This document shows, one piece after another, positions 1-64,000 of a stretch of DNA of 64,000 nt (positions are counted from its first letter, which is position 1; every line of letters begins with the position of its first letter). The DNA is from an uncultured virus (IMG/VR IMGVR_UViG_3300011693_000001). Taxonomy: Duplodnaviria; Heunggongvirae; Uroviricota; Caudoviricetes. Below the pieces are notes generated by a model. The model had not been told where the DNA came from, did not search any database, and saw nothing but the letters and a program-made list of their open reading frames with translations. A program made the translations under genes and the position numbers. Location: positions 186,001 to 250,000 of the IMG/VR virus record IMGVR_UViG_3300011693_000001; one strand, given 5' to 3'.

Positions 1-1155
1 AAAGTCTCTATCGGTGCTTCTTTCTGGAGTGAACGGGGGTTTTGGAAACTCCGACATGACGGGGAGCAATTCAATATTGAGTCTAGCAAAGTTCTGGTCT
101 TAGGCTACGGACATAAAGTTACTTTCTTAACACCGTCGGGAAAAGAATACCTGATACACACGGAACGCAACATAGATGCCAATAATAACTACAAAGGTTA
201 CTACATAAGACTGTATGATACCTCAGATTGGACATTGGTAAACACCTTCCATTTCACGACATGGGTTGGTCAATACGGCACATCCAGTTTTGACATCACA
301 GGGATAAGCTACTGTGAAGTAAATGACATTATCATACTGTCAGTCTGTCGGATAGATGGCACCACTTATGACAGTACATCGCTGTATGCTGTGCACAGGT
401 ATAACGAGATAGATAATACACTAACTCAGTTAAGCAACGGTTACATTTCGAGCGCATACGGTACGATGTTAAACGTGGGGTTCGGTGCCATTATCCCCAC
501 GGGGCAAGGTAACTATATTTTGCCGATAACGGCAGGCACTGCTAGCATAAATTTGATTACGATAGCAGATAGGGTACGTAACGTAGGTATCGAAGTGTTA
601 TTCGATACCGGTACAAGTAAGCTGGTAAAAGAAACGCAGTCTAGGATAATGGCGATACTGGAACACACGGATGGCACTAAGAAGATAGGTGTGTCTCCTG
701 TAAAACTAACAGGCTACTCCGATCCAGCCTACACTAATGCGATGGCATCTATTGATTTCGGAGAAGGGGCGACAGGTCCTATGCCATCAGGTCGTGGTCA
801 TTATACATCTATTATCAAAGGTAAACTTTATCAAATATCTGAAATAGTTAGATATGCTCCGGGAACTACATTCCCAGACGGAGCCTTCCGTTTTAGGGGT
901 ATGGAGTATGCGAACGGGAAACTAAACACACAGGTAGATATAGATACCATTGCTGGAACCTCTATCACAGGACCGTTAGCGAATAGGATTGGGCGTAACC
1001 CTCACCCTTCGAACATTGCTGTTGTTTCGGGTGAATTGTATCACCCGTCCACTACGTTACCTGATGGTAGAGTCGGTTTATTTTCTGTAACCAGAATGAA
1101 TGCAGTACCATTTAAACACGTACCACGTATGTTTGGTTTCCTTAGCGGCGGTTGA
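1..1155 (+). CDS. Hypothetical beta-rich protein, 5'-truncated by the window edge; possible receptor-binding/propeller module
   Basis: Frame 1 is open from base 1 (KVSIGASFWSERG...) into the listed ORF 235..1155. Ends ...VPRMFGFLSGG, like ORF 5880..6965. Confidence 0.7.
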   Translation, partial: KVSIGASFWSERGFWKLRHDGEQFNIESSKVLVLGYGHKVTFLTPSGKEYLIHTERNIDANNNYKGYYIRLYDTSDWTLVNTFHFTTWVGQYGTSSFDITGISYCEVNDIIILSVCRIDGTTYDSTSLYAVHRYNEIDNTLTQLSNGYISSAYGTMLNVGFGAIIPTGQGNYILPITAGTASINLITIADRVRNVGIEVLFDTGTSKLVKETQSRIMAILEHTDGTKKIGVSPVKLTGYSDPAYTNAMASIDFGEGATGPMPSGRGHYTSIIKGKLYQISEIVRYAPGTTFPDGAFRFRGMEYANGKLNTQVDIDTIAGTSITGPLANRIGRNPHPSNIAVVSGELYHPSTTLPDGRVGLFSVTRMNAVPFKHVPRMFGFLSGG

Positions 1156-1158
1156 TAA

Positions 1159-1168
1159 TGCTAATTTA
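1159..1168 (+). promoter_or_regulatory. Candidate phage promoter motif TGCTAATTTA
   Basis: The same 9-10-mer lies upstream of gene starts on the minus strand at 12087-12095 and 57257-57266. Confidence 0.5.
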
Positions 1169-1169
1169 G

Positions 1170-1326
1170 AGCTAGAGGTAACTGACAGGAGGTGATCCTC
1201 TATCTCCTTGCAAACCGATGCAAGGTAAAAAGAATTCGGTAGTCGAAAGTTTAGCGCTGAGAAGCACCAAACAGTAGACCGATGTATAGCGCATTGAAAA
1301 AGGGGAGCCTTCGGGTTCCCCTTTTT
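1170..1326 (+). ncRNA. Candidate structured small RNA with extended Shine-Dalgarno and possible pseudoknot
   Basis: Lies between a promoter-like motif and a terminator. Contains AGGAGGTGATCC (1187-1198) and a 7-bp stem 1206-1212/1219-1225 whose loop ACCGA is complementary to TCGGT at 1236-1240. Confidence 0.45.
1297..1326 (+). terminator. Intrinsic terminator, possibly bidirectional
   Basis: AAAAA-GGGGAGCC-TTCG-GGTTCCCC-TTTTT. Confidence 0.85.
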
Positions 1327-1347
1327 GTTTATTGTGCTATAGAATAG

Positions 1348-1377
1348 AAAAAGGGGAGCCATTGGCTCCCCTTCTTT
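1348..1377 (-). terminator. Intrinsic terminator of the minus-strand operon
   Basis: GGGGAGCC/GGCTCCCC stem with an A5 tract on + (U tract on -), directly after the stop at 1380. Confidence 0.85.
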
Positions 1378-1379
1378 GT

Positions 1380-1982
1380 TTACGACTTCGCACTTTTGAC
1401 AATTGTTGGACGAATGTTCAACGTCATACGGAAATCGTTGTTGGTTAAAATGGTACGCTTAGTACCTTGCCCCGGAACCAGATCGGTCAGACGGTAGCTA
1501 TCGTAGGCTGATTCGATGACCTGATTGTTCTCATCGAGAACACTTCGAATGCCTTCAATGGATCGCATATTGAAATCAAAGAAGGTATCGAAGGACACAG
1601 CTAGGTCAAGATCGACGTTAGTCAACGGAATGGTTTCACCAGCCTGTGTTGGAATCTGATTCGTATCAACAGGTTTGGCAATTGCGGTTTCCGCTTTCTC
1701 TACAGATTGCACGCGAATAACAGATCGTTTGTAACGGATGTGATTATCCACATCAGCGTAGGCGACAAACTCGGCGGGTTTTACCCGATAGTCTAATGCG
1801 AGTTCCGCTGGCACCGCGATACTAGCAGTGCCAAACTGAGAACCAGCAAACAACTGAGCTTTGCCGGGAATGCCGTCTACGTCAAGTGGATTTCCTTTAC
1901 GCACATCGTACACCACTAGATGACTAATGATGCGAGTTACTTCTGGTTCTGGTGCTCGGGTTTTCACCAGAAGAGTAGTCAT
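1380..1982 (-). CDS. Hypothetical (probable virion) protein, 200 aa
   Basis: ORF overlaps the stop of the upstream gene and ends at a terminator. Confidence 0.75.
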   Translation of the reverse strand: MTTLLVKTRAPEPEVTRIISHLVVYDVRKGNPLDVDGIPGKAQLFAGSQFGTASIAVPAELALDYRVKPAEFVAYADVDNHIRYKRSVIRVQSVEKAETAIAKPVDTNQIPTQAGETIPLTNVDLDLAVSFDTFFDFNMRSIEGIRSVLDENNQVIESAYDSYRLTDLVPGQGTKRTILTNNDFRMTLNIRPTIVKSAKS

Positions 1983-3718
1983 AACAGGAAGGCATCTACC
2001 GTAACGTTACCCTGACCGTTGATAAACACTCGTTCAATCGTGTCATCAGTGGCAAGAGTAGTGATATCTTTTGTCGTAGTACCGTCAACGAAAGTGCAAC
2101 CACGCGCTTGCAGACGTACAGTACGCGAAATACGAGTGCCGACGAAGTTGTACACGTTAATGATCGCATTGATACCAATGGTAGTGCCACTATACAGAAC
2201 CGAAGTGGTATTGTCTTCGAAACTAACGACTACCGACGCCGACAGTTCAGGGTTGAAGATGTAAACCTCACCATAGGTGTTTTCCACCCAAATCTGGCTG
2301 CTGTTATCGAAGGTAATTCGATTGACACCAACAACTGAACGCCACGGGCTGACAGTAAAGGTCTGTGCATCAGTAGACCACGACAAGATACCGAAACCGT
2401 TGGTGTTACCCACAATCAACGTCTTACGATCAGCTGAAGCACAGAAGGTCATAATCTGCTGACTGTAACCAAAGGCATTAGTCAGATGGTTACGGTAAAT
2501 CAAATTACTGCTATCGGTCGGATCGATTTCGAAGACAAACAACACATGACGGGAAATCGGAGTCTGTGCGCTTGTTTCGTACTGCGAGGTTCCACCGTTG
2601 TGACAGAAGTACATCAGGTAGTTCTTATCACCGTCGCGCATGATCCACGAAGAGATTTGTCCAGTGTTACCTGTGTTAGCAAGGTCTTCACCCGGAGTAG
2701 GGATAACCGTACCTTGAGGTAAACCGGTAACGGTACAGACCTTGTAGTTTGCAGCATCGGTCGGCATCGGCAGCTGAGGGATAGTAGTACCGGCAAACAC
2801 CGAGTCTACTTTTCTACGAATGATGCTTACGTCATTATTAGCGTTCTGCTTAGCCATGTACCAATGACCGAGAATACCTTCTTCAGTGCTAGGTAGAATG
2901 TTGCTCGGTACGGCATAGGAGTAATGGTTAGCAGTAGGTTCATTGTTAGCTGAACCGTATGTTACAGAGCCAGTGGCAACATTGGTGTCCAGCACCATGT
3001 ACCACATATTATTGGTGGTAGTATAACTAGAGTAGAAGTAAGTGCGGAAAACAACAAAGAGGTGACGGCCATCATTCATGCGCCCCATGTACCGGTAAGC
3101 TTTGTTGTAGTGCGAGCTTCCGGGGGAAGCGTTGCTGTAGGAAGCGCCGTTTGCGGTGAGCAGAGCGTTAGAGAAATCTGCTTTCGATACGCGCAGGATA
3201 AAAATTCGATTACTGGTAGAGTTGTTGGTGCTCGTGAAGCGTGAGTAGCCTGTTACAAAGAACCAGTCGATATTCTCATCGAGGATTGTGCAGAACTCCA
3301 GAGAACTAAGAACATTAGTCTCCAGAAGGTTAAGCGTAGCACGAGGTTCTAGTTCGCCGTTAGATTTGATTTCAGAGAATACACCACCTTGTGTGATGGT
3401 AAAAGTGCGACCAGCCGTAGCTCCAGAGGAACTAGTGAATGTTGTATTGAGAGAAGTATCTGAGAACAGCGACTGCGCAGCATTCATACCGTAAGTATAA
3501 GCAGAACCAGACAAACTCAATTGAGCGCCGGCCCCACTCAAGTTGAATGGAACAAACGGCGACATACCAGAGGTTACAGGAGCCGGCGTGCTACGGTCGA
3601 ATGAAATCGGTTTCATATCACGACCGGCCAGATAAGGGCCGAAGTAGTAGAAGTCACCGATATCAATGATGTTGCGGCTGTTGCTAGGGAGTTTGTATTG
3701 CGCACGTGCGATTGACAT
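1979..3718 (-). CDS. Putative virion structural protein, beta-rich with C-terminal Ig-like segment, 579 aa
   Basis: Long S/T/N/Y-rich ORF with GAGG RBS, within the structural region. Confidence 0.75.
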   Translation of the reverse strand: MSIARAQYKLPSNSRNIIDIGDFYYFGPYLAGRDMKPISFDRSTPAPVTSGMSPFVPFNLSGAGAQLSLSGSAYTYGMNAAQSLFSDTSLNTTFTSSSGATAGRTFTITQGGVFSEIKSNGELEPRATLNLLETNVLSSLEFCTILDENIDWFFVTGYSRFTSTNNSTSNRIFILRVSKADFSNALLTANGASYSNASPGSSHYNKAYRYMGRMNDGRHLFVVFRTYFYSSYTTTNNMWYMVLDTNVATGSVTYGSANNEPTANHYSYAVPSNILPSTEEGILGHWYMAKQNANNDVSIIRRKVDSVFAGTTIPQLPMPTDAANYKVCTVTGLPQGTVIPTPGEDLANTGNTGQISSWIMRDGDKNYLMYFCHNGGTSQYETSAQTPISRHVLFVFEIDPTDSSNLIYRNHLTNAFGYSQQIMTFCASADRKTLIVGNTNGFGILSWSTDAQTFTVSPWRSVVGVNRITFDNSSQIWVENTYGEVYIFNPELSASVVVSFEDNTTSVLYSGTTIGINAIINVYNFVGTRISRTVRLQARGCTFVDGTTTKDITTLATDDTIERVFINGQGNVTVDAFLL

Positions 3719-3725
3719 AATTGCC

Positions 3726-4166
3726 TCAAATGGTCTTGATTGTTACAGTAAGATCAGCTTCCACTTTCAAGCTATACAGCCTATGTGGTTGCGGAATCGA
3801 AATAGTAGTGTACGTGTTATTCAGGATAACCGTTTCCAGAATGCTACCAGTTTCTGTTTCGATCAACGAAACAGAACGGGTTCCAGAAACTTCCTTAGTA
3901 ACCATAACCGAAAGCAGCAGACCTTCTGGATCATAGTTATTAAGATCGAAGGTTTGCAGATCGGTGGTAACAAGCGTGTAGGTTTTAACCGCTTGAATAG
4001 GAGCATTGGAGACACCAAACGGTTCCCAATTACCATCTAAGAACGTGTAAAAGCCGGGAGCACTTTCGCCAACGGCTTGACTTAGATAAATTAGCGTTAC
4101 TGAATTGTCGTCGGTAACAATCGGGAAAGTCGTTACCTTCAGTATTTCAACGGAATCGAAAATCAT
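3726..4166 (-). CDS. Hypothetical fibre-associated protein
   Basis: N-terminal YL-x6-PGFY-x3-GNW module is shared with 7716..8225 and 8916..9479. Confidence 0.7.
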   Translation of the reverse strand: MIFDSVEILKVTTFPIVTDDNSVTLIYLSQAVGESAPGFYTFLDGNWEPFGVSNAPIQAVKTYTLVTTDLQTFDLNNYDPEGLLLSVMVTKEVSGTRSVSLIETETGSILETVILNNTYTTISIPQPHRLYSLKVEADLTVTIKTI

Positions 4167-4169
4167 ATA

Positions 4170-4835
4170 TCACCCGAGAACGCGCATAGCTACAGTGTAT
4201 AGTTCGAGCCGTTCTTTCAACCCGTGCGTGCCACCGTTAATCTTCTGTGTAAGATCAGTAACGTTAGGCTTAGTGTCACTGATTTTATCAGCCAGCCGGT
4301 TAAGATCGTTATGTCTCCAGAAGCACAATGCTGTTTCTACAGCGATACGACGTTGCTCCAACAGTTCAGGGTTCTTCACCAGATCGAGGCCGCAGTAGGC
4401 TGAGCACATCTGATAGTTTGCTTTACCTGTGATTTGCATTAGACCTCGACCACGATACTTCCAACCCTCACCTGATTGCTCATTACCGTTACCGAGACGG
4501 TTAGCGTAACAGTTGTTGGCAATAGCTTCCGGGCGACGATGCAGAGACTGTGCCAGCAGATTAGGTTCGTGTACTAATCTGTTCCCGACCTTGATCTTCT
4601 TTCCGGTGCTATAACGGCCGGGCCATGTAGTAGCCAAACCTTGTGCGCTATAATTCAGGTTCTCGATCAAGCGATTGAGTGAACCAGACTCATGCCCGAC
4701 TTGACTAATGAAAGCCGCTTGCCGTTTCTTCGTCGTAATATCGAACTTCGGAAACAGCTCGTTGAATAATTCTGCGTAGACAGCAGCATTTTTACAAGCT
4801 GGCATTATCTTAACCAGCTGAGTTGCAGTAATCAT
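4170..4835 (-). CDS. Endolysin, glycoside hydrolase family 19
   Basis: GH19 motifs AAFISQVGHESG, ENLNYS, YRGRGLMQITGKANY, INGG.HGL.ER; AAGGAG RBS. Confidence 0.93.
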   Translation of the reverse strand: MITATQLVKIMPACKNAAVYAELFNELFPKFDITTKKRQAAFISQVGHESGSLNRLIENLNYSAQGLATTWPGRYSTGKKIKVGNRLVHEPNLLAQSLHRRPEAIANNCYANRLGNGNEQSGEGWKYRGRGLMQITGKANYQMCSAYCGLDLVKNPELLEQRRIAVETALCFWRHNDLNRLADKISDTKPNVTDLTQKINGGTHGLKERLELYTVAMRVLG

Positions 4836-4891
4836 AAATACTCCTTACGATTATCGGAGGTTTGGTAGGCCGGAAGCCTACCCTAATCTAG

Positions 4892-5392
4892 TTATGCTCT
4901 GGCAAATAAAGTATGAGCCAAGCAGTCGTAGGTAACACCATTATTCAAAATGGTGGGGACAAATTCAGCTGCCGTATCGTAATCAGCTACAAGGAAGGCA
5001 TTACTGAAATCAAACTCTTTATCCTTGCTGTAGAAAGCACGTAATCCCATAACAGGTTTTACTGTAGCTTGTGCAATCTGTTTTCTATTGATGATTGTAG
5101 TTCCTGCCGCGTCGGAAGCAGTAGTCCCGCTTGCGGCTACTGACGCTGGCATGAACTGCATGTGAGTCCATGTTTTGTTAACTGTGCTGTATCTGTAGAT
5201 TCTGGAAGTTTGGCTAACCCCGGTACGTTCCTCATCCACAGCTAAACCACCAAAAACATATATGTCTGTACCATGAGCACCGGCTGGTGCGACGTAACGC
5301 GGTTTAGGAGACGTTTGACTTGTAACGACATACCAGCGAGCAGCCACAGCAACAGCTAACGTTTGTATAAAACTCAATATTCTAGGAATCAT
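4892..5392 (-). CDS. Protein with a single Kelch-like repeat, 166 aa
   Basis: PRY...IYVFGG...IYRYS....W Kelch signature, one copy only. Confidence 0.65.
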   Translation of the reverse strand: MIPRILSFIQTLAVAVAARWYVVTSQTSPKPRYVAPAGAHGTDIYVFGGLAVDEERTGVSQTSRIYRYSTVNKTWTHMQFMPASVAASGTTASDAAGTTIINRKQIAQATVKPVMGLRAFYSKDKEFDFSNAFLVADYDTAAEFVPTILNNGVTYDCLAHTLFARA

Positions 5393-5401
5393 AAATCACC
5401 C

Positions 5402-5860
5402 TTATAGCGCTGCGGCTCCGATCACTAGCAACAGCACTTTATAAACTGCGGTTTCTATTAGCCTAGTTTGTTGTTCATACCGTCTACCGTTTTCTGCGTC
5501 AGCGTAAGCCTGCGCCATTGCGTTCTTGCGTGATTCCTCCAGCTGCAAAGCACTGGCAAGCAAGTTACGCTCAGCAACCGAATTGTTATGGGCGGCAACC
5601 ACATGCTCCAGTGCTTCACGGTTATTTTTGCTAGCGTTACGGTAAGCGAGAATTTGGTCGCCTTCCTCTGCGGTAAACGCCATGTACTCTACTCCGTTCT
5701 CTTGCACTACTTTCGCTTTCGGAAAAGCTGCAACAGAGGGTGTTACTTTAATCTGCTGCATTACCGGAAGGTTGCTGTAGTTATCAGTTACAGGAGCTTC
5801 CATTTTACTAGCACAACCAACCAAGAGCAGTAGACAGAACATCACTAAAAATGTTTTCAT
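5402..5860 (-). CDS. Lipoprotein spanin candidate with C-terminal hydrophobic helix
   Basis: Start reassigned to MKTFLVMFCLLLLVGC (lipobox, GAGG RBS). Helical body, C-terminal VLLLVIGAAAL, near the endolysin. Confidence 0.7.
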   Translation of the reverse strand: MKTFLVMFCLLLLVGCASKMEAPVTDNYSNLPVMQQIKVTPSVAAFPKAKVVQENGVEYMAFTAEEGDQILAYRNASKNNREALEHVVAAHNNSVAERNLLASALQLEESRKNAMAQAYADAENGRRYEQQTRLIETAVYKVLLLVIGAAAL

Positions 5861-5879
5861 TTTATGCCTCTTTAAACTT

Positions 5880-6965
5880 TCAACCGCCGCACAAAAAACC
5901 TGCAACTCTACTTAAAAGCCGTTTTACCGATTCAGGGAAAGCATTCACATCATTAGATACCAGAAATTGAGGTAATGGGCCACCGGAAACACCTGTTACA
6001 AAAAATCTATCACCACCATAACCAATAGGTATGTAGTATGGAAAAGAGGCAATTCCTGCATAGCTGACTGGAACTTCAAACCAATTAACTAAATCAGAAG
6101 AAACCCAAAAGGGTAACATATAACTAAATGCATTCCCAGAAGAATCAGCCGCATTGGTATAGGCTGTTATTACATAAACTCCAGCGTGGTAAGCAATAAA
6201 ATCGCTACTGTTCGAGACGGGCCTCCTACTATCTGTAGATTTTATACTTTTGCTTCCTAGCAGTTGTGGTGGCTGATTGTAATCATTTAGCAGGTAGAAA
6301 TGAAGGATAAGCTCATATAGAGGCGAAGTGCTTTTCACTTGTTCTGTCACGGCAACTATACCACTCTCCGTAGTAATAAGCTGAATTACCTCATAGGGTA
6401 ATTTGGTAGAGTTGGCCAACGTATGATCCGGCGCATAAAAAGTACCAAGCGGATAGCTATCTTCTCCGCATCTAACTAAAGTGGGATCAGCCGAGCCACT
6501 AGCGTAGTATTTTCCTTGGTACTCGGCTATATATTCAGCATAACAAGGACCTTCTTCTAAGTTACCCATACCTGAATATAGTTTACTGTTTGCTATTCGG
6601 TATAAACCACCGCTCATTGTGAAAAACCGATCACTTGAGGCGATTGCAAAGGAGGTTACACTAGTCGAATTATACGGATTTTCGGAAATACTATAATACA
6701 ACCGAGAGTTAACGCCACGGTTTACTACAGCTACACTATTTATATTCTCCACATAGAACAGTTCCTTGTATCCTGTAACACTCGTACCCATTCCAAACGG
6801 AGTTCCCATGGTCCAATTAAGCCCGTCCTGCGAAAGAAACCATGTGCCATTTATCAATAATTGATATCCGTGATCTGGTATATATACAACGTTAGTTGTT
6901 TTATTGGCAACAGGAGTCGGAGCCGACAAAGGAGTTGTAAAGGAAAATATCGATACGTCTTTCAC
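5880..6965 (-). CDS. Hypothetical beta-propeller-like protein, 361 aa
   Basis: Asp-box-like motifs SQDGLNW and SSDLVNW; AT-rich; ends RVAGFLCGG. Confidence 0.7.
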   Translation of the reverse strand: MKDVSIFSFTTPLSAPTPVANKTTNVVYIPDHGYQLLINGTWFLSQDGLNWTMGTPFGMGTSVTGYKELFYVENINSVAVVNRGVNSRLYYSISENPYNSTSVTSFAIASSDRFFTMSGGLYRIANSKLYSGMGNLEEGPCYAEYIAEYQGKYYASGSADPTLVRCGEDSYPLGTFYAPDHTLANSTKLPYEVIQLITTESGIVAVTEQVKSTSPLYELILHFYLLNDYNQPPQLLGSKSIKSTDSRRPVSNSSDFIAYHAGVYVITAYTNAADSSGNAFSYMLPFWVSSDLVNWFEVPVSYAGIASFPYYIPIGYGGDRFFVTGVSGGPLPQFLVSNDVNAFPESVKRLLSRVAGFLCGG

Positions 6966-6980
6966 GTTTTTACCTCGCTA

Positions 6981-7325
6981 TTAGATAGTTCGCTTCTGAC
7001 ACTTTAACGTTTCTAGCTCTTCACGCATCGATTGCGCTTGCTTGGACTCAGGAGCCTTGTTCAGCAGGTTGTCGAGCATGTAACCAATAGCGAGAAATTC
7101 ACCTGCACCAGCGCCAGTGTCGCTAATCATCAGAGCTAGGTAGGAGCTATAGACAGAGGCGATGGCTGTTACACTACGTGCCTTGTGTTTCTTCCAGTAT
7201 TCAGCAATGGAAATTCCCGAAGTATGACAGGTCTTAACTGTGTGAATAAACATACCAGCAGTAACTGCTAGGAAATTCCATACCCAAGGATCACCCTTGA
7301 GTATATCAACAAATTCTTGGACCAT
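6981..7325 (-). CDS. Holin candidate (small multi-TM protein)
   Basis: Two to three hydrophobic segments, charged C-terminus, lysis-gene context. Confidence 0.5.
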   Translation of the reverse strand: MVQEFVDILKGDPWVWNFLAVTAGMFIHTVKTCHTSGISIAEYWKKHKARSVTAIASVYSSYLALMISDTGAGAGEFLAIGYMLDNLLNKAPESKQAQSMREELETLKCQKRTI

Positions 7326-7642
7326 CAGTAGTCCACCTCATTGTTACGCTGTACAGCATCACGCACGCTTTTTGACGGCTTAGGTTGAATAGGTCGCGCT
7401 ACTGCGGCTTCTGCGGCTTTTGCACGAGTCTCAACTTCTTTGCGATACTGTTCAGCTTCTTTCTTGATTACTTGAATTTCTTTCTCATCATCTTTGCCAT
7501 TGTTATCAACGTCGGCGGGCGGCATTGAGGGAACAGGGGATTTACGACCGACCGTAACCATGATGAGAATACCAAACAGGCCAGCGATCAGCAGACCCGC
7601 GTACTTACGAATGAATGTCCAAATTTTTACTAAGGTCTGCAT
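7325..7642 (-). CDS. Inner-membrane spanin (i-spanin) candidate
   Basis: N-terminal TM AGLLIAGLFGILIMVTV followed by a Pro linker and coiled coil; GGAG RBS. Confidence 0.5.
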   Translation of the reverse strand: MQTLVKIWTFIRKYAGLLIAGLFGILIMVTVGRKSPVPSMPPADVDNNGKDDEKEIQVIKKEAEQYRKEVETRAKAAEAAVARPIQPKPSKSVRDAVQRNNEVDY

Positions 7643-7677
7643 TTCAGTTTACTCCACAAGTTTCTAGCACAGAAACG

Positions 7678-7700
7678 AAAAAAGGGAGCTTGCGCTCCCT
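7678..7700 (-). terminator. Intrinsic terminator
   Basis: AGGGAGC/GCTCCCT stem plus U tract on minus. Confidence 0.8.
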
Positions 7701-7715
7701 TAATTCGTAGCGCAA

Positions 7716-8225
7716 TTAGCCAATGTCTTGCATAGCCTGTGCGCCAGTCAGCGTTACACCGTCACGACTGTAAAACGCAAACACATCCGAACCGGCAGTG
7801 GTTTGTGTAGGAGCAGTCTTCTTGTGCCACTTAACAGTCTGAGTAAACGTCAACGTACGGCCACCGTAAATCACTTCAACCGTGAAACCAGCAGCAGTGC
7901 CAGCAGCAGGAAGGTTGGTGAAGGTAACAGCTGTGTTAACATTCAGTGTCAGTACGACATAACTACCAAGAGACAGGTCGATGTTAGTGGTAGCAGTAGT
8001 CGCCGTAATGGTTTGTACTACTTCCCCGTAACGTGGACCTTTCAGGGTTCCGGCGAACTGAGGATTCTTAGCTTTTAGAAAGAGATTCCATTCAGTACCG
8101 TCGGTGTAATACATACCCGGAATGTAGTCACGATCTTGCTGATTGAGGTACATCATAATACCTTTATTGACAGCAAGATCATCAGGTAATTGATTTACCT
8201 CAATAAAATCGAGTGCTTCGAGCAT
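7716..8225 (-). CDS. Tail fibre/tip-associated structural protein
   Basis: C-terminal IDLSLGSY..LTL...TFTNLP...VKW...AP..T....DVFAF domain, typical of phage fibre proteins. Confidence 0.7.
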   Translation of the reverse strand: MLEALDFIEVNQLPDDLAVNKGIMMYLNQQDRDYIPGMYYTDGTEWNLFLKAKNPQFAGTLKGPRYGEVVQTITATTATTNIDLSLGSYVVLTLNVNTAVTFTNLPAAGTAAGFTVEVIYGGRTLTFTQTVKWHKKTAPTQTTAGSDVFAFYSRDGVTLTGAQAMQDIG

Positions 8226-8233
8226 AGCCTCAC

Positions 8234-8662
8234 CTATATGTTTTCGTTCGGCATCGTGTTATTTTCATAGCGCACCGACATTTGGTTAACGCGATGTAAC
8301 TGATAACGAGTATGACGATCAGGTTGCTTCCCGAGTTCTAATGTTGCTTCAGATAGATGATTGTTCAGTTCAGCTAAGTATCGATCAAGAGCCTCAGACT
8401 CTGTTAGTAAGTTACTTTCGCCTGACTTGACGCTCTTCTCTTTTGTCTCACTGAGTTTATCGGACTCTTCCGTGGACTTAGGGGATAAGCCACCTTTCGG
8501 TTCTGGTATATCTATCTTAGGAAAGATATCTTTGAACTGCTTCGGGGTTTGCAGGTTAGGGTAATTGGGAACGGATTCAGGTTTACGTAGGTCAACCTTA
8601 GTCAATTCTTCATCGTTGCCTTTATCGGAAAACGCGGAAAGTGCGATGAAAATCTTTTGCAT
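8234..8662 (-). CDS. Hypothetical protein with N-terminal IFIALSA motif
   Basis: 142-aa charged ORF beginning MQKIFIALSA. Confidence 0.65.
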   Translation of the reverse strand: MQKIFIALSAFSDKGNDEELTKVDLRKPESVPNYPNLQTPKQFKDIFPKIDIPEPKGGLSPKSTEESDKLSETKEKSVKSGESNLLTESEALDRYLAELNNHLSEATLELGKQPDRHTRYQLHRVNQMSVRYENNTMPNENI

Positions 8663-8664
8663 AG

Positions 8665-8689
8665 AAAAAAGGGGGCTAGCGGCCCCCTT
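8665..8689 (-). terminator. Intrinsic terminator
   Basis: GGGGGC/GCCCCC stem plus U6 on minus, overlapping the stop at 8676. Confidence 0.75.
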
Positions 8690-8903
8690 CCTCCTGTTCG
8701 GCCTTAGTTGTTAGACCTTGCTCTGCTTTGTATTCCGACCAACGTTCGCTGATTTCACCAAACAGGTCAGCGATTTGATCTTTGTCTTCGAAAAGACTTT
8801 CCATGCCCTTCTCTTTCAGAACCTTACGGATAAAGGCACGGTACTCCTTTTGAAGATCGCTCAAAGGAGCGCGAGCAGAAAGACTGATCTGAATTGGTTT
8901 CAT
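8676..8903 (-). CDS. Small hypothetical protein with N-terminal IQISLSA motif
   Basis: 75-aa ORF beginning MKPIQISLSA. Confidence 0.7.
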   Translation of the reverse strand: MKPIQISLSARAPLSDLQKEYRAFIRKVLKEKGMESLFEDKDQIADLFGEISERWSEYKAEQGLTTKAEQEEGGR

Positions 8904-8915
8904 TTGGTTTTACCC

Positions 8916-9479
8916 TTAGATAAGATAACCAGCGATGGTAATCGAAAGATCACTGAGAGTAGTGTCTGCAACATCTGGTCCTTTGATATACATAACTTCA
9001 CCGGGAGCGAAGCGCATATCATCAGAACCGTCTTGTACAAAAAGACCGACAGTATCACCGACAATGTATTGAATCTCACCGAGTTTAACATCGGTGCCTT
9101 GGCGATCAATGCGGCGGATTTGCAAAGCAACATTAGCGGCCGGGCCTTGCCCAGCAAAAGCTACGCTACCAAAGAAAGCACCTTTGATACCAAATGCACG
9201 GGGAACAGCAAGACGGGTCAACACAGCGGCAGCGCCGAGCATTCCCATAGAACCGCAGGAAATGTCGTAAGGGGTAGCAGAACGATCCGGGGATTTAATA
9301 ACCCACTCGGAACCGTGCCACATATACACGCCGGGTTGTTTACCGTTGTACACTGCTGTCAATTCATACTCATCGCCTACCGTGCCTGTAGCCGGGAGTG
9401 TAGCACCTTGCTTGTCAGCCTCAACCACACCAATATCGATGATCGAAGCGTTTACCAAGCGAATTCCATCAACCAACAT
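8916..9479 (-). CDS. Putative fibre/decoration protein, 187 aa
   Basis: LP..G...YEL......PGVY.W.G.EW module followed by a C-terminal beta domain. Confidence 0.75.
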   Translation of the reverse strand: MLVDGIRLVNASIIDIGVVEADKQGATLPATGTVGDEYELTAVYNGKQPGVYMWHGSEWVIKSPDRSATPYDISCGSMGMLGAAAVLTRLAVPRAFGIKGAFFGSVAFAGQGPAANVALQIRRIDRQGTDVKLGEIQYIVGDTVGLFVQDGSDDMRFAPGEVMYIKGPDVADTTLSDLSITIAGYLI

Positions 9480-9703
9480 TAGAGCACCGATACCTTACCA
9501 GTACGCGCAGAGCTAAATACGATTTTCACCGTGCGCGCATCCAGAACAATGATTTCCAAAGGAATAATCTTCTGTAACCCGTTAGCGGTATCGATCATCA
9601 CGTCTACGATAGGCGCTTGCGTGTTAAGACTATGAACTACTGTCCACTCCTTAGCAGCTACATCCTGATTGTGTACGTGTTTGTGAGCTGTAGAGACTCC
9701 CAT
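9479..9703 (-). CDS. Small structural protein, one HxQ..WxVxHxL domain
   Basis: HVHNQDVAAKEWTVVHSLN...FSSARTGKV. Confidence 0.75.
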   Translation of the reverse strand: MGVSTAHKHVHNQDVAAKEWTVVHSLNTQAPIVDVMIDTANGLQKIIPLEIIVLDARTVKIVFSSARTGKVSVL

Positions 9704-9715
9704 AGTAGCCTCCTA

Positions 9716-10327
9716 TCAGATACACTTCACAGTGCCAGTTTGCGGACTGCTGAATTGAACAACAGCAGTGTTCGCATCAGTGTGAGTAACAGACAGAGGT
9801 TGAACCTCGTGACCGTTAATGTAAATGCGCAGAATAGGCTCATAGCCAAGAGAATGATTCACTGTCCAAGTAGCTTGGTTGGTGTACGAATTCTCGTAAG
9901 CAATAACTGCGCGCTCAACGCCATCCATATGAGTGGCGATCAGGATAGCACGACCTGCTTGCGGAACACTGAATTCAATTGTTGCTTGGTTGAACAGGAA
10001 TTCAGCAGCGTCAAACATGATCATCTGATTGCTAGTGTTTTGTACCTGCAAGATACAGCCAGCAATGTTCAGGCGATGGTCGATAGTCCAAGTGGTAGCA
10101 GCGGAGGCTTGATCGTGAATGTGCATAGACATTTCTTGACTCAGCGGAACCCACACACGCATACCAGATTCTAAACCGCCGGAAATATAGAGGCGGTAGT
10201 TTCCATTCTCTTGCTTAAAGCAAAGACGACCCGCACCCGGATCACCTTCGGGCCAACCTTCCATTGCTTCCAGATTTACGTTCTGGAGAAGGTTGCCAAG
10301 CATGTTCAAATTGCCTTTGACTTTCAT
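9716..10327 (-). CDS. Structural protein with two HxQ..WxIxHxL domains
   Basis: HIHDQASAATTWTIDHRLN and YTNQATWTVNHSLG; GAGG RBS. Confidence 0.8.
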   Translation of the reverse strand: MKVKGNLNMLGNLLQNVNLEAMEGWPEGDPGAGRLCFKQENGNYRLYISGGLESGMRVWVPLSQEMSMHIHDQASAATTWTIDHRLNIAGCILQVQNTSNQMIMFDAAEFLFNQATIEFSVPQAGRAILIATHMDGVERAVIAYENSYTNQATWTVNHSLGYEPILRIYINGHEVQPLSVTHTDANTAVVQFSSPQTGTVKCI

Positions 10328-10344
10328 GCGATGTTCCTCAAAAG

Positions 10345-10376
10345 AAAAAGGGGCAGGTAATTAGCCCGCCCCTTTT
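10345..10376 (-). terminator. Intrinsic terminator
   Basis: AAAAGGGGC...GCCCCTTTT, directly after the stop at 10380. Confidence 0.75.
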
Positions 10377-10379
10377 AGA

Positions 10380-12044
10380 TTACCCGGCGACGGCAGCTTT
10401 AACGCCACTTACGATAACGCGGCAGAGGCTCGCGCCAGCGAAAGTAACGGTCAGGCTGTTTGCAGTGTTGAAAGTAATCGACTGAGGAATAACGATTTCA
10501 TCATTCTCATCGGTTACAACAACGGTGCCATACTTGTTACCGAGGTTGTGAGTAACAACGTGCGATACAGCAGCAGTGGTCAGTTCTTCGTAAACGAAGA
10601 CACCGCTTTCCAGACGGGTAGTCAGTTCAGTGGTAGAGCTGTTAGCGGAGCTAATAGCGCTATCCATCTGCTGCTTAGTTACCGGACTCAGAACGTTGGT
10701 AGCATCACCGGAGAGGATAAGCTCGCCGGTCAGAGTGCCGCCAGTCAGAGTCAGATAACGAGCATCACCGTAAGCTTCGTCGAAGGCAACGCCATCAGCG
10801 GAAACAACGATACCAGTACCAGCTTCAACATTCAGCGGAATGCCTGCACCGCCAGCAATACCGTTACCAGCAACGGAAGCATTCAGGTGATTTTCGGTGA
10901 TACCACCAGCAGCAACACCAACACCACCAACACCAACTTCCAGACCGCTACCAGCAACAACGCCGAGAACAGCGTCGGAAGCAACAGATGCTTCACCGGT
11001 AGTAGGATCAACCAGAGCCAGACCGCCGTTGTTTTTAACTTCAACGCCGACTTCACCAGTCGGAAGGTCAGCAATACCAGCGCCGAGACGAACGCTGATA
11101 GTGTTACCGTCTTTCACCAGACCTACGCCAGCGCTAACGCCGGACAGACCGCCGAACTCGCTCCACGAAGTACCAGAAACGTACTGATTCCAAACGGCAT
11201 CAGCGCGGTTCCAAACCAGAGCACCCGGACCGGCGGCAGAAATATCGTAAGCAACGCTAGTGATTGCACCAGCAGCGTCAACTACAACAATGTCACCAGC
11301 TTCGGCACCGGCTTCAACAGCACCAGTGAAAGTCGAAGCATCAACGAGAATGTAACGACCAGCAACACCAGCGAAGTCCGCTTCAGTACCAACAACGTCA
11401 GCCTGAATATCCAGACCAAGCATTGCAGCTTCCAGATCAGCCAGACGAACAGCGTCGCCAGCGTCAACAGGAGCAGCAAGGTTCTTGATTGTGGAAGTGC
11501 CACCGAAAGCGAGGTTGCCGTTAACGCTGTCACCAGCCTTGTTAACCGGAACGTAACCGAGAGCATCTTCTTTGCTATCAATCTGCTCTTGAACGTTACC
11601 GGTAATGCCGCTCAGCAAACCGAGTTCAGCAGTGGTAACGGTAGAAGCAGCGATCTTACCAGAAGAGTCAGCAACAACAACCATGTCAGCAGTCAGATCA
11701 GCAGCTACAACGGTAGTAGCAGCACCGGTAATAGTGTCTTGTTTCAGACCAAGACCAGTATCCATCTGCTGTTTAGTTACAGCTTCCATTGCATTTACTG
11801 CATCAGCAGCAAGTACCAGAGCACCAGTCAGAGTACCGCCAGTCAACGGCAGGTAGTCAGACAGAGCACCGCCGGCGGCGAGAGCAATGATATCGGTGCC
11901 ATCGAAGTATTTAACCTTCTTGTCAGCCGAGTTGAACCACATACGGGAAACAGCAGGCGTTACCGGATCGGTAGCCAGACGTTCCAGTTTCAGGTCCATT
12001 ACTACGCCAGCAATGTCGAGATTACCATTGACGTACATATTCAT
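10380..12044 (-). CDS. Abundant fibre/whisker-like protein, 554 aa
   Basis: A/G/V/T-rich, strong codon bias, repeated YLxLTGGTLTG.L.L..DA......VTKQQMD, C-terminal HxL domain; has its own promoter motif and terminator. Confidence 0.8.
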   Translation of the reverse strand: MNMYVNGNLDIAGVVMDLKLERLATDPVTPAVSRMWFNSADKKVKYFDGTDIIALAAGGALSDYLPLTGGTLTGALVLAADAVNAMEAVTKQQMDTGLGLKQDTITGAATTVVAADLTADMVVVADSSGKIAASTVTTAELGLLSGITGNVQEQIDSKEDALGYVPVNKAGDSVNGNLAFGGTSTIKNLAAPVDAGDAVRLADLEAAMLGLDIQADVVGTEADFAGVAGRYILVDASTFTGAVEAGAEAGDIVVVDAAGAITSVAYDISAAGPGALVWNRADAVWNQYVSGTSWSEFGGLSGVSAGVGLVKDGNTISVRLGAGIADLPTGEVGVEVKNNGGLALVDPTTGEASVASDAVLGVVAGSGLEVGVGGVGVAAGGITENHLNASVAGNGIAGGAGIPLNVEAGTGIVVSADGVAFDEAYGDARYLTLTGGTLTGELILSGDATNVLSPVTKQQMDSAISSANSSTTELTTRLESGVFVYEELTTAAVSHVVTHNLGNKYGTVVVTDENDEIVIPQSITFNTANSLTVTFAGASLCRVIVSGVKAAVAG

Positions 12045-12086
12045 ATCTCCAGAGATTATGCATGTGACGATTATCAGTCACAGCTT

Positions 12087-12095
12087 TAAATTAGC
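12087..12095 (-). promoter_or_regulatory. Candidate promoter GCTAATTTA
   Basis: About 43 nt upstream of the 12044 start, followed by a TGTGAC/GTCACA hairpin (12063-12082). Confidence 0.55.
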
Positions 12096-12888
12096 TTTTT
12101 GTTCCCATGATTTCAACGACGTTAAAACCAGAAACAATCGGCAATAGGTGTTGAGTTAAAACGCTATTGCCTATTAATTCACCGGTACTAGAAAGGAAAG
12201 TCGCATCTTGCGATGAAAGATTCTTAATAACCACAGGTGAGTTCTTATCGACCAATTGAATATAAACCAGCAAACGCTCCAGAGGATCAAATACCCCTAG
12301 CTCAGCAATCGCTTGAATATCATTATCGTCGATAAGCAGTACCAATCGGTTTGGGTTACTCCGATTGGTAGTTACATTCGTATTTGATTTAAGTAACTCG
12401 CAGCCCAATAAGCTATCTATCTCGTATAACTGATATAGAGTAGATTGCAAAAAACTGAGCAGGCAATTAATCAAATAAGGGTAGGCTTCCAGATGATCCA
12501 TGCCTTTCGCTTTCTGAATCTTATGATACAGAAAGTTTCTCGTTGTTTCCCCAGCGGCTTTCCATACACGCAAAAGCTCAGGTGGGAAAACTTCCGTGTG
12601 AATATCAAAGACGGTTAGATTAACCGATTCGATCTTTTGCAGGTTAGCCACAATAACATCAACGTCCTGCGGAGCAACATGCTTCTTGTCCAGAAGGTAT
12701 TGTTCCGTAAAGTCAGTCCATTCCTTGTAATTGTTCAACAGCATCAGCAACAGTTCACGCGCACCCTTGGAAAAATCATTCCTAGAGTCGCTAAGCTCAT
12801 TGAGTATGAAGGCTTTGGTGTTGTAATACCACTCAAGAGCTTTGGCCGTTGTGCTACGATACTTTATGTTGTTTGTGACAAAGGCCAT
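12091..12888 (-). CDS. Hypothetical helical protein
   Basis: Start reassigned to MAFVTNN (GAGG RBS, adjacent to the upstream stop). Confidence 0.7.
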   Translation of the reverse strand: MAFVTNNIKYRSTTAKALEWYYNTKAFILNELSDSRNDFSKGARELLLMLLNNYKEWTDFTEQYLLDKKHVAPQDVDVIVANLQKIESVNLTVFDIHTEVFPPELLRVWKAAGETTRNFLYHKIQKAKGMDHLEAYPYLINCLLSFLQSTLYQLYEIDSLLGCELLKSNTNVTTNRSNPNRLVLLIDDNDIQAIAELGVFDPLERLLVYIQLVDKNSPVVIKNLSSQDATFLSSTGELIGNSVLTQHLLPIVSGFNVVEIMGTKS

Positions 12889-12889
12889 G

Positions 12890-13408
12890 TTAGTTAATCC
12901 CTCGCTTGGATGAACCGCGTGCAGAGGCCGCAAACTGCGCACCTACCAGCTGGCTAAGTTTATCATTTATAGCACGAAGGTCAGTGTCATAACGCTGAAG
13001 AACCATTGCGATTTCACTGTCCCGACGGCGTTGCATTTCCACCAAAGAACTATGAGCGTTAATCAGGTCTTCTAACTCTCTTGAAATGCTTTCAATTGAT
13101 ATGTTCAACGCCGTGTTATTTTGTTCAATGTACAGACGCAGACCATCAATGGCCTGCTTTACATCGGTAGCAGTCTTGGCGTCGGGACCATCGAGCAACG
13201 TATCAATTTTACGAGAAACATCAGCCCATTCAGTCAGGCGCTGTTGAATCTGAGATTGTAACGTGGCGTTTTCATCCCTAAGCTTTTTATTCTCTTGGAA
13301 CATCGGAATACCGAAGTACCAAGCAAGACCTAGCAACACTACGCATAGCGCCACAAGTAGCGCGTAGCCCGGTGGACTCGATGCTAACAAGTTGACTAGG
13401 TTTTCCAT
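12890..13408 (-). CDS. Membrane-anchored coiled-coil protein
   Basis: TM ALLVALCVVLLGLAWYFGI followed by a heptad-rich region. Confidence 0.75.
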   Translation of the reverse strand: MENLVNLLASSPPGYALLVALCVVLLGLAWYFGIPMFQENKKLRDENATLQSQIQQRLTEWADVSRKIDTLLDGPDAKTATDVKQAIDGLRLYIEQNNTALNISIESISRELEDLINAHSSLVEMQRRRDSEIAMVLQRYDTDLRAINDKLSQLVGAQFAASARGSSKRGIN

Positions 13409-13413
13409 AAGCT

Positions 13414-13683
13414 TTATTTACATACAGTGTCCGACCGCTTAATGATAACTGAACGAGTTCCGGTATCACCATCGCGGACAATCATTATTCGGCTCATACG
13501 CGGAGGGCTGTAGTCACAAAGACTGCCAGCGGTGCCGTTCTCTTCATTGCACACAGAGGTCAAGCAGACCATTAAGCTATGTTCAACAGATTCGGCTTTA
13601 TTATCCGCAGTATAAGGTATGGATAGAAGCAAGGCTGCGATCAGAATAGGTATTCCGACTTTAGCGATTTGTAATCGGCTCAT
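13414..13683 (-). CDS. Small exported Cys-containing protein
   Basis: N-terminal hydrophobic signal/anchor and four Cys. Confidence 0.65.
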   Translation of the reverse strand: MSRLQIAKVGIPILIAALLLSIPYTADNKAESVEHSLMVCLTSVCNEENGTAGSLCDYSPPRMSRIMIVRDGDTGTRSVIIKRSDTVCK

Positions 13684-14539
13684 ACAGGAACGCCTCTTTG
13701 AAGCTACCTGCTGCCAAGTTAGTCAGATTGAGTTGCGAAAGTCTCTTCACATTCACGCTTGATTTTACCTTGGCTTCTGGTATTGCCTTCCCTTGTAACA
13801 GACTAACGATAACAGCACTGATATCAGCAGGGTCTAAACCAATAGCTAACGCAGAAGGGTGGTTCGCGCGGTATACACCTATCTCTAGGTGTAGCTTATT
13901 GAAATTAGTGACAACTGATTCGATACTCCGATAGTACAAACGTTCACCTGAATCATCGGCTATATCGTAAGCGTTGATAACTAGAACTCCTCTGGTTTCC
14001 TTATTGAGTGCAACCAGCAAGGCTCTTAGTTCTACAGCAGAGTGGATGTGTTTTATTTCAACATCAGCGTTTACCTCACGCATAATGGTTTGAACAGCAT
14101 CCTCTCTGTATTTAGCTATCTCGCTGCCGTCGGAGATAACATAAATCTTGTTGCTCTCTAATATGGAGAGAGCTTTGCGCAAAGGTTTGTGATCATCGTA
14201 TACCGTAGACTTACCTAGAGTGTAGCATTGGCAAGTCTTATCTCGAAAGATACTGAGATAGGAACCTTTAACATCAGGTAGCTTATCACCTATGATAAAT
14301 ACCGGGCGGTTTAATACATCCGCTTTCTTATACACTCGTTGAAGTGCATAGTACCGAGAGTCACGGTATCTATCGTGTTCGAAATTGCGTAAGGTTAACA
14401 CCGATACCTTAAACGGCAAATGGGAGGTTATTTCACTCCCATAGATATCTTTAACGTAGTAGGGTTGAATGATCAATGGTATAGATTCAGCGAGTGCCGT
14501 AGCGGAAAGCAGGAACAAACCTATCAACCAAAGTTTCAT
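13661..14539 (-). CDS. Secreted protein, possibly periplasmic-binding-protein fold
   Basis: Signal peptide MKLWLIGLFLLSATALA, alternating alpha/beta pattern, C-terminal SLLQGKAIPE...VNVKRLSQLNL. Confidence 0.65.
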   Translation of the reverse strand: MKLWLIGLFLLSATALAESIPLIIQPYYVKDIYGSEITSHLPFKVSVLTLRNFEHDRYRDSRYYALQRVYKKADVLNRPVFIIGDKLPDVKGSYLSIFRDKTCQCYTLGKSTVYDDHKPLRKALSILESNKIYVISDGSEIAKYREDAVQTIMREVNADVEIKHIHSAVELRALLVALNKETRGVLVINAYDIADDSGERLYYRSIESVVTNFNKLHLEIGVYRANHPSALAIGLDPADISAVIVSLLQGKAIPEAKVKSSVNVKRLSQLNLTNLAAGSFKEAFLYEPITNR

Positions 14540-15357
14540 ACGGCCACCGCCTGCAAGCTAGCTTTACCTGATTGCGGTTGCGCAAACTTCACCACAAGGT
14601 TATTCAAATCAATGTGATAAACATCAGTTAAGACCAATTGACCTTGTTCATCATAGATGGTGATGTTTATATTGTCGTTGCTAAGCCTATGGTTTACTGC
14701 CCACTCCGAGGCAGCCTCTGCTTGAACATGAACATAACCTTTTGCTTGAATTCGCCCTTCTAGGATAGTTACACGGTTACGCAAAGAATTGATCTGCGTA
14801 AGCATGCCAGATTGTGACTGACGTACCTGAGTAGCAAGGGTTTGAATAGGACCAACAAGTAAACGTACCCACCAAGCAGGCACCGCTTCTTTGTCAGTGA
14901 ATTCCGCAAGCGTAGAAGCGTCTTTTAGTTCTAACGCTCCAGTCATCTTACCGCCGGCAACAGCTAACGCTCCGATAGTATCAGGGGTAGTTCTGTGCGG
15001 GTTATCGATGTTTGCATTGTGTAGGTTGTGATCGTTATCTTCAGGTTCCGGTATATCCCAATACTGTTGAGAGAATTGAGAATAGTCGGTTAATAAAGAC
15101 CACGTGTGAGTAAAGCCGCCGGAAGCAGCGCGGGATGCTCGCTTACGAGCAACCTTGTAATCAGCATGTGCCGGATCACCATTGATCCAAACAAGATTGA
15201 GAGGTGCTTCTACTGAATGTGGCTCGTTATAGGAAACAACGAGCATTATCTCAGCGCCACCAATCTCGTTAACAACAGTTACTCGCTTGCTGCTAGATAG
15301 ACCCTTAGAAGCAGCAACGCTAATAGCTCTGTCGATTACAGATTGTAAAGTCGCCAT
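14536..15357 (-). CDS. Fibre-associated structural protein
   Basis: H....NPH motif, GGKMTGAL, coiled coil, C-terminal YVHVQAEAASEWAVNHRL domain. Confidence 0.75.
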   Translation of the reverse strand: MATLQSVIDRAISVAASKGLSSSKRVTVVNEIGGAEIMLVVSYNEPHSVEAPLNLVWINGDPAHADYKVARKRASRAASGGFTHTWSLLTDYSQFSQQYWDIPEPEDNDHNLHNANIDNPHRTTPDTIGALAVAGGKMTGALELKDASTLAEFTDKEAVPAWWVRLLVGPIQTLATQVRQSQSGMLTQINSLRNRVTILEGRIQAKGYVHVQAEAASEWAVNHRLSNDNINITIYDEQGQLVLTDVYHIDLNNLVVKFAQPQSGKASLQAVAV

Positions 15358-15370
15358 CGCCTAATGTTCC

Positions 15371-15790
15371 CTAACGAGTTTCTCTTAAATTATCGTTTGC
15401 TAACCAATTATGAAGTGTCTGCATTATTAGAGCACCTTCCTGCGGTGTAACAGGGATTAGCTTCTCACCATTAGGTGTAATGGCACGGATTTGAAAAACA
15501 TTACCTGTTTGCAATCCGGTCACAGCGAGAAGAACACTATTTATATCAGTCGCTAAAGCTATCGATTTGTACTTTGGTGCAGCATTCATTCTTTGTATTA
15601 GGAATGAATTAGGATCAAATGATTGCTCTTCGACAACGGTAAGCAAACCATCGATTACCCGAAAGGCAAGTGGGTTGCTTTCAATTCTGTGTTTTTCTTC
15701 TTCAGTGATTTCAATAAAAGGGGTATCTGCATCACAGTCGAAGAAACCAGCTGGAACACCATTCTCATCGTAATGCAGATACCACTTCAT
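15371..15790 (-). CDS. Putative fibre assembly chaperone
   Basis: MKWYLHYDENG..GFF...IEITEEE start resembles Tfa-type proteins; follows a fibre gene. Confidence 0.5.
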   Translation of the reverse strand: MKWYLHYDENGVPAGFFDCDADTPFIEITEEEKHRIESNPLAFRVIDGLLTVVEEQSFDPNSFLIQRMNAAPKYKSIALATDINSVLLAVTGLQTGNVFQIRAITPNGEKLIPVTPQEGALIMQTLHNWLANDNLRETR

Positions 15791-15791
15791 T

Positions 15792-16592
15792 TTAACTCAC
15801 CGTTGTTTCGCCAATAACGAAATACCAGAAATCCCAACCAGTCGCAGGTACAGGATTACCACTTCCATCTTTAGGTAGTTTTGCTGGATCAACCACTAAT
15901 TCAAAGTAACCACGAGTAAGTGTTTGCTTTGCAATAGCAGCTACGGGGGAAGTAGGATCAACAAAGTTCACTAGGAGAGAACGTTGCGAATTCTCAGTCA
16001 TTGCACGTTTAAATAAAACACGCATTACTGTTTTTGAACCAGTGTCAGTCACACGACCGTATGCAAGGATACGCTTGCCTAATACTTCCCGAGCTTGCCC
16101 GTCTTCTGTTTTGAATTCAGGTTCGGGAGCATCACGACCAGCATCACCTTTTGGGCCAGTTGGGCCAGTTGGGCCAGTTGGGCCACCAAGACCAGTCGGA
16201 CCAGTAGGACCAACAGGGCCGGTTGGACCAACCATACCAGTATCACCTTTAGGTCCAACGCAACCGGCAATACCGGGACGGCCATCTTTACCATTACGCC
16301 CTTGTTCACCTTGAGCGCCTTTCGGACCTGTTGGACCGGTTGGACCAATACCAATGTTTCCACTAGTCATAAAACCGGAAACGGAAATAACACCAGTGGC
16401 TCCATTCTCATCAGTCTGCTCTATGTTAAGCACACCGGTTTCAGGATCATATTCAACGCCGGAGACGATTGTATTACCGGTCAGAGATTTAAGATCACGT
16501 GTAACAAGACGCTGACCGTCGAAAACAACCTTCTGGTCTGTTATCGCGTCTTTAGCCTCGATCATACCGAGGGGAGTACGTGTTAAGCTCAT
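15792..16592 (-). CDS. Collagen-like fibre protein
   Basis: About 24 Gly-X-Y triplets; N-terminus MSLTRTPL. Confidence 0.85.
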   Translation of the reverse strand: MSLTRTPLGMIEAKDAITDQKVVFDGQRLVTRDLKSLTGNTIVSGVEYDPETGVLNIEQTDENGATGVISVSGFMTSGNIGIGPTGPTGPKGAQGEQGRNGKDGRPGIAGCVGPKGDTGMVGPTGPVGPTGPTGLGGPTGPTGPTGPKGDAGRDAPEPEFKTEDGQAREVLGKRILAYGRVTDTGSKTVMRVLFKRAMTENSQRSLLVNFVDPTSPVAAIAKQTLTRGYFELVVDPAKLPKDGSGNPVPATGWDFWYFVIGETTVS

Positions 16593-16762
16593 TTAACATT
16601 CAACCATGAAGAGTTATCGTTAGCGCGCAGCTTCGTATTGGATGGGGTCATTTGAATCCAGTACGAGTTGGAAGGATCACGCACCTTCCAACCGTTCCGA
16701 GAAAAGTTCTCCACCCAAGAAGCAGTCGGCGTCTCTCTTACTTTCAAGAGTACCGTTGCCAT
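16589..16762 (-). CDS. Unlisted 57-aa protein, paralog of the N-terminus of the 1323-aa adhesin
   Basis: MATVLLKVRETPTASWVENFSRNGWKVRDPSNSYWIQMTPSNTKLRANDNSSWLNVK*; ATGA overlap with the next gene. Confidence 0.8.
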   Translation of the reverse strand: MATVLLKVRETPTASWVENFSRNGWKVRDPSNSYWIQMTPSNTKLRANDNSSWLNVK

Positions 16763-16830
16763 AAGTTTCTCACGTTATATTTACGGTTATCCGGCATAAG
16801 ATAGTCCACCATCGAACTATCTTAGTTTAC

Positions 16831-19800
16831 CTACTTAAAACCACTCGGTAAGATACAGGACTGCGTAGCACTATCGTAAGTGCCTCCAAGATAAGCGCAA
16901 TCCTCCTTCTGAGCACCACGGGCAATCATCATCCGTAAAGATGCATAACCTGAGCTAGTTTTAACATCATAACCAGCTCTCTGTGCTTCACCTAACCAGA
17001 ATACCGCTGCGCCTTCATCTGGAAGGCGACCGAATAGTTCCTGATAAATAGAGCAAATCTCAGGATCATCCGTGCAGGCTGGCGGGGGTGTTGGAGTAGG
17101 TGCCGGATTAGGCTTTCCCTCAATTTCACCAATTGCGTTAGCTTGCCCTTTCCAATCAGCGCCACGTGTAACCATTATCACGGAACCGTTAAAGGAAATA
17201 GACATACCTACATAACTAGGCGTGCAGTTCGGCACGTTACTGTAACGTAGGATTAAATTACGTAATCCTGCTTCCACATTGATAGTGTGAGTACGCACAG
17301 CGCCAATCGTACCAGTAGCAACCTTTTTACAGTCAATGTACAGTTCGTAATCATCATCCACAAGAAGACTAAACACATGTGGGCCTGAATTTGCGAAATT
17401 GAAATCACGCATCATCAAGTACATAGTGTTGCCTTTCGCACAGTTGAAATCAGACTGTACGTAAAGCAGGTAACTGCCGTTAGGGCCACCGGCTCGTTCG
17501 TAAACGGGAGCTGTTGGATTCTGGCGACATAATGCACTGTCATCATTGATAATAGTGCCTGTGCCAGAGGCTTTACCTAAGTCACCGCCTTTCGGATTGC
17601 TCAATACTAACTGTAGCGTTTCATCAGGTTCTGAATCATCATCGCCTACAACATCCACACAAACTGTTTTCGAAGTTTCACCCGGAGCGAAAGTAACCGT
17701 ACCGGCAGTAGGCTTGAAGTCACCTTTCACAATGTTAACGCGAATACCACCCTCTGAACCTCCTGCTGGAATAATCTTACCATCGAGTCCATCCCAAACT
17801 GGATGATCGCCATGCTTGGTAATCATCGCTGATACACCGACAGGGCTACGATCAACGGAAGCATAGAATTCAGCGTTGAAGTTTTTCGCAATCGGATTAA
17901 CCGATCCTTGGAAAACGTCATGGTCAGTAATCAGCATCAAGCCGCCACCTTCTTTCACATACTGCGAAATGTTGGTGACAGAGGCAGGGGTGAAATGGTT
18001 AGCGCTATCTGACTGCGAACCTATCATTACAATAGCTGCATACTGCTTCAAGTCAGACAAAGGTAATGCACTTGCAGCATTCCACAGAGGCACACTGTAG
18101 ATATCAGTAACAACAGTCGTATATCCAAGCGACTGGATGGCCTTTGGTACACCAATGCCAAAACCGGATGCAGCATTATCCAGCGAGTAAACTTGACCGG
18201 TAGGTTTGTCACTGATGATCAAAACTTTCTTCGGCGCCGGTTTGCTTGGATCAGCAATCCATTTCACTGCGTTCTTCAGATAAGTAAACTGCGGAGCCAT
18301 ACCAATACCTTCAAAGAGGATATCCTTGAAGTAGGCATTGTTCTGCGATTGCGCACAGAAGCCCCACTTTGTCGTACCTTTGAATCGCGTGAAATTCGCA
18401 TTGGAATTCAAATCAACTTCCAATACAGAGTTAGCTGCAATTGCCGTAGAGTTGAACGGTGAACAATAAACACGAATGCGATTACCTTCACGCTCAACAC
18501 GAACACGGGAATAACGACCAGACCAACCGCCACTGTTACTGCCGACTGCTTTACCTTGAATGTGAGTGGTAGGAGTACCGTTCACAAGATAAAACAAGTT
18601 CCAGTTACCACTCCCACTGTAGACAGAACCACCCTGCTGACGCATAGCGACAATAGCATGGTTAGTGGAACCTTCGCGCTCGAAAGCCACAATAACACCG
18701 ATCTGATCATCATCACCATCGGAAGAACCAATGGTACATTCGTAGGTGTAAGTGTCCCACTCTGTCGGACTCAGGAAACCAATGTAGGTGCTACTATTAA
18801 CAGTGCTTCGAATCGAAGAATCACTTGTCGAATAGCTCCACGCTTTAGCTTCACTACCAGAAGGAGTAGCCGCATTATCTACGAAGAAATCACCATTCGA
18901 TGTACGGTTCCAAGTGTTGAATACCGTATCAGTAGTAGGTGCAGCGAGTGGTTCAATCCAGTTGGTGTTATAGAACTTAGGGAAACCGCCGTCCATCACC
19001 AACCGACCTGTGCTCGGATCATCTACAACCGCAATAAACGGTATGTCGAACTCATCTGTTGCCAGAATCTTCGCTTCTGCAATTACACCAGCCGCCGTAC
19101 CCGGAGCCGTAGAATAATCTACAGATACAGGAGAACCGGAAGCGCTAGACAATGTGATGGGGAAACACATCTGTTTCGTCTCGCCGTTATTCCCTTCACG
19201 TACACTCACATCGCCAGCGTTGATCTTTGGCGTCCCATTGGGACATTCAATGAGGAAACTCCACGATGTTTTGTTGTCCGGGCCGATAATACGAACGCGA
19301 AGCTGCGTACCATTTGCGGGATTGTAGTTGAAGCGCAGATAGTTTTCCCCAGCAACAGGGTTCGTTGTCGTGGCGATAAGCGTACCATTTTGGTAAACTT
19401 CACATTTATCTGGAATGTTCCACATTTGATAACGAACAGCCATCGGACCAGCGGGTTGACCATCAAGACTGAAGTAGGTGTCAGTAATACCAGCACCGCC
19501 TGAAGTAGTTGCAGATTCAGGACCGCAGGCTTTCGGGTACAACGTGCTACCTTTCTCATCAGGGCAAGTCATTATGTATGCCCACGATGTTGTACCGTCC
19601 ATAGAACTAATGCGAACAGTAATATCAGTGTCGTTACCTACCGGAGAGAAATTGAAAATCAAACGGCCTTCACCGGACACGTGCGTATTCGTAGAAGCAA
19701 TGATCTTCCCACGATAAACAATGTCCATACGATCAGGTTGATACCACATTTGATATTCGATAACTACTTCGCCGCCTTTACCCATAGTGTGCGTATTTTC

Positions 19801-20802
19801 ATGCACACCTGCACCACCACCATGAGTGGTAGGAGAAAAGCTACCACGGCAGGTTGCTGGGTTAGAGGGAGTTCCGTAATCATCAGTATCAGTGAGAGAA
19901 GGACATTCGAACATCACATCCCACACAGCACCTTTTTGTGCAGACACACGAACAAAGATACGACCGTCACCGCCAGCATTAGCTGCGTTGAATTCAAACT
20001 TTTTGACACCGCGTCCTTGAATCTTATCTTTACCGGTTGTTATCACACGGCGTCCACCGTGATAAACATTAATCGACGCTTTTGCACCACGAATGTTGTA
20101 GTGCATTTTAACAGTGCCGGAAACACTGCCAAGGTCGACGTAGAACTCAGTAACTTGATAACCGCGGCCGGAAATAGTTACAGGACATAGGTAAGGATTC
20201 TGCCAAGTGCCTTTACGCCCATCCGAACCATTACCGCCGCCACCGCCGCCTTCACCGCCGGAACCATCTTTGCCCGGATCGTAGGTTTCAACGTCACCGC
20301 TACTCGGATCAAGAATAACGAGATTACCGTCACCCGTATCGATGATATCAATGTCGGTATCACCGTAATCATTATCGCCTAGATCAATATCATAACCGTA
20401 ACCGGGAGCATAAGGTTTAGATGGATCGAACGTTACTCCATCGCCGCCATTATTAGTACCACCACCGCCGTTACCACCAGAGCCGCCGCCAGTTCCACCG
20501 CCAGTTCCACCGCCAGTTCCACCGCCAGTTCCACCGCCAGAGCCGTCACCAGTTCCGGGGCCGCTACCGTTCTCACCATTTCCATCTGGTGTGCCTCCGT
20601 ACTCATCAGGGCAACCTGAAGGATCATCTGTAGTACAACCGATTTGAATCCAATAGTTGTTACCACCATGCCGCGCGTACATACCTCGGGCCGGTAGTAA
20701 ACGATACCAACCCGTGTCCGATGCGTTGCGAACGTAAAACTCAGACTGACAGATATCGATCCATCTAGTGTTTTCTGTATCGCGTACTCTTAACCGGCCC
20801 AT
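16831..20802 (-). CDS. Large multidomain virion adhesin/fibre (Gly linker, three beta-sandwich repeats, split Calx-beta, lectin-like, GATase1-like, PA14-like)
   Basis: Repeats YQMW..PD...V...G..IA.T; Calx-beta halves VSVREG..VSVDYST..GTA and GTVTFAPGETSKTV..DDDSEPDETL; DDDQIG; VKEGGGL; VDDDYELYID. Confidence 0.8.
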   Translation of the reverse strand: MGRLRVRDTENTRWIDICQSEFYVRNASDTGWYRLLPARGMYARHGGNNYWIQIGCTTDDPSGCPDEYGGTPDGNGENGSGPGTGDGSGGGTGGGTGGGTGGGTGGGSGGNGGGGTNNGGDGVTFDPSKPYAPGYGYDIDLGDNDYGDTDIDIIDTGDGNLVILDPSSGDVETYDPGKDGSGGEGGGGGGNGSDGRKGTWQNPYLCPVTISGRGYQVTEFYVDLGSVSGTVKMHYNIRGAKASINVYHGGRRVITTGKDKIQGRGVKKFEFNAANAGGDGRIFVRVSAQKGAVWDVMFECPSLTDTDDYGTPSNPATCRGSFSPTTHGGGAGVHENTHTMGKGGEVVIEYQMWYQPDRMDIVYRGKIIASTNTHVSGEGRLIFNFSPVGNDTDITVRISSMDGTTSWAYIMTCPDEKGSTLYPKACGPESATTSGGAGITDTYFSLDGQPAGPMAVRYQMWNIPDKCEVYQNGTLIATTTNPVAGENYLRFNYNPANGTQLRVRIIGPDNKTSWSFLIECPNGTPKINAGDVSVREGNNGETKQMCFPITLSSASGSPVSVDYSTAPGTAAGVIAEAKILATDEFDIPFIAVVDDPSTGRLVMDGGFPKFYNTNWIEPLAAPTTDTVFNTWNRTSNGDFFVDNAATPSGSEAKAWSYSTSDSSIRSTVNSSTYIGFLSPTEWDTYTYECTIGSSDGDDDQIGVIVAFEREGSTNHAIVAMRQQGGSVYSGSGNWNLFYLVNGTPTTHIQGKAVGSNSGGWSGRYSRVRVEREGNRIRVYCSPFNSTAIAANSVLEVDLNSNANFTRFKGTTKWGFCAQSQNNAYFKDILFEGIGMAPQFTYLKNAVKWIADPSKPAPKKVLIISDKPTGQVYSLDNAASGFGIGVPKAIQSLGYTTVVTDIYSVPLWNAASALPLSDLKQYAAIVMIGSQSDSANHFTPASVTNISQYVKEGGGLMLITDHDVFQGSVNPIAKNFNAEFYASVDRSPVGVSAMITKHGDHPVWDGLDGKIIPAGGSEGGIRVNIVKGDFKPTAGTVTFAPGETSKTVCVDVVGDDDSEPDETLQLVLSNPKGGDLGKASGTGTIINDDSALCRQNPTAPVYERAGGPNGSYLLYVQSDFNCAKGNTMYLMMRDFNFANSGPHVFSLLVDDDYELYIDCKKVATGTIGAVRTHTINVEAGLRNLILRYSNVPNCTPSYVGMSISFNGSVIMVTRGADWKGQANAIGEIEGKPNPAPTPTPPPACTDDPEICSIYQELFGRLPDEGAAVFWLGEAQRAGYDVKTSSGYASLRMMIARGAQKEDCAYLGGTYDSATQSCILPSGFK
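20486..20533. repeat. 12-bp tandem repeat x4 (CCGCCAGTTCCA) encoding a GGGT linker
   Basis: Four exact copies read directly from the sequence. Confidence 0.9.
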
Positions 20803-20814
20803 TGTCCAGACCCT

Positions 20815-21108
20815 TTATGCAATGTTATCAAATACCCAATCAGGCACGTGTACTCGTCTCGGCCCAAAGCCTTCAGTGGTAAAGCCATCTGCTTCCCACT
20901 CTGAAAGTTCTCCGGGCCTTGTTGCGTACTCTGTGAAAATTTTCCCGTCCCGAACATCAACAACATTGTAGAGTTCTAAATCGGCTCTACTGGTTGTATA
21001 GCAGTCTCCAGCTTTTGGCACCCATACAGAATTCTGGTAATACTTAGCGGCCAGTGCATGTAGTTTTTGCATAGGGCTGAGACGAGTCGGGCGAGTTTTT
21101 ATTTTCAT
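20815..21108 (-). CDS. Hypothetical protein, 97 aa
   Basis: ORF with AAGGTG RBS. Confidence 0.7.
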   Translation of the reverse strand: MKIKTRPTRLSPMQKLHALAAKYYQNSVWVPKAGDCYTTSRADLELYNVVDVRDGKIFTEYATRPGELSEWEADGFTTEGFGPRRVHVPDWVFDNIA

Positions 21109-21139
21109 GGTACACCTTATGATGAAACGAGTTATTAGA

Positions 21140-21418
21140 TTAGTGCCGTGTCAAAGCAGCTAAAGTAACGCATAGGATTCTCGACTTTGATTTAAGAAAG
21201 TCTTCTAGCAAAACCCATTTATGATGCTTACCGACCACGACTGAAAAGAAACCGCATTTAATGTTCCAGCGTGGTTGTTTATCGAAATACCATTTGTGTA
21301 ACTCGAAGCCTAGCCACGTCATACCAATACAGATAAGGTAGACGTAAACAAAATGTACATTAACTTCAGCATTACCGCGAAAATCAAATGGTTCGCTGCG
21401 TTTAAATGCGATTTCCAT
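21140..21418 (-). CDS. Hypothetical membrane protein, 92 aa
   Basis: TAAGG RBS; hydrophobic segment VHFVYVYLICIGMTWLGF. Confidence 0.55.
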   Translation of the reverse strand: MEIAFKRSEPFDFRGNAEVNVHFVYVYLICIGMTWLGFELHKWYFDKQPRWNIKCGFFSVVVGKHHKWVLLEDFLKSKSRILCVTLAALTRH

Positions 21419-21425
21419 TTTCGTA

Positions 21426-22406
21426 CCTTATGGTTTAATCCACATCTGTTTATTTAAGATTTTCATAACCGTCTTCCAACCGATATTATAACCGTGTTTC
21501 CTAAGAAATTTTGCGAATGCCTGACTGAATGTTTCTTTACATCCGCCAGTCTTCTCGTAGTTACGATGAATAGACTCAACCACTTTCTTGGAAACGTCAT
21601 TGCGTTGTTGTGGCACTTCATCAGAGCGGATACCAGTTAGGTGTGACCAAGAAGCGCCTCTGAGTATCGAGCAGATAGTTGTCACACTGATATCTAAACC
21701 TTTCTCTGCAATGTACTGTCGAGCGAATGTCTTTGCTGGCAGAGATTGTTTCTCAAAGGCTTTGACTATCCTCACAACCTGTTTCTCTGTTAGCTTAACT
21801 TGGCTAGCCTGCATTCCAACCGCGACACCACCGTTACGCAGCATATCGTTGGCGTTATCCTCTTGATATCCCCAGCGGAGATTCTTTATGTGGTTGTTGG
21901 AAGGGTTATCATCCTTGTGTCTAGCTTGCTCGCCGGGTTTAGGAGGTCTATCGAAGTATGTTAATACTAGCCTATGGATAGAATATTTCCTGTTACCTTG
22001 GCCATCTTTTCTAGTAAGTCGAAAAGTCTTATAGCCGTCTTGGTTAGGTTTAATTTCCTTAAAGCTATTAGTAGAACAACTCCACAAGCGGCCATCTTTG
22101 TATAAAGCGTGCTTGATACCTTCCAGAGAAATATACTTCCAATCCTTACCCTCCTTTCCGGGAGGATCGATTCGAACGCATTTCAAACCTAGAACAACAT
22201 TGCGAGCGTAAACAACAGTCACACCGTAAGCGCGAGAAAGCGCGCTGTAAGAAGGGTATTTCTTTCCTTCCCAATCAGCGCGCATTCTTTCTGCTCTTTG
22301 GAACGATTCTTCTGCGGATAATCTTACTGGCATAATAAAGTCTCCTGCACCATACCAATAAATTATTATCTACAGATAACCATTAGGTTCCTTATGGTTT
22401 AATCCA
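21426..22406. mobile_element. HNH cassette bounded by a 17-bp direct repeat CCTTATGGTTTAATCCA
   Basis: Copies at 21426-21442 and 22390-22406. Confidence 0.7.
21428..22333 (-). CDS. Free-standing HNH homing endonuclease
   Basis: SIHRLVL..F......ARHKDDNPSNNHIKNLRWG...N; basic HTH-like flanks; AGGAG RBS. Confidence 0.9.
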   Translation of the reverse strand: MPVRLSAEESFQRAERMRADWEGKKYPSYSALSRAYGVTVVYARNVVLGLKCVRIDPPGKEGKDWKYISLEGIKHALYKDGRLWSCSTNSFKEIKPNQDGYKTFRLTRKDGQGNRKYSIHRLVLTYFDRPPKPGEQARHKDDNPSNNHIKNLRWGYQEDNANDMLRNGGVAVGMQASQVKLTEKQVVRIVKAFEKQSLPAKTFARQYIAEKGLDISVTTICSILRGASWSHLTGIRSDEVPQQRNDVSKKVVESIHRNYEKTGGCKETFSQAFAKFLRKHGYNIGWKTVMKILNKQMWIKP

Positions 22407-22895
22407 TAAACTGCCGGGGCCAGTAGCGCCGGGATCGTCAGTCTGAATATACACTTGTACTATGCCGTCATCGCCTTTCGGACCTGTAGGGCCAGTCGGA
22501 CCTGTTGGACCGATAGCGCCAGCGGGTCCGGTAGGACCGGCTACACCTTGACGACCGGGAGTACCGGGCGGTCCTTGGCAACCTGTTGGCCCGGTATCAC
22601 CATCACGCCCATCGATTCCGTTTCTACCGGATTCGCCTTGTGGGCCGGTAGGTCCAGTTGGCCCACGCCCAATACTGTTTGTAGTTAGAAAACCTGAGAT
22701 AGCAAGCTTTTCACCGGATTCCAATGTAAGAGTAACAGTACCAGTAGCATCGTCGTAAATACCACTGACAATACCACGCTTCTTATTATCTTCAATGTTT
22801 TCGACTACTACTTCTTTACCGTTGAATGTAACGTCGGAGTTTGGACTACCACGTGCATCCAACATTTTTAACGGAGTGCGTGTAAGACTCATCAA
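22392..22895 (-). CDS. Collagen-like fibre protein
   Basis: Gly-X-Y tract; N-terminus MSLTRTPL; C-terminus [12 protein letters not shown]. Confidence 0.85.
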
Positions 22896-22942
22896 AGCCT
22901 CCTATTATTTTGCCTGAAAGTATATTTGATCTAACTCAATCA

Positions 22943-23629
22943 CTATGGCCAGGGCGTGCCAACAGGTGGGTCGACTAAACCGCCGCCTGTTCCGCCGCCT
23001 GTTCCACCACCGCTAGAAACAGCATTAGGATTAACCCAAAGGCCACCAGCTCCGATAGAAGAACCGGGATCAGTAGTGGAAACAACAATGTTAACTTTCC
23101 CAGCAGGGCCGGGTTGACCGGGAGAACCAGCAGGGCCGGCTTCACCGCGCGGACCTGTTGGTCCTAAATTACCACGTGGACCTGTTGGACCGGTTGGACC
23201 TCGTTCACCTCTTGGACCTTGGCAACCTCTAATACCGGGAGGGCCGGGTAAACCATCACGTCCATCACGACCGGGTTCGCCCATTTTACCTTTCGGACCT
23301 TCTGGCCCTTCACAACCGGGCGCTCCCTTTTCGCCATCGCGTCCGTTTTTACCATCTTGTCCATCTTCACCGGGAAGACCTTGAGGACCAGTTGGACCAG
23401 CTGGTATTTTATCAGCGGTAGGAAAACCAGCAATTTTAAGCTGATCACCATTGGACATATAAAGAACGAGAATTCCCTGAAGTGGATCGTAATAACCACT
23501 ATCGACTTCTGAAACGCTCGATTCTTCAGGCTGCGTTGTTACAAGCTGTTGATCTTGAACGACCACATTGGTTGCATCACGCTCACCTTCCGCTCGAATC
23601 ATTTGTAGCGGAGTACGTGTTAGACTCAT
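22943..23629 (-). CDS. Collagen-like fibre protein
   Basis: Start reassigned to [10 protein letters not shown] (ATGA overlap); long Gly-X-Y tract. Confidence 0.85.
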   Translation of the reverse strand: MSLTRTPLQMIRAEGERDATNVVVQDQQLVTTQPEESSVSEVDSGYYDPLQGILVLYMSNGDQLKIAGFPTADKIPAGPTGPQGLPGEDGQDGKNGRDGEKGAPGCEGPEGPKGKMGEPGRDGRDGLPGPPGIRGCQGPRGERGPTGPTGPRGNLGPTGPRGEAGPAGSPGQPGPAGKVNIVVSTTDPGSSIGAGGLWVNPNAVSSGGGTGGGTGGGLVDPPVGTPWP

Positions 23630-24324
23630 TGCGGAATTCCCCACAACACAGTTAGATTATCTGGCACATTCGAAGATATAACAACGGAAGTTTTTAATGC
23701 AGCGCCTGTTGTGCCAGAGCCACCAGAAGTAGAAGCGCAAACAGGACCGGCAGGTCCACGTTCTCCTTCAAAACCTATGATACCCATAGCGCCCATAGCG
23801 CCAGTTTCACCACGCGGACCTTCGCATCCTTCGGGACCGCGCGCTCCTTGTTCACCTTCTTTACCATCTTTCCCCGGTTGACCTTGAGCGCCTTCTTCAC
23901 CTTTAGGCCCAGCGCAACCAATATCACCGGGATTGCCATCATCACCGTCTCTGCCGTTCCGCCCATTCTTTCCACGAATACCGCGCGGTCCTGTCGGGCC
24001 AATACCGAAATCAGAAAGTAGAGGAAAGCCTTCGATGTAAAACTCTTCGCCATTACGGCGTACAAGAATTAATGTCCCATTCTTGTAAGAAGCTTCGACA
24101 ATACGACGATCATTCTCATCCGTCATATTTGTATATCGAAGTGTATTGGATTGCGGATCACGCACAACTTTTTTGCCATCAGCGCCGTAAGCGCGAAGAA
24201 CTACCATTGCCGGATCAGTCAGGCTTTGTTTAGTTTCGCGCTTATTGGTATAGATGGTTTGACCGATGGGTACTGTAACGGACTCACCGGCACGTGCGGC
24301 TCGCAGACGTTCAGGGTCTGCCAT
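23626..24324 (-). CDS. Collagen-like fibre protein
   Basis: Gly-X-Y tract preceded by IEGF...GIGPTGP. Confidence 0.85.
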   Translation of the reverse strand: MADPERLRAARAGESVTVPIGQTIYTNKRETKQSLTDPAMVVLRAYGADGKKVVRDPQSNTLRYTNMTDENDRRIVEASYKNGTLILVRRNGEEFYIEGFPLLSDFGIGPTGPRGIRGKNGRNGRDGDDGNPGDIGCAGPKGEEGAQGQPGKDGKEGEQGARGPEGCEGPRGETGAMGAMGIIGFEGERGPAGPVCASTSGGSGTTGAALKTSVVISSNVPDNLTVLWGIPQ

Positions 24325-24823
24325 AAGCTGCTGCTACCTTGCGCATCAATTGTTTGCACATAGCGTTGTACTCTTCTTCGGATCGTACCAGAACCTTACA
24401 CATAAAATTACGAATATGTGACAGATTGCTTAGTGCGTCGTTCACAGCAAGGACAACGTTCTTCCATTCATATGTCGAAAGAGCGTGTAATTTGCCATTA
24501 AGATCATCATAGCAACGAAGTGAATTGTCTTCGCTAGCATAAGATATAAGTATAGGCAGATCGGATAAAGGAAACTTAATACAGTCCCCGTAGTTTATAT
24601 CCAACACTGTAGGCCGTGTTTCCGCATTAAGAGCATCGTTAAAGAGGCTCTGCCAGTAGGAAGATTTTGTTTCTTGCAGAAGATCGCCATTCCGATATAA
24701 CAGTTTAATGTCGGAGCGTAATAGAGCTTCTTCAACAGTCTCTCTTAGAGAATCCGGTAATTCAATACCGGTATTCTCATCGGAGATTCCTACGACTGTT
24801 TCATTGTCGACTAGGATGTACAT
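24311..24823 (-). CDS. Hypothetical protein, possible fibre chaperone
   Basis: Coupled to the upstream fibre gene. Confidence 0.65.
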   Translation of the reverse strand: MYILVDNETVVGISDENTGIELPDSLRETVEEALLRSDIKLLYRNGDLLQETKSSYWQSLFNDALNAETRPTVLDINYGDCIKFPLSDLPILISYASEDNSLRCYDDLNGKLHALSTYEWKNVVLAVNDALSNLSHIRNFMCKVLVRSEEEYNAMCKQLMRKVAAAYGRP

Positions 24824-27123
24824 TAGATTTTCGGGAAACCCATGATGTTAACGTTCAAGAACAGGAGGCTTTCATAACGTGAAATGTTTGAGTTACGAAC
24901 TCGCATTTTACAAACCACGTCAATGTAACCTGCTGGGATGTTAGCTTTGTTCAACGTATACGATTGCGTTAAAGATGCACACGAGTAAGCAAACTGCGAG
25001 ACACCTTCTTTAATAAGGGAGAAACCGTTTTTACCAGTGCCGCGAATTTGCCGACCATACTCAGGCTCGGTGGCTTGAGTGGTACGGAAACCGATCACGT
25101 ACTCGATGATTTCTTCACCTTCCGAGGACAAGAAACCCGGACCTAACTGTGCGCTAAAGTCACAGGTAACTTGCAGAAGCATATCACTGGTGATTTGCAC
25201 ACGTCGGGTAGTGATGATTTCTTCCGAACCGTTTTTCTTCTCAAGATAATTGAGTTTGAAAACTGTTTCAGCAGTAAGCTGCTCACTTATCAAGCTTTCA
25301 ATCGTATAGTTTGGGTGACGGCCTGATACACGAATACCGGGGCCAGACTCCAAACTTACCGTAGGAATACGCAGCATAACATCTGGAGCATCGTGACGAT
25401 GTAGACGCAAAGATTTATGCGTCAATGTAGCATCTGTCACCATACCACGCAGGTTGGTGTTACGTGTACCTTCTGCTTTAACGTTCTCGAAGATGAAACA
25501 TTCTACTTCCAGACCGCCGGGAATAGCTCCCTGCAATACCACCTTGTTATCAACTATGTTATACAGGTCGGTGTGGATGTGTGTGCCGGAAACACTGATC
25601 CACACTTGCTCTTTAGTCTGAGGATATACAGGCAGATCAAAGAACAGTGTATCGCCATAGGTGATGAAGGTATGCGTCAGAATACGTGTCGAATAACCGT
25701 CACGTGCTGTATGTTTCAGAACCAAGATTTCAACATCAAGACCCGGATCAACTGGCTCGTTCGTTACGATTTCGTTGGTAACTTCATCGTAGGAGTAGGC
25801 ACTGTAAGATTGCAAGCCACCTCGAACAAACACAAATGTATCGTCAACTGTTTCAGGTCTGATACTTAAGGGGAAGCGCGTTCTGTTACCGTCACCCTTT
25901 TCGTTATGTGCGACAACATCAATATAAGAGCCGTTGCCCGCGACTTTAGAAAAGGCACGCAGATCAATCAACGCGCCACTCGGGATGTTTTCTGAGAACT
26001 CCAGCTCGGAACCTTGTACGTCGAAAGCGCTGCGATGCTGAGTAACAGCACCGACTGCTGTGTAGACATGGTTCACATCAGTGAATACACCGTTCGGCAG
26101 AATGTAGCGATATTCCCGATCATTACCGGTGAAGGCAACTCGATTGATCTTCAACTTACCGGGAGATACGTACAAAGTGCTGATGATATTCGCTGTTTGT
26201 TTTGGCGGTGCCCAAATAGGGCAGTTGCCTAAACCACGGGTAAGCACATAGTCTTCTGGAACATCTTTAGTCTGAGGAGGGTAACTGCACGGGTTTACAA
26301 GTACGTTATTACCGTCCAATCGTTTCCAGATACTGACTACGCTGGCAGCTGTGATACCTAGAGGTTTACCGTCCAGCTCAACGAACTCACTTTCAATTGC
26401 ATCATAACGGAGCCGACGAGTGTTCGCTAGTCCAGCGCCAGCAGCAACATGAGCAATAAGCACTTCGTTATCTTGGAAGCCTACTAGCGGAGCATCAAAG
26501 CCTACAGCCGTAGGTGTAACAGTTCCCCGATAAACTCGTGTATAGCCGGAGAATGACCACTCGAAGTTACCGGAACCATAACGGATAGCGGTTATCGGAG
26601 TAGATGAACCGTCGGTATTAACCAGACCGTTCAGAACACCTACAAGATTATGCTCCGAAGCTACAGGAGAAGGAAGACTCCAAACGAATGGTGTGACCGG
26701 AACAGAACTATAGTCGCCAATAGTAACGTTGATAACGGTCAGATTACAACGGTTGGTGGAGAGTACGCAATTTAAACGCATCCCTTCGCCCGGTAGTAAC
26801 TCAAGAGGGTTGTCGAAAAGACAACGACCGAACATAACACCACTGTCTACAAACACAGCACATTCAGTGATGGTAGTCTTTTCGGTTACTGCGTAATCTG
26901 GAATGTCGAGCACAAAACGACTGGCGTGTTCATCTAATACTTCGATGAAGCTGATTTGTCCTTGGCTGATTATTTGCCCGGACAATTTATCGTCATTGTC
27001 GTCTGTAGGTGCGGTGCCGTTACCTACCTGCCAGTTGGTCAGGTTAATAAAGACACCGCCTGCACTCGCATTGTTGGCTGCTTGTAAGCCAAGCTCAGTG
27101 ATATGCAAGCGGTTCACGGCCAT
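24823..27123 (-). CDS. Baseplate-attached tail fibre/collar protein, 766 aa
   Basis: N-terminal ITELGLQA...VGNG resembles the tail-collar fibre N-domain; three GD...F.L...V...G..Q/H repeats. Confidence 0.75.
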   Translation of the reverse strand: MAVNRLHITELGLQAANNASAGGVFINLTNWQVGNGTAPTDDNDDKLSGQIISQGQISFIEVLDEHASRFVLDIPDYAVTEKTTITECAVFVDSGVMFGRCLFDNPLELLPGEGMRLNCVLSTNRCNLTVINVTIGDYSSVPVTPFVWSLPSPVASEHNLVGVLNGLVNTDGSSTPITAIRYGSGNFEWSFSGYTRVYRGTVTPTAVGFDAPLVGFQDNEVLIAHVAAGAGLANTRRLRYDAIESEFVELDGKPLGITAASVVSIWKRLDGNNVLVNPCSYPPQTKDVPEDYVLTRGLGNCPIWAPPKQTANIISTLYVSPGKLKINRVAFTGNDREYRYILPNGVFTDVNHVYTAVGAVTQHRSAFDVQGSELEFSENIPSGALIDLRAFSKVAGNGSYIDVVAHNEKGDGNRTRFPLSIRPETVDDTFVFVRGGLQSYSAYSYDEVTNEIVTNEPVDPGLDVEILVLKHTARDGYSTRILTHTFITYGDTLFFDLPVYPQTKEQVWISVSGTHIHTDLYNIVDNKVVLQGAIPGGLEVECFIFENVKAEGTRNTNLRGMVTDATLTHKSLRLHRHDAPDVMLRIPTVSLESGPGIRVSGRHPNYTIESLISEQLTAETVFKLNYLEKKNGSEEIITTRRVQITSDMLLQVTCDFSAQLGPGFLSSEGEEIIEYVIGFRTTQATEPEYGRQIRGTGKNGFSLIKEGVSQFAYSCASLTQSYTLNKANIPAGYIDVVCKMRVRNSNISRYESLLFLNVNIMGFPKI

Positions 27124-27126
27124 GAT

Positions 27127-27354
27127 TTATACTCGCTTAGGATTGCTTACGCGGCATGCGTCGCAGAAGAAAACAGGAACATTATTAGCTGCGATGGCTG
27201 GCATCATTTTACCAGAGCACTTAGGGCAACTATCCTCACCTTCGTGACTCATAGCAGAAACACTTTCTTGTACAGGAACATTAGGCTCTACTTGTTTCGT
27301 AGGAGCGAGGGGATCGAAAATAGTTCGACCGGAAGGTAGTTCTTTCTTTGACAT
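27127..27354 (-). CDS. Small zinc-ribbon protein
   Basis: CPKC...CDAC; start reassigned to MSKKELP. Confidence 0.7.
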   Translation of the reverse strand: MSKKELPSGRTIFDPLAPTKQVEPNVPVQESVSAMSHEGEDSCPKCSGKMMPAIAANNVPVFFCDACRVSNPKRV

Positions 27355-27359
27355 TTTAT

Positions 27360-30300
27360 TTAATTCCCAAACAATACAGTCCAAGTCCTAACACCGAGGC
27401 TTGCGAAGTCCGTACGGTATAGATACCAGTTAGTGATAACGCCATTCTGCAAACGCGCAACAGTTAGAGGTCCAGTAGAAGTGCCAGCACTACCATCATC
27501 CGGCCAGCCAGCACCGTCCCAACCACCTTCCATTGAATTATCGGCTTGGATAAACCGAGCAAGACCCAAAGATGCAGGATATGCGAAGTAACCATATTTA
27601 CCGATACCGATGGTGATGGTGAATGATTGGTTACTGTTAATGGTTGGTAAGGTGTACACCAGATTATCGGTGATTGCCTGATCGTTACGAAGGCCGATAG
27701 GACCGACACCATAAACAGGAACACTCTTGTTCACTGCAATGATTTTAGTTGTTGAAACTGAACTGAAGCCTTCACTGTACGTAGCACGCAGAATAATCTG
27801 TGTATCCTGTGGAACAGTAAGTACAGAGATACTACCGATACCGTCGACAACAATAACGTCCGATCCTGTAGGCCCGCTAAGGATTTCCCAAGTGATATTC
27901 TCACTTATCAGCTGACCTTGACCGGGAATTGGTGTTTCCCCTACACGGAACAATTCTACGGTGTACGGAGTAGTCGAGTTTTCAATTACAGCATCTGGCC
28001 CGTTAATCATAATCGATGCGATATCTTCTGTACCCGCAATGATGTTAACCACCATACTGTTTGTTACTACGTAAGTTCCACAATCATACGTCGCAGTTAC
28101 AGTAACAGGCATAGCTTGCCCGTTCACGGAGTACAAGTAACCATTGGCATCGATAGCTGCAATGGAAGGATCAACGTCTATAGTCCAGTCGCTTGAAACG
28201 AGAAGTTCCTGAGCACAAGCTTCAAACACAATAGCCTGAGCATAACTAGCAACATTACCTGCTGTGAAAACAGGAGGGCCAATCAAACGGCTAGATACTG
28301 GAACATCCGGTGATCGTTCAACATAAGGCTTAACGGTTAGCACGTGACTGGCAGTAGCTTTGAAGTAACGAGCCACCACGATTACCTTAGTATCCTTATC
28401 CACGCGACGACCTTGAACCAAACCAGCTTCAAAAATATCAGCAGCTGGATCAGGATCGTTAATAGGATCAGAGGATTGCACGGTCCACACAGGAGTAACA
28501 GTTTCAATCCGCCCATCTGTATAAGACACTGTAGCCGTTAACTGAATCCGACCGCTCTCTTCTACTTCTGTTTCTCCTGAGATAAACAACTCTGAAATAG
28601 AAGCCACTTCTGGAATCAACACGATCGGTTTCGTTTGACGGTATGTACGACCACCGACGCTATAAACGGATTCCACTTCGATAATGCCAGAAGGAACGTT
28701 TCCAGAAAACAGTAATTGACCATCCGCATTTATAGTAGTGCCCGGATGTGCGTTTTTAAGATTCCAGATAGGTTCAATGTATGTCTCTTTCCCGTCGGTG
28801 TAAGAGGCTAGCGCTGAGAACTGACCTATCACATTCTCTTTAACGTTGTCCGGGCCAAGAATACGAAGAGCCTGAATGGCAATAGGCTCAGCGTAAGCAT
28901 TGACGGTCATAGAAGCCTGTCTATCTCCAGCACGGACACGAATAGTTAACTGAATCGGCGCTTCAATACTTCCTGTAACTAGAACTCCTGTTTCTGGATC
29001 AATAAAAAATCTATCGACAGTCCAGTCACCTAGAACTACGGAAGCACTACCGTCAGACCAACGAGCCACGGCAGAGTATTGCGTACGCGAATCAGCAGAT
29101 ACCTCAATCGGCCCTTGAATCTGAAGACCGATCATAGTGCGCACCAGACTGCGAACCTCTATAGCGTGATTGACTTTAAGTGTAGTTCCACGGTATTGAT
29201 AAGTGGCGGTTAATGTGGTTTCTGTATTAGATTCTACTAATCCAGCATGCACATTATTCATTTCACCGACGTAGATCAAAGGGGTACTAGATTCCCAATA
29301 AGGGTAGATATCCTTTTCCGAACCATCAGAGTAGGTAGCAATACACACAAGAGGCATAGTTGCTTTCTCGTACATATAATGCTGACCTTCAACACGAAGA
29401 CCTGTGAGAGAGATATCACTCGGCACATATTTAACGGTGATTGAACGGACAGCTTTGTAACCATCGTACTCCGCTTGCAGCTCGATTTCGCGGGTTTCGC
29501 TAGCTCCGTTAACGTACATGTCAGTGCCGCGTAACGTAACAGCTCCGTCCAACGTGGTAGCATAAACTCTGCGTAACTCGGTAGAAACACCGTTAAGCAC
29601 TCTGTATACTTTCACTTCATGTTGCTCACCGCCAGAAACGATTTCAGGAGCGTCAATGTAAATGTAGTCGATACGTTTTTGTGCACGGATACGGATAGTT
29701 TTCGAATCACTGATACCATGTGAAGTAACGGTGATTGTAACATCCGTGTCTTTATCTACATGAGCGAAGCTTACATTACCTTTCTTGTCTATGCTAACTA
29801 GATCGGGCCTGTCTGTTCCCCATGAGTCAACCAGAGTTGGAATCGTATAACCCGGATAACCTTCTGTGTCTTGAGGTGGTGTAGTTTCTCGAATCGTACT
29901 GTAGAGAACAACTCCGGGGTTATCAAACTTCACATCGAATCGGAAATCACCAGCGGCGGCAAAGTCCATACGATATAGATACCACTGACTTGTAGTGATA
30001 CCGATGGTACGTGTGATAATTATCGGGCCGAAGTCGGAACCAATATCACCATCGTCTCCCCAACTAGCGCCATCCCAACCACCCTCAAGGCGCGTATCCA
30101 AATCGGTAAAATGAGCGTAACCCATTTCAATCGGATAACACAGATAACCGTAACGAACACCATCGCCGGACACATTCAAAACGCGATCATTCGTGTCAGA
30201 TAGTTCGGTGTCTAGTGTGTTGACTTCAAGTGCTGTGTTAATGCCGATTGGTTTCATACCGTAGATTGGCAGCCTACGAACTTGACGTTCAGTCGTTTCA

Positions 30301-31076
30301 CCTTCGGAGGGAAGGCCACCATCCTTATCGGCAAAGTTTAGATTGGCCATGAAGGGAACTGATTCAGCACCCGATTCCACTTCATCCGGGCCGTTAACTT
30401 CTACGTTAACAATACCCCAATCACCGCGACCTTTAGTCACGTACTTACGTCTCTCTGGAATCACTGTACCGCTAAGATTTACGTCACCTCGGATATTAGC
30501 TATCCAATAAAAACGGCGAACAACTTGTGCGATAGGAGCCAGCTCGAAGTAAGCGTCAAGCATTCGATCTTTTCTCGTAACACCTTCAGGCAGCGCCATG
30601 TAGATATCCGAGGGGACCATTTCCATACCAAGATCGATGTGCGTGGTTTTATACCACTTACCACCATCGATGTTTAACGATTCGTAATTCCGGTTATAGA
30701 AATCACGATAGTTCTTCGTATAAAGATGCTGCACTTCAAGCATGCGACCAAGTATGAAACTGATCGCCGAATATGCACGAGGCGTGCCCATAGTCTCGTG
30801 CAATTGCGCCAGCATGTGTGTGCTGTGGCGAAGACGATGTAAGTTATGAGCAATGATATCAACCGGGAAGGTTATACCGAGTTGAAGAAGAGTTTGAGCT
30901 AGTACAACCGAATCGGAATCAGGTTTCACATCCCGAATCGTCTCCAGTTGACGTATAGGGTTGCGAATCTGCTCTTCAATCGTGTCTTGCAAGTCTTGTA
31001 GAAAATCTTCCCACATAGGCTCTTGCGAGAACACGTCCGGCTGTAGCTGATGTAGTTTCAGCTTGTTATCACTCAC
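27360..31076 (-). CDS. Baseplate wedge protein (gpI/gp7-like position) with tandem Ig-like domains, 1238 aa
   Basis: Follows the gp6/J-like gene; repeated I.GP..V.E......A.Y.DG.....W Ig-like units; two GGWDGA domains. Confidence 0.8.
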   Translation of the reverse strand: MSDNKLKLHQLQPDVFSQEPMWEDFLQDLQDTIEEQIRNPIRQLETIRDVKPDSDSVVLAQTLLQLGITFPVDIIAHNLHRLRHSTHMLAQLHETMGTPRAYSAISFILGRMLEVQHLYTKNYRDFYNRNYESLNIDGGKWYKTTHIDLGMEMVPSDIYMALPEGVTRKDRMLDAYFELAPIAQVVRRFYWIANIRGDVNLSGTVIPERRKYVTKGRGDWGIVNVEVNGPDEVESGAESVPFMANLNFADKDGGLPSEGETTERQVRRLPIYGMKPIGINTALEVNTLDTELSDTNDRVLNVSGDGVRYGYLCYPIEMGYAHFTDLDTRLEGGWDGASWGDDGDIGSDFGPIIITRTIGITTSQWYLYRMDFAAAGDFRFDVKFDNPGVVLYSTIRETTPPQDTEGYPGYTIPTLVDSWGTDRPDLVSIDKKGNVSFAHVDKDTDVTITVTSHGISDSKTIRIRAQKRIDYIYIDAPEIVSGGEQHEVKVYRVLNGVSTELRRVYATTLDGAVTLRGTDMYVNGASETREIELQAEYDGYKAVRSITVKYVPSDISLTGLRVEGQHYMYEKATMPLVCIATYSDGSEKDIYPYWESSTPLIYVGEMNNVHAGLVESNTETTLTATYQYRGTTLKVNHAIEVRSLVRTMIGLQIQGPIEVSADSRTQYSAVARWSDGSASVVLGDWTVDRFFIDPETGVLVTGSIEAPIQLTIRVRAGDRQASMTVNAYAEPIAIQALRILGPDNVKENVIGQFSALASYTDGKETYIEPIWNLKNAHPGTTINADGQLLFSGNVPSGIIEVESVYSVGGRTYRQTKPIVLIPEVASISELFISGETEVEESGRIQLTATVSYTDGRIETVTPVWTVQSSDPINDPDPAADIFEAGLVQGRRVDKDTKVIVVARYFKATASHVLTVKPYVERSPDVPVSSRLIGPPVFTAGNVASYAQAIVFEACAQELLVSSDWTIDVDPSIAAIDANGYLYSVNGQAMPVTVTATYDCGTYVVTNSMVVNIIAGTEDIASIMINGPDAVIENSTTPYTVELFRVGETPIPGQGQLISENITWEILSGPTGSDVIVVDGIGSISVLTVPQDTQIILRATYSEGFSSVSTTKIIAVNKSVPVYGVGPIGLRNDQAITDNLVYTLPTINSNQSFTITIGIGKYGYFAYPASLGLARFIQADNSMEGGWDGAGWPDDGSAGTSTGPLTVARLQNGVITNWYLYRTDFASLGVRTWTVLFGN

Positions 31077-32533
31077 AGCGCATACGCTCCTGCATTATAG
31101 GTACGCTCAGAGAATACGATATTCAGATCAGGTAGACCATCGAGCACGCAATAACGGTGAGGTGCATCAGGAATTATATCTTCTACCGGACTGATTATTT
31201 GCACGTAATCCACGCCATCCACTTTGCATGCTCCGCGAAGATCATCAAGAGCAAGACGGCGACCGAGAATACCGGGCTTCTTTTCAAAGAGCGCAAGAAT
31301 ACGCTCAATAGCTGCTAATCGAACTTCTTCTGGAATAGCTTGCTGATGAATAGCGATACGGATTCGAACGTTGACGAAGACCTTTTCAGGATTCCAACGC
31401 TGAATCACCAACATATCATGCAACTTGCCATCTAGCATTGCTGTGATATTTTCCCACGCAGCAGATTGTGGGTTAGGGTTAGCTCCACCGAAGGTATCAG
31501 TGTTCTCAGGGAGAGCAACAATACGCATCACATTCATCCAGCTAGGATCGTTCGGAGCAATATCACGTTGACCGAGAACCTTAGCGTCAGCAATGCCGGG
31601 AATAGCTTGTAGTTCCGAAACAATGTCAGGGCCACTGATCTTACGTTTGCCAGAACGGAACATACGATTGCCAAACAATTTGTAGTACAAGGCATCTTTC
31701 CGATTTGCTCCGCCGGACGCCTGACTAACGGATGTTGCTTTAATATTGGGGAAAGGTAAACAATAACCAGACAGACCTGAAACGCTGTTGTTTGCAGCGG
31801 CGCCTTTGTTTTCTACGTATCGCACTTTCAGGTAGGAAGACGTTGGAAGCACTGCGCCGAACTCACCATCACCAAAGGTAAAGGCTACGTCGCCGGAAGG
31901 TGTACTATCAACGTAGTAGATACGGTCTGTCGCACCGAACTCCCACAGAGAATCCTCAGTATCCGACCACACGGTCGAATTACCAGTAACTTTATCTTCT
32001 GTGAAGACTAGGATATCCGATGCTTGGAATCCGCTAGAGCCAAGGTTGATAATCGCATTGCGAAGATCAACAAATGTATCGAGGTCAAAGCTGGTATTCT
32101 TTACAGTTCCTTGATAAAGGTAAACGTCTAAAGATTCTCCACCAACAATCTCTATTTGTTCCCTATTGAAATAGGATTCGCTGTCTAAAACGAATTGGGA
32201 ATACGGAGGAATGTATTTCGTTTCTTTGTAAACGTTTACAAGATTCGCGGTAATCCCTGCCGGCGTATTGCGGCGAATGTTTACGCCCAACCAGCGTACA
32301 CCTGCGAAGATACTACTATCGCGGCGAGCCAGCGCGAGGAAAGCTTCACGTAAAGCCATTTCAATGTAATACTGATCGGTAACACCACAACCGGCAAACA
32401 TATCAAGGATAGTAGTACCAACCGAAGTCGGCAACATATCTTTCCAAGTACCGCGAACAGCAAGCTTTTTAGAAAGCTCATTAAAGAGCAAATCAAAGTC
32501 TGGACGGACTTTACCAATAGTAACTTGACTCAT
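31073..32533 (-). CDS. Baseplate wedge subunit (T4 gp6 / baseplate J-like)
   Basis: EAFLALARRDSSI, FTFGDGEFG, ASGGAN; follows the gp25-like gene. Confidence 0.85.
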   Translation of the reverse strand: MSQVTIGKVRPDFDLLFNELSKKLAVRGTWKDMLPTSVGTTILDMFAGCGVTDQYYIEMALREAFLALARRDSSIFAGVRWLGVNIRRNTPAGITANLVNVYKETKYIPPYSQFVLDSESYFNREQIEIVGGESLDVYLYQGTVKNTSFDLDTFVDLRNAIINLGSSGFQASDILVFTEDKVTGNSTVWSDTEDSLWEFGATDRIYYVDSTPSGDVAFTFGDGEFGAVLPTSSYLKVRYVENKGAAANNSVSGLSGYCLPFPNIKATSVSQASGGANRKDALYYKLFGNRMFRSGKRKISGPDIVSELQAIPGIADAKVLGQRDIAPNDPSWMNVMRIVALPENTDTFGGANPNPQSAAWENITAMLDGKLHDMLVIQRWNPEKVFVNVRIRIAIHQQAIPEEVRLAAIERILALFEKKPGILGRRLALDDLRGACKVDGVDYVQIISPVEDIIPDAPHRYCVLDGLPDLNIVFSERTYNAGAYAL

Positions 32534-32919
32534 GCTACACGTTCCTTGGAAAGATAGAACTTAAATGAAATCTTATTAGCGTCGAGGCCGGGCGCAGAGT
32601 ACCAAATCTCCACGTAGTACCTAGCATTGTTCCAGTCAGGAATTACTTCGACACTATTAATGATGACTCGGTTCTCCCCATTGTTCTTGAGCATGTCTTC
32701 CAGCTCAATTTCAATAGCATTAGCTGTTTGTTGATCGAATGGGTCAAACAGGTACGAAAGAATTGTTGAACCGATGCGAGGTCGGAACCATTTACTACCA
32801 ACCGGAGTATCACACAGAATCAGAATGTTTTGATTTACTGCGGATTCATCGACGAGGATAACGTAGGGAGACAATACGCCTGCCCATAAGTTTACGTCAC
32901 TATATTTTTCATCGGCCAT
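32530..32919 (-). CDS. Baseplate gp25/W-like protein
   Basis: AVNQNILIL..TPVGSKWFRPRIGS....LFDP...ENRV; start reassigned to MADEKYSD. Confidence 0.85.
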   Translation of the reverse strand: MADEKYSDVNLWAGVLSPYVILVDESAVNQNILILCDTPVGSKWFRPRIGSTILSYLFDPFDQQTANAIEIELEDMLKNNGENRVIINSVEVIPDWNNARYYVEIWYSAPGLDANKISFKFYLSKERVA

Positions 32920-32921
32920 AT

Positions 32922-33260
32922 TTATATACCAGAATACGTGGAGATACTGCCGCCTTTGCAGTGATCCCCACAACCCATACCATCCGTGATTCTCTGTTGC
33001 TGTAGCTGATCAATGTACACTGAGCGAGAACCAGCAGTAGCTACAGGAGAATGACAACCCTGATTAGGGCAGCAGTGTGGAATATATTTATCAGTAACTC
33101 GCACGATGGCGATTTGATCCACAAAGCATGTTATAGATGCGGTCGCTGCGCGCGTCGGAGGGAAGCAACCGTGACCTGTAGTAGAGTCTACACCGAGACG
33201 TACATTACCTAGACCGGCAACCGGTCCCGGTGCATCTGCCTCATGTGGTTTCCATGCCAT
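32922..33260 (-). CDS. PAAR-like spike tip (T4 gp5.4-like)
   Basis: GHGCFPPT...RVTD...HCC....H....GSRSVYID...RITD...CGD....GS. Confidence 0.88.
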   Translation of the reverse strand: MAWKPHEADAPGPVAGLGNVRLGVDSTTGHGCFPPTRAATASITCFVDQIAIVRVTDKYIPHCCPNQGCHSPVATAGSRSVYIDQLQQQRITDGMGCGDHCKGGSISTYSGI

Positions 33261-33275
33261 GATAGCACCTCAAAA

Positions 33276-33292
33276 CTGTAAAAAGATTAGCC
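33276..33292. promoter_or_regulatory. Overlapping divergent promoter-like motifs (CTGTAAAAA on +, GGCTAATCT on -)
   Basis: In the 62-bp gap between the divergent genes starting at 33260 (-) and 33323 (+). Confidence 0.45.
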
Positions 33293-33322
33293 ACATAATC
33301 AACAAAGAAGGATGCCCTTGTA

Positions 33323-33847
33323 ATGACTGTACTAGATGAGTTCACTGCGCTTGAGCTGGAGAACACAACCCCTCAAGCCCAGCAACCTAGTAAGAAAGAA
33401 AAGGCGATTCAACGTGTGAAGTCGGTTGCGATGAATGTAGTGGGGATTTTCATAGGTCTGCTTATCACGGCAGCATTGTCTACAGCGTTCTACATTCACG
33501 ATACAAATGCCTTGACCAAGAAAAGAGTGACAGACTTACGTGACTGTGAAATCAATTTCAAAGATGGCTCCCGCTTAACCGGACATAGAACCTACAGTTA
33601 CCAGTACCGAGAATTGTTTGGTTGGCGCTGGTATGATTCTTCTACCGTGATTGAACGAACAAGTATCCGTATTCTCGGAGAAGCCGTATCTATCGTAGGT
33701 GTAAACAAAGGCGATGAGAGCTGGTCACTGCATGTAGGTCAAGGTGAGGATCGTATGCAACTTGTGATCCCTGCTGAACGTTATGTTTTCATGTATGGAG
33801 ACAAACGCACAACAGCTGTAGTTGATTATCGAGAAATCTGCGAGTAA
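33323..33847 (+). CDS. Hypothetical single-pass membrane protein
   Basis: AAGGA RBS; TM VVGIFIGLLITAALSTAFY; ends at a bidirectional terminator. Confidence 0.75.
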   Translation: MTVLDEFTALELENTTPQAQQPSKKEKAIQRVKSVAMNVVGIFIGLLITAALSTAFYIHDTNALTKKRVTDLRDCEINFKDGSRLTGHRTYSYQYRELFGWRWYDSSTVIERTSIRILGEAVSIVGVNKGDESWSLHVGQGEDRMQLVIPAERYVFMYGDKRTTAVVDYREICE

Positions 33848-33874
33848 AAAGAAGGGGGCTATATGCCCCCTTTT
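33846..33874. terminator. Bidirectional intrinsic terminator
   Basis: AAGGGGGC-TATAT-GCCCCCTT between convergent genes. Confidence 0.85.
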
Positions 33875-34712
33875 ATATTGCCGGCAAGAAAGTCATATCA
33901 GGCCAAACAGGATCAACAACATCGTCCAAGTCATCTTTTGTAACGCAGTTGTAAATCTCTTCAATCTTATTGCGACGGACAGCCTCAATGGCGCCGAGAG
34001 CTGGATTAAGATGTACAGCTGCAAGAGCGTATTGCTCCAACACAGCGGAAGCCAGTTGACGTAAAGTCACTCCAGTACGCGACGACTCTTCTTTCAAGAC
34101 GGGGAAATCAGAGGCTCTGATCCCTGTATCATCTGACGGATAAGCTTTAAAGAACTTCTCCGCTTCTTCCCGTTTCACATCATACGTGCGAAGCATATGT
34201 AGGTCATCGGTTCCAACAACTAAACGTGTTGCCATAGACCTAATGAAGATGGATTCTTCACGCACGACCTCTGCTCGCATATCCTTTGCAACATCAAGCA
34301 TCTTAGCATCCAATTCTTCTTTACTAACTGGATTGCAAATCCAAACGATATCCTCATAACGAGGACCAACCGAGTAATGCTGAGATTGCGGAAAGTATCG
34401 CGTAATCACATGCGTATATTTTACACCCATCATAGTTACCCTACGTATACCTAAAGTGCAGTTATCGGCAAGGGTAATAAGCATACCGTCGCCTCCGAGT
34501 CGTTGACCGCACAACTCTATGGATTCGCCAGCACGTAAAGGAGTGGTGAACTTAACAGAAGCTGTAGTCTTATCGTTCGTGGAACTATCAGCGGCGAACT
34601 GATAGGTACGACTGCGGTTAAATATGTAGCCTGTTTTAGAAATGCGAACAGGCCAATAGTTTTTGCTTTGTTACGTGTCGCACTCTTGTAGATTTAATCC
34701 ATGTATTTTCAT
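33873..34712 (-). pseudogene. Tail-fibre-assembly-like gene with one in-frame TAA at codon 14
   Basis: ATG at 34712 (ATGA overlap with the upstream stop) is in frame with ORF 33873..34514; the only interruption is TAA at 34673-34671. Confidence 0.6.
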
Positions 34713-34936
34713 TGAAGTTGTCTGCGATTAGGGTTATCCCTGTCACGCAAGGCAATCCACAATCGAGTTTTCATCCGTGGTTTATCGTTCTCGTCGGTAG
34801 TACGAGGTTCAGATTCTTTAGTTTTCTTCTGACGCTTTTTGGCTTTTGGAAGAAGACCACGAGGGTCTTCCTCCTCTTCCCAGCGTTTCAGACGGCGACC
34901 GTCATAAAGAGGCCGCATATCTACCATCAGCTTCAT
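34709..34936 (-). CDS. Small basic hypothetical protein
   Basis: 75 aa, K/R-rich, overlaps both neighbours. Confidence 0.6.
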   Translation of the reverse strand: MKLMVDMRPLYDGRRLKRWEEEEDPRGLLPKAKKRQKKTKESEPRTTDENDKPRMKTRLWIALRDRDNPNRRQLQ

Positions 34937-35775
34937 TAGAAGTTGACTCGGTAAGTCTTAGTGCCGTTACCGGGGAAGTCTGTACGATAAATCTTCCAAG
35001 CTTCGCCAGCAATAGTGATTGCTACAGGTCCAGTAGTTTCACCGAAGTCTCCGTCAGTCGGCCAACCCGCACCGTCCCAGCCTCCGGGGATATTGCTAGC
35101 TGTATCTACGAAGGTCGGGTTATACGAAACTGGAACTGCGAAATAAGCGTAGTCACCGCCTACAGTATTCACTGTAATTGTTTCACCAGAAGTATAAGTG
35201 TGATTCTGCGTCAACGCAGCAAGCACAGTAGCTTCATTGAAATCATTCAGAACACCGATACCGTAGATAGGTGTGGTCGGAGCGGTAGGTGTCGGATCGA
35301 CAGGCTCTTCAACAGGAGGCTCTTCTACGGGCGGCTCTTCTACGGGCGGCTCTTCAAACTGAGGAACATCCATGTAGACGCGATAAGTGCGCTGACCAGT
35401 CGCCGGGAAGTCTGTACGAAACAGATTCCAGATAGAACCATCAGAGGCTTGTGTGATCTGATAAGGTCCAGATGTTTCACCAACGGAGCCATCGTCAGGC
35501 CAAGTTGCACCATCCCAGCCACCGAACACATTCAACTGAAGGTCCATAAAGCGGACGTTACCAACGTCGCTGCGAATGTAGAACCAACCATATTCACCTT
35601 CTTGCAGCGTGATATCAATGGCCTGATCGGTAATGATGGTCAGCCGATTAGGCAGTACGCTAGTTGTCATCGAATGTGACTTGGTGAAGATAGGAGCAAC
35701 ACCGTAGTAGGCGTTCGGGATATCCGGCGACGCTACCTTCGGTTTCTTATATAGAGGAAGAACTACGAGAGTCAT
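34936..35775 (-). CDS. Structural protein with two GGWDGA domains joined by an (EEPPV)n linker
   Basis: GGWDGATWPDDG and GGWDGAGWPTDG. Confidence 0.8.
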   Translation of the reverse strand: MTLVVLPLYKKPKVASPDIPNAYYGVAPIFTKSHSMTTSVLPNRLTIITDQAIDITLQEGEYGWFYIRSDVGNVRFMDLQLNVFGGWDGATWPDDGSVGETSGPYQITQASDGSIWNLFRTDFPATGQRTYRVYMDVPQFEEPPVEEPPVEEPPVEEPVDPTPTAPTTPIYGIGVLNDFNEATVLAALTQNHTYTSGETITVNTVGGDYAYFAVPVSYNPTFVDTASNIPGGWDGAGWPTDGDFGETTGPVAITIAGEAWKIYRTDFPGNGTKTYRVNF

Positions 35776-37458
35776 TTAACTTTCCTTTTTACCGATTGCA
35801 TCAATTGCTTTTTGAATTTTCGAAGACGGGCGAACGTTTAACTTTCGGTAGAAGTCGTCGAGGATACTCGGATCAATGTAGTTGGCGATGGCGGTATTAG
35901 CGGTGACTTTTTCACCACTCATATGGCCAAGCTCTTGTCCGACTTTCATCAGTTCATTTTCAACCCACTGATTAACTGCACGCGCATCATCGCCTTGTTT
36001 GAACGGAGATTTCTGTAGGATATTGTAGGCTAACTCTGTACCACGTGCAGTACGCAGCTTGTGGATAGTGAACCCTTCAGGAAATCCTACATACTGCAAA
36101 TATCTGTTGACGTTAGCACTGGTGAAAGGTTTGCCCTTGAAGTTAATCAGATAGTCATCTGGTTTTTTACCTTCAAGAAAAGCAGGCAACTTCTCAGCAA
36201 GAAGCTTAAGTCTAGGGGTATTGAAACGGATGATATGATGTTGAATTACGCCGGACTTGCCGGGGTACTTGATATCACATCGAGTCGGCGTCAGTTTAAC
36301 GTGTTTGACTCGCCATTGGCTAGCGCCGTAGGTAGTCTTACCATCGGTGGATGCACGTTCATTACCGATCCGAGCAGTAGTCTCATAAACCAATTCACAC
36401 AGAACTGCCAAACAACTCTCACGAGTCCTCGGAGCTTTGCGTAAGTCTTTCAACCATTTAGCTGCCAGTGTTTCTATCTTGCCAGCTACTTTGTTGACCA
36501 CGCTGAACTTCTTAACTGTACGCTCTTGTTTGAAGTCGACGGTGTAAGCACGCGATGGTGCTTGCGCGAAAGCAGGCTGGTACTCACAAACATAACCGTT
36601 ATCTTCTTTGGCTTTGTACGCAGGATTCATTCGCACAGTGCCGCTAATAGTAACCGCGATTTGTTTGCCAGCAGTCGTATAGAAACGCCCTTGGTCATCG
36701 ATGTTACCAACGAATTCAGATGGGAGTTCGTGATACACCTTTTCACTGTTGAGACGCTTGATCACATCACGCAAAGGCAAGTAAGGTTCGCCAGATTCAC
36801 GAATGATGGTAGCCAAGCGCGACTTCAAAGCTGCATTCAATTCACGACGCATTTTCAGGTAATCATCATGATCCTTATGCCGTGAACCTTTGTCCTTATT
36901 GTGTTGGACAAATTTAGCTAGCTGATCGGCAGGCATGATCATACCAGAAGCGCCATACTTACTCACCAGCTTCTTCAACTTGGTTTGCACACTAGAGGTA
37001 TCCGTCTCTTCATGGACGAATATCTTCGATAATGCAGGTTCCTTCAACTCGCTGATGTGACGGGCGAGAAAGTTGTAGGCGTTATCGCTACCTTTGAGTC
37101 CGTAAAGACGAACACGATCGATCATATCCAGAAGAGTCTTCGGAATATCAAGCTCAGCTGCAAACATCTGCTTATGATCACTCAGCAGATACAGGAACTC
37201 AGTGATATCATCATCGAGCTTCTGATTTTCATTAGGGTCTTTGTTGGCAATGATTGCCCGGACAGCTGAAGTAAATTCCGTCTTAGGGAATTTGAAACGC
37301 TTAAGGAACGGCTCAGACTCAGCGAGCCATTGATTCATTCGACGCCTAGTATCAGGGTTGTATTCGAACTGAAACGACATACCGATGAGGACAGTTAGCT
37401 TTGTAAACGCAATTACGCTGTCCTTGTTTACGGCGGATAGAGAACAAAACATAGTCAA
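35776..37458 (-). CDS. DNA topoisomerase IB with N-terminal extension
   Basis: Catalytic-core motifs ARIGNE, YPGKSG, HKLRTARGT, LGH, NYIDP. Confidence 0.88.
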   Translation of the reverse strand: MTMFCSLSAVNKDSVIAFTKLTVLIGMSFQFEYNPDTRRRMNQWLAESEPFLKRFKFPKTEFTSAVRAIIANKDPNENQKLDDDITEFLYLLSDHKQMFAAELDIPKTLLDMIDRVRLYGLKGSDNAYNFLARHISELKEPALSKIFVHEETDTSSVQTKLKKLVSKYGASGMIMPADQLAKFVQHNKDKGSRHKDHDDYLKMRRELNAALKSRLATIIRESGEPYLPLRDVIKRLNSEKVYHELPSEFVGNIDDQGRFYTTAGKQIAVTISGTVRMNPAYKAKEDNGYVCEYQPAFAQAPSRAYTVDFKQERTVKKFSVVNKVAGKIETLAAKWLKDLRKAPRTRESCLAVLCELVYETTARIGNERASTDGKTTYGASQWRVKHVKLTPTRCDIKYPGKSGVIQHHIIRFNTPRLKLLAEKLPAFLEGKKPDDYLINFKGKPFTSANVNRYLQYVGFPEGFTIHKLRTARGTELAYNILQKSPFKQGDDARAVNQWVENELMKVGQELGHMSGEKVTANTAIANYIDPSILDDFYRKLNVRPSSKIQKAIDAIGKKES

Positions 37459-38207
37459 CTCACAAAGACAGGATAGTCCTGCGGTATCGTAACAGTGATA
37501 GATATAGGTTCAATCTTACGGCTCTTGTCTTCTATAGCAAGGACTAATTCTCCGCGCAATGCAATATACCTACCAATCACTTTGAATGCGTTATGCTTCA
37601 GAACGATTTCCGTCCCATCAACTACGCGGTTTTTCTGCAATACTTCACCAGTGGTCTTATCAGAAACGACAAGACCTGCCTCATACACCATAGAAATGTA
37701 CTTAGGCAGGCGATGTACAGCATCCCTAACTTGCATGCTGCTAGTGGGGATTATTCGACTCTGCTTTGTACCATAAGCAATGGCTCTGGCTAACGCGGCA
37801 GAATCATATTCCTGTTTGTAGGCAACAGCCATTTCAAGAGCGTCATCTTGTGTGGCAGCTACCCACTGGCCTTTACCCGGTTTAAATTCACGGATACCGA
37901 CCTCAGTAACGACACCAGCTGTAACCAGCATAGTGCGTTGATAACGATTAGACATAAGATCGACGAAACCAGCATACGATTCCGGGCGATAGTGATAGTC
38001 ATATTCTCTGCATATGCTACCAATTCTAAACGCTTTAGGTTCTCCGCACAGTGCGTAAAAGGCACCATTGCGGAAACCCACTAACGTACCGTCATGCTCG
38101 GCGAATTGCATACCCATTGCAATCAGGTCAGCTACCTTATCAGCAGCTCCGATCAGATGATCGCCATGAAATAGTAAGTCAGTGCCTTCGACATTTATCT
38201 TATGCAT
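37455..38207 (-). CDS. Hypothetical protein, 250 aa
   Basis: ORF overlapping both neighbours. Confidence 0.7.
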   Translation of the reverse strand: MHKINVEGTDLLFHGDHLIGAADKVADLIAMGMQFAEHDGTLVGFRNGAFYALCGEPKAFRIGSICREYDYHYRPESYAGFVDLMSNRYQRTMLVTAGVVTEVGIREFKPGKGQWVAATQDDALEMAVAYKQEYDSAALARAIAYGTKQSRIIPTSSMQVRDAVHRLPKYISMVYEAGLVVSDKTTGEVLQKNRVVDGTEIVLKHNAFKVIGRYIALRGELVLAIEDKSRKIEPISITVTIPQDYPVFVS

Positions 38208-38637
38208 CGCCGCCTATCGCCTTATGTATGTAATCCATTTTCTCAAAATAATTGAGATAACGCATTCCTCGAATATCATCTTCTTTAACTGGAATGCCAA
38301 CGTAATGCGACTCTCTCCAGTTAAAACCTTCAGTGGGTTCGATGACTCGATTATTCTTATCTACGCAGAAGCTATGAACTTCGATTTTCCACGGATCGTT
38401 CACGTTACTGCGATGGATAATGTAGCCAACATGTAAAACCAGCTTGTTCTTTTTAGCATAAGCTACCGCGTTATCATGTACGGTAGCTTTCGGCATGATG
38501 GCTATGTTGATCCCTTTCTTTATACTAGGGAGTTTCTTCAACCGCATAGGCAAGTCGCGCCAGAATTTACGGTCATTTACTAGCGCATCCTGAATATGAC
38601 TAGGGAGCGCGTCTGCTAAAGCGATTAGGATTTTCAC
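38200..38637 (-). CDS. Hypothetical protein with N-terminal ILIALA motif; weak transglutaminase/papain-like pattern
   Basis: HDNA...VGY...HSFCVD...VIEPT. Confidence 0.65.
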   Translation of the reverse strand: MKILIALADALPSHIQDALVNDRKFWRDLPMRLKKLPSIKKGINIAIMPKATVHDNAVAYAKKNKLVLHVGYIIHRSNVNDPWKIEVHSFCVDKNNRVIEPTEGFNWRESHYVGIPVKEDDIRGMRYLNYFEKMDYIHKAIGGDA

Positions 38638-39199
38638 GGGCCAAGACTCTTACAATGTTTTCGTACACTTCGTCCATCGGCACATTAGCATCCACTACAA
38701 CATGGCGTGTTCTACGCAATGCGTCCGTGTAGCGGTTCCGCAAGGATTGGAAATACGAAGCGCTTTTACCGGAAGTAATAGCGTCATTCGGATCAATGTC
38801 TCGCTGTTGTGCTATTTCTGCTGGGCAGTCGAGAAGAAAAACCATATCAGGTTCTGGCATTGTCGAATGTAGGTCACGCATAGCATTACCCGGAAGCACG
38901 CCTTTCTGATAAACTAAGGTGGAGTAAAAGTAACGTTCGAGAATAACATCACGGCCAGAATTCAACACAGGTAACAGAATAGTGTTAACGAATTCGGTAC
39001 GAGCGGCAATATACAATAGAGCGCGAGTTGCAGGTTCCATTGTGTTTTTCAAAAGTATTGAACGTACTTGTTCTGATACTGGAGTAGAGCCGGGTTCTCG
39101 GAAATGAGCCAAACCGAATTCATTAGCCAGACGGGTGGCATGGGTTGATTTACCCGTCCCGTCTATCCCCTCAAGTACCCAAAGTTTACCAGCTTTCAT
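38600..39199 (-). CDS. tmk: Thymidylate (dTMP) kinase
   Basis: LEGIDGTGKST, REPGST, ERYFYSTLVYQ, PDMVFLLD. Confidence 0.93.
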   Translation of the reverse strand: MKAGKLWVLEGIDGTGKSTHATRLANEFGLAHFREPGSTPVSEQVRSILLKNTMEPATRALLYIAARTEFVNTILLPVLNSGRDVILERYFYSTLVYQKGVLPGNAMRDLHSTMPEPDMVFLLDCPAEIAQQRDIDPNDAITSGKSASYFQSLRNRYTDALRRTRHVVVDANVPMDEVYENIVRVLARENPNRFSRRAP

Positions 39200-39218
39200 T
39201 TATCAGGTTCCCCTTAAA

Positions 39219-39815
39219 TTATCGTTTAATGCCTTGCCAATACAATTTCAGAATACGTTTTGGGCGCTCTTTTCTTTCCTTCGCACCTTTTCGTTTCCTA
39301 GAAGTAGCGAACGGATCATGTATAGTCATCCGTTTACTTGCTCTTCTTGCGTGATTAGCTATAGAATCGCCGCCACGCCATGCCATCTTTATATAGTTCT
39401 GCAAAAGAACTTGATTATCCACAGGGTTATCATTTACAGATTTAACGATCTTTGTTCGAATGAAACCATTCGCGGTAGTTTCAACGACCATAACGCCAGC
39501 ATCTTTACCTATCTCAGTTTTCAAACGTTCTTTATGCTTCTCCCACATTTCAGCAGGGAAGCAGAAGTAAAGTTTATTCACATAAGGCAGATATGAACGC
39601 CATTTTTGATCTGATCGGTAATCATCAAGACATGATTTTACTTCAACGCCGATGATATGCCCTTTGTAGTTAAGGGAGAGGATATCTAAACGACGGCGGG
39701 ACTTTATACCGATTTCCTGATGCACACTATAGCGCCTATCCACGAGATATAAGGTGACGGCACGTGTCAGGATAGCGGTTGTTTCTTTTCTGCTCATTAC
39801 TCTACCTTCGGCCAA
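39219..39815 (-). CDS. MmcB-like PD-(D/E)XK endonuclease
   Basis: RLDILSL...VEVKSCLDDYRSDQKWRSYLPY...YF...AGVMV. Confidence 0.8.
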   Translation of the reverse strand: MAEGRVMSRKETTAILTRAVTLYLVDRRYSVHQEIGIKSRRRLDILSLNYKGHIIGVEVKSCLDDYRSDQKWRSYLPYVNKLYFCFPAEMWEKHKERLKTEIGKDAGVMVVETTANGFIRTKIVKSVNDNPVDNQVLLQNYIKMAWRGGDSIANHARRASKRMTIHDPFATSRKRKGAKERKERPKRILKLYWQGIKR

Positions 39816-40525
39816 TCATATGCCCGTACTTTGTCCATCTTAAATACAGGATCGGGACCATAGGAAAAGAACTCGCCGACAATAGCGTCTTTGTCGACAA
39901 ACGGGAATATACTGATGATACTAGAGTTCATTTCACCGACAACGATAGGTCTGCCTATATCGCAGTGTTGGGCAAAATCACGCATTACCTTAACGGTCAT
40001 TTCATTATAGGAATCGAAACGGATGAAATGATAACCGCCATCTTTTGCTCTACCCATAGCTACCGGATAGGAATGAGGTAACGTAACGAGGTCTTGACTA
40101 GGTTTAATTCCAGTCAGACCGCGACCGATCAAAGTCGCAACCATTTTATTGAACCGATTCCCATGCCCATCAGTTAACCATCGGGTATCGCGTGTTTGCC
40201 GGAATTGCCAGTGACAATACACATGAACCATTTCGTGAGCCATTGTGATATATAGCAACCGAGGGTAACGCACAAAGAATGGATTAATGAAAAGATGAAT
40301 AGGTTGGTTTTCCAAACTAGTGACCATACCGTTAGCATCAATGCCGGGAATAAATGCCTCGCCTATATTCTTTTGTACAATGAGCGGGCTAGATATGATA
40401 GCTAGATGGCGGCTATCAGCTGGCGGTATTTCACCCTCACGGAAATAACGTTTGGCAATAGTGTTATACAAACGGTATAGATGACTTGCGGAAATATCGT
40501 CCGCAGCGGATAAAGAAATGCTCAT
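39797..40525 (-). CDS. SprT-like zinc metalloprotease
   Basis: LY..I...YF, TMAHEMVH, GHGNRF; start reassigned to MSISLSA. Confidence 0.8.
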   Translation of the reverse strand: MSISLSAADDISASHLYRLYNTIAKRYFREGEIPPADSRHLAIISSPLIVQKNIGEAFIPGIDANGMVTSLENQPIHLFINPFFVRYPRLLYITMAHEMVHVYCHWQFRQTRDTRWLTDGHGNRFNKMVATLIGRGLTGIKPSQDLVTLPHSYPVAMGRAKDGGYHFIRFDSYNEMTVKVMRDFAQHCDIGRPIVVGEMNSSIISIFPFVDKDAIVGEFFSYGPDPVFKMDKVRAYDWPKVE

Positions 40526-40541
40526 GTTGTTTTCCAGAAAC

Positions 40542-40573
40542 AAAAAAGCCCCGGTGGTTCAGGCCGGGGCTTT
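40542..40573 (-). terminator. Intrinsic terminator
   Basis: AAAGCCCCGG/CCGGGGCTTT stem with U6 on minus. Confidence 0.85.
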
Positions 40574-40578
40574 AATCA

Positions 40579-40989
40579 TCAAACGAACACTAGCGTGGCT
40601 TTGCCAGCTTGTGCGACGCTAAAGGATAGCGTTACGGTGTTCAGATCAACGGACACAGAGTCAGGGATGACTAAGTTACCAGCGCTGTTAATCACAGTCG
40701 GAGCAGCAACGTCGCTGTTATTCCGATTATGATTAATGGTCCAAGTGGTAGCAGCTTCCGATTGTACGTGGGTGAAACCGCCGGCAAAACTGCCGCCCGA
40801 TCCACTACCAACACCAACCAGTTTGCCGTCTTTCATACCGAGAACTTGACCTTCAGAAATCTGCACACCTTGCATCTGACGCGGAGCCGCGCCACGACGA
40901 ATGATGACAGATTCTTCTGGTACGTCTTCCAACAAAAAAGGACGACGCGGAAGTTCTAACTGGATGAATGCTTCGAATGCGGTAGCCAT
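40579..40989 (-). CDS. Structural protein with C-terminal HxQ..WxIxH domain
   Basis: FTHVQSEAATTWTINHNRN...FSVAQAGKA. Confidence 0.8.
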   Translation of the reverse strand: MATAFEAFIQLELPRRPFLLEDVPEESVIIRRGAAPRQMQGVQISEGQVLGMKDGKLVGVGSGSGGSFAGGFTHVQSEAATTWTINHNRNNSDVAAPTVINSAGNLVIPDSVSVDLNTVTLSFSVAQAGKATLVFV

Positions 40990-42626
40990 TATACGCTCTC
41001 CCCGATATCAACTTGCAGAGTACCGGAGGTGTTCGAGTTCGCATAATCCAAGTCGGACAGGAACAAGTGATCCCCTGTAGCACTGTAGTTACCAGCAGAG
41101 TTCGTAATGGTGTACGAAGCAGCAGCCTGATTGGTGTCATTACGCAACGCAAGGTTGCCTGCGGTGCCGGTGTATTTCGCAACAGTTTTGCCGATAGTAA
41201 CCACGTTGGTGCCAATCGGTGCGAAACGAGCGAATGCCGGGAACGTAATGGTACGAGTAACGAAACCGCCGATGTTGTAAGCAGCACCGGAAGTAATAGT
41301 GCTAGAAACTTTATTTGCACGGTTGGTAAGAACCAGCGTGTTGAAAGTCTGAGCGCCTTTAAGATCAGCATCAGTGATGCGCAGAACACGACGCCAGTTG
41401 TTTCCACTCTGTACCCACGAGCCTTGCCATGTACCAGAGGATGCTTCCAAAGTCGGAGCACTTGCCAGAACTTGGTTAGGAGCAATCTGTACAGTGTAAT
41501 CATTACCAGCGGCAGAGGACTGCAAGCGAGCAGGGTTGCCGATGATAGTGATTGCAGCAGTAGCTTCAACGTGAGCAATAACAACAGAACCATTCAAGGT
41601 ACTAACTGCACCGTTCGAGGTACGAGTGGCAGTAATGGTGTAGTTGTTGGTAGTCACGTAATCGCCACTGGTGCGGGTAACAACTTTACCTGCTGCGTAT
41701 ACAGTCGGATCAGCTACCGTACCGTTAGCGAAGCTGTAGTTGAAAGCGTTAGCGCCAGTAATCGTGCTGTTAACAGTAGCCTGTTCACCATCTTTCAATG
41801 CAGACTGGCCGTTAGGATAAGTAACGGTGATTGCACCAATGGACGGATAAGTCTGATCCAAAGTGACGCTATTGACGGAAGCAACTACAGCGCCTTCAGT
41901 ACCAATAAAGTTGGCAGCAGCAAGACGCAAGGTCTGCGAACCAGTAAGGTTGGAAACAACGAAGTTACCAGTAACGGTACGGAAACCAGCACCAGCAGAA
42001 TCCGCTTCACCGATTACAGGAGTACCGGAAACAGCTTTAGCCGCACCAAGGTCTTTGATAACGACAGCAGTGGTAGTGTTGGCAACAACTGCGGTAAACG
42101 GAACTACGTCGTTATGCTTAACTGCGGTTTGGCCATTAGGCAGAGCACCAATAGTTACCGATTGGACAACCGGACCTTCAGTCAGCAGCGTGACGTTTAC
42201 GGTAGCACTAGAGCCAGTGCTAGATTCAACAGTAACAGTGCCCGATTCAGAAAGAACCAGATCAACGTAACCAGAGAAGATTCGCTTGTCACCAGCAACT
42301 TCTTGAATGTTGGTCATCGCTACACCGTTCGCCGTAACAGTCGGCGAATAGAAAGTAGATGGGCCTTCAGCCAAGAAACTAATACGGATATTGTTGGTAT
42401 CCGAAAAACATTCGGTGATGACTGCATTTGCTGGAACGGTAGGAGCGTATTGTTTACCGCCTACGATACCAGTGGAAGTCGGAGAAACATCAGTAATAAA
42501 CACAGCGCCTGCGGCACCCTGCATTACCATGTTCTGAACGAATTCCAAGTTCACCACGTCTTTGGGGTGCTCCGGTGTAAAATCTACACGAGCATGACCC
42601 CGGAAGAGTGCATTATCAATTTTCAA
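40989..42626 (-). CDS. Virion structural protein, T/S/A/G-rich with Ig-like repeats
   Basis: Likely TTG start at 42626 behind AGGAG; promoter-like GGTAATTTG at 42675-42683. Confidence 0.8.
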   Translation of the reverse strand: MKIDNALFRGHARVDFTPEHPKDVVNLEFVQNMVMQGAAGAVFITDVSPTSTGIVGGKQYAPTVPANAVITECFSDTNNIRISFLAEGPSTFYSPTVTANGVAMTNIQEVAGDKRIFSGYVDLVLSESGTVTVESSTGSSATVNVTLLTEGPVVQSVTIGALPNGQTAVKHNDVVPFTAVVANTTTAVVIKDLGAAKAVSGTPVIGEADSAGAGFRTVTGNFVVSNLTGSQTLRLAAANFIGTEGAVVASVNSVTLDQTYPSIGAITVTYPNGQSALKDGEQATVNSTITGANAFNYSFANGTVADPTVYAAGKVVTRTSGDYVTTNNYTITATRTSNGAVSTLNGSVVIAHVEATAAITIIGNPARLQSSAAGNDYTVQIAPNQVLASAPTLEASSGTWQGSWVQSGNNWRRVLRITDADLKGAQTFNTLVLTNRANKVSSTITSGAAYNIGGFVTRTITFPAFARFAPIGTNVVTIGKTVAKYTGTAGNLALRNDTNQAAASYTITNSAGNYSATGDHLFLSDLDYANSNTSGTLQVDIGESV

Positions 42627-42697
42627 GGGAATTCTCCTAGGATTTGAAACGCGGCCATTGAATAGACCACGCTTCAAATTACCATGTCAGGAGCGAA

Positions 42698-42934
42698 TTA
42701 AACGATTTGCCGAAGTTCGTTAATGCTTTCTACAGCATGTACTTCGTGATCGCGCATTGCTGCCGCAATAACTACATCCTTCTTCTTTCCTTTATACTTA
42801 TGATCGTGAGGTCGAAAGATATTGGAAAAGAAGAAAGAACGATCTGATTCAACTAATACATAAACGTCCGAATTAACGGAGAACGAAATGCAACGATTAG
42901 CCAGTTGATTCATGTTATTTGTAGTGAGGATCAT
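42698..42934 (-). CDS. Hypothetical protein, 78 aa
   Basis: ORF coupled to the upstream stop. Confidence 0.6.
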   Translation of the reverse strand: MILTTNNMNQLANRCISFSVNSDVYVLVESDRSFFFSNIFRPHDHKYKGKKKDVVIAAAMRDHEVHAVESINELRQIV

Positions 42935-43293
42935 ACGTTTAATGCCACCTGAACAGTTATGCCATTGTAAGAAACAACGGTGCTTGGGACTTCATCATTA
43001 AGGGAACGTTTCTGTCGATCAATTCGACTTTCCTGATCCCAAAGGTTTTGCAGCTCATCCTGTGTTACTGTAGGCGAGGATGCCCGCTTCTTTAGTTCCT
43101 TAATCTGCTGATCTAAACGCATAAGACGATTATTCTTATCGTTAGTGAACGCAGGGAACAACGCCGCCGATTCTGCATGAGTAATCAGATGTTTCATTTC
43201 GGCTTTACTGACCAAAATAGAACAGCCTTCTGCTACAGCTTTATCTAGCAGAATTTTGAATTCACGCATTGGCGTATCGTAATGGAGTTTCAT
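42931..43293 (-). CDS. Hypothetical coiled-coil protein, 120 aa
   Basis: ORF coupled by overlaps. Confidence 0.65.
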   Translation of the reverse strand: MKLHYDTPMREFKILLDKAVAEGCSILVSKAEMKHLITHAESAALFPAFTNDKNNRLMRLDQQIKELKKRASSPTVTQDELQNLWDQESRIDRQKRSLNDEVPSTVVSYNGITVQVALNV

Positions 43294-43475
43294 CTTAGAT
43301 AGGTACTCGGGTTTTCCGAAAGGTGCCTAGTTGGCATTTCCACTCGGAATTTACTTTCATTGTGATGGTGATGGTTGTGATGACACTTAACATGATCGAG
43401 GTTGTACGGATCGAACTTAGTAACACCCCAAACAGTCATTTCGTTTAGGTACATTCGTTCTTCCCTTAACATCAT
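43290..43475 (-). CDS. Small His-rich protein
   Basis: Start at the ATGA overlap (or a later Met); HVKCHHNHHHH. Confidence 0.5.
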   Translation of the reverse strand: MMLREERMYLNEMTVWGVTKFDPYNLDHVKCHHNHHHHNESKFRVEMPTRHLSENPSTYLR

Positions 43476-43645
43476 TGACCTTCCGGCCAAACAACGGCAT
43501 CTGCTTTTCCAGTGAGAACAGCCCATGCGTACTTAACGCGATGGCGGAACGAATGAACGACAGGGCGCGAAGGAACCCACATACCGTTAATTTCTGTCTG
43601 ACAGGTTTGTGCAGACAACATAAGACTTTTCAGTGTCCAAAGCAT
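43472..43645 (-). CDS. Unlisted 57-aa phage protein
   Basis: MLWTLKSLMLSAQTCQTEINGMWVPSRPVVHSFRHRVKYAWAVLTGKADAVVWPEGQ*; fills the gap after the gp5-like gene. Confidence 0.75.
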   Translation of the reverse strand: MLWTLKSLMLSAQTCQTEINGMWVPSRPVVHSFRHRVKYAWAVLTGKADAVVWPEGQ

Positions 43646-43653
43646 TTGAGTTT

Positions 43654-44463
43654 CTACCCGTTGTGTTCGATCCGCATAGCCGCAGTACGATGCAAACCAT
43701 CAATGATTTCGAATCTGTTCTTCATAACTCGGCAAGTGTCATTACCCATGATAACTTCCAACCGATTGCCTTCGATCAGAGTTGTTTGATCACCGGTAAC
43801 ATGTACATGCCTATAACCAGCATTACCTTTAGCCAGCAATCCTTGGAACGGAATTGATTTAGTTGGCTTTGGAGATAACCTACCTAGAACGGTATCCGGT
43901 GCGCCTAGAAGATAACCGTCGATATCCCCTTTACGGCTAGTTACGAATAACTGTTGATTACCAACGATGTATTGATTCACATCACCGAGAATCGTCATAT
44001 CAACATCGCCGGGATTGTTGAAGAAGATTTCGTTGGTCTTCGTATCGATGATGATATACATACCGTTGCTGAATTTAATCACAGCACGATCCGGGTAGTT
44101 CTTCTTACGCTCCGGCAGAGCTACTTGCTCATCAACAGTGTACGGTGCCCAAACAGGACGATGTGGATCACCAGTAGGAAACCGTAGACTAACCTTGTGT
44201 TTGTTTTTCGGCACCATGAACGTACCGGAACGATCAAGAGCATCGCCGCCCGGATTGTACGCCCCATCCGCATGTTGAAAACGTGGAATAGCCCAAGGCA
44301 GTAGACCATCAGGAATACCATCGAAGATAACGTCAATGCGCGCTTGAATACGTCCAAGCTGTCGAGGATCATTATTATTGACCACACGCGCTTCATAATG
44401 CAGAGTCGGATCGATACCTTGTTTCTTTAAGTGTTTGGTTACGTTAAGCGTACCAGAAGCCAT
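43654..44463 (-). CDS. Baseplate hub/spike protein (gp5 OB-fold plus beta-helix, no lysozyme domain)
   Basis: ARVVNNNDPRQLGRIQARI...LPWA...VP.....V...F..GDPHRPVW; 8-residue I.GD/GN repeats. Confidence 0.88.
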   Translation of the reverse strand: MASGTLNVTKHLKKQGIDPTLHYEARVVNNNDPRQLGRIQARIDVIFDGIPDGLLPWAIPRFQHADGAYNPGGDALDRSGTFMVPKNKHKVSLRFPTGDPHRPVWAPYTVDEQVALPERKKNYPDRAVIKFSNGMYIIIDTKTNEIFFNNPGDVDMTILGDVNQYIVGNQQLFVTSRKGDIDGYLLGAPDTVLGRLSPKPTKSIPFQGLLAKGNAGYRHVHVTGDQTTLIEGNRLEVIMGNDTCRVMKNRFEIIDGLHRTAAMRIEHNG

Positions 44464-44621
44464 TAGCGGAGTACCTCTACCAGATCGGCATATTCTTGTA
44501 CTACTTCTTCGTTTAGATAACGGCGTAACACGGGAACAAGGTCTTCCTGTGTTTGCACTCCGTAAGTAGCAGCTAGAGTTATAGAACCTTCAAGCATCAG
44601 GTTCGTTACAAGCCTTGCCAT
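44463..44621 (-). CDS. Small hypothetical protein
   Basis: Probable start MARLVTN within the listed ORF 44463..44792. Confidence 0.5.
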   Translation of the reverse strand: MARLVTNLMLEGSITLAATYGVQTQEDLVPVLRRYLNEEVVQEYADLVEVLR

Positions 44622-44640
44622 TTCTTTTTCGTGAATGACG

Positions 44641-44988
44641 TTAGACTTTGAGTCCACGGTAGGCGAAGTAGAGCGCCCGACCGCGAAGCGACATTGGCGC
44701 GGTGTGAAAATATTCGTAGTACGACCAGAGAGTGTCCTGTGATTGGATTTGCTGGTCGGACATATCTCGGTAGACATGAGCTGAAACCTCACTCGTTACG
44801 TTTTCAATCCACAGCTGACGATGACGGGAGGCTTTAATTTCGGCTTCACATCGAGCTATCAGGACATAAGTGTCTTTGTTCTCACCGAAGTCAAACGAAC
44901 TATCTTGACCAAGAATGTGTTCAGATAGCCATGCTGTTTTCTCAGCATCGGTCATGGCGTCCCAATTATAGGTGAACTCAACAGACAT
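44641..44988 (-). CDS. Hypothetical protein, 115 aa
   Basis: AAGGAG RBS. Confidence 0.7.
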   Translation of the reverse strand: MSVEFTYNWDAMTDAEKTAWLSEHILGQDSSFDFGENKDTYVLIARCEAEIKASRHRQLWIENVTSEVSAHVYRDMSDQQIQSQDTLWSYYEYFHTAPMSLRGRALYFAYRGLKV

Positions 44989-44991
44989 TGT

Positions 44992-45351
44992 TTATACTCC
45001 TTGGAATCTCGACAGAACATTATCCGATGGGAACAATGAATGGAAATCAGCGTCACCTTTTTTCCATTGGGTGAACAACACCTCGTTTATCCGTGTAACC
45101 TCATCACTCGGTACAGTCACGGCAAACGGTTTACCTGAAATAAGAACAACAGGGCTAACCATATACATAGGTTCGACCTTACCATCCTTTATCTGATAAC
45201 TAATCTTCACACCTACGAAGTAGTCATCAATGGCATACAAATAGGTGTGCTGCTTTACCAGCTCATCATACTCGGATTGATCGAGAATAGGTTGATCGCC
45301 GACAGGATCGATGATGGTATTAAAGCGGCGAAATAATTCCGAATAAAGCAT
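44992..45351 (-). CDS. Hypothetical protein, 119 aa
   Basis: AAGG RBS; preceded by CTGTAAAAA (45363-45371). Confidence 0.7.
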   Translation of the reverse strand: MLYSELFRRFNTIIDPVGDQPILDQSEYDELVKQHTYLYAIDDYFVGVKISYQIKDGKVEPMYMVSPVVLISGKPFAVTVPSDEVTRINEVLFTQWKKGDADFHSLFPSDNVLSRFQGV

Positions 45352-45378
45352 TCGTGTATACCTTTTTACAGATTAGGC

Positions 45379-45404
45379 AAAAAGAAAGCGCCCGAAGGCG
45401 CTTT
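45379..45404 (-). terminator. Intrinsic terminator after the portal gene
   Basis: AAAGCGCC-TTCG-GGCGCTTT on minus plus U tract. Confidence 0.85.
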
Positions 45405-45406
45405 AT

Positions 45407-47260
45407 TCATTTAACCAAATGTTTTGTGAACGTGCTATGCGAAAGAGGGGTTTTCTTGGTTCGCGTAATCTCTTTCATTGCTTTCATAATCTTTTTGTTC
45501 GCACGTTCATTTGCCGCCTTCTGATCGATCACCATTCGCTTTTTACCGCTGTGATCAAACTGATAGATTTCAGACTGCTCACCGAAGTCCCTGTTAATAC
45601 CTAACGGTCGGGTACGACCTGTCGCAGAAAGTACAGCGGAAGCACTGGAAGACAAAGATGGCATTTCTTCACCTTCGGCTTGAGCAGGCGCGTACTTGCC
45701 TTTCATTTCATTGTAACGCTTCTGATATTGAAAGACTCGTTCTGCTACAGACAATTCTTCTTCTTGACCGCCGAGCAGCATATCTAGGTTAAAACCACCG
45801 GCGGCAGCGAAAGCTCGCAACGGAACAGGTACACCCTTCTCGGTAAGCGTGCTCAACATATCAAGATAAGTGGAATCACCTTCCGGCTTAAGTTGCTTTG
45901 CCCAATGCACTGTAGGGATCAACAGCTTGGAACCATCATTCATTGTTTGCAGATTCTTAGCCTGATTGTCAGACATAAGATCATCGCGCTTAACCAGCTT
46001 ACCTTTCCGGTTAACCGAAAAACCGTTAACCATACTGATAATCGGGAACAAACGATTATAGAAGAACTTGCGGGTAATGTCATCACGGAAAGCACGCATA
46101 CTGTCAATGAATACGCTCATGCTATTATCAGAGGAAGCGTAGTTCGCATCACCTGACAGGAAGCTCTCACTGATACCCATCGCACGCATCTTAAACTGAC
46201 TGGTGCTATCCCAAATATCAGTTACTTTCCAGAAATCACCGCCTTGTCGAATCTCATCAGCAGACACGCCAGTACGTGTAGTAATGATCGCACCGAGAGG
46301 GTCAGCGTCAGCATTACGGAACAGGTCCGTCATAAAGTTCATATCGTCAATTGTTGGAATCCAATCATCCCCTTCACCGAGGGAAAGATGCAGAATACCA
46401 CGTTGACGCTTAGAGCTTTCTACCAGAGTTCCACGGAACAAATTCTTCTCAATCAACCAAATAGGAAGAACTCGGCGATACCACGAAACTCCTGTACCTG
46501 TTGAGAACGTACGACGCGGAATATAAATCGTCGACATTGGATCAAGTTCAAGACTAGGCTCACTCAACTTAGCTACGACTGATTCTCCGAGCATGTCTCG
46601 AAGCACCTGAGCGCGAGTGGATTCCTTGTTCTGCATCAGCGACCTGATATAATCAGGAAATGCTACAGTGATGATCGGGTCTTGTCCGTAAAACGGAAGC
46701 TCATCGATTTTCGCATTATCAGCAGCGTGAGGCATGATATCTACGAAGTTCTTTGTTTGCTCATTGTAGAGCAAGCTGCCGATGAATTGACCTGTAACTA
46801 AGTGGTCAATGCTGATACTAGGCATCAGGGTACGTGTGTTCAAACGATCACACGCTTCCATGAAAGCATCCATAGCTTTCGGATCAGAGATACCACCTAA
46901 GCTAAAGTCAGAAAACGGGAGCACGGAATACAGGTCAGCTGCGGAACCACAAACAGGATCGTTGTAGTACATATCGCGGTACAAACGCATGACCAGTTTT
47001 TTCTGCTCAAGGTTTTCGCTAAATACGATATCCTTAAGAAGCGGATCGATATCGATTTCGATAGGTAGTTGCCCAACGGAAGTGTTAGGCATACCGGTAT
47101 TCGAAAAGGAATTCGATTCCATCAAACCGCCTTCACCGGAATAAGGAGAGCGGGTGATCTTATTTTCAACGCCCCGTGTACGAGAGTCAACCCCAAGGCT
47201 AGATGTAACTTTGGGCTTGCTCTGCCCTGCGGTGTAAGCTGTACGCTTTAGACTCATCAT
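45407..47260 (-). CDS. Portal protein (probable)
   Basis: 617 aa, downstream of the terminase; LYRDMYYNDPVCGSAADLYS.LP and AMGISESFLSGDANYA resemble portal motifs. Confidence 0.72.
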   Translation of the reverse strand: MMSLKRTAYTAGQSKPKVTSSLGVDSRTRGVENKITRSPYSGEGGLMESNSFSNTGMPNTSVGQLPIEIDIDPLLKDIVFSENLEQKKLVMRLYRDMYYNDPVCGSAADLYSVLPFSDFSLGGISDPKAMDAFMEACDRLNTRTLMPSISIDHLVTGQFIGSLLYNEQTKNFVDIMPHAADNAKIDELPFYGQDPIITVAFPDYIRSLMQNKESTRAQVLRDMLGESVVAKLSEPSLELDPMSTIYIPRRTFSTGTGVSWYRRVLPIWLIEKNLFRGTLVESSKRQRGILHLSLGEGDDWIPTIDDMNFMTDLFRNADADPLGAIITTRTGVSADEIRQGGDFWKVTDIWDSTSQFKMRAMGISESFLSGDANYASSDNSMSVFIDSMRAFRDDITRKFFYNRLFPIISMVNGFSVNRKGKLVKRDDLMSDNQAKNLQTMNDGSKLLIPTVHWAKQLKPEGDSTYLDMLSTLTEKGVPVPLRAFAAAGGFNLDMLLGGQEEELSVAERVFQYQKRYNEMKGKYAPAQAEGEEMPSLSSSASAVLSATGRTRPLGINRDFGEQSEIYQFDHSGKKRMVIDQKAANERANKKIMKAMKEITRTKKTPLSHSTFTKHLVK

Positions 47261-47781
47261 TTGAATTCTTTCACCTTTTTCTGCTTCTTCTGTGTTTTAA
47301 TCATGTAATGGAAGTAGCTGCCTTGCGACTTAGCTTTGGCAATACCATCGGCTTCTTTTTGCGAAACATCGTAGTATGCCCAGCGGTCGCCGGACTTGAA
47401 CTGAATGAACAGAGTCTTCGCAGACGGCTTGTAAGCAATGCGATGCAGATTGCTGGAGTCGGCAAGAATGTTTACAATAGGGGAGTCATCCGGCTCCACA
47501 TGCTTAACATCCAAACCGCCTTCTCCAGCTTCGACTTTGTATCTACCGATTTTTCCAGACCAACCTTTCGAATTGTTCTTTAGGCGTTCGGCATCAAAAT
47601 CATCTAGGCGAATCTTGTATTCAAGAGATTCGGCATCCGTGTATGTCCAGACTTTACTTTTCTTGAGTGCAAACACATCGCCTTTATTAAGCTCGATTGT
47701 TAATTGGCCGAGCTTAATCTCAACCGTACGGCCTTTATATTCATACCACTTGAATAAACGCGGATCGACTTTAGTAACCAT
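47257..47781 (-). CDS. KTSC-domain protein
   Basis: SSNLHRIAY......LFIQFKSG..WAYYDV......A.SQGSYF...IK. Confidence 0.85.
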   Translation of the reverse strand: MVTKVDPRLFKWYEYKGRTVEIKLGQLTIELNKGDVFALKKSKVWTYTDAESLEYKIRLDDFDAERLKNNSKGWSGKIGRYKVEAGEGGLDVKHVEPDDSPIVNILADSSNLHRIAYKPSAKTLFIQFKSGDRWAYYDVSQKEADGIAKAKSQGSYFHYMIKTQKKQKKVKEFK

Positions 47782-47806
47782 AATGGGTTCCTCCTATGGA
47801 AGTAAA

Positions 47807-50800
47807 TTACTTTCCATAGTAGCCCATTGATCTAGCTACACCCAGCGGTGATTGTGAACCTGTGCCGTTACCGGAACCGTGCATTCTCGTACCGCCAGAA
47901 CCTAAACGACCTACTGCGATAGCTCCTGCTGATCTACGCTGATCCTCTACTTCTGGTTGCAATACTTCATCGAACTCTCCGCATACCAATCCGAACATCA
48001 TAATACAGATAGCGCGGAACAAGTCGTCCGTTACGTTGTCACCTTTAAGCACCTGACTACCATTATCTCTAACTGTAGCCATTTGGAACAATGTATGTTC
48101 GACTGGTTTGTTTTCAAAGGCTGATGGATATTCACCTTCAAAACCGATGATTTGATCCATAGTGATTCCTTTCTCTTTTGTGCGAGGAAGAATCACTTTA
48201 CCGCCTTCGATAGCGTTCTTTACATACCAGAGGTCTTTGTACTTGAGCGAGTATTGTTTCTTCATCACGCCAAGTTCTTCAACGGCATCATCAAGTAGTT
48301 TAATCGAGTTCCAACGGTCAGCAAGTAGACCACGACCGTTACGGAAAACAATCATCGGCTTGAGAATTTTCTCGTACATCTTGTTGTAGTTGAGAGGGAA
48401 GCCGGGAATCGGAGCACATTCAACTAAGCTATCGACGACGAAGTAATCACCATCCTTATAACCGGACGCTGCGGCAAAAGAGTTGTTCACGTGACCAGCA
48501 TCGATACCTACTAGCGTAGGACGATTGCTTTCTTTGAACGAAGTAAACTCAGCCCAACGATAAGCAGAGCCGGGATTGGTTCCGTTCTTTTGCTTGTACA
48601 TGATTTCGAATGGGTTACGTTTCTTACCCACCGTACTCATAATGTACTTATGGTTGCCGATAAACGGGTTACTGATCAGTGGCGGATTCGCTCCCCAATC
48701 GCGTTCGGCGGCTAGCGGGTCTTTCTGATAAGCGTCCGTAATAACTTCGGAGTCACGTGGAAACTCAGGGTTAATCTCCCAAGTAGGGCGATGGATGGCT
48801 AGAATGGTACGGCTGTTTTGCCCGAGTCGAGTCAGTTCGCAAATCTTGTCTGATAAAGAAGATGGCGACGATACGTTAAAAGCATAAGCGTTAGGTATGT
48901 TGTCGAAACCCATGCGCAGAGTTTTGTACGCGGCCTGACGGACTGTACCGAGCGAACGGTCGAGGGCATCGTAAATAGCGTGACCAGATACCTTAACTTT
49001 CTTACTATCTTTCTCGCTATCGAACCAACCGATTTCGTCCACAGAGCTAAGCATACGAGTGTTGTGCGAAGTCAAGCAGTTAGCTGTAAAGGCGTGGTGT
49101 TTAGGAACAGTCACGTCGTACACTTTCTTCTTAACGTTTTTACACTTCACAGATACGACACACTCATAGTGAGCGCCAAGTTCAAGAAACTCTCGTAACC
49201 TAGCTGCACGTTCGGAGTTCACCGATTCAAGAACAGGCATCAGCTTGCCCCAATCATCTTCGTAAACAACGTACTCCGAAACTGTAGCATCCCTGGAAGT
49301 TTTTGTTAAGCTACTTCGCAGATGACGAATACAATTCGGTTTAAGAGTATTGAGAATTGTCTCCCCATTCTCACAAACCAATCGGCGCAGACGTTTCCCA
49401 TCCGTATCCTGCATACGTGCATCCTCGTAAAAGTTCCAGAGGAAATTACGCACATGAGGCAGCACACGGCGATCCGAACCAAAACCAGCGGGAACATCAC
49501 GGTAACGATCAGCGTATTTCTGAACCTTGGCTCGTTTAAAGCATTTCAGGAACTGGATTGCATCGGAGCCAGTGATAGATACAGTCCAATGAACGCGACG
49601 TGCATCATACTTACCAGTCTTGCGATTCAGTTTGTCGAACCGTTCTTTACGATCCAAGCGACCGAGAATACCATACACTTGGAACAGAATGATCTGGAGT
49701 TGTGTAGCTAATCGTTTACTCGCACTGCCAATTTCAATTTCAGAGGGCGCGTTGTTACGATTGCCGCCGCCACCATTAGTTCCAGAGTCGCACTCAAAAT
49801 AGGCTTCAAGGAATTCATGGAGTATAGGAGCAGGAGCGGTACGGATAGCAAACGGGATTTCTTTCTTACCTGATTTAACAGCACGGTATCCTACAGGTTC
49901 AAGATGATCGCGCAGGAAATGTAGCATGCCACCTTTTGTACCAGTTGCCAAATAGTGCGTAGTCGCACGGATACCTTCTTCGCCTCCATAACTTGTCGGA
50001 GAATGACCGGTCACTCGTTTGAACACACGATACAAACGTTTGATTACAGCAGGATCGTCGCTACTGATTTCATTACGATATCCGTTAGCTACATGATAGC
50101 CCAGCAGGGTCGCAAGGTCTTTCGACACATCCGACTTACCAAACATCGGTTTGTTATTTGCAGTCTTAGAGACAATCCAATCACCTTCACGAATCTCATC
50201 CAATCGAGTCCAGCGATACTCAAGCTCTGGAGTCAATACCAACATCGGATGTTCTTCTGTACCCTCGATGGTGAAACCATTTCGAGTAGCGAGTTTAATT
50301 GTTGTCGCTTTAGTCTGATATGTGTGGCTAACCTTTACATTACCGACGTGACTATCAATGGTCAGCTTATGTGCAGGTACTTGACCTTTGCGCTTTACAA
50401 GTTCCTTGAACGAGGTGAAACCATGATTGGTATTTACCATCGTACTACCGACCAAGCAACGTCCGCGAAGCGCTCTCTTGTCCGGCCCGGCTGGATAGAT
50501 AAGCAGATTACGCGCACGGTATGCGGTGAAGGTGTCGTTGAATTTCATCAGAGATTCACCTAAGCGATTCTCTGTGTCTTTCAACATAGCATGGTAGCCT
50601 TTGAACCAATTAGATTCAGCTACAGCGTTGTAGTAGTAATCCCATAACGCTTCTTTAGCCTGCGCATAGTTAATCGCAACGAACGTACCAATGAAGGTTG
50701 TGTTATTACTGAGGCCAAACGCAGCAGGAGGCTTTTGTAGTTTCAAGTAACGGTGCATCAAGTACGGCGACAACGTAGTACCTACGGTCAACGACTTACC

Positions 50801-51625
50801 GGCACGCTGTCCTGCTCGAACGGCAAGCTCTTGGTAGAAGTTGATTTCACCATCACGATAAAGTTTCGACTTACGCGCATGACAGGACGGACAAATACCA
50901 TGCTCCAACATGCAAACTTTCTTTTCGAAGGTAGCGTAAGTGTCATTTACTTTGTGGTCATGCAGCAGCCACTCCATATCACTACACTTCGGGCAGAATT
51001 CAGCAAACAGCAGAACTCCCCAAATCAACTGCTCAAGGAATGGCCGATCATTCGTACCGCTAAACTGATCCACTGTGACCCACTCGAACAAATTCTTCGC
51101 TTGTGGAAAAGCGGAGTCATCGATGCGTAGGTCTTTCGGCGCCATATTCCGATGAGCATCTTCGAATGCTTCCAGAATAACCGATTGTAGATTAAGTTCG
51201 TTCTCGACTTCAGCTATGTGCTCTTTCAATTGCTCTTCGACAACGTTAGCATTACTGCTAGAGTTCAGCGAAGTTAGAAAATGCAGAGGATTGTCATAAG
51301 CGTATTCGGGAAGGATGAGAGCATCTTTAAAGGAGACGTCTTTCTTAAACGGTCGTCCTGTGCTATCAAGAATAACGCTATCGCGCGGGATAAGAGCAAC
51401 AGACTTAGATTCCTTGGCATGCAATCCAGATTTAGGTTGCATACCTTTCGGTTTCAAGCCTACGTCTTTAGGTGCGAGTGTTGCCGCTTTTGGTTTCAAC
51501 GAACTCTTCTGTACGGTTGAGTCATCCGTCTTAGCTTTCTTGGAAAGCGCGGCATTGGATTTTGCCTTCTTCGACGATACGGCTTTCTTTTTATCAGCCT
51601 TCGCCACTTTACGGGTTATCTTCAT
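47807..51625 (-). CDS. terL: Terminase large subunit, interrupted by an intein
   Basis: Walker A GQRAGKS, LRGR|T, Walker B VDEIGW, nuclease GIDAG and DDLF. Confidence 0.9.
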   Translation of the reverse strand: MKITRKVAKADKKKAVSSKKAKSNAALSKKAKTDDSTVQKSSLKPKAATLAPKDVGLKPKGMQPKSGLHAKESKSVALIPRDSVILDSTGRPFKKDVSFKDALILPEYAYDNPLHFLTSLNSSSNANVVEEQLKEHIAEVENELNLQSVILEAFEDAHRNMAPKDLRIDDSAFPQAKNLFEWVTVDQFSGTNDRPFLEQLIWGVLLFAEFCPKCSDMEWLLHDHKVNDTYATFEKKVCMLEHGICPSCHARKSKLYRDGEINFYQELAVRAGQRAGKSLTVGTTLSPYLMHRYLKLQKPPAAFGLSNNTTFIGTFVAINYAQAKEALWDYYYNAVAESNWFKGYHAMLKDTENRLGESLMKFNDTFTAYRARNLLIYPAGPDKRALRGRCLVGSTMVNTNHGFTSFKELVKRKGQVPAHKLTIDSHVGNVKVSHTYQTKATTIKLATRNGFTIEGTEEHPMLVLTPELEYRWTRLDEIREGDWIVSKTANNKPMFGKSDVSKDLATLLGYHVANGYRNEISSDDPAVIKRLYRVFKRVTGHSPTSYGGEEGIRATTHYLATGTKGGMLHFLRDHLEPVGYRAVKSGKKEIPFAIRTAPAPILHEFLEAYFECDSGTNGGGGNRNNAPSEIEIGSASKRLATQLQIILFQVYGILGRLDRKERFDKLNRKTGKYDARRVHWTVSITGSDAIQFLKCFKRAKVQKYADRYRDVPAGFGSDRRVLPHVRNFLWNFYEDARMQDTDGKRLRRLVCENGETILNTLKPNCIRHLRSSLTKTSRDATVSEYVVYEDDWGKLMPVLESVNSERAARLREFLELGAHYECVVSVKCKNVKKKVYDVTVPKHHAFTANCLTSHNTRMLSSVDEIGWFDSEKDSKKVKVSGHAIYDALDRSLGTVRQAAYKTLRMGFDNIPNAYAFNVSSPSSLSDKICELTRLGQNSRTILAIHRPTWEINPEFPRDSEVITDAYQKDPLAAERDWGANPPLISNPFIGNHKYIMSTVGKKRNPFEIMYKQKNGTNPGSAYRWAEFTSFKESNRPTLVGIDAGHVNNSFAAASGYKDGDYFVVDSLVECAPIPGFPLNYNKMYEKILKPMIVFRNGRGLLADRWNSIKLLDDAVEELGVMKKQYSLKYKDLWYVKNAIEGGKVILPRTKEKGITMDQIIGFEGEYPSAFENKPVEHTLFQMATVRDNGSQVLKGDNVTDDLFRAICIMMFGLVCGEFDEVLQPEVEDQRRSAGAIAVGRLGSGGTRMHGSGNGTGSQSPLGVARSMGYYGK
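49061..50458 (-). mobile_element. Intein (466 aa) with LAGLIDADG-type domain in TerL
   Basis: Starts CLVGSTMV; block B IEGTEEHP; ends VYDVTV..HHAFTANCLTSHN followed by T. Confidence 0.93.
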
Positions 51626-51638
51626 CTGTTATGCTTTC

Positions 51639-52274
51639 TTAACGCCTGCGTGGTTCAGGTTGCCCTGTAACGTACGGACCTTGAACTTCGCCACTGTTAG
51701 CCATACGCTTAGACACTGCGATTATGTTGTCCATATACTGACGATGCCGCTGAATCTTATCGCCAACACCGAACCTGTTAGGCAAATCAGCTGCAAGTGT
51801 TTGAGCAGCATGCATCATAAATTGCTGCCGTATATTTTCAGGCATGTTCTCGGCGCGGGATGCCAACAAACAAAGCACATCCAACTGTGCCGTTATCTGC
51901 GCAATTGTCTGCACTGAGCTATCATGTTCTACTTCAGTCTCGATAACATCGCGGGCTACAGCTTCTACCTGACCGCTAGCTTTATCGTAAGCTGCTATAT
52001 TAGTCAGGGTTTGCAGCAACGAACCACGCAGCCTATCGGCCGTGCTATCGATGTTTCTTTCCAGCATATTCTCTTCATCATCGCTGAGAGTAAACTCGTT
52101 GATGATATTTATCTGTTGTTCCTTTGCAAGTCGTTCTTGCTCGCGTTCAACGTCGATATAAACAAAAGAACCGGGGGAAGTGACCTTCGCCCCGGTTTGA
52201 AAGAGTTTTCGACTTTTTACGCGCTTTACCTGTCTAATTCGACTAGGAACATTGCGCTTGGTCATCGTCATCAT
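51639..52274 (-). CDS. Hypothetical helical protein, positional candidate for small terminase
   Basis: Immediately upstream of terL; no diagnostic motif. Confidence 0.55.
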   Translation of the reverse strand: MMTMTKRNVPSRIRQVKRVKSRKLFQTGAKVTSPGSFVYIDVEREQERLAKEQQINIINEFTLSDDEENMLERNIDSTADRLRGSLLQTLTNIAAYDKASGQVEAVARDVIETEVEHDSSVQTIAQITAQLDVLCLLASRAENMPENIRQQFMMHAAQTLAADLPNRFGVGDKIQRHRQYMDNIIAVSKRMANSGEVQGPYVTGQPEPRRR

Positions 52275-53577
52275 CGCCTTTCAGATCAGATAGATCATCA
52301 GTCGCGCTATCGTCCATATCTCGAACACGCATAATGTGGAATTGTTCTTCAAGTGAGAAGCTGAACAGTTCACCATCCCGTGCTTTATCCACCACAACAG
52401 GCAGTGTGCGCAAATCACGCTGAGCGGGATCGGTATAGTTCCACTTCCACATCACATCTACGTGCTCTTTCATACCCTTAGCGTAGCGTAGCTTATCGCT
52501 GGTATCATCGAGCTGGGCCAGAACAACTACGAGACATTTTGCTTCGCGGCTATAAATCTTTGCTTCGCGGATGATTGCGTTAAGAACTTGCCACTGGTTA
52601 TCAACATCCACTCCTTCCAGAAGGCCAACATAATCGATTGCCACAATAGGGAAACCGAAAGGTTTGGTCATACGGAAAACATCTTGCGCAGTCATGCCAC
52701 GATCAGGTGACATGGAAACGAACTGGCAATTGTTCTTCTTACCGTGCCGCTTGAACTCCTTGTACGCCTTCTTCACGCGCTTGCGTTCTTGAAGGGTCAT
52801 CTTGTTCATTTTAAGTTTCTTCATCGGTACGCCCGACCAATTTGACAACATACGTGTCAATTCTTGATCGTCGCCCATTTCCAAAGAAACACGGAACACA
52901 CTCTTTTTCAGTGTGCGGAAGAAGTAGCTCAGTAGGTTCAGAAGTACGGTAGATTTACCGCCGGACGTTGTTGCCGCCAGCAGCATGACACCTTCTTCTG
53001 GAATACCGCCGTTAATTTTGTCGTAATCGCGGAAGCCGGAAGGCAGTAGAGGTTCCCGCTCCTTGTTCATCACACGCTCAAACACATCATCGGCATTGTT
53101 GCCTTTACCGATGATCATCATTTGTTGCTCAGCGCCTATGTCTCGGCGAGCGCGTGCAATATCAGTCGATAGCTTATCGAGTTCAGCATCGATATCCTCG
53201 ATAGCATCTTGCGACAGCACTTCATTCGCATGTTCAATCGCACGATACAACGCACGGACTTTACGGTACGAATCAAGGTTGCCGAACAGTCGATCCATCG
53301 ACTTCTTCGACTTACAAGGGTTGGCATCTGCTTCTTTTAACTGATCGCGGAAGTCCTCTTCAAGAGCAGGGTCTTCCATAAGATCATCGAAGTCAACTAG
53401 GTTGAACTTTTTACGAACGATCTTATCGATCCGATTATACGCAGCTTCACATGGAGGCCAGTAGAAGAACTCCTTCGACAAGCGCCCCATGAAAGCTAAA
53501 CGTTTGGCTTCCGAGACTTTTGGATTTGTCAGTGTACGGATACACTTAATTTCAGCGTCTCTGGAATACAACTGCAT
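52243..53577 (-). CDS. dnaB: DnaB-like replicative helicase
   Basis: AATTSGGKS, SLEM, IDYVGL, LAQL, KARDG. Confidence 0.9.
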   Translation of the reverse strand: MQLYSRDAEIKCIRTLTNPKVSEAKRLAFMGRLSKEFFYWPPCEAAYNRIDKIVRKKFNLVDFDDLMEDPALEEDFRDQLKEADANPCKSKKSMDRLFGNLDSYRKVRALYRAIEHANEVLSQDAIEDIDAELDKLSTDIARARRDIGAEQQMMIIGKGNNADDVFERVMNKEREPLLPSGFRDYDKINGGIPEEGVMLLAATTSGGKSTVLLNLLSYFFRTLKKSVFRVSLEMGDDQELTRMLSNWSGVPMKKLKMNKMTLQERKRVKKAYKEFKRHGKKNNCQFVSMSPDRGMTAQDVFRMTKPFGFPIVAIDYVGLLEGVDVDNQWQVLNAIIREAKIYSREAKCLVVVLAQLDDTSDKLRYAKGMKEHVDVMWKWNYTDPAQRDLRTLPVVVDKARDGELFSFSLEEQFHIMRVRDMDDSATDDLSDLKGDDDDDQAQCS

Positions 53578-53580
53578 GGT

Positions 53581-53907
53581 TTAGGCCAACTGTTCTTGCG
53601 GTTGAAAACAACGCGAATAGACATCCCACGCAGCACTCTGCTTAGGGTTTAAGTGAGTCACTTGTCTATCGCGGATCGTAAACGAAGAGATACAGCCGAA
53701 CACATTAAGCAGTGCGGCTAGAGCACCATCAACGTCTTCTGGTGCAGCGAAGAACTTCGTCTGCATCAAAGCTTTCAACTTCTTTACAGTTATGCGCGGG
53801 CTGCTATCTATCTGAGCTTTGACGGTAAGCAACAGATGGCGTTTGTAATCCTCAGTGCAAGGGTTACGAAACATAGCAAAAGCATTATTTTCTAGTGCGG
53901 TATCCAT
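53581..53907 (-). CDS. Hypothetical protein, 108 aa
   Basis: ORF within the operon. Confidence 0.65.
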   Translation of the reverse strand: MDTALENNAFAMFRNPCTEDYKRHLLLTVKAQIDSSPRITVKKLKALMQTKFFAAPEDVDGALAALLNVFGCISSFTIRDRQVTHLNPKQSAAWDVYSRCFQPQEQLA

Positions 53908-53911
53908 TATC

Positions 53912-55000
53912 TTATTTCCCTAGCGCTTTCCCGAGGTGGCTCAAGAAAGCCCTTGATAGTCCGGCATCGATGCCAAGAAAGTCATTCATGCGTGCCATGT
54001 ACTCTGCATTAGGCGCACGATTGTAGTAATCCTCCGAGTCCTCCCCTGCGCGCAAACAACGCTTGCTGCGCAGATACTCAGTAAAAGCAGGATCATCGTG
54101 ACCAGTAACCAGCAACAGGAATGCCTTTCTGTTTGGAGCATCACCGTAACGACGCATTAGCCTGTCGAAGTCCAGTGTCTCAGTTATATCAGAACCATCG
54201 TGACCAAGATCATCGTAGGAAACATCACCCTCTTCACTTTTGATTTGGTTGTTGGAGACGATGACAAGATCGTAATCGTTTCCACCGAAACCATCTTTTG
54301 CTCCTTGCACCAGTCGTCCAGCTTTAGCGCTTGTGCTGGCTTGAATGATATTCACAGCATGATTGTTGATAGCGCGCAGAATGTAGTTCTTTATGTAGGC
54401 AACAGAGACGGGTTGCTTGAGAGGCATGAGAGAGTAAAACACACTCAACGCCTTACAAGCGAGTTCACTGTTCAGATCAGAGAACTCTGTGTTGGTACTG
54501 CTGCTAATAAAGCGCATCCTCTTGTACGTGATGGACTTGATCACCCGAGTAATTGCAGGGTACAACTCACGGAAAACGATAAAGTCAGCATCGCGGCGAA
54601 GGGGAGTAACATCTGAGGGTCGATAACCCTGAGTTTTAATTTGGCTGCGCAAACCTCGCACCATTAACACTTTCTTCAGCATCACCATATCATTGTGGGT
54701 AATGCGGAAGTCTTTCTGCACTCGTGCCAGAACTTCAGGTGTTAGTTTATCCAAGCCTGCTGCAATAAAAGCATACTTGAGATTGACGGAAAAATAACTC
54801 TTAGTGGCGAGAGATAGCCTGTAGTTCTTCGCACTAACGCAGACTCCCTTGAAGTTCCTTTGAAACTTAAAGGCAGTATCCATACCGGCAAGGTAACGGA
54901 AAATGTGAGTGGCGTAAGTCACCGCTTGGGGTGAATTTAACTCGACGCCAAACTCTTCAGTAATGCTTCGACATAGGGTCATGTTGTTCCCCTTAAACAA
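53912..55000 (-). CDS. Putative divergent sigma-factor-like protein
   Basis: EFSDLNSELACKAL..F......YIKNYILRAINNHAVNII resembles sigma-70 region 2. Confidence 0.5.
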   Translation of the reverse strand: MFKGNNMTLCRSITEEFGVELNSPQAVTYATHIFRYLAGMDTAFKFQRNFKGVCVSAKNYRLSLATKSYFSVNLKYAFIAAGLDKLTPEVLARVQKDFRITHNDMVMLKKVLMVRGLRSQIKTQGYRPSDVTPLRRDADFIVFRELYPAITRVIKSITYKRMRFISSSTNTEFSDLNSELACKALSVFYSLMPLKQPVSVAYIKNYILRAINNHAVNIIQASTSAKAGRLVQGAKDGFGGNDYDLVIVSNNQIKSEEGDVSYDDLGHDGSDITETLDFDRLMRRYGDAPNRKAFLLLVTGHDDPAFTEYLRSKRCLRAGEDSEDYYNRAPNAEYMARMNDFLGIDAGLSRAFLSHLGKALGK

Positions 55001-55847
55001 TCATGTCCACACGGCTTCCTGATTTCCGTTTCACTTCGATAGAAGATTCCCCTTTCTTCTTTTTGTCGACAGCTTTCTTACGCTTAAGCGATTTGCCGCC
55101 TTTGACGTCGTAACCCTGCATCAGATCACTAACAACTTGAACGAGGTCATACACTTCCGACTTGGTGCGCTTACCACCGTTCTCACGGAACACAGTATCG
55201 ATAGTGGTGATGTTTCCTGCTTTGGAATCGTCGACCATATCCAGTTCGATTTCTTCCATGTGACGCAGACGCTTAACCGTTGTAGTGTGAACATCAGGAT
55301 CGACGCGGCGACCCTTAGCTTCCATCTGGCGACGTATCGGTTCAAACTCTTCCGGTGTGTACATGGTCGGCATGCTTTCCTTCGTGTAAGTCAAAACACA
55401 ACGAGCGTCTTTGCCTACCAGACGCATGTAGTTTTTGTTCACGAAGACAACATAAGCGGACATATAGTTGCTCAGATAATCCGCATTTGCACGACCACGA
55501 TAACGAACATATACCTTCTGACCAAAGGCAAAGCCGTGTTTACGTGTAGTAGCTTCTGCTCGCAGAAGAGCAGAAAGAATCTTCAAATTTTTCCCGTCGA
55601 TACCAGCAACGAGATTCGTAAGCCCTTCGAAACCTGTACTACCAACAAACCCTTCCAACTGACGAACATCAGGTGCGAACTTAGCACACGCTTCACAGTT
55701 CTCAGTCTTAGCAAACTCATCACGACAGCCTAGCTTCTGCTTGCCGCCAATAAGTTTGTCATAAGTAAACCCGCTGCAATCACCACAAGTGGTTTTTTGG
55801 CCGTGAAGGATGGTTGCTGCGATGCGGTTCTGAGTGGTGGTGCTCAT
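54993..55847 (-). CDS. Hypothetical protein with N-terminal Cys cluster and basic tail
   Basis: CGDC...C...CEAC. Confidence 0.7.
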   Translation of the reverse strand: MSTTTQNRIAATILHGQKTTCGDCSGFTYDKLIGGKQKLGCRDEFAKTENCEACAKFAPDVRQLEGFVGSTGFEGLTNLVAGIDGKNLKILSALLRAEATTRKHGFAFGQKVYVRYRGRANADYLSNYMSAYVVFVNKNYMRLVGKDARCVLTYTKESMPTMYTPEEFEPIRRQMEAKGRRVDPDVHTTTVKRLRHMEEIELDMVDDSKAGNITTIDTVFRENGGKRTKSEVYDLVQVVSDLMQGYDVKGGKSLKRKKAVDKKKKGESSIEVKRKSGSRVDMIV

Positions 55848-56322
55848 CTTGAAGGTATCCCTTATGAATTAGTGTATACTTGATGCAGTAAAGTATAGCA
55901 TTGGGTAGAGAGCCAAGCGCGTGATCAGTGCGAAACAGTTTCAACGCGCGATGAATCCTACAGGTGAGAGGAACTGTCAGCTTGTAATCCTTATCGAGCG
56001 GAATGTTATCATCTGCTCGAAGTATAGCTGATACCAGAATCTCTAAGTACGGTTTAGCGTTATTTTCTTGCCCTTCGTTTGCCCAAAACTGTTTCGGTGG
56101 CTTGCCGCCATGTTTATGAGCGACAATGCCTTCAGCTTGAGCGTGAAGTATCGTGTGACAAGAGCCGCATAGCGGGATTTGCAAACTGTTTTTCCCGCCT
56201 AGCGCTTGAGGGACTGTATGGTGCCAATGTAATGTGCGAAAGAAATGTTCGCAAATAAGACAGTTACCCTCTTGATACTTCTCTGTCACAGAAGCGGCAC
56301 ATGGCGGTGCGGTAAACTCCAA
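55780..56322 (-). CDS. HNH (zinc-binding) nuclease-domain protein
   Basis: CLIC......HWHHTVPQALGG......LCGSCH. Confidence 0.8.
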   Translation of the reverse strand: MEFTAPPCAASVTEKYQEGNCLICEHFFRTLHWHHTVPQALGGKNSLQIPLCGSCHTILHAQAEGIVAHKHGGKPPKQFWANEGQENNAKPYLEILVSAILRADDNIPLDKDYKLTVPLTCRIHRALKLFRTDHALGSLPNAILYCIKYTLIHKGYLQDEHHHSEPHRSNHPSRPKNHLW

Positions 56323-57188
56323 GATGTGAGTTTAACCGTACGACCAACACGCGAGAGAATCTTCAACTTCTCAGCCGGGATAAGCCAAGCGAGAGACAGG
56401 TTCGCGTTACGCGGATTGCGCTGGAAAGTAGGAGACATTAGCTCGTACTTAACAGGACTGTTCTTGTTAATCTGCGTAAGAACATCCATGACTACAGCAT
56501 GCAAGTCCAATTTGTTTTTCCGACCAGTACCAAACATTTCTGTGAGCTTAGGCACATCAGCCACCAACAACTTCTGCCCCTTCAGCACAACGAAAGATTC
56601 GGCAATACGCTCGTATCGGAAACCAACCTGCTTGAGAGCTTTATCTTCCAGCAGATTGAAGTCCTCGAACAGAGGGACAATCGGATAGTCGATAACGGTA
56701 AAAGGTGTAGCAATACGTTCGGGAAGTTTCGAAGCGCCGTCGTAAAACTTCTGCATCTTAGCGCGGTCAACGTCAGTAACAGGAGGAAGGCCAGTTCCCT
56801 CGTGAAACATTTTCACGTTGTTCTTAATGCGCTGCTCGATGAACATCAGTTTTCCACGGGCAGGATCGTTGAAATCTGCGATCAAGTCGATGAGTTTATA
56901 AACTCCATCTTTGCGTCCAATCATCATCACCATAGTGTTCAGACGTAGGACCAGCTGCTTGATATCGTTTTCAACGTTTGCGGGGAGTTGCAAAATCTTC
57001 GGGTTGAGAAGTTTGACGCAGGATTCCAGCGCATCGATAATCTCATTGCGCTTCTTAATCTCCCGCTTCGTTACAGCTTTGCGGAAAGCGTCAAACTCAG
57101 TGAACACAGAGAGTACGTGTTCGGCAGGGTCTTCCGGTACATTGTTGAGGATGATGTACTTTTGTTTCAGGTCTTTGAAGTAGCTCAT
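56286..57188 (-). CDS. Hypothetical protein
   Basis: Start reassigned to MSYFKDL behind AAGGAG. Confidence 0.75.
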   Translation of the reverse strand: MSYFKDLKQKYIILNNVPEDPAEHVLSVFTEFDAFRKAVTKREIKKRNEIIDALESCVKLLNPKILQLPANVENDIKQLVLRLNTMVMMIGRKDGVYKLIDLIADFNDPARGKLMFIEQRIKNNVKMFHEGTGLPPVTDVDRAKMQKFYDGASKLPERIATPFTVIDYPIVPLFEDFNLLEDKALKQVGFRYERIAESFVVLKGQKLLVADVPKLTEMFGTGRKNKLDLHAVVMDVLTQINKNSPVKYELMSPTFQRNPRNANLSLAWLIPAEKLKILSRVGRTVKLTSWSLPHRHVPLL

Positions 57189-57256
57189 TCCAAGCTCCTT
57201 ATTGGGGTGAGAACGCGGTCGCCTGTACAACCGTGAATCACAGGTAGGTAGCAGAG

Positions 57257-57266
57257 TAAATTAGCA
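57257..57266 (-). promoter_or_regulatory. Candidate promoter TGCTAATTTA
   Basis: Intergenic, just downstream of the hairpin at 57266-57293. Confidence 0.55.
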
Positions 57267-57293
57267 AGCCGTGGACTGCATCACCCACGGCTT
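57266..57293 (-). terminator. Hairpin after the topo II gene (weak U tract)
   Basis: AAGCCGTGG/CCACGGCTT 9-bp stem. Confidence 0.55.
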
Positions 57294-57301
57294 TACTCTG
57301 A

Positions 57302-60079
57302 CTACAATTTATCTTTTGTCTTCTTGATGTAAGCATCTACTTCATCGAGTTGACGAAGAACACGATCAGCTGGGGCTTTTTGATCAGCTTTCAGCGATTT
57401 AATCGTCTTCTTAATTTCCTTTTGCTTAGCTAGAATATCATTAAGTTCTAGCTTGGCAAGTCGGCGAGCTTGTAGGTCAAGAATGGCCTTAACAAACTCA
57501 GCTGGTTTCTTCCACTTTTTCATCAGCATCTGATCGGGGTCTTTCTTCGACTTCAATGCTTGGAAAATGTCTTCCAGATGATCGACAGCGAATTGCAGCA
57601 TTTCCTGATGCTGATACTTTTTCTCCTCATCAGCAATCAGTTTCTTCAACACCGCCGATTCAAGCTTTACTCGAAACTCACACCACTTCTCCAGCATACC
57701 AGCTACGTTAACTTCTCCAAAGTCAGCACTGCCGTCCTTGTTACGTCGCGTATAACCGATGTTGAATTGCAGTGCGCCGGTTAGCTCCTTCTCGATTTTC
57801 GAGATTAGCGGCTCCAGCAAATGATCATCTAGGTTTTTCTTAAAACTGATCGTGTATCGGATGTTGTAATTACCAACACCAGCTGCCGAGTCATCGTTGA
57901 TTTCCTTGATGCCGGGCAGGTCACGTAGTTTGACCAGTTTTTTCTCAATCGTGTTTTGCGAACCAAAAGCAGGCGAGCACGATTCAATGTACAGCTCGCG
58001 GCGGTGACGATCAAAGCGCGTTTCGCAAACAAAACGGATGCTACCACGACCAGTCTTGTACACTTCGAGGATTTCATCGAAAGTGGAAACAATACGACCG
58101 CCGTATTTCGAATTCACTTCCAAATTCTTTGCTAACCACTTGCTAGTGATTTTCTCACCTTGCAAACAACGCTTCACTGCTTTCAGTACACCTTTTAGCT
58201 TGAAGCTAGGCATACCTACAGCTACACCAAACGCAGGCGCCCGCACTGTACCGGTCAGAAGTATGACAGGTAACTTGGCGGGAAAGAAAAGAGGCCATTC
58301 GGCATCGTTCGAAAAGTTTTTTACATACGGAACAACAGCAAGATATTTCGGATCGAGAATAAACTTGTCGCTGAATTCAGACAGGCGTGCTTCCGTATTA
58401 TGAACGATCATACCGTTGGCTGTGTACGAGTTAGAACCCGGAACAGTCAGATCGTAAGTGGCCTCATCACCGATATAACGAATCGAGCGAACTTCGGTGA
58501 GGAAGTAGTCACAATCAAGGATATGCCGCAACTTACCAACAAGGGAAGGAAAATGCTTTCCGACAAACTTACCGACCGAGCTTAGCCATTCACGCAGACT
58601 TTCCAGAGTGCATGGCATCGCACGGCCAGACAGACCACGTAGCATAGCCAGCTCGTAACGTGGGATAGCTTGATTGTGCTCATTCACTTCACTATCAAGA
58701 ATCTCACTATAGTGATCGCGCACTACTTGCGGCAACCATGAGAGCTTCTGGTTATCGTAAGCAGAGTTGAGTGCTCTTCCGCCTTTGCGTTCAGAAAGGA
58801 AACCAATCTCTCTCTGAAACTTATCGTACATCGTCTTGCTGCACAGATACAGAGTATGTTTGCTCTGACGGAACGGCAGGCCGAATTTCGTCAGCAGCAA
58901 CACCTGTAGCTGATCCAGCAATTTGTTGCTTCTGGAACTGTAGCTGATGCCGGAGTTATGCACGCTACCGTCACCTTCAAACAATGCGGACAGGAAAGCG
59001 ACAACTTCTTTCTTGGAACCACGCAGAACACAAGCCGGAATCTCTTTGTCCTTAGCGGTGCACGGATGAATGCCGTTAGCTTCCAAGAACTTACGCACAT
59101 GAGTGGAGTTAATTGTGACTTGAGCGTATTTACGCTTAGCCCAATTCTTTTTATCAGGCTCACGCCACGTGGTAGATACCACAATTCCGGGAAACAGTTT
59201 TTCGGTAAGATCGGTGAAGAGATTCACCATAGCCTCGTCCGAATTCATAAACTGAATCGAAGCTGTGCCGATGCTACCTTCTGAAATAAGCAGACCGAGC
59301 CATGCAGCAAAGTCAGCGGACATACGCTTAGGCACGGGGTAAACTTTATAACCGTAGCGCAAAGAGGATTCGCTAGGTGCTTCCGGTTGAATCAGAACAC
59401 TACCCTGCTTGGGCCAAGAAACACTCGGGTTACGCTTGTAGCAAACAACATCACCCTCTTCCAGAGTCTCGATGGTACGCCATACGAAAGCCAAATCAGA
59501 GGAGAGAACCAGCAAAGGCTCGTTACTTGTACCTTTAATGTGACCTATTGCAGTTTCGACGCGATAAATTTCACGAACACCACTGTCCAACCAGAATGCA
59601 GCCTCTTCGACACCGTTACGTGTTTCGACTTTCAGTTGAATAGGCAGTTTCTTTTTAGGTGACAGACCCAACACGCTAGGAATATCACCGATAGGAATCA
59701 AACCTTTCTCAGTGCTTACCAGTGTATCGCCTGTGAAACAATAACGCATCGCTGCTGCACTTGAATCATGGCGACCCCAGTTACCAAAACCATCTACTAG
59801 GTTAGGCAGTGAATTCGCAATAGTAACCATCGCATCGTAGCAGGCTTGGTCGCCATGCGGATGGTATTTACCGATAACATCACCGACCGTACGTGCAGCT
59901 TTTTTATACGGATCGTTGTAATGCAAACCCAATTGGTACATCGACCAAAGAATTGCGCGGTGAACTGGTTTCAATCCATCGCGGTAATCTGGAATGGCGC
60001 GATTCTCTACAACGTGAGAACCGTATTCCAGCATTGCACCTTCAACAAACTCTTCGAGGTGCTGGTTATTCGTTCCCAT
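57302..60079 (-). CDS. gyrA: Type IIA topoisomerase subunit A (GyrA/ParC-like, no C-terminal pinwheel), intein-interrupted
   Basis: [45 protein letters not shown]. Confidence 0.92.
58397..59740 (-). mobile_element. Intein (448 aa) with LAGLIDADG endonuclease, right after the catalytic Tyr
   Basis: CFTGDTLV...WLGLLISEG...[10 protein letters not shown]...TYDLTV...[10 protein letters not shown] followed by T. Confidence 0.95.
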
Positions 60080-60244
60080 ACTTATACGTCCTTTAACTAT
60101 CCGCGGAACCTTAACTACTACCGGAACCGTAGAGCGCCCCTCGGCAAGTGCGGGGGTAGGGCCATGATAGCATGACCCTCCCGGCAGGTCAACACGTCTC
60201 AGCAGGTCCGACGAGCGGTCGAGTGTGATGGCACACAGCCATCA
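60080..60244 (-). promoter_or_regulatory. GC-rich structured intergenic leader upstream of the topo II gene
   Basis: Hairpins at 60226-60244 and 60158-60179, an enclosing stem, and duplicated GGTTCCG and TAGTTAA. Confidence 0.45.
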
Positions 60245-61777
60245 GTCCTCGGCGTCGTCATCATCGGCTTCGACGGATTTCTTTTTCGCTTTTGCTTTCT
60301 TCGCTTCCAATGCACGCTTTTCAGCAAGCATTGCAAGTTCGCCACCTTTCTTATTGCACTGATCTTCCAACCACAAACGAAGTGCTTTTGGCTTTACGCC
60401 CTTATCAGCACACAGGTCTTTGATTTGCGATTTAGTGCCTTCGATGAGAACTTTGAATTCAAGCCAAGAAAACTTCTTGCCGGCATACGGAGTACCTTCG
60501 CCGAAAAGAATCTTGTCACGCTGACCAGAGATTTGTCCTGTTGCTCTCAAATAATTCCAAGCATCCCAAGTCATGCAGAAGCCGGTAGGCTCCCCATCAG
60601 CATCACCGATACGAGTACGTAGAATTACTTCTTGCAGCGGACGACCACCGAGTTTGTTCTTGATGGTTTTGACTTTGATGTAGGCGTAGTAATCAACAGC
60701 ACCTTCATCTTTGATCGACTGCTCTTCTTCGATATAACCTTTGCCGTGTGGGATAACGGTTTTGGCTGTACGCATACGAACGTCCGAGAAGAACTTGAGT
60801 GCGTTACCACAAGGCTCGCGTTCAGTCGGACCATACATAACGCCAATGTTTTCACGAATCTGATTGATACCAACAATCACGATACGCTTCTTCTTCATCT
60901 TAGTCTTGATACGCGGAATCTGCTTCGAGAACATCCGCGCTTGCAGACCGAGCGAGTTATCACCATCTTCCTTATCGTCCATCGACTGCGGGTTCATCGC
61001 AGGATAAGAATCGGTCAGGATGATTGCTTGCAGGCTACCATCTTCTGCTTCAACACGCAGCTTGTTATGCTTGGAGAAATACTTCTTGTCGTATTTCCCT
61101 TTCAGCATCGACTGGTTTTCTTTGGTGTTCTCGTAAACGTAGTACCACTTGCCTTTCATGTACAACTTGTCAGGCAGGATACGTTCGAGTTCCGCAACAG
61201 CCGAGAAGAACTGTTCACCAGTATCCGGCGACGAGTAGTAAACCAGAGGTTCGCTAACGTAGTTACCGTCTTCGTCTTTCTGACCGAACACGTCTTCCGC
61301 ACTAACTTTCACACGGGCATTTTTCAGGATAGCTTCGAAGTAATCGAACTGCACCGAACCTTCGTAGTCGAAGTACGAGCTATAACCTTTGAAGTTGTTG
61401 CGCAGGATACTCGCAACGATAGTCATCGCCAGTGTCGACTTACACGACTGTTCACCACCCAACGCGGTGTACCAACCACCAGCAACCAGACCGCCGCTAA
61501 TAATCAAGTCGAGGGAGATTAGGCCAGTCGAGAATCGCGGCTCATCTTTCGACAACGCGCCACTAACAAGGTCGAACTTCTTTTCGATCTTATGCAAACG
61601 AGTGCGAGCAAAGCTAACCGGGTTAAAGAACTCAGGTTGCTCGATTGCTACTGCGCTACCAGAATCTTCGTTATCCTCTGCGCCTTTTTTGCGACGGGTC
61701 TTAGGGGCAGATTCTTTTTTCGGAGAAGCACGCTTACCACGCTTCTTTTCTGACTCAGCTTTCGCAGCCTTCGCCAT
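60242..61777 (-). CDS. recA: RecA/UvsX-like recombinase
   Basis: STGLISLD, GGEQSCKST, LQARMFSK, INQIRENIGVMYG.TE..CGNALKFFSDVR. Confidence 0.92.
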   Translation of the reverse strand: MAKAAKAESEKKRGKRASPKKESAPKTRRKKGAEDNEDSGSAVAIEQPEFFNPVSFARTRLHKIEKKFDLVSGALSKDEPRFSTGLISLDLIISGGLVAGGWYTALGGEQSCKSTLAMTIVASILRNNFKGYSSYFDYEGSVQFDYFEAILKNARVKVSAEDVFGQKDEDGNYVSEPLVYYSSPDTGEQFFSAVAELERILPDKLYMKGKWYYVYENTKENQSMLKGKYDKKYFSKHNKLRVEAEDGSLQAIILTDSYPAMNPQSMDDKEDGDNSLGLQARMFSKQIPRIKTKMKKKRIVIVGINQIRENIGVMYGPTEREPCGNALKFFSDVRMRTAKTVIPHGKGYIEEEQSIKDEGAVDYYAYIKVKTIKNKLGGRPLQEVILRTRIGDADGEPTGFCMTWDAWNYLRATGQISGQRDKILFGEGTPYAGKKFSWLEFKVLIEGTKSQIKDLCADKGVKPKALRLWLEDQCNKKGGELAMLAEKRALEAKKAKAKKKSVEADDDDAED

Positions 61778-61797
61778 GTTATAAACCTCACTAGAAT

Positions 61798-61824
61798 GAA
61801 GAAGAGGGAGGCTAGTGCCTCCCT
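61798..61824 (-). terminator. Intrinsic terminator after ssb
   Basis: AGGGAGGC/GCCTCCCT stem plus a pyrimidine tract on minus. Confidence 0.7.
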
Positions 61825-61850
61825 ACTGCTTAGAAAAACTCACAGCTCAC

Positions 61851-62963
61851 TTAGAACGGTACGTCTTTCTTTTTCTTCTTTTTCTTGCCACTATCCTTAG
61901 ACTTCTTAGAAGACTTAGCTTCCTTGTCCTTAGAAGATTTCTTTTTCTTCTTTGGAGCTTCGTCTTCGTCGTCGTCATCCTCGTCGTCATCGTCATCATC
62001 CGACTTGGACTTCTTAGAGGACTTCTTAGAGGACTTCTTTTTCTTCTTTGGAGCTTCGTCTTCGTCGTCGTCTTCGTCATCATCGTCGTCGTCATCCTCG
62101 TCTTCATCACGGGACTTCTTCGACTTCTTCTTGTCGCCTTTCTTTTTCTTACCTTTGCCAAGCGCGTAGCTGTCTTCGTCGTCTTCGTCGTCGTCAGTTT
62201 CATCACCGCCGACGTATTCGTTACGCTTGAAGTCTTCGGCTGCTTCTTTTTCAGACAGAAGGCCAGTCAGTGTCAGCAGTTCCGGCGAGAGATTGTAAGT
62301 CAGATACTCTTTCTCTTCATCAGTAATCGGAGTACGATCACCTTTATCAACACTGTACTTATCTGTACCCGAAGCTTTCGGCTTGTAACGCAGCATTACA
62401 TCACAGCCGTACTTCGGATGGTCGAGGTCGTAGTTGGCAGTTTTGCCAGTCTTCTTGTTTTTAGCTTTGTTCAGGTCTTTGAGTTCCTGAATACGGCTGG
62501 CTACAGAAGATGGGATACGGACAACCTTAACAGGAGTCCATGTTTTGCTATTCGGGTCTTTGAAGCCAGTCTTTGTTTCAGACTTAGTTGGATCAGACTT
62601 CTTAGCCGGCTCGTTCTCTTGTTCTTCCCGATCAATCGCATTCATCAGGTAGAAGAATTCGTAACTAGCTGTAGCGTTAGAGTCACCGCCACCGTGAGAA
62701 AGATCACAGTAAGGGCAGTGTACATCATGCGGCTCTTCTTCGTTCAGCGGGTTATGCTTGAGGCAATAGCGCGGAACCTTGATGATCTTCTTTTCTTTGC
62801 CAGCGTAGATTTTAATCCAGTGACGCTTGATGGAAAGAATCTGATCGCCAATGAGGCGGAAAGGAGTAATCTCGTCCGGTGCGAATTCCAGCAGCTTGAC
62901 TACTTCTTCCAGCCGCATGTTATCCTTACGGCCTGTTTTTGGTTTTGCTTTACCGATGGCCAT
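61851..62963 (-). CDS. ssb: Single-stranded DNA-binding protein (gp32-like) with D/E/K low-complexity tail
   Basis: HW...C...CPYC zinc site, acidic tail ending DVPF, next to recA. Confidence 0.75.
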   Translation of the reverse strand: MAIGKAKPKTGRKDNMRLEEVVKLLEFAPDEITPFRLIGDQILSIKRHWIKIYAGKEKKIIKVPRYCLKHNPLNEEEPHDVHCPYCDLSHGGGDSNATASYEFFYLMNAIDREEQENEPAKKSDPTKSETKTGFKDPNSKTWTPVKVVRIPSSVASRIQELKDLNKAKNKKTGKTANYDLDHPKYGCDVMLRYKPKASGTDKYSVDKGDRTPITDEEKEYLTYNLSPELLTLTGLLSEKEAAEDFKRNEYVGGDETDDDEDDEDSYALGKGKKKKGDKKKSKKSRDEDEDDDDDDDEDDDEDEAPKKKKKSSKKSSKKSKSDDDDDDEDDDDEDEAPKKKKKSSKDKEAKSSKKSKDSGKKKKKKKDVPF

Positions 62964-64000
62964 TGGTATCTCCGATTAGATGGCGTGTATCTCTATTTAC
63001 AGATAGTGCAGCGTAGGCGCGCCGCGTCACTTTGTTCACCTGCCGCACACAAAACCGACGATCACGTTTAAGTTCAACGCGCTTCGGTGTTGCATAAATG
63101 GCGGTTGGTGCTGGATTGCTTTTCAGTAAATGGCCAAACTCACTGCGCATCTGCTGATCCATCTTCTCGATTTCCTGCACAGAGAAATATTCTCCAATAT
63201 CGAGAAGCAAGCGTGCCGTTCCACGCTGATCCACTGACTTGATTAGATAACGAATGATATCATCCGTTTCGTCACGTTCAATGTTTTCGGCAATCCGTTC
63301 TTCGCTACTGACGGAACTATGAAGATTGCGTTCGCCTTCTTCATCGTCATTAGCCATACCGTCGAGGCTCACACTGAAGTTCACTTCGCCGCTTGATCCA
63401 GTAGCGAGTTTCTTCCGCTGTGTTTGCGGAATAGTGTACGCGATGCCATACTCATGCTCATCCGTACCGCAAGTCAGAGCATTGAGCACCCACCAGTTGA
63501 TGTATGAGGTAAGTGGGCCTCGATCACTGTCATATTTATCGATGGCGATCAGAACAGACTTGAGAATATTCTGACGAACATCCATGAAGTCGTAGTTCAT
63601 AGACGGGTTGCTTTCAATGTAAGAAGCAGCCTGTTTACTCGCCATCTTGACGTAATGATCGACTACTGTAGTTCGATAGTTATAGAAGTTGCGTAAGTAC
63701 CCATCGACCAACGACATGATGCGATATAAATCTTCGCGTGATGCGCAGCCGGCCTGACGAGCCATGTAGTCTAGTTGTTCGCGTAGCACTTCTCGGGATT
63801 TAGCGTTTACCATGTACTCACGGTATAACGACATGAACTCACGATTATGCGATTGGAACCTAGACAGGAACGTGTGGATAAATGAACGTTCAATCCGAGC
63901 GGAGCGGACGATTTCAAATTTCTCACGTCGATCCGTAGCTACCAAATACGAAGCTAACAACTCAATAACTGTTTCGCGTTCGATGGAGCTAATCTTACGC
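62950..64000 (-). CDS. Sigma-70-family RNA polymerase sigma factor (5' end beyond window)
   Basis: Region 2: YVKMASKQAASY...DFMDVRQN....VLIAIDKYDSDRGPLTSYINWWV; later VSLD. Frame is open to the window edge. Confidence 0.8.
   Translation of the reverse strand, partial: RKISSIERETVIELLASYLVATDRREKFEIVRSARIERSFIHTFLSRFQSHNREFMSLYREYMVNAKSREVLREQLDYMARQAGCASREDLYRIMSLVDGYLRNFYNYRTTVVDHYVKMASKQAASYIESNPSMNYDFMDVRQNILKSVLIAIDKYDSDRGPLTSYINWWVLNALTCGTDEHEYGIAYTIPQTQRKKLATGSSGEVNFSVSLDGMANDDEEGERNLHSSVSSEERIAENIERDETDDIIRYLIKSVDQRGTARLLLDIGEYFSVQEIEKMDQQMRSEFGHLLKSNPAPTAIYATPKRVELKRDRRFCVRQVNKVTRRAYAALSVNRDTRHLIGDTNGHR
62994..63002 (-). promoter_or_regulatory. Candidate promoter CTGTAAATA
   Basis: About 30 nt upstream of the ssb start; motif recurs at 33276 (+) and 45363-45371 (-). 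Confidence 0.5.

Follow-up and report, generated by a model that had tools for sequence, protein, structure and literature searches.

A predicted small RNA with a start-less Shine-Dalgarno sequence and a pseudoknot in a PaBG-like jumbo phage, and related elements in other phages

What could a phage gain from an intergenic element that complements the whole 16S rRNA 3' tail, offers no start codon at the usual place and runs straight into a pseudoknot? The element lies in a stretch of 64,000 nucleotides (the window), which represents positions 186,001-250,000 of a complete virus record of 259,605 bp. The genes of this record include those for portal, terminase, sheath, baseplate, tail-fibre and endolysin proteins, and the nearest relative of the portal is found in Pseudomonas phage PaBG (56%); the source virus is a PaBG-like jumbo phage. 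The element is flanked by a plus-strand gene that stops at 1155 and by a convergent gene whose end is at 1380, and the following features were distinguished:

1..1155, plus strand: upstream gene, open at its 5' end, at least 384 aa, without PHROG match, outside the RNA
1162..1168, plus strand: candidate phage promoter core TAATTTA, an enriched upstream word
1187..1198, plus strand: extended Shine-Dalgarno (SD), a 12-nt complement of the 16S 3' tail by sequence match
1200..1205, plus strand: non-start triplet CUA, then UCU, in the register that AUG takes in ordinary genes sharing this SD
1206..1240, plus strand: H-type pseudoknot (S1 1206-1212/1219-1225, L1 1213, S2 1214-1218/1236-1240, L3 1226-1235)
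1241..1279, plus strand: variable middle part with a weak GAAA hairpin, a GAGA-tetraloop hairpin (1256-1265) and a linker
1280..1296, plus strand: AUAGC-pentaloop hairpin (loop 1286-1290), overlapping the ACCGA of a proposed switch
1297..1326, plus strand: predicted intrinsic terminator closing the RNA unit, in a position shared with PaBG, Yoloswag, AD1 and JA11
1348..1376, minus strand: terminator belonging to the convergent gene (1380-1982), separate from that of the RNA

The unit and its boundaries

A sequence-only reading of this DNA had proposed a self-contained phage small RNA that combines an anti-16S sequence lacking a start codon with a pseudoknot, a proposal with which the homologues, the covariation, the promoter motif, the terminator and the layout in PaBG all agree. 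The parts it listed were found in place, namely the 12-mer (1187-1198), the stem 1206-1212/1219-1225, ACCGA at 1214-1218, TCGGT at 1236-1240 and the 10-nt linker, a second ACCGA at 1278-1282, an ATG at 1218 with its stop at 1275-1277, and two separate terminators, one on the plus strand (1297-1326) and one on the minus strand (1348-1376). Two conserved parts, AUCU at 1202-1205 and the AUAGC hairpin at 1280-1296, were absent from it.

The unit is about 150 nt long, contains no ORF and is bounded by a promoter motif and a terminator, between which the 12-nt complement of the 16S tail, AUCU, the H-type pseudoknot and the AUAGC-loop hairpin follow one another in this order. The word earlier called promoter-like, TAATTTA, proved to be the most enriched 7-mer ahead of ORFs genome-wide (18 of 303 upstream windows against 1.3 expected), and 23 of its 29 sites in the genome are intergenic. 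PaBG has 14 such sites as against 0 for the reversed control, one of them directly upstream of its own copy of the RNA. TAATTTA is likely to be a promoter of this phage clade, and a sigma-70-like factor is reported to be encoded by PaBG (PMC7412058). Downstream of the promoter motif at 1162-1168, the first same-strand ORF of at least 70 aa appears only after 25.9 kb. The 5' end of the RNA would fall at about 1174-1176, with late timing. Judged by the boundaries which the promoter motif and the terminator provide, the locus is an uncatalogued small RNA gene with a predicted discrete transcript.

Minus-strand TAATTTA sites in the window were noted at 4087, 12087, 15386, 17254, 22359, 23165, 39215, 47803 and 57257. 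A further site on the minus strand, at record positions 183522-183528, has no same-strand ORF for 15 kb and lies in the loop of a small hairpin, antisense to a block of plus-strand genes; it is possible that it drives an antisense transcript. CTGTAAA, too, is enriched ahead of genes (23 of 303 windows against 2.9 expected) and perhaps marks another promoter class.

Folding of 1159-1330 gave z -3.8, much of which is due to the terminator, since 1175-1296 alone gave z -1.6 in nested folding, which cannot score a pseudoknot. The SD lies 31 nt past the stop of the upstream gene, and a related contig retains 1135-1202 with other sequence upstream of 1135. No relatives of the flanking proteins were found among cultured phages or viral contigs, and hence no homologue in a syntenic position for the window's own copy; a single metagenome scan likewise gave none. 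Elsewhere in the window, internal stretches matching PHROG 9666 in the terminase, topoisomerase II and recombinase (47807-51625, 57302-60079 and 60242-61777) suggest three inteins.

The 12-mer is unique in the 259.6-kb genome (0.026 expected) and pairs over all 12 nt with the 16S tail from locus L533, at -25.5 kcal/mol and an opening cost of 6.4. It is weakly masked by a local hairpin, 1188-1192/1197-1201 (GGAGG/CCUCU), whose occupancy is about 0.75 in the nested ensemble. The complementarity earlier proposed between TAGAGG (1173-1178) and CCTCTA (1197-1202) exists but does not dominate, reaching about 0.2 in that ensemble, where the GGAGG/CCUCU hairpin wins. Immediately 3' of AUCU the pseudoknot opens with a C-G pair, and its L3 is A-rich. 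By alignment and model, the middle part (1241-1279) is some 25 nt longer than that of the homologues, which have one small hairpin there.

Copies in jumbo phages and the short form elsewhere

A BLASTN search with the whole intergenic region returned terminators only; a 63-nt core query found PaBG, LUZ100 and KZY1. The PaBG unit occupies an unannotated gap and reads TAATTTA, SD, ATCT, knot, two hairpins, terminator and convergent terminator, the head-to-head pair of terminators being common to PaBG and the window. Only in these two does TAATTTA stand directly upstream, most other copies closely following a gene. The AUAGC-loop hairpin came to light when the PaBG unit was set beside the window. 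Of 166 sites, 6 have a loop of this type, where shuffles give 1.2 +/- 1.0; loop-free patterns recovered AUAGC in L587, L598, Yoloswag and AD1 and AUAGA in L562, and JA11 has AUUGC in its terminator instead of the AUAGC hairpin. Roughly 10-20 nt upstream of the SD, L587 and L598 carry a word resembling the DnaA box. In Yoloswag, the annotated gp200 (KY448244.1, 167891-168079) runs over the RNA element and probably does not represent a genuine gene.

Nine copies were aligned with MAFFT. In this alignment pairing holds for 83% of cells, and both sides have changed in 10 of 16 pairs (0 of 500 shuffles), although the structure was derived from the same nine sequences and S1 is shifted by one column in three rows, so that the covariation test leans both ways. 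Covariation among related phages had been set as a test of the small RNA proposal, and to this extent the outcome is favourable. Eleven of the 12 SD nucleotides are invariant in all nine copies and AUCU is an invariant word. In the AUAGC hairpin the loop is conserved among the jumbo-phage homologues and the stem sequences vary, both sides having changed in five of six pairs. That the AUAGC loop might pair with the loop of the SD or with CUAU was considered; by eye, such pairing was inconsistent among members.

A model, R1, made from eight jumbo-phage copies with the window excluded, finds 1185-1299 of the window at 51.5 bits (E 2.4e-12; next match 6.8 bits), and the window has all parts of the jumbo form, that is, SD, AUCU, S1, S2 and the AUAGC hairpin. 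JA11 and L596, both outside the model, score 41 and 38 bits, compared with 11-17 for plain ribosome-binding-site and 16S-antisense controls. The source genome has one copy by this model; a 19-bit match at 151.2 kb looks like chance, and two look-alikes, at 72.9 kb and 34.8 kb, belong to coding sequence and have no SD. Nothing was found by model R1 in 121 gammaproteobacterial genomes, a set without a positive control. In a loop-anchored viral scan the stem was present at one of seven full-SD sites (already known) and one of 79 partial-SD sites and no new member emerged, which indicates that the AUAGC hairpin is restricted to the clade.

The same portal family is encoded by all five IMG/VR carriers tested. 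Among cultured relatives, four of 11 (PaBG, Yoloswag, AD1 and JA11) have the jumbo form. Model R1 did not find it in Lu11, NCTB, RSL1, Aura and BcepSauron, nor did a check by pattern only find it in GR7B and RHph_N46; with four of 11, the element is dispensable at clade level. One perfect copy was found in each of five out of five phages, in each of three out of three further carriers and in the source genome, and the neighbouring genes differ within the jumbo clade.

The short form, consisting of the SD, 1-4 nt, AUCU and the pseudoknot, is found well beyond these phages. In LUZ100 it is situated 13 nt past tRNA-Asn and ahead of a mapped RNA 3' end, T15, which is reported as a 74% drop and as not a predicted intrinsic terminator (PMC10204088). 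The printed sequence of T15 and its coordinate are about 28 nt apart, which places this 3' end 40-65 nt beyond the LUZ100 knot. In this part of LUZ100 (OP329100.1, 20769-21069), the 'terminator' T14 falls on the 5' end of tRNA-Asn and is for that reason probably a processing site. The available text of the LUZ100 paper mentions no small RNA (PMC10134795).

An exact search with 1187-1203 found nine loci in unrelated phages, diverging directly after ATCT with a pseudoknot often still formable. The counts from the viral scans are samples of the matches listed rather than totals. Among the matches listed, 36 of 109 distinct viral AAAGGAGGTGATCC sites, a handful of which are coding repeats, have ATCT within 0-7 nt, with about three expected. 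ATCT is the commonest 4-mer after AAAGGAGGTGATCC in these listed sites, at about ten times chance, and ATG occurs 24 times. Among the matches listed, 62 of 158 distinct viral sites have a compact H-type pseudoknot that begins no more than 2 nt from ATCT, as against 9.2 +/- 2.4 in 20 dinucleotide shuffles and two of 74 SD sites without ATCT. After filtering, the first pair of the pseudoknot is C-G in 51 of 51 listed sites, where the scan pattern itself required C or T, and loop 3 begins U-N-A in 39 of these 51 listed. Double-sided S2 changes were seen in three related phages (L497, L504 and L512), and the search pattern had left S2 free.

At the 109 unselected viral SD sites among the matches listed, the preferred offset is 1-2 for ATG and 1-4 for ATCT, and in 42 of the 51 filtered pseudoknot sites listed the triplet ahead of UCU is NUA. 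None of 56 listed pseudoknot sites has a start codon within 8 nt of the SD, partly by construction, as ATCT fills the slot. On chromosomes, a start codon (AUG, GUG or UUG) precedes UCU in 24 of 24 picked loci resembling the sRNA CC2171. Of unselected alphaproteobacterial loci, 30 in number, 21 proved to be 16S antisense; the other nine all have a start codon at offset 1. In a genome scan, 49 matches with a five-nt gap (mostly one coding motif) were set aside, as were zero-gap matches, seven of nine of which are archaeal 16S antisense. Since chromosomal SD RNAs carry a start codon at this very spot, the register is fixed, with the phage NUA in the place of the start codon. Members with a substitution or insertion in GGAGG (L633, L646, L653, L669, L689, L716, L719 and L616) nevertheless keep GGUGAUCC, AUCU and the pseudoknot, which is odd for a plain SD.

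As to genomic setting, 29 of 33 knot-bearing loci with long flanks lie behind a same-strand ORF, and 17 of the 33 are no more than 7 nt past the upstream stop (among the matches listed); a simple ORF caller placed six of the 33 inside an ORF. Gut-phage members are often inside late operons. Of 44 neighbouring genes scanned among the matches listed, 26 are for holin, endolysin, scaffold, head protease, portal or tail proteins, the remainder being nine unknown families, six without match and three others; these 44 come from 65 called, with opposite-strand and doubtful calls excluded. Many members without a pseudoknot pass from AUCU directly to a hairpin or terminator. A tRNA adjoins four of 45 loci scanned (L001, L469, L473 and LUZ100), and at a fifth it is about 60 nt downstream. 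In L469 and L473 the SD-AUCU and a plain hairpin stand immediately ahead of a tRNA-Tyr or tRNA-Ile gene. A role in readthrough, frameshifting or as a SECIS element was considered and rejected, given upstream stops in all frames and at varied distances and, after the triplet, open frames whose length varies from 3 codons upward. From these sequence comparisons the motif is a family present in many unrelated phages, including phages of distant hosts.

Possible roles of the RNA

A perfect start-less SD joined to a conserved knot points to putative 30S binding without translation. The reading preferred here, to which a probability of roughly 45% is assigned, is that a discrete non-coding RNA of about 150 nt binds free 30S subunits non-productively and in trans. 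The 12-nt complement would pair with the whole 16S tail and thereby set NUA in the P site, followed by UCU in the A site; in that position, no 70S initiation complex would be expected to form. From +7 onwards, an mRNA must be single-stranded to enter the ribosome channel. The pseudoknot starts at +7, so that the RNA could not thread and the subunit may be proposed to stay parked. A parked 30S would have its 16S tail covered, and so shielded from tail-first nucleases, and would be withdrawn from competition for other messages. The likeliest purpose would be to conserve or ration ribosomes in the infected cell, and the AUAGC loop may have been added in the jumbo clade as a contact for a protein or the ribosome.

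Parking of the 30S accords with a start-less, ORF-less unit that has its own promoter motif and terminator both here and in PaBG and occurs once per genome, and precedents exist in SD oligonucleotides that protect the 30S from RNase R (PMC10901742) and in the competition exerted by SprF1 (PMC8938821). It would, however, cost the phage its own translation, it leaves the invariance of AUCU unaccounted for, and it sits uneasily with the GGAGG-broken members, the partial masking of the SD by self-pairing and the patchy distribution (four of 11 cultured relatives). Gut-phage copies in late operons, moreover, fit a cis element equally well. Such an element, a STAB-SD with a structural lock whose bound 30S and pseudoknot block exonucleases, might define the 5' end for late genes lying downstream (scaffold, endolysin) or else the 3' end for the gene ahead of it; we regard it as a less probable explanation, at which the late-operon junctions, the sites just past stops and the many non-pseudoknot members running from AUCU into a hairpin or terminator all hint, and STAB-SD is reported to bind 16S without initiating and to block RNase J1 (PMC4113751). 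The units of the window and PaBG, with promoter motif, terminator and no ORF to stabilise, speak against it, as do a single copy per genome despite many late-operon junctions and the tRNA-flanked copies, and AUCU and the AUAGC loop would be left unexplained.

Those two invariant unpaired words look like protein contacts, an argument for an RNA that would serve as decoy or scaffold for a host defence, RNA-decay or phage protein through a surface made of the GGUGA-loop hairpin, AUCU, the pseudoknot and the AUAGC loop, with the SD match secondary or kept for stability. Retention of GGUGAUCC where GGAGG is broken fits this, and so does a spacer that covaries weakly with upstream sequence (0.34, compared with 0.25 +/- 0.03 and with 0.35 in the best of 60 permutations). 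Still, a 16S-tail match of 11-15 nt and the start-codon register of the chromosomal cousins need no protein, and no partner gene travels with the element, which makes a protein-binding role rather improbable. AUCU would find a different use if YUAUCU paired with the 16S stretch 5' of helix 45 in addition to the tail, so that the RNA gripped both sides of that helix in an inactive or immature 30S, outside the mRNA channel. By eye, 1200-1205 is complementary to the L533 16S stretch over 6 nt with one G-U, and among the matches listed the spacer has U at -1 in 45 of 56 and C or U at -2 in 35 of 55 pseudoknot sites. The G required at -3 is nevertheless present in only three of 51 sites among those listed, the chromosomal cousins have A or G at -2, and the wobble is kept where a Watson-Crick pair was possible; such a clamp is accordingly judged improbable to a marked degree. 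The sequence-only reading had also offered a conformational switch controlling a 19-aa ORF (1218-1277), and this we consider hardly credible. The ATG and the peptide are not kept in the nine homologues, four of which have no ATG in the knot region, and the distance from SD to ATG is 19 nt. The alternative helix of TCGGT with ACCGA (1278-1282) can indeed form 5 bp, but it is at chance level (p 0.16 for the window against shuffled sequence, 0.37 for ten members combined), and its share of the nested ensemble, 0.01-0.02, compares with 82-98% occupancy for the overlapping AUAGC hairpin that it would break. What speaks for a switch, besides the existence of the helix, is that in Yoloswag, AD1, L637 and L558 a partner of the S2 3' strand follows right after the AUAGC hairpin, with matching changes by eye, a hint of a second fold in this sub-lineage.

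Relation to known RNAs

A search of Rfam 15 with the window and with 20+20 family loci gave nothing at gathering thresholds except one tRNA; there was no covariance-model match among its known riboswitches and self-cleaving ribozymes, and ARAGORN found 0 in the window. The Rfam search suggested at the outset did produce one match on the SD-knot part, CC2171 (RF01867) at 1176-1236, with 19.2 bits, well below the gathering cut-off of 75 bits; on L020 this model reaches 35.7 bits. CC2171 is an expressed, stand-alone Caulobacter sRNA without a common neighbour (68 ORFs scanned). It is reported as validated by Northern blot in Methylorubrum (10.1101/2022.01.24.477521). It shares with the window a 5' module of extended SD, about 3 nt, RUCU and an immediate helix, CC2171 itself having the same SD, then GUCU and a helix. 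CC2171-like loci are known from Alpha- and Gammaproteobacteria, Gemmatimonadota and Planctomycetota. They are chromosomal, form a long rod and carry a real start codon with an unconserved ORF of 11-30 aa, whereas the window has CUA and a compact pseudoknot. CC2171-like RNAs (L241-L359, with a 3-nt gap and GTCT, and L528-L548) extend far more widely than the Rfam cut-off shows; they score 28-41 bits in four genomes of three phyla and are usually preceded by CAAC. Ms_IGR-5 (RF02471), an actinobacterial sRNA, opens with the same extended SD in four of four members but has AUG 4-6 nt after it with a mini-ORF and lacks the AUCU-pseudoknot, and its model gave no match on the window at E up to 10.

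In the pseudoknots of tmRNA (pk1), the pistol ribozyme (P1) and the TYMV tRNA-like structure, S1 is likewise short and the third loop is A-rich or of the U-N-A type. Unlike these, the window has no tRNA-like domain, tag ORF, catalytic core or 3' CCA, as judged by ARAGORN and Rfam.

Two further known RNAs engage the ribosome. The STAB-SD of the Bacillus thuringiensis cry3A mRNA is reported to bind 16S rRNA without directing initiation and to block RNase J1 (PMC4113751), and like it the SD of the window has no start codon at normal spacing. However, STAB-SD is a cis leader of a coding mRNA, whereas in the window a terminator and no ORF follows; a 5' UTR position is shared by some gut-phage members only, and the available text on STAB-SD mentions neither a conserved AUCU nor a pseudoknot (PMC4113751). 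SprF1 of Staphylococcus aureus is described as binding ribosomes by a purine-rich 5' stretch and competing with mRNA loading (PMC8938821); it is a type I antitoxin of one species, in contrast to the phage RNA, which has no toxin gene partner and no Rfam similarity. Extended SD-anti-SD pairing near a start codon is known in S. aureus (PMC13009471), and SD oligonucleotides are reported to shield the 30S from RNase R (PMC10901742). In the freely available literature searched, the motif is undescribed, and it may sit unnamed among the candidates of PMC5737381 or PMC10690425 (10,000 viral RNAs).

Few bacterial RNAs are known to act on the ribosome itself, among them tmRNA, SRP RNA and SprF1 (PMC8938821), and no ribosome-acting RNA from phages was found in the literature searched. 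The motif described here is compact and strongly covarying, is present in unrelated phages and in the cultured models PaBG and LUZ100, and ties two orphan Rfam sRNAs to one ribosome-docking module. Were the RNA to stabilise transcripts in cis, it would be an unrecognised and widespread control element of phage late operons. A bolder and less probable extension of the 30S-binding reading is that of a single-copy RNA 'ribosome cap' in phages of both Gram-positive and Gram-negative hosts, which would lock the 30S by its 16S tail and by a knot at the entrance and would be an RNA counterpart of protein hibernation factors, directed against host nucleases or anti-phage defences. If this were true, CC2171 and Ms_IGR-5 would be translated cousins of the cap, and these orphan sRNAs would gain a testable role. 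The kind of RNA is already known, as a start-less SD or a ribosome-associated RNA; it would be categorically new if the ribosome-cap role is true.
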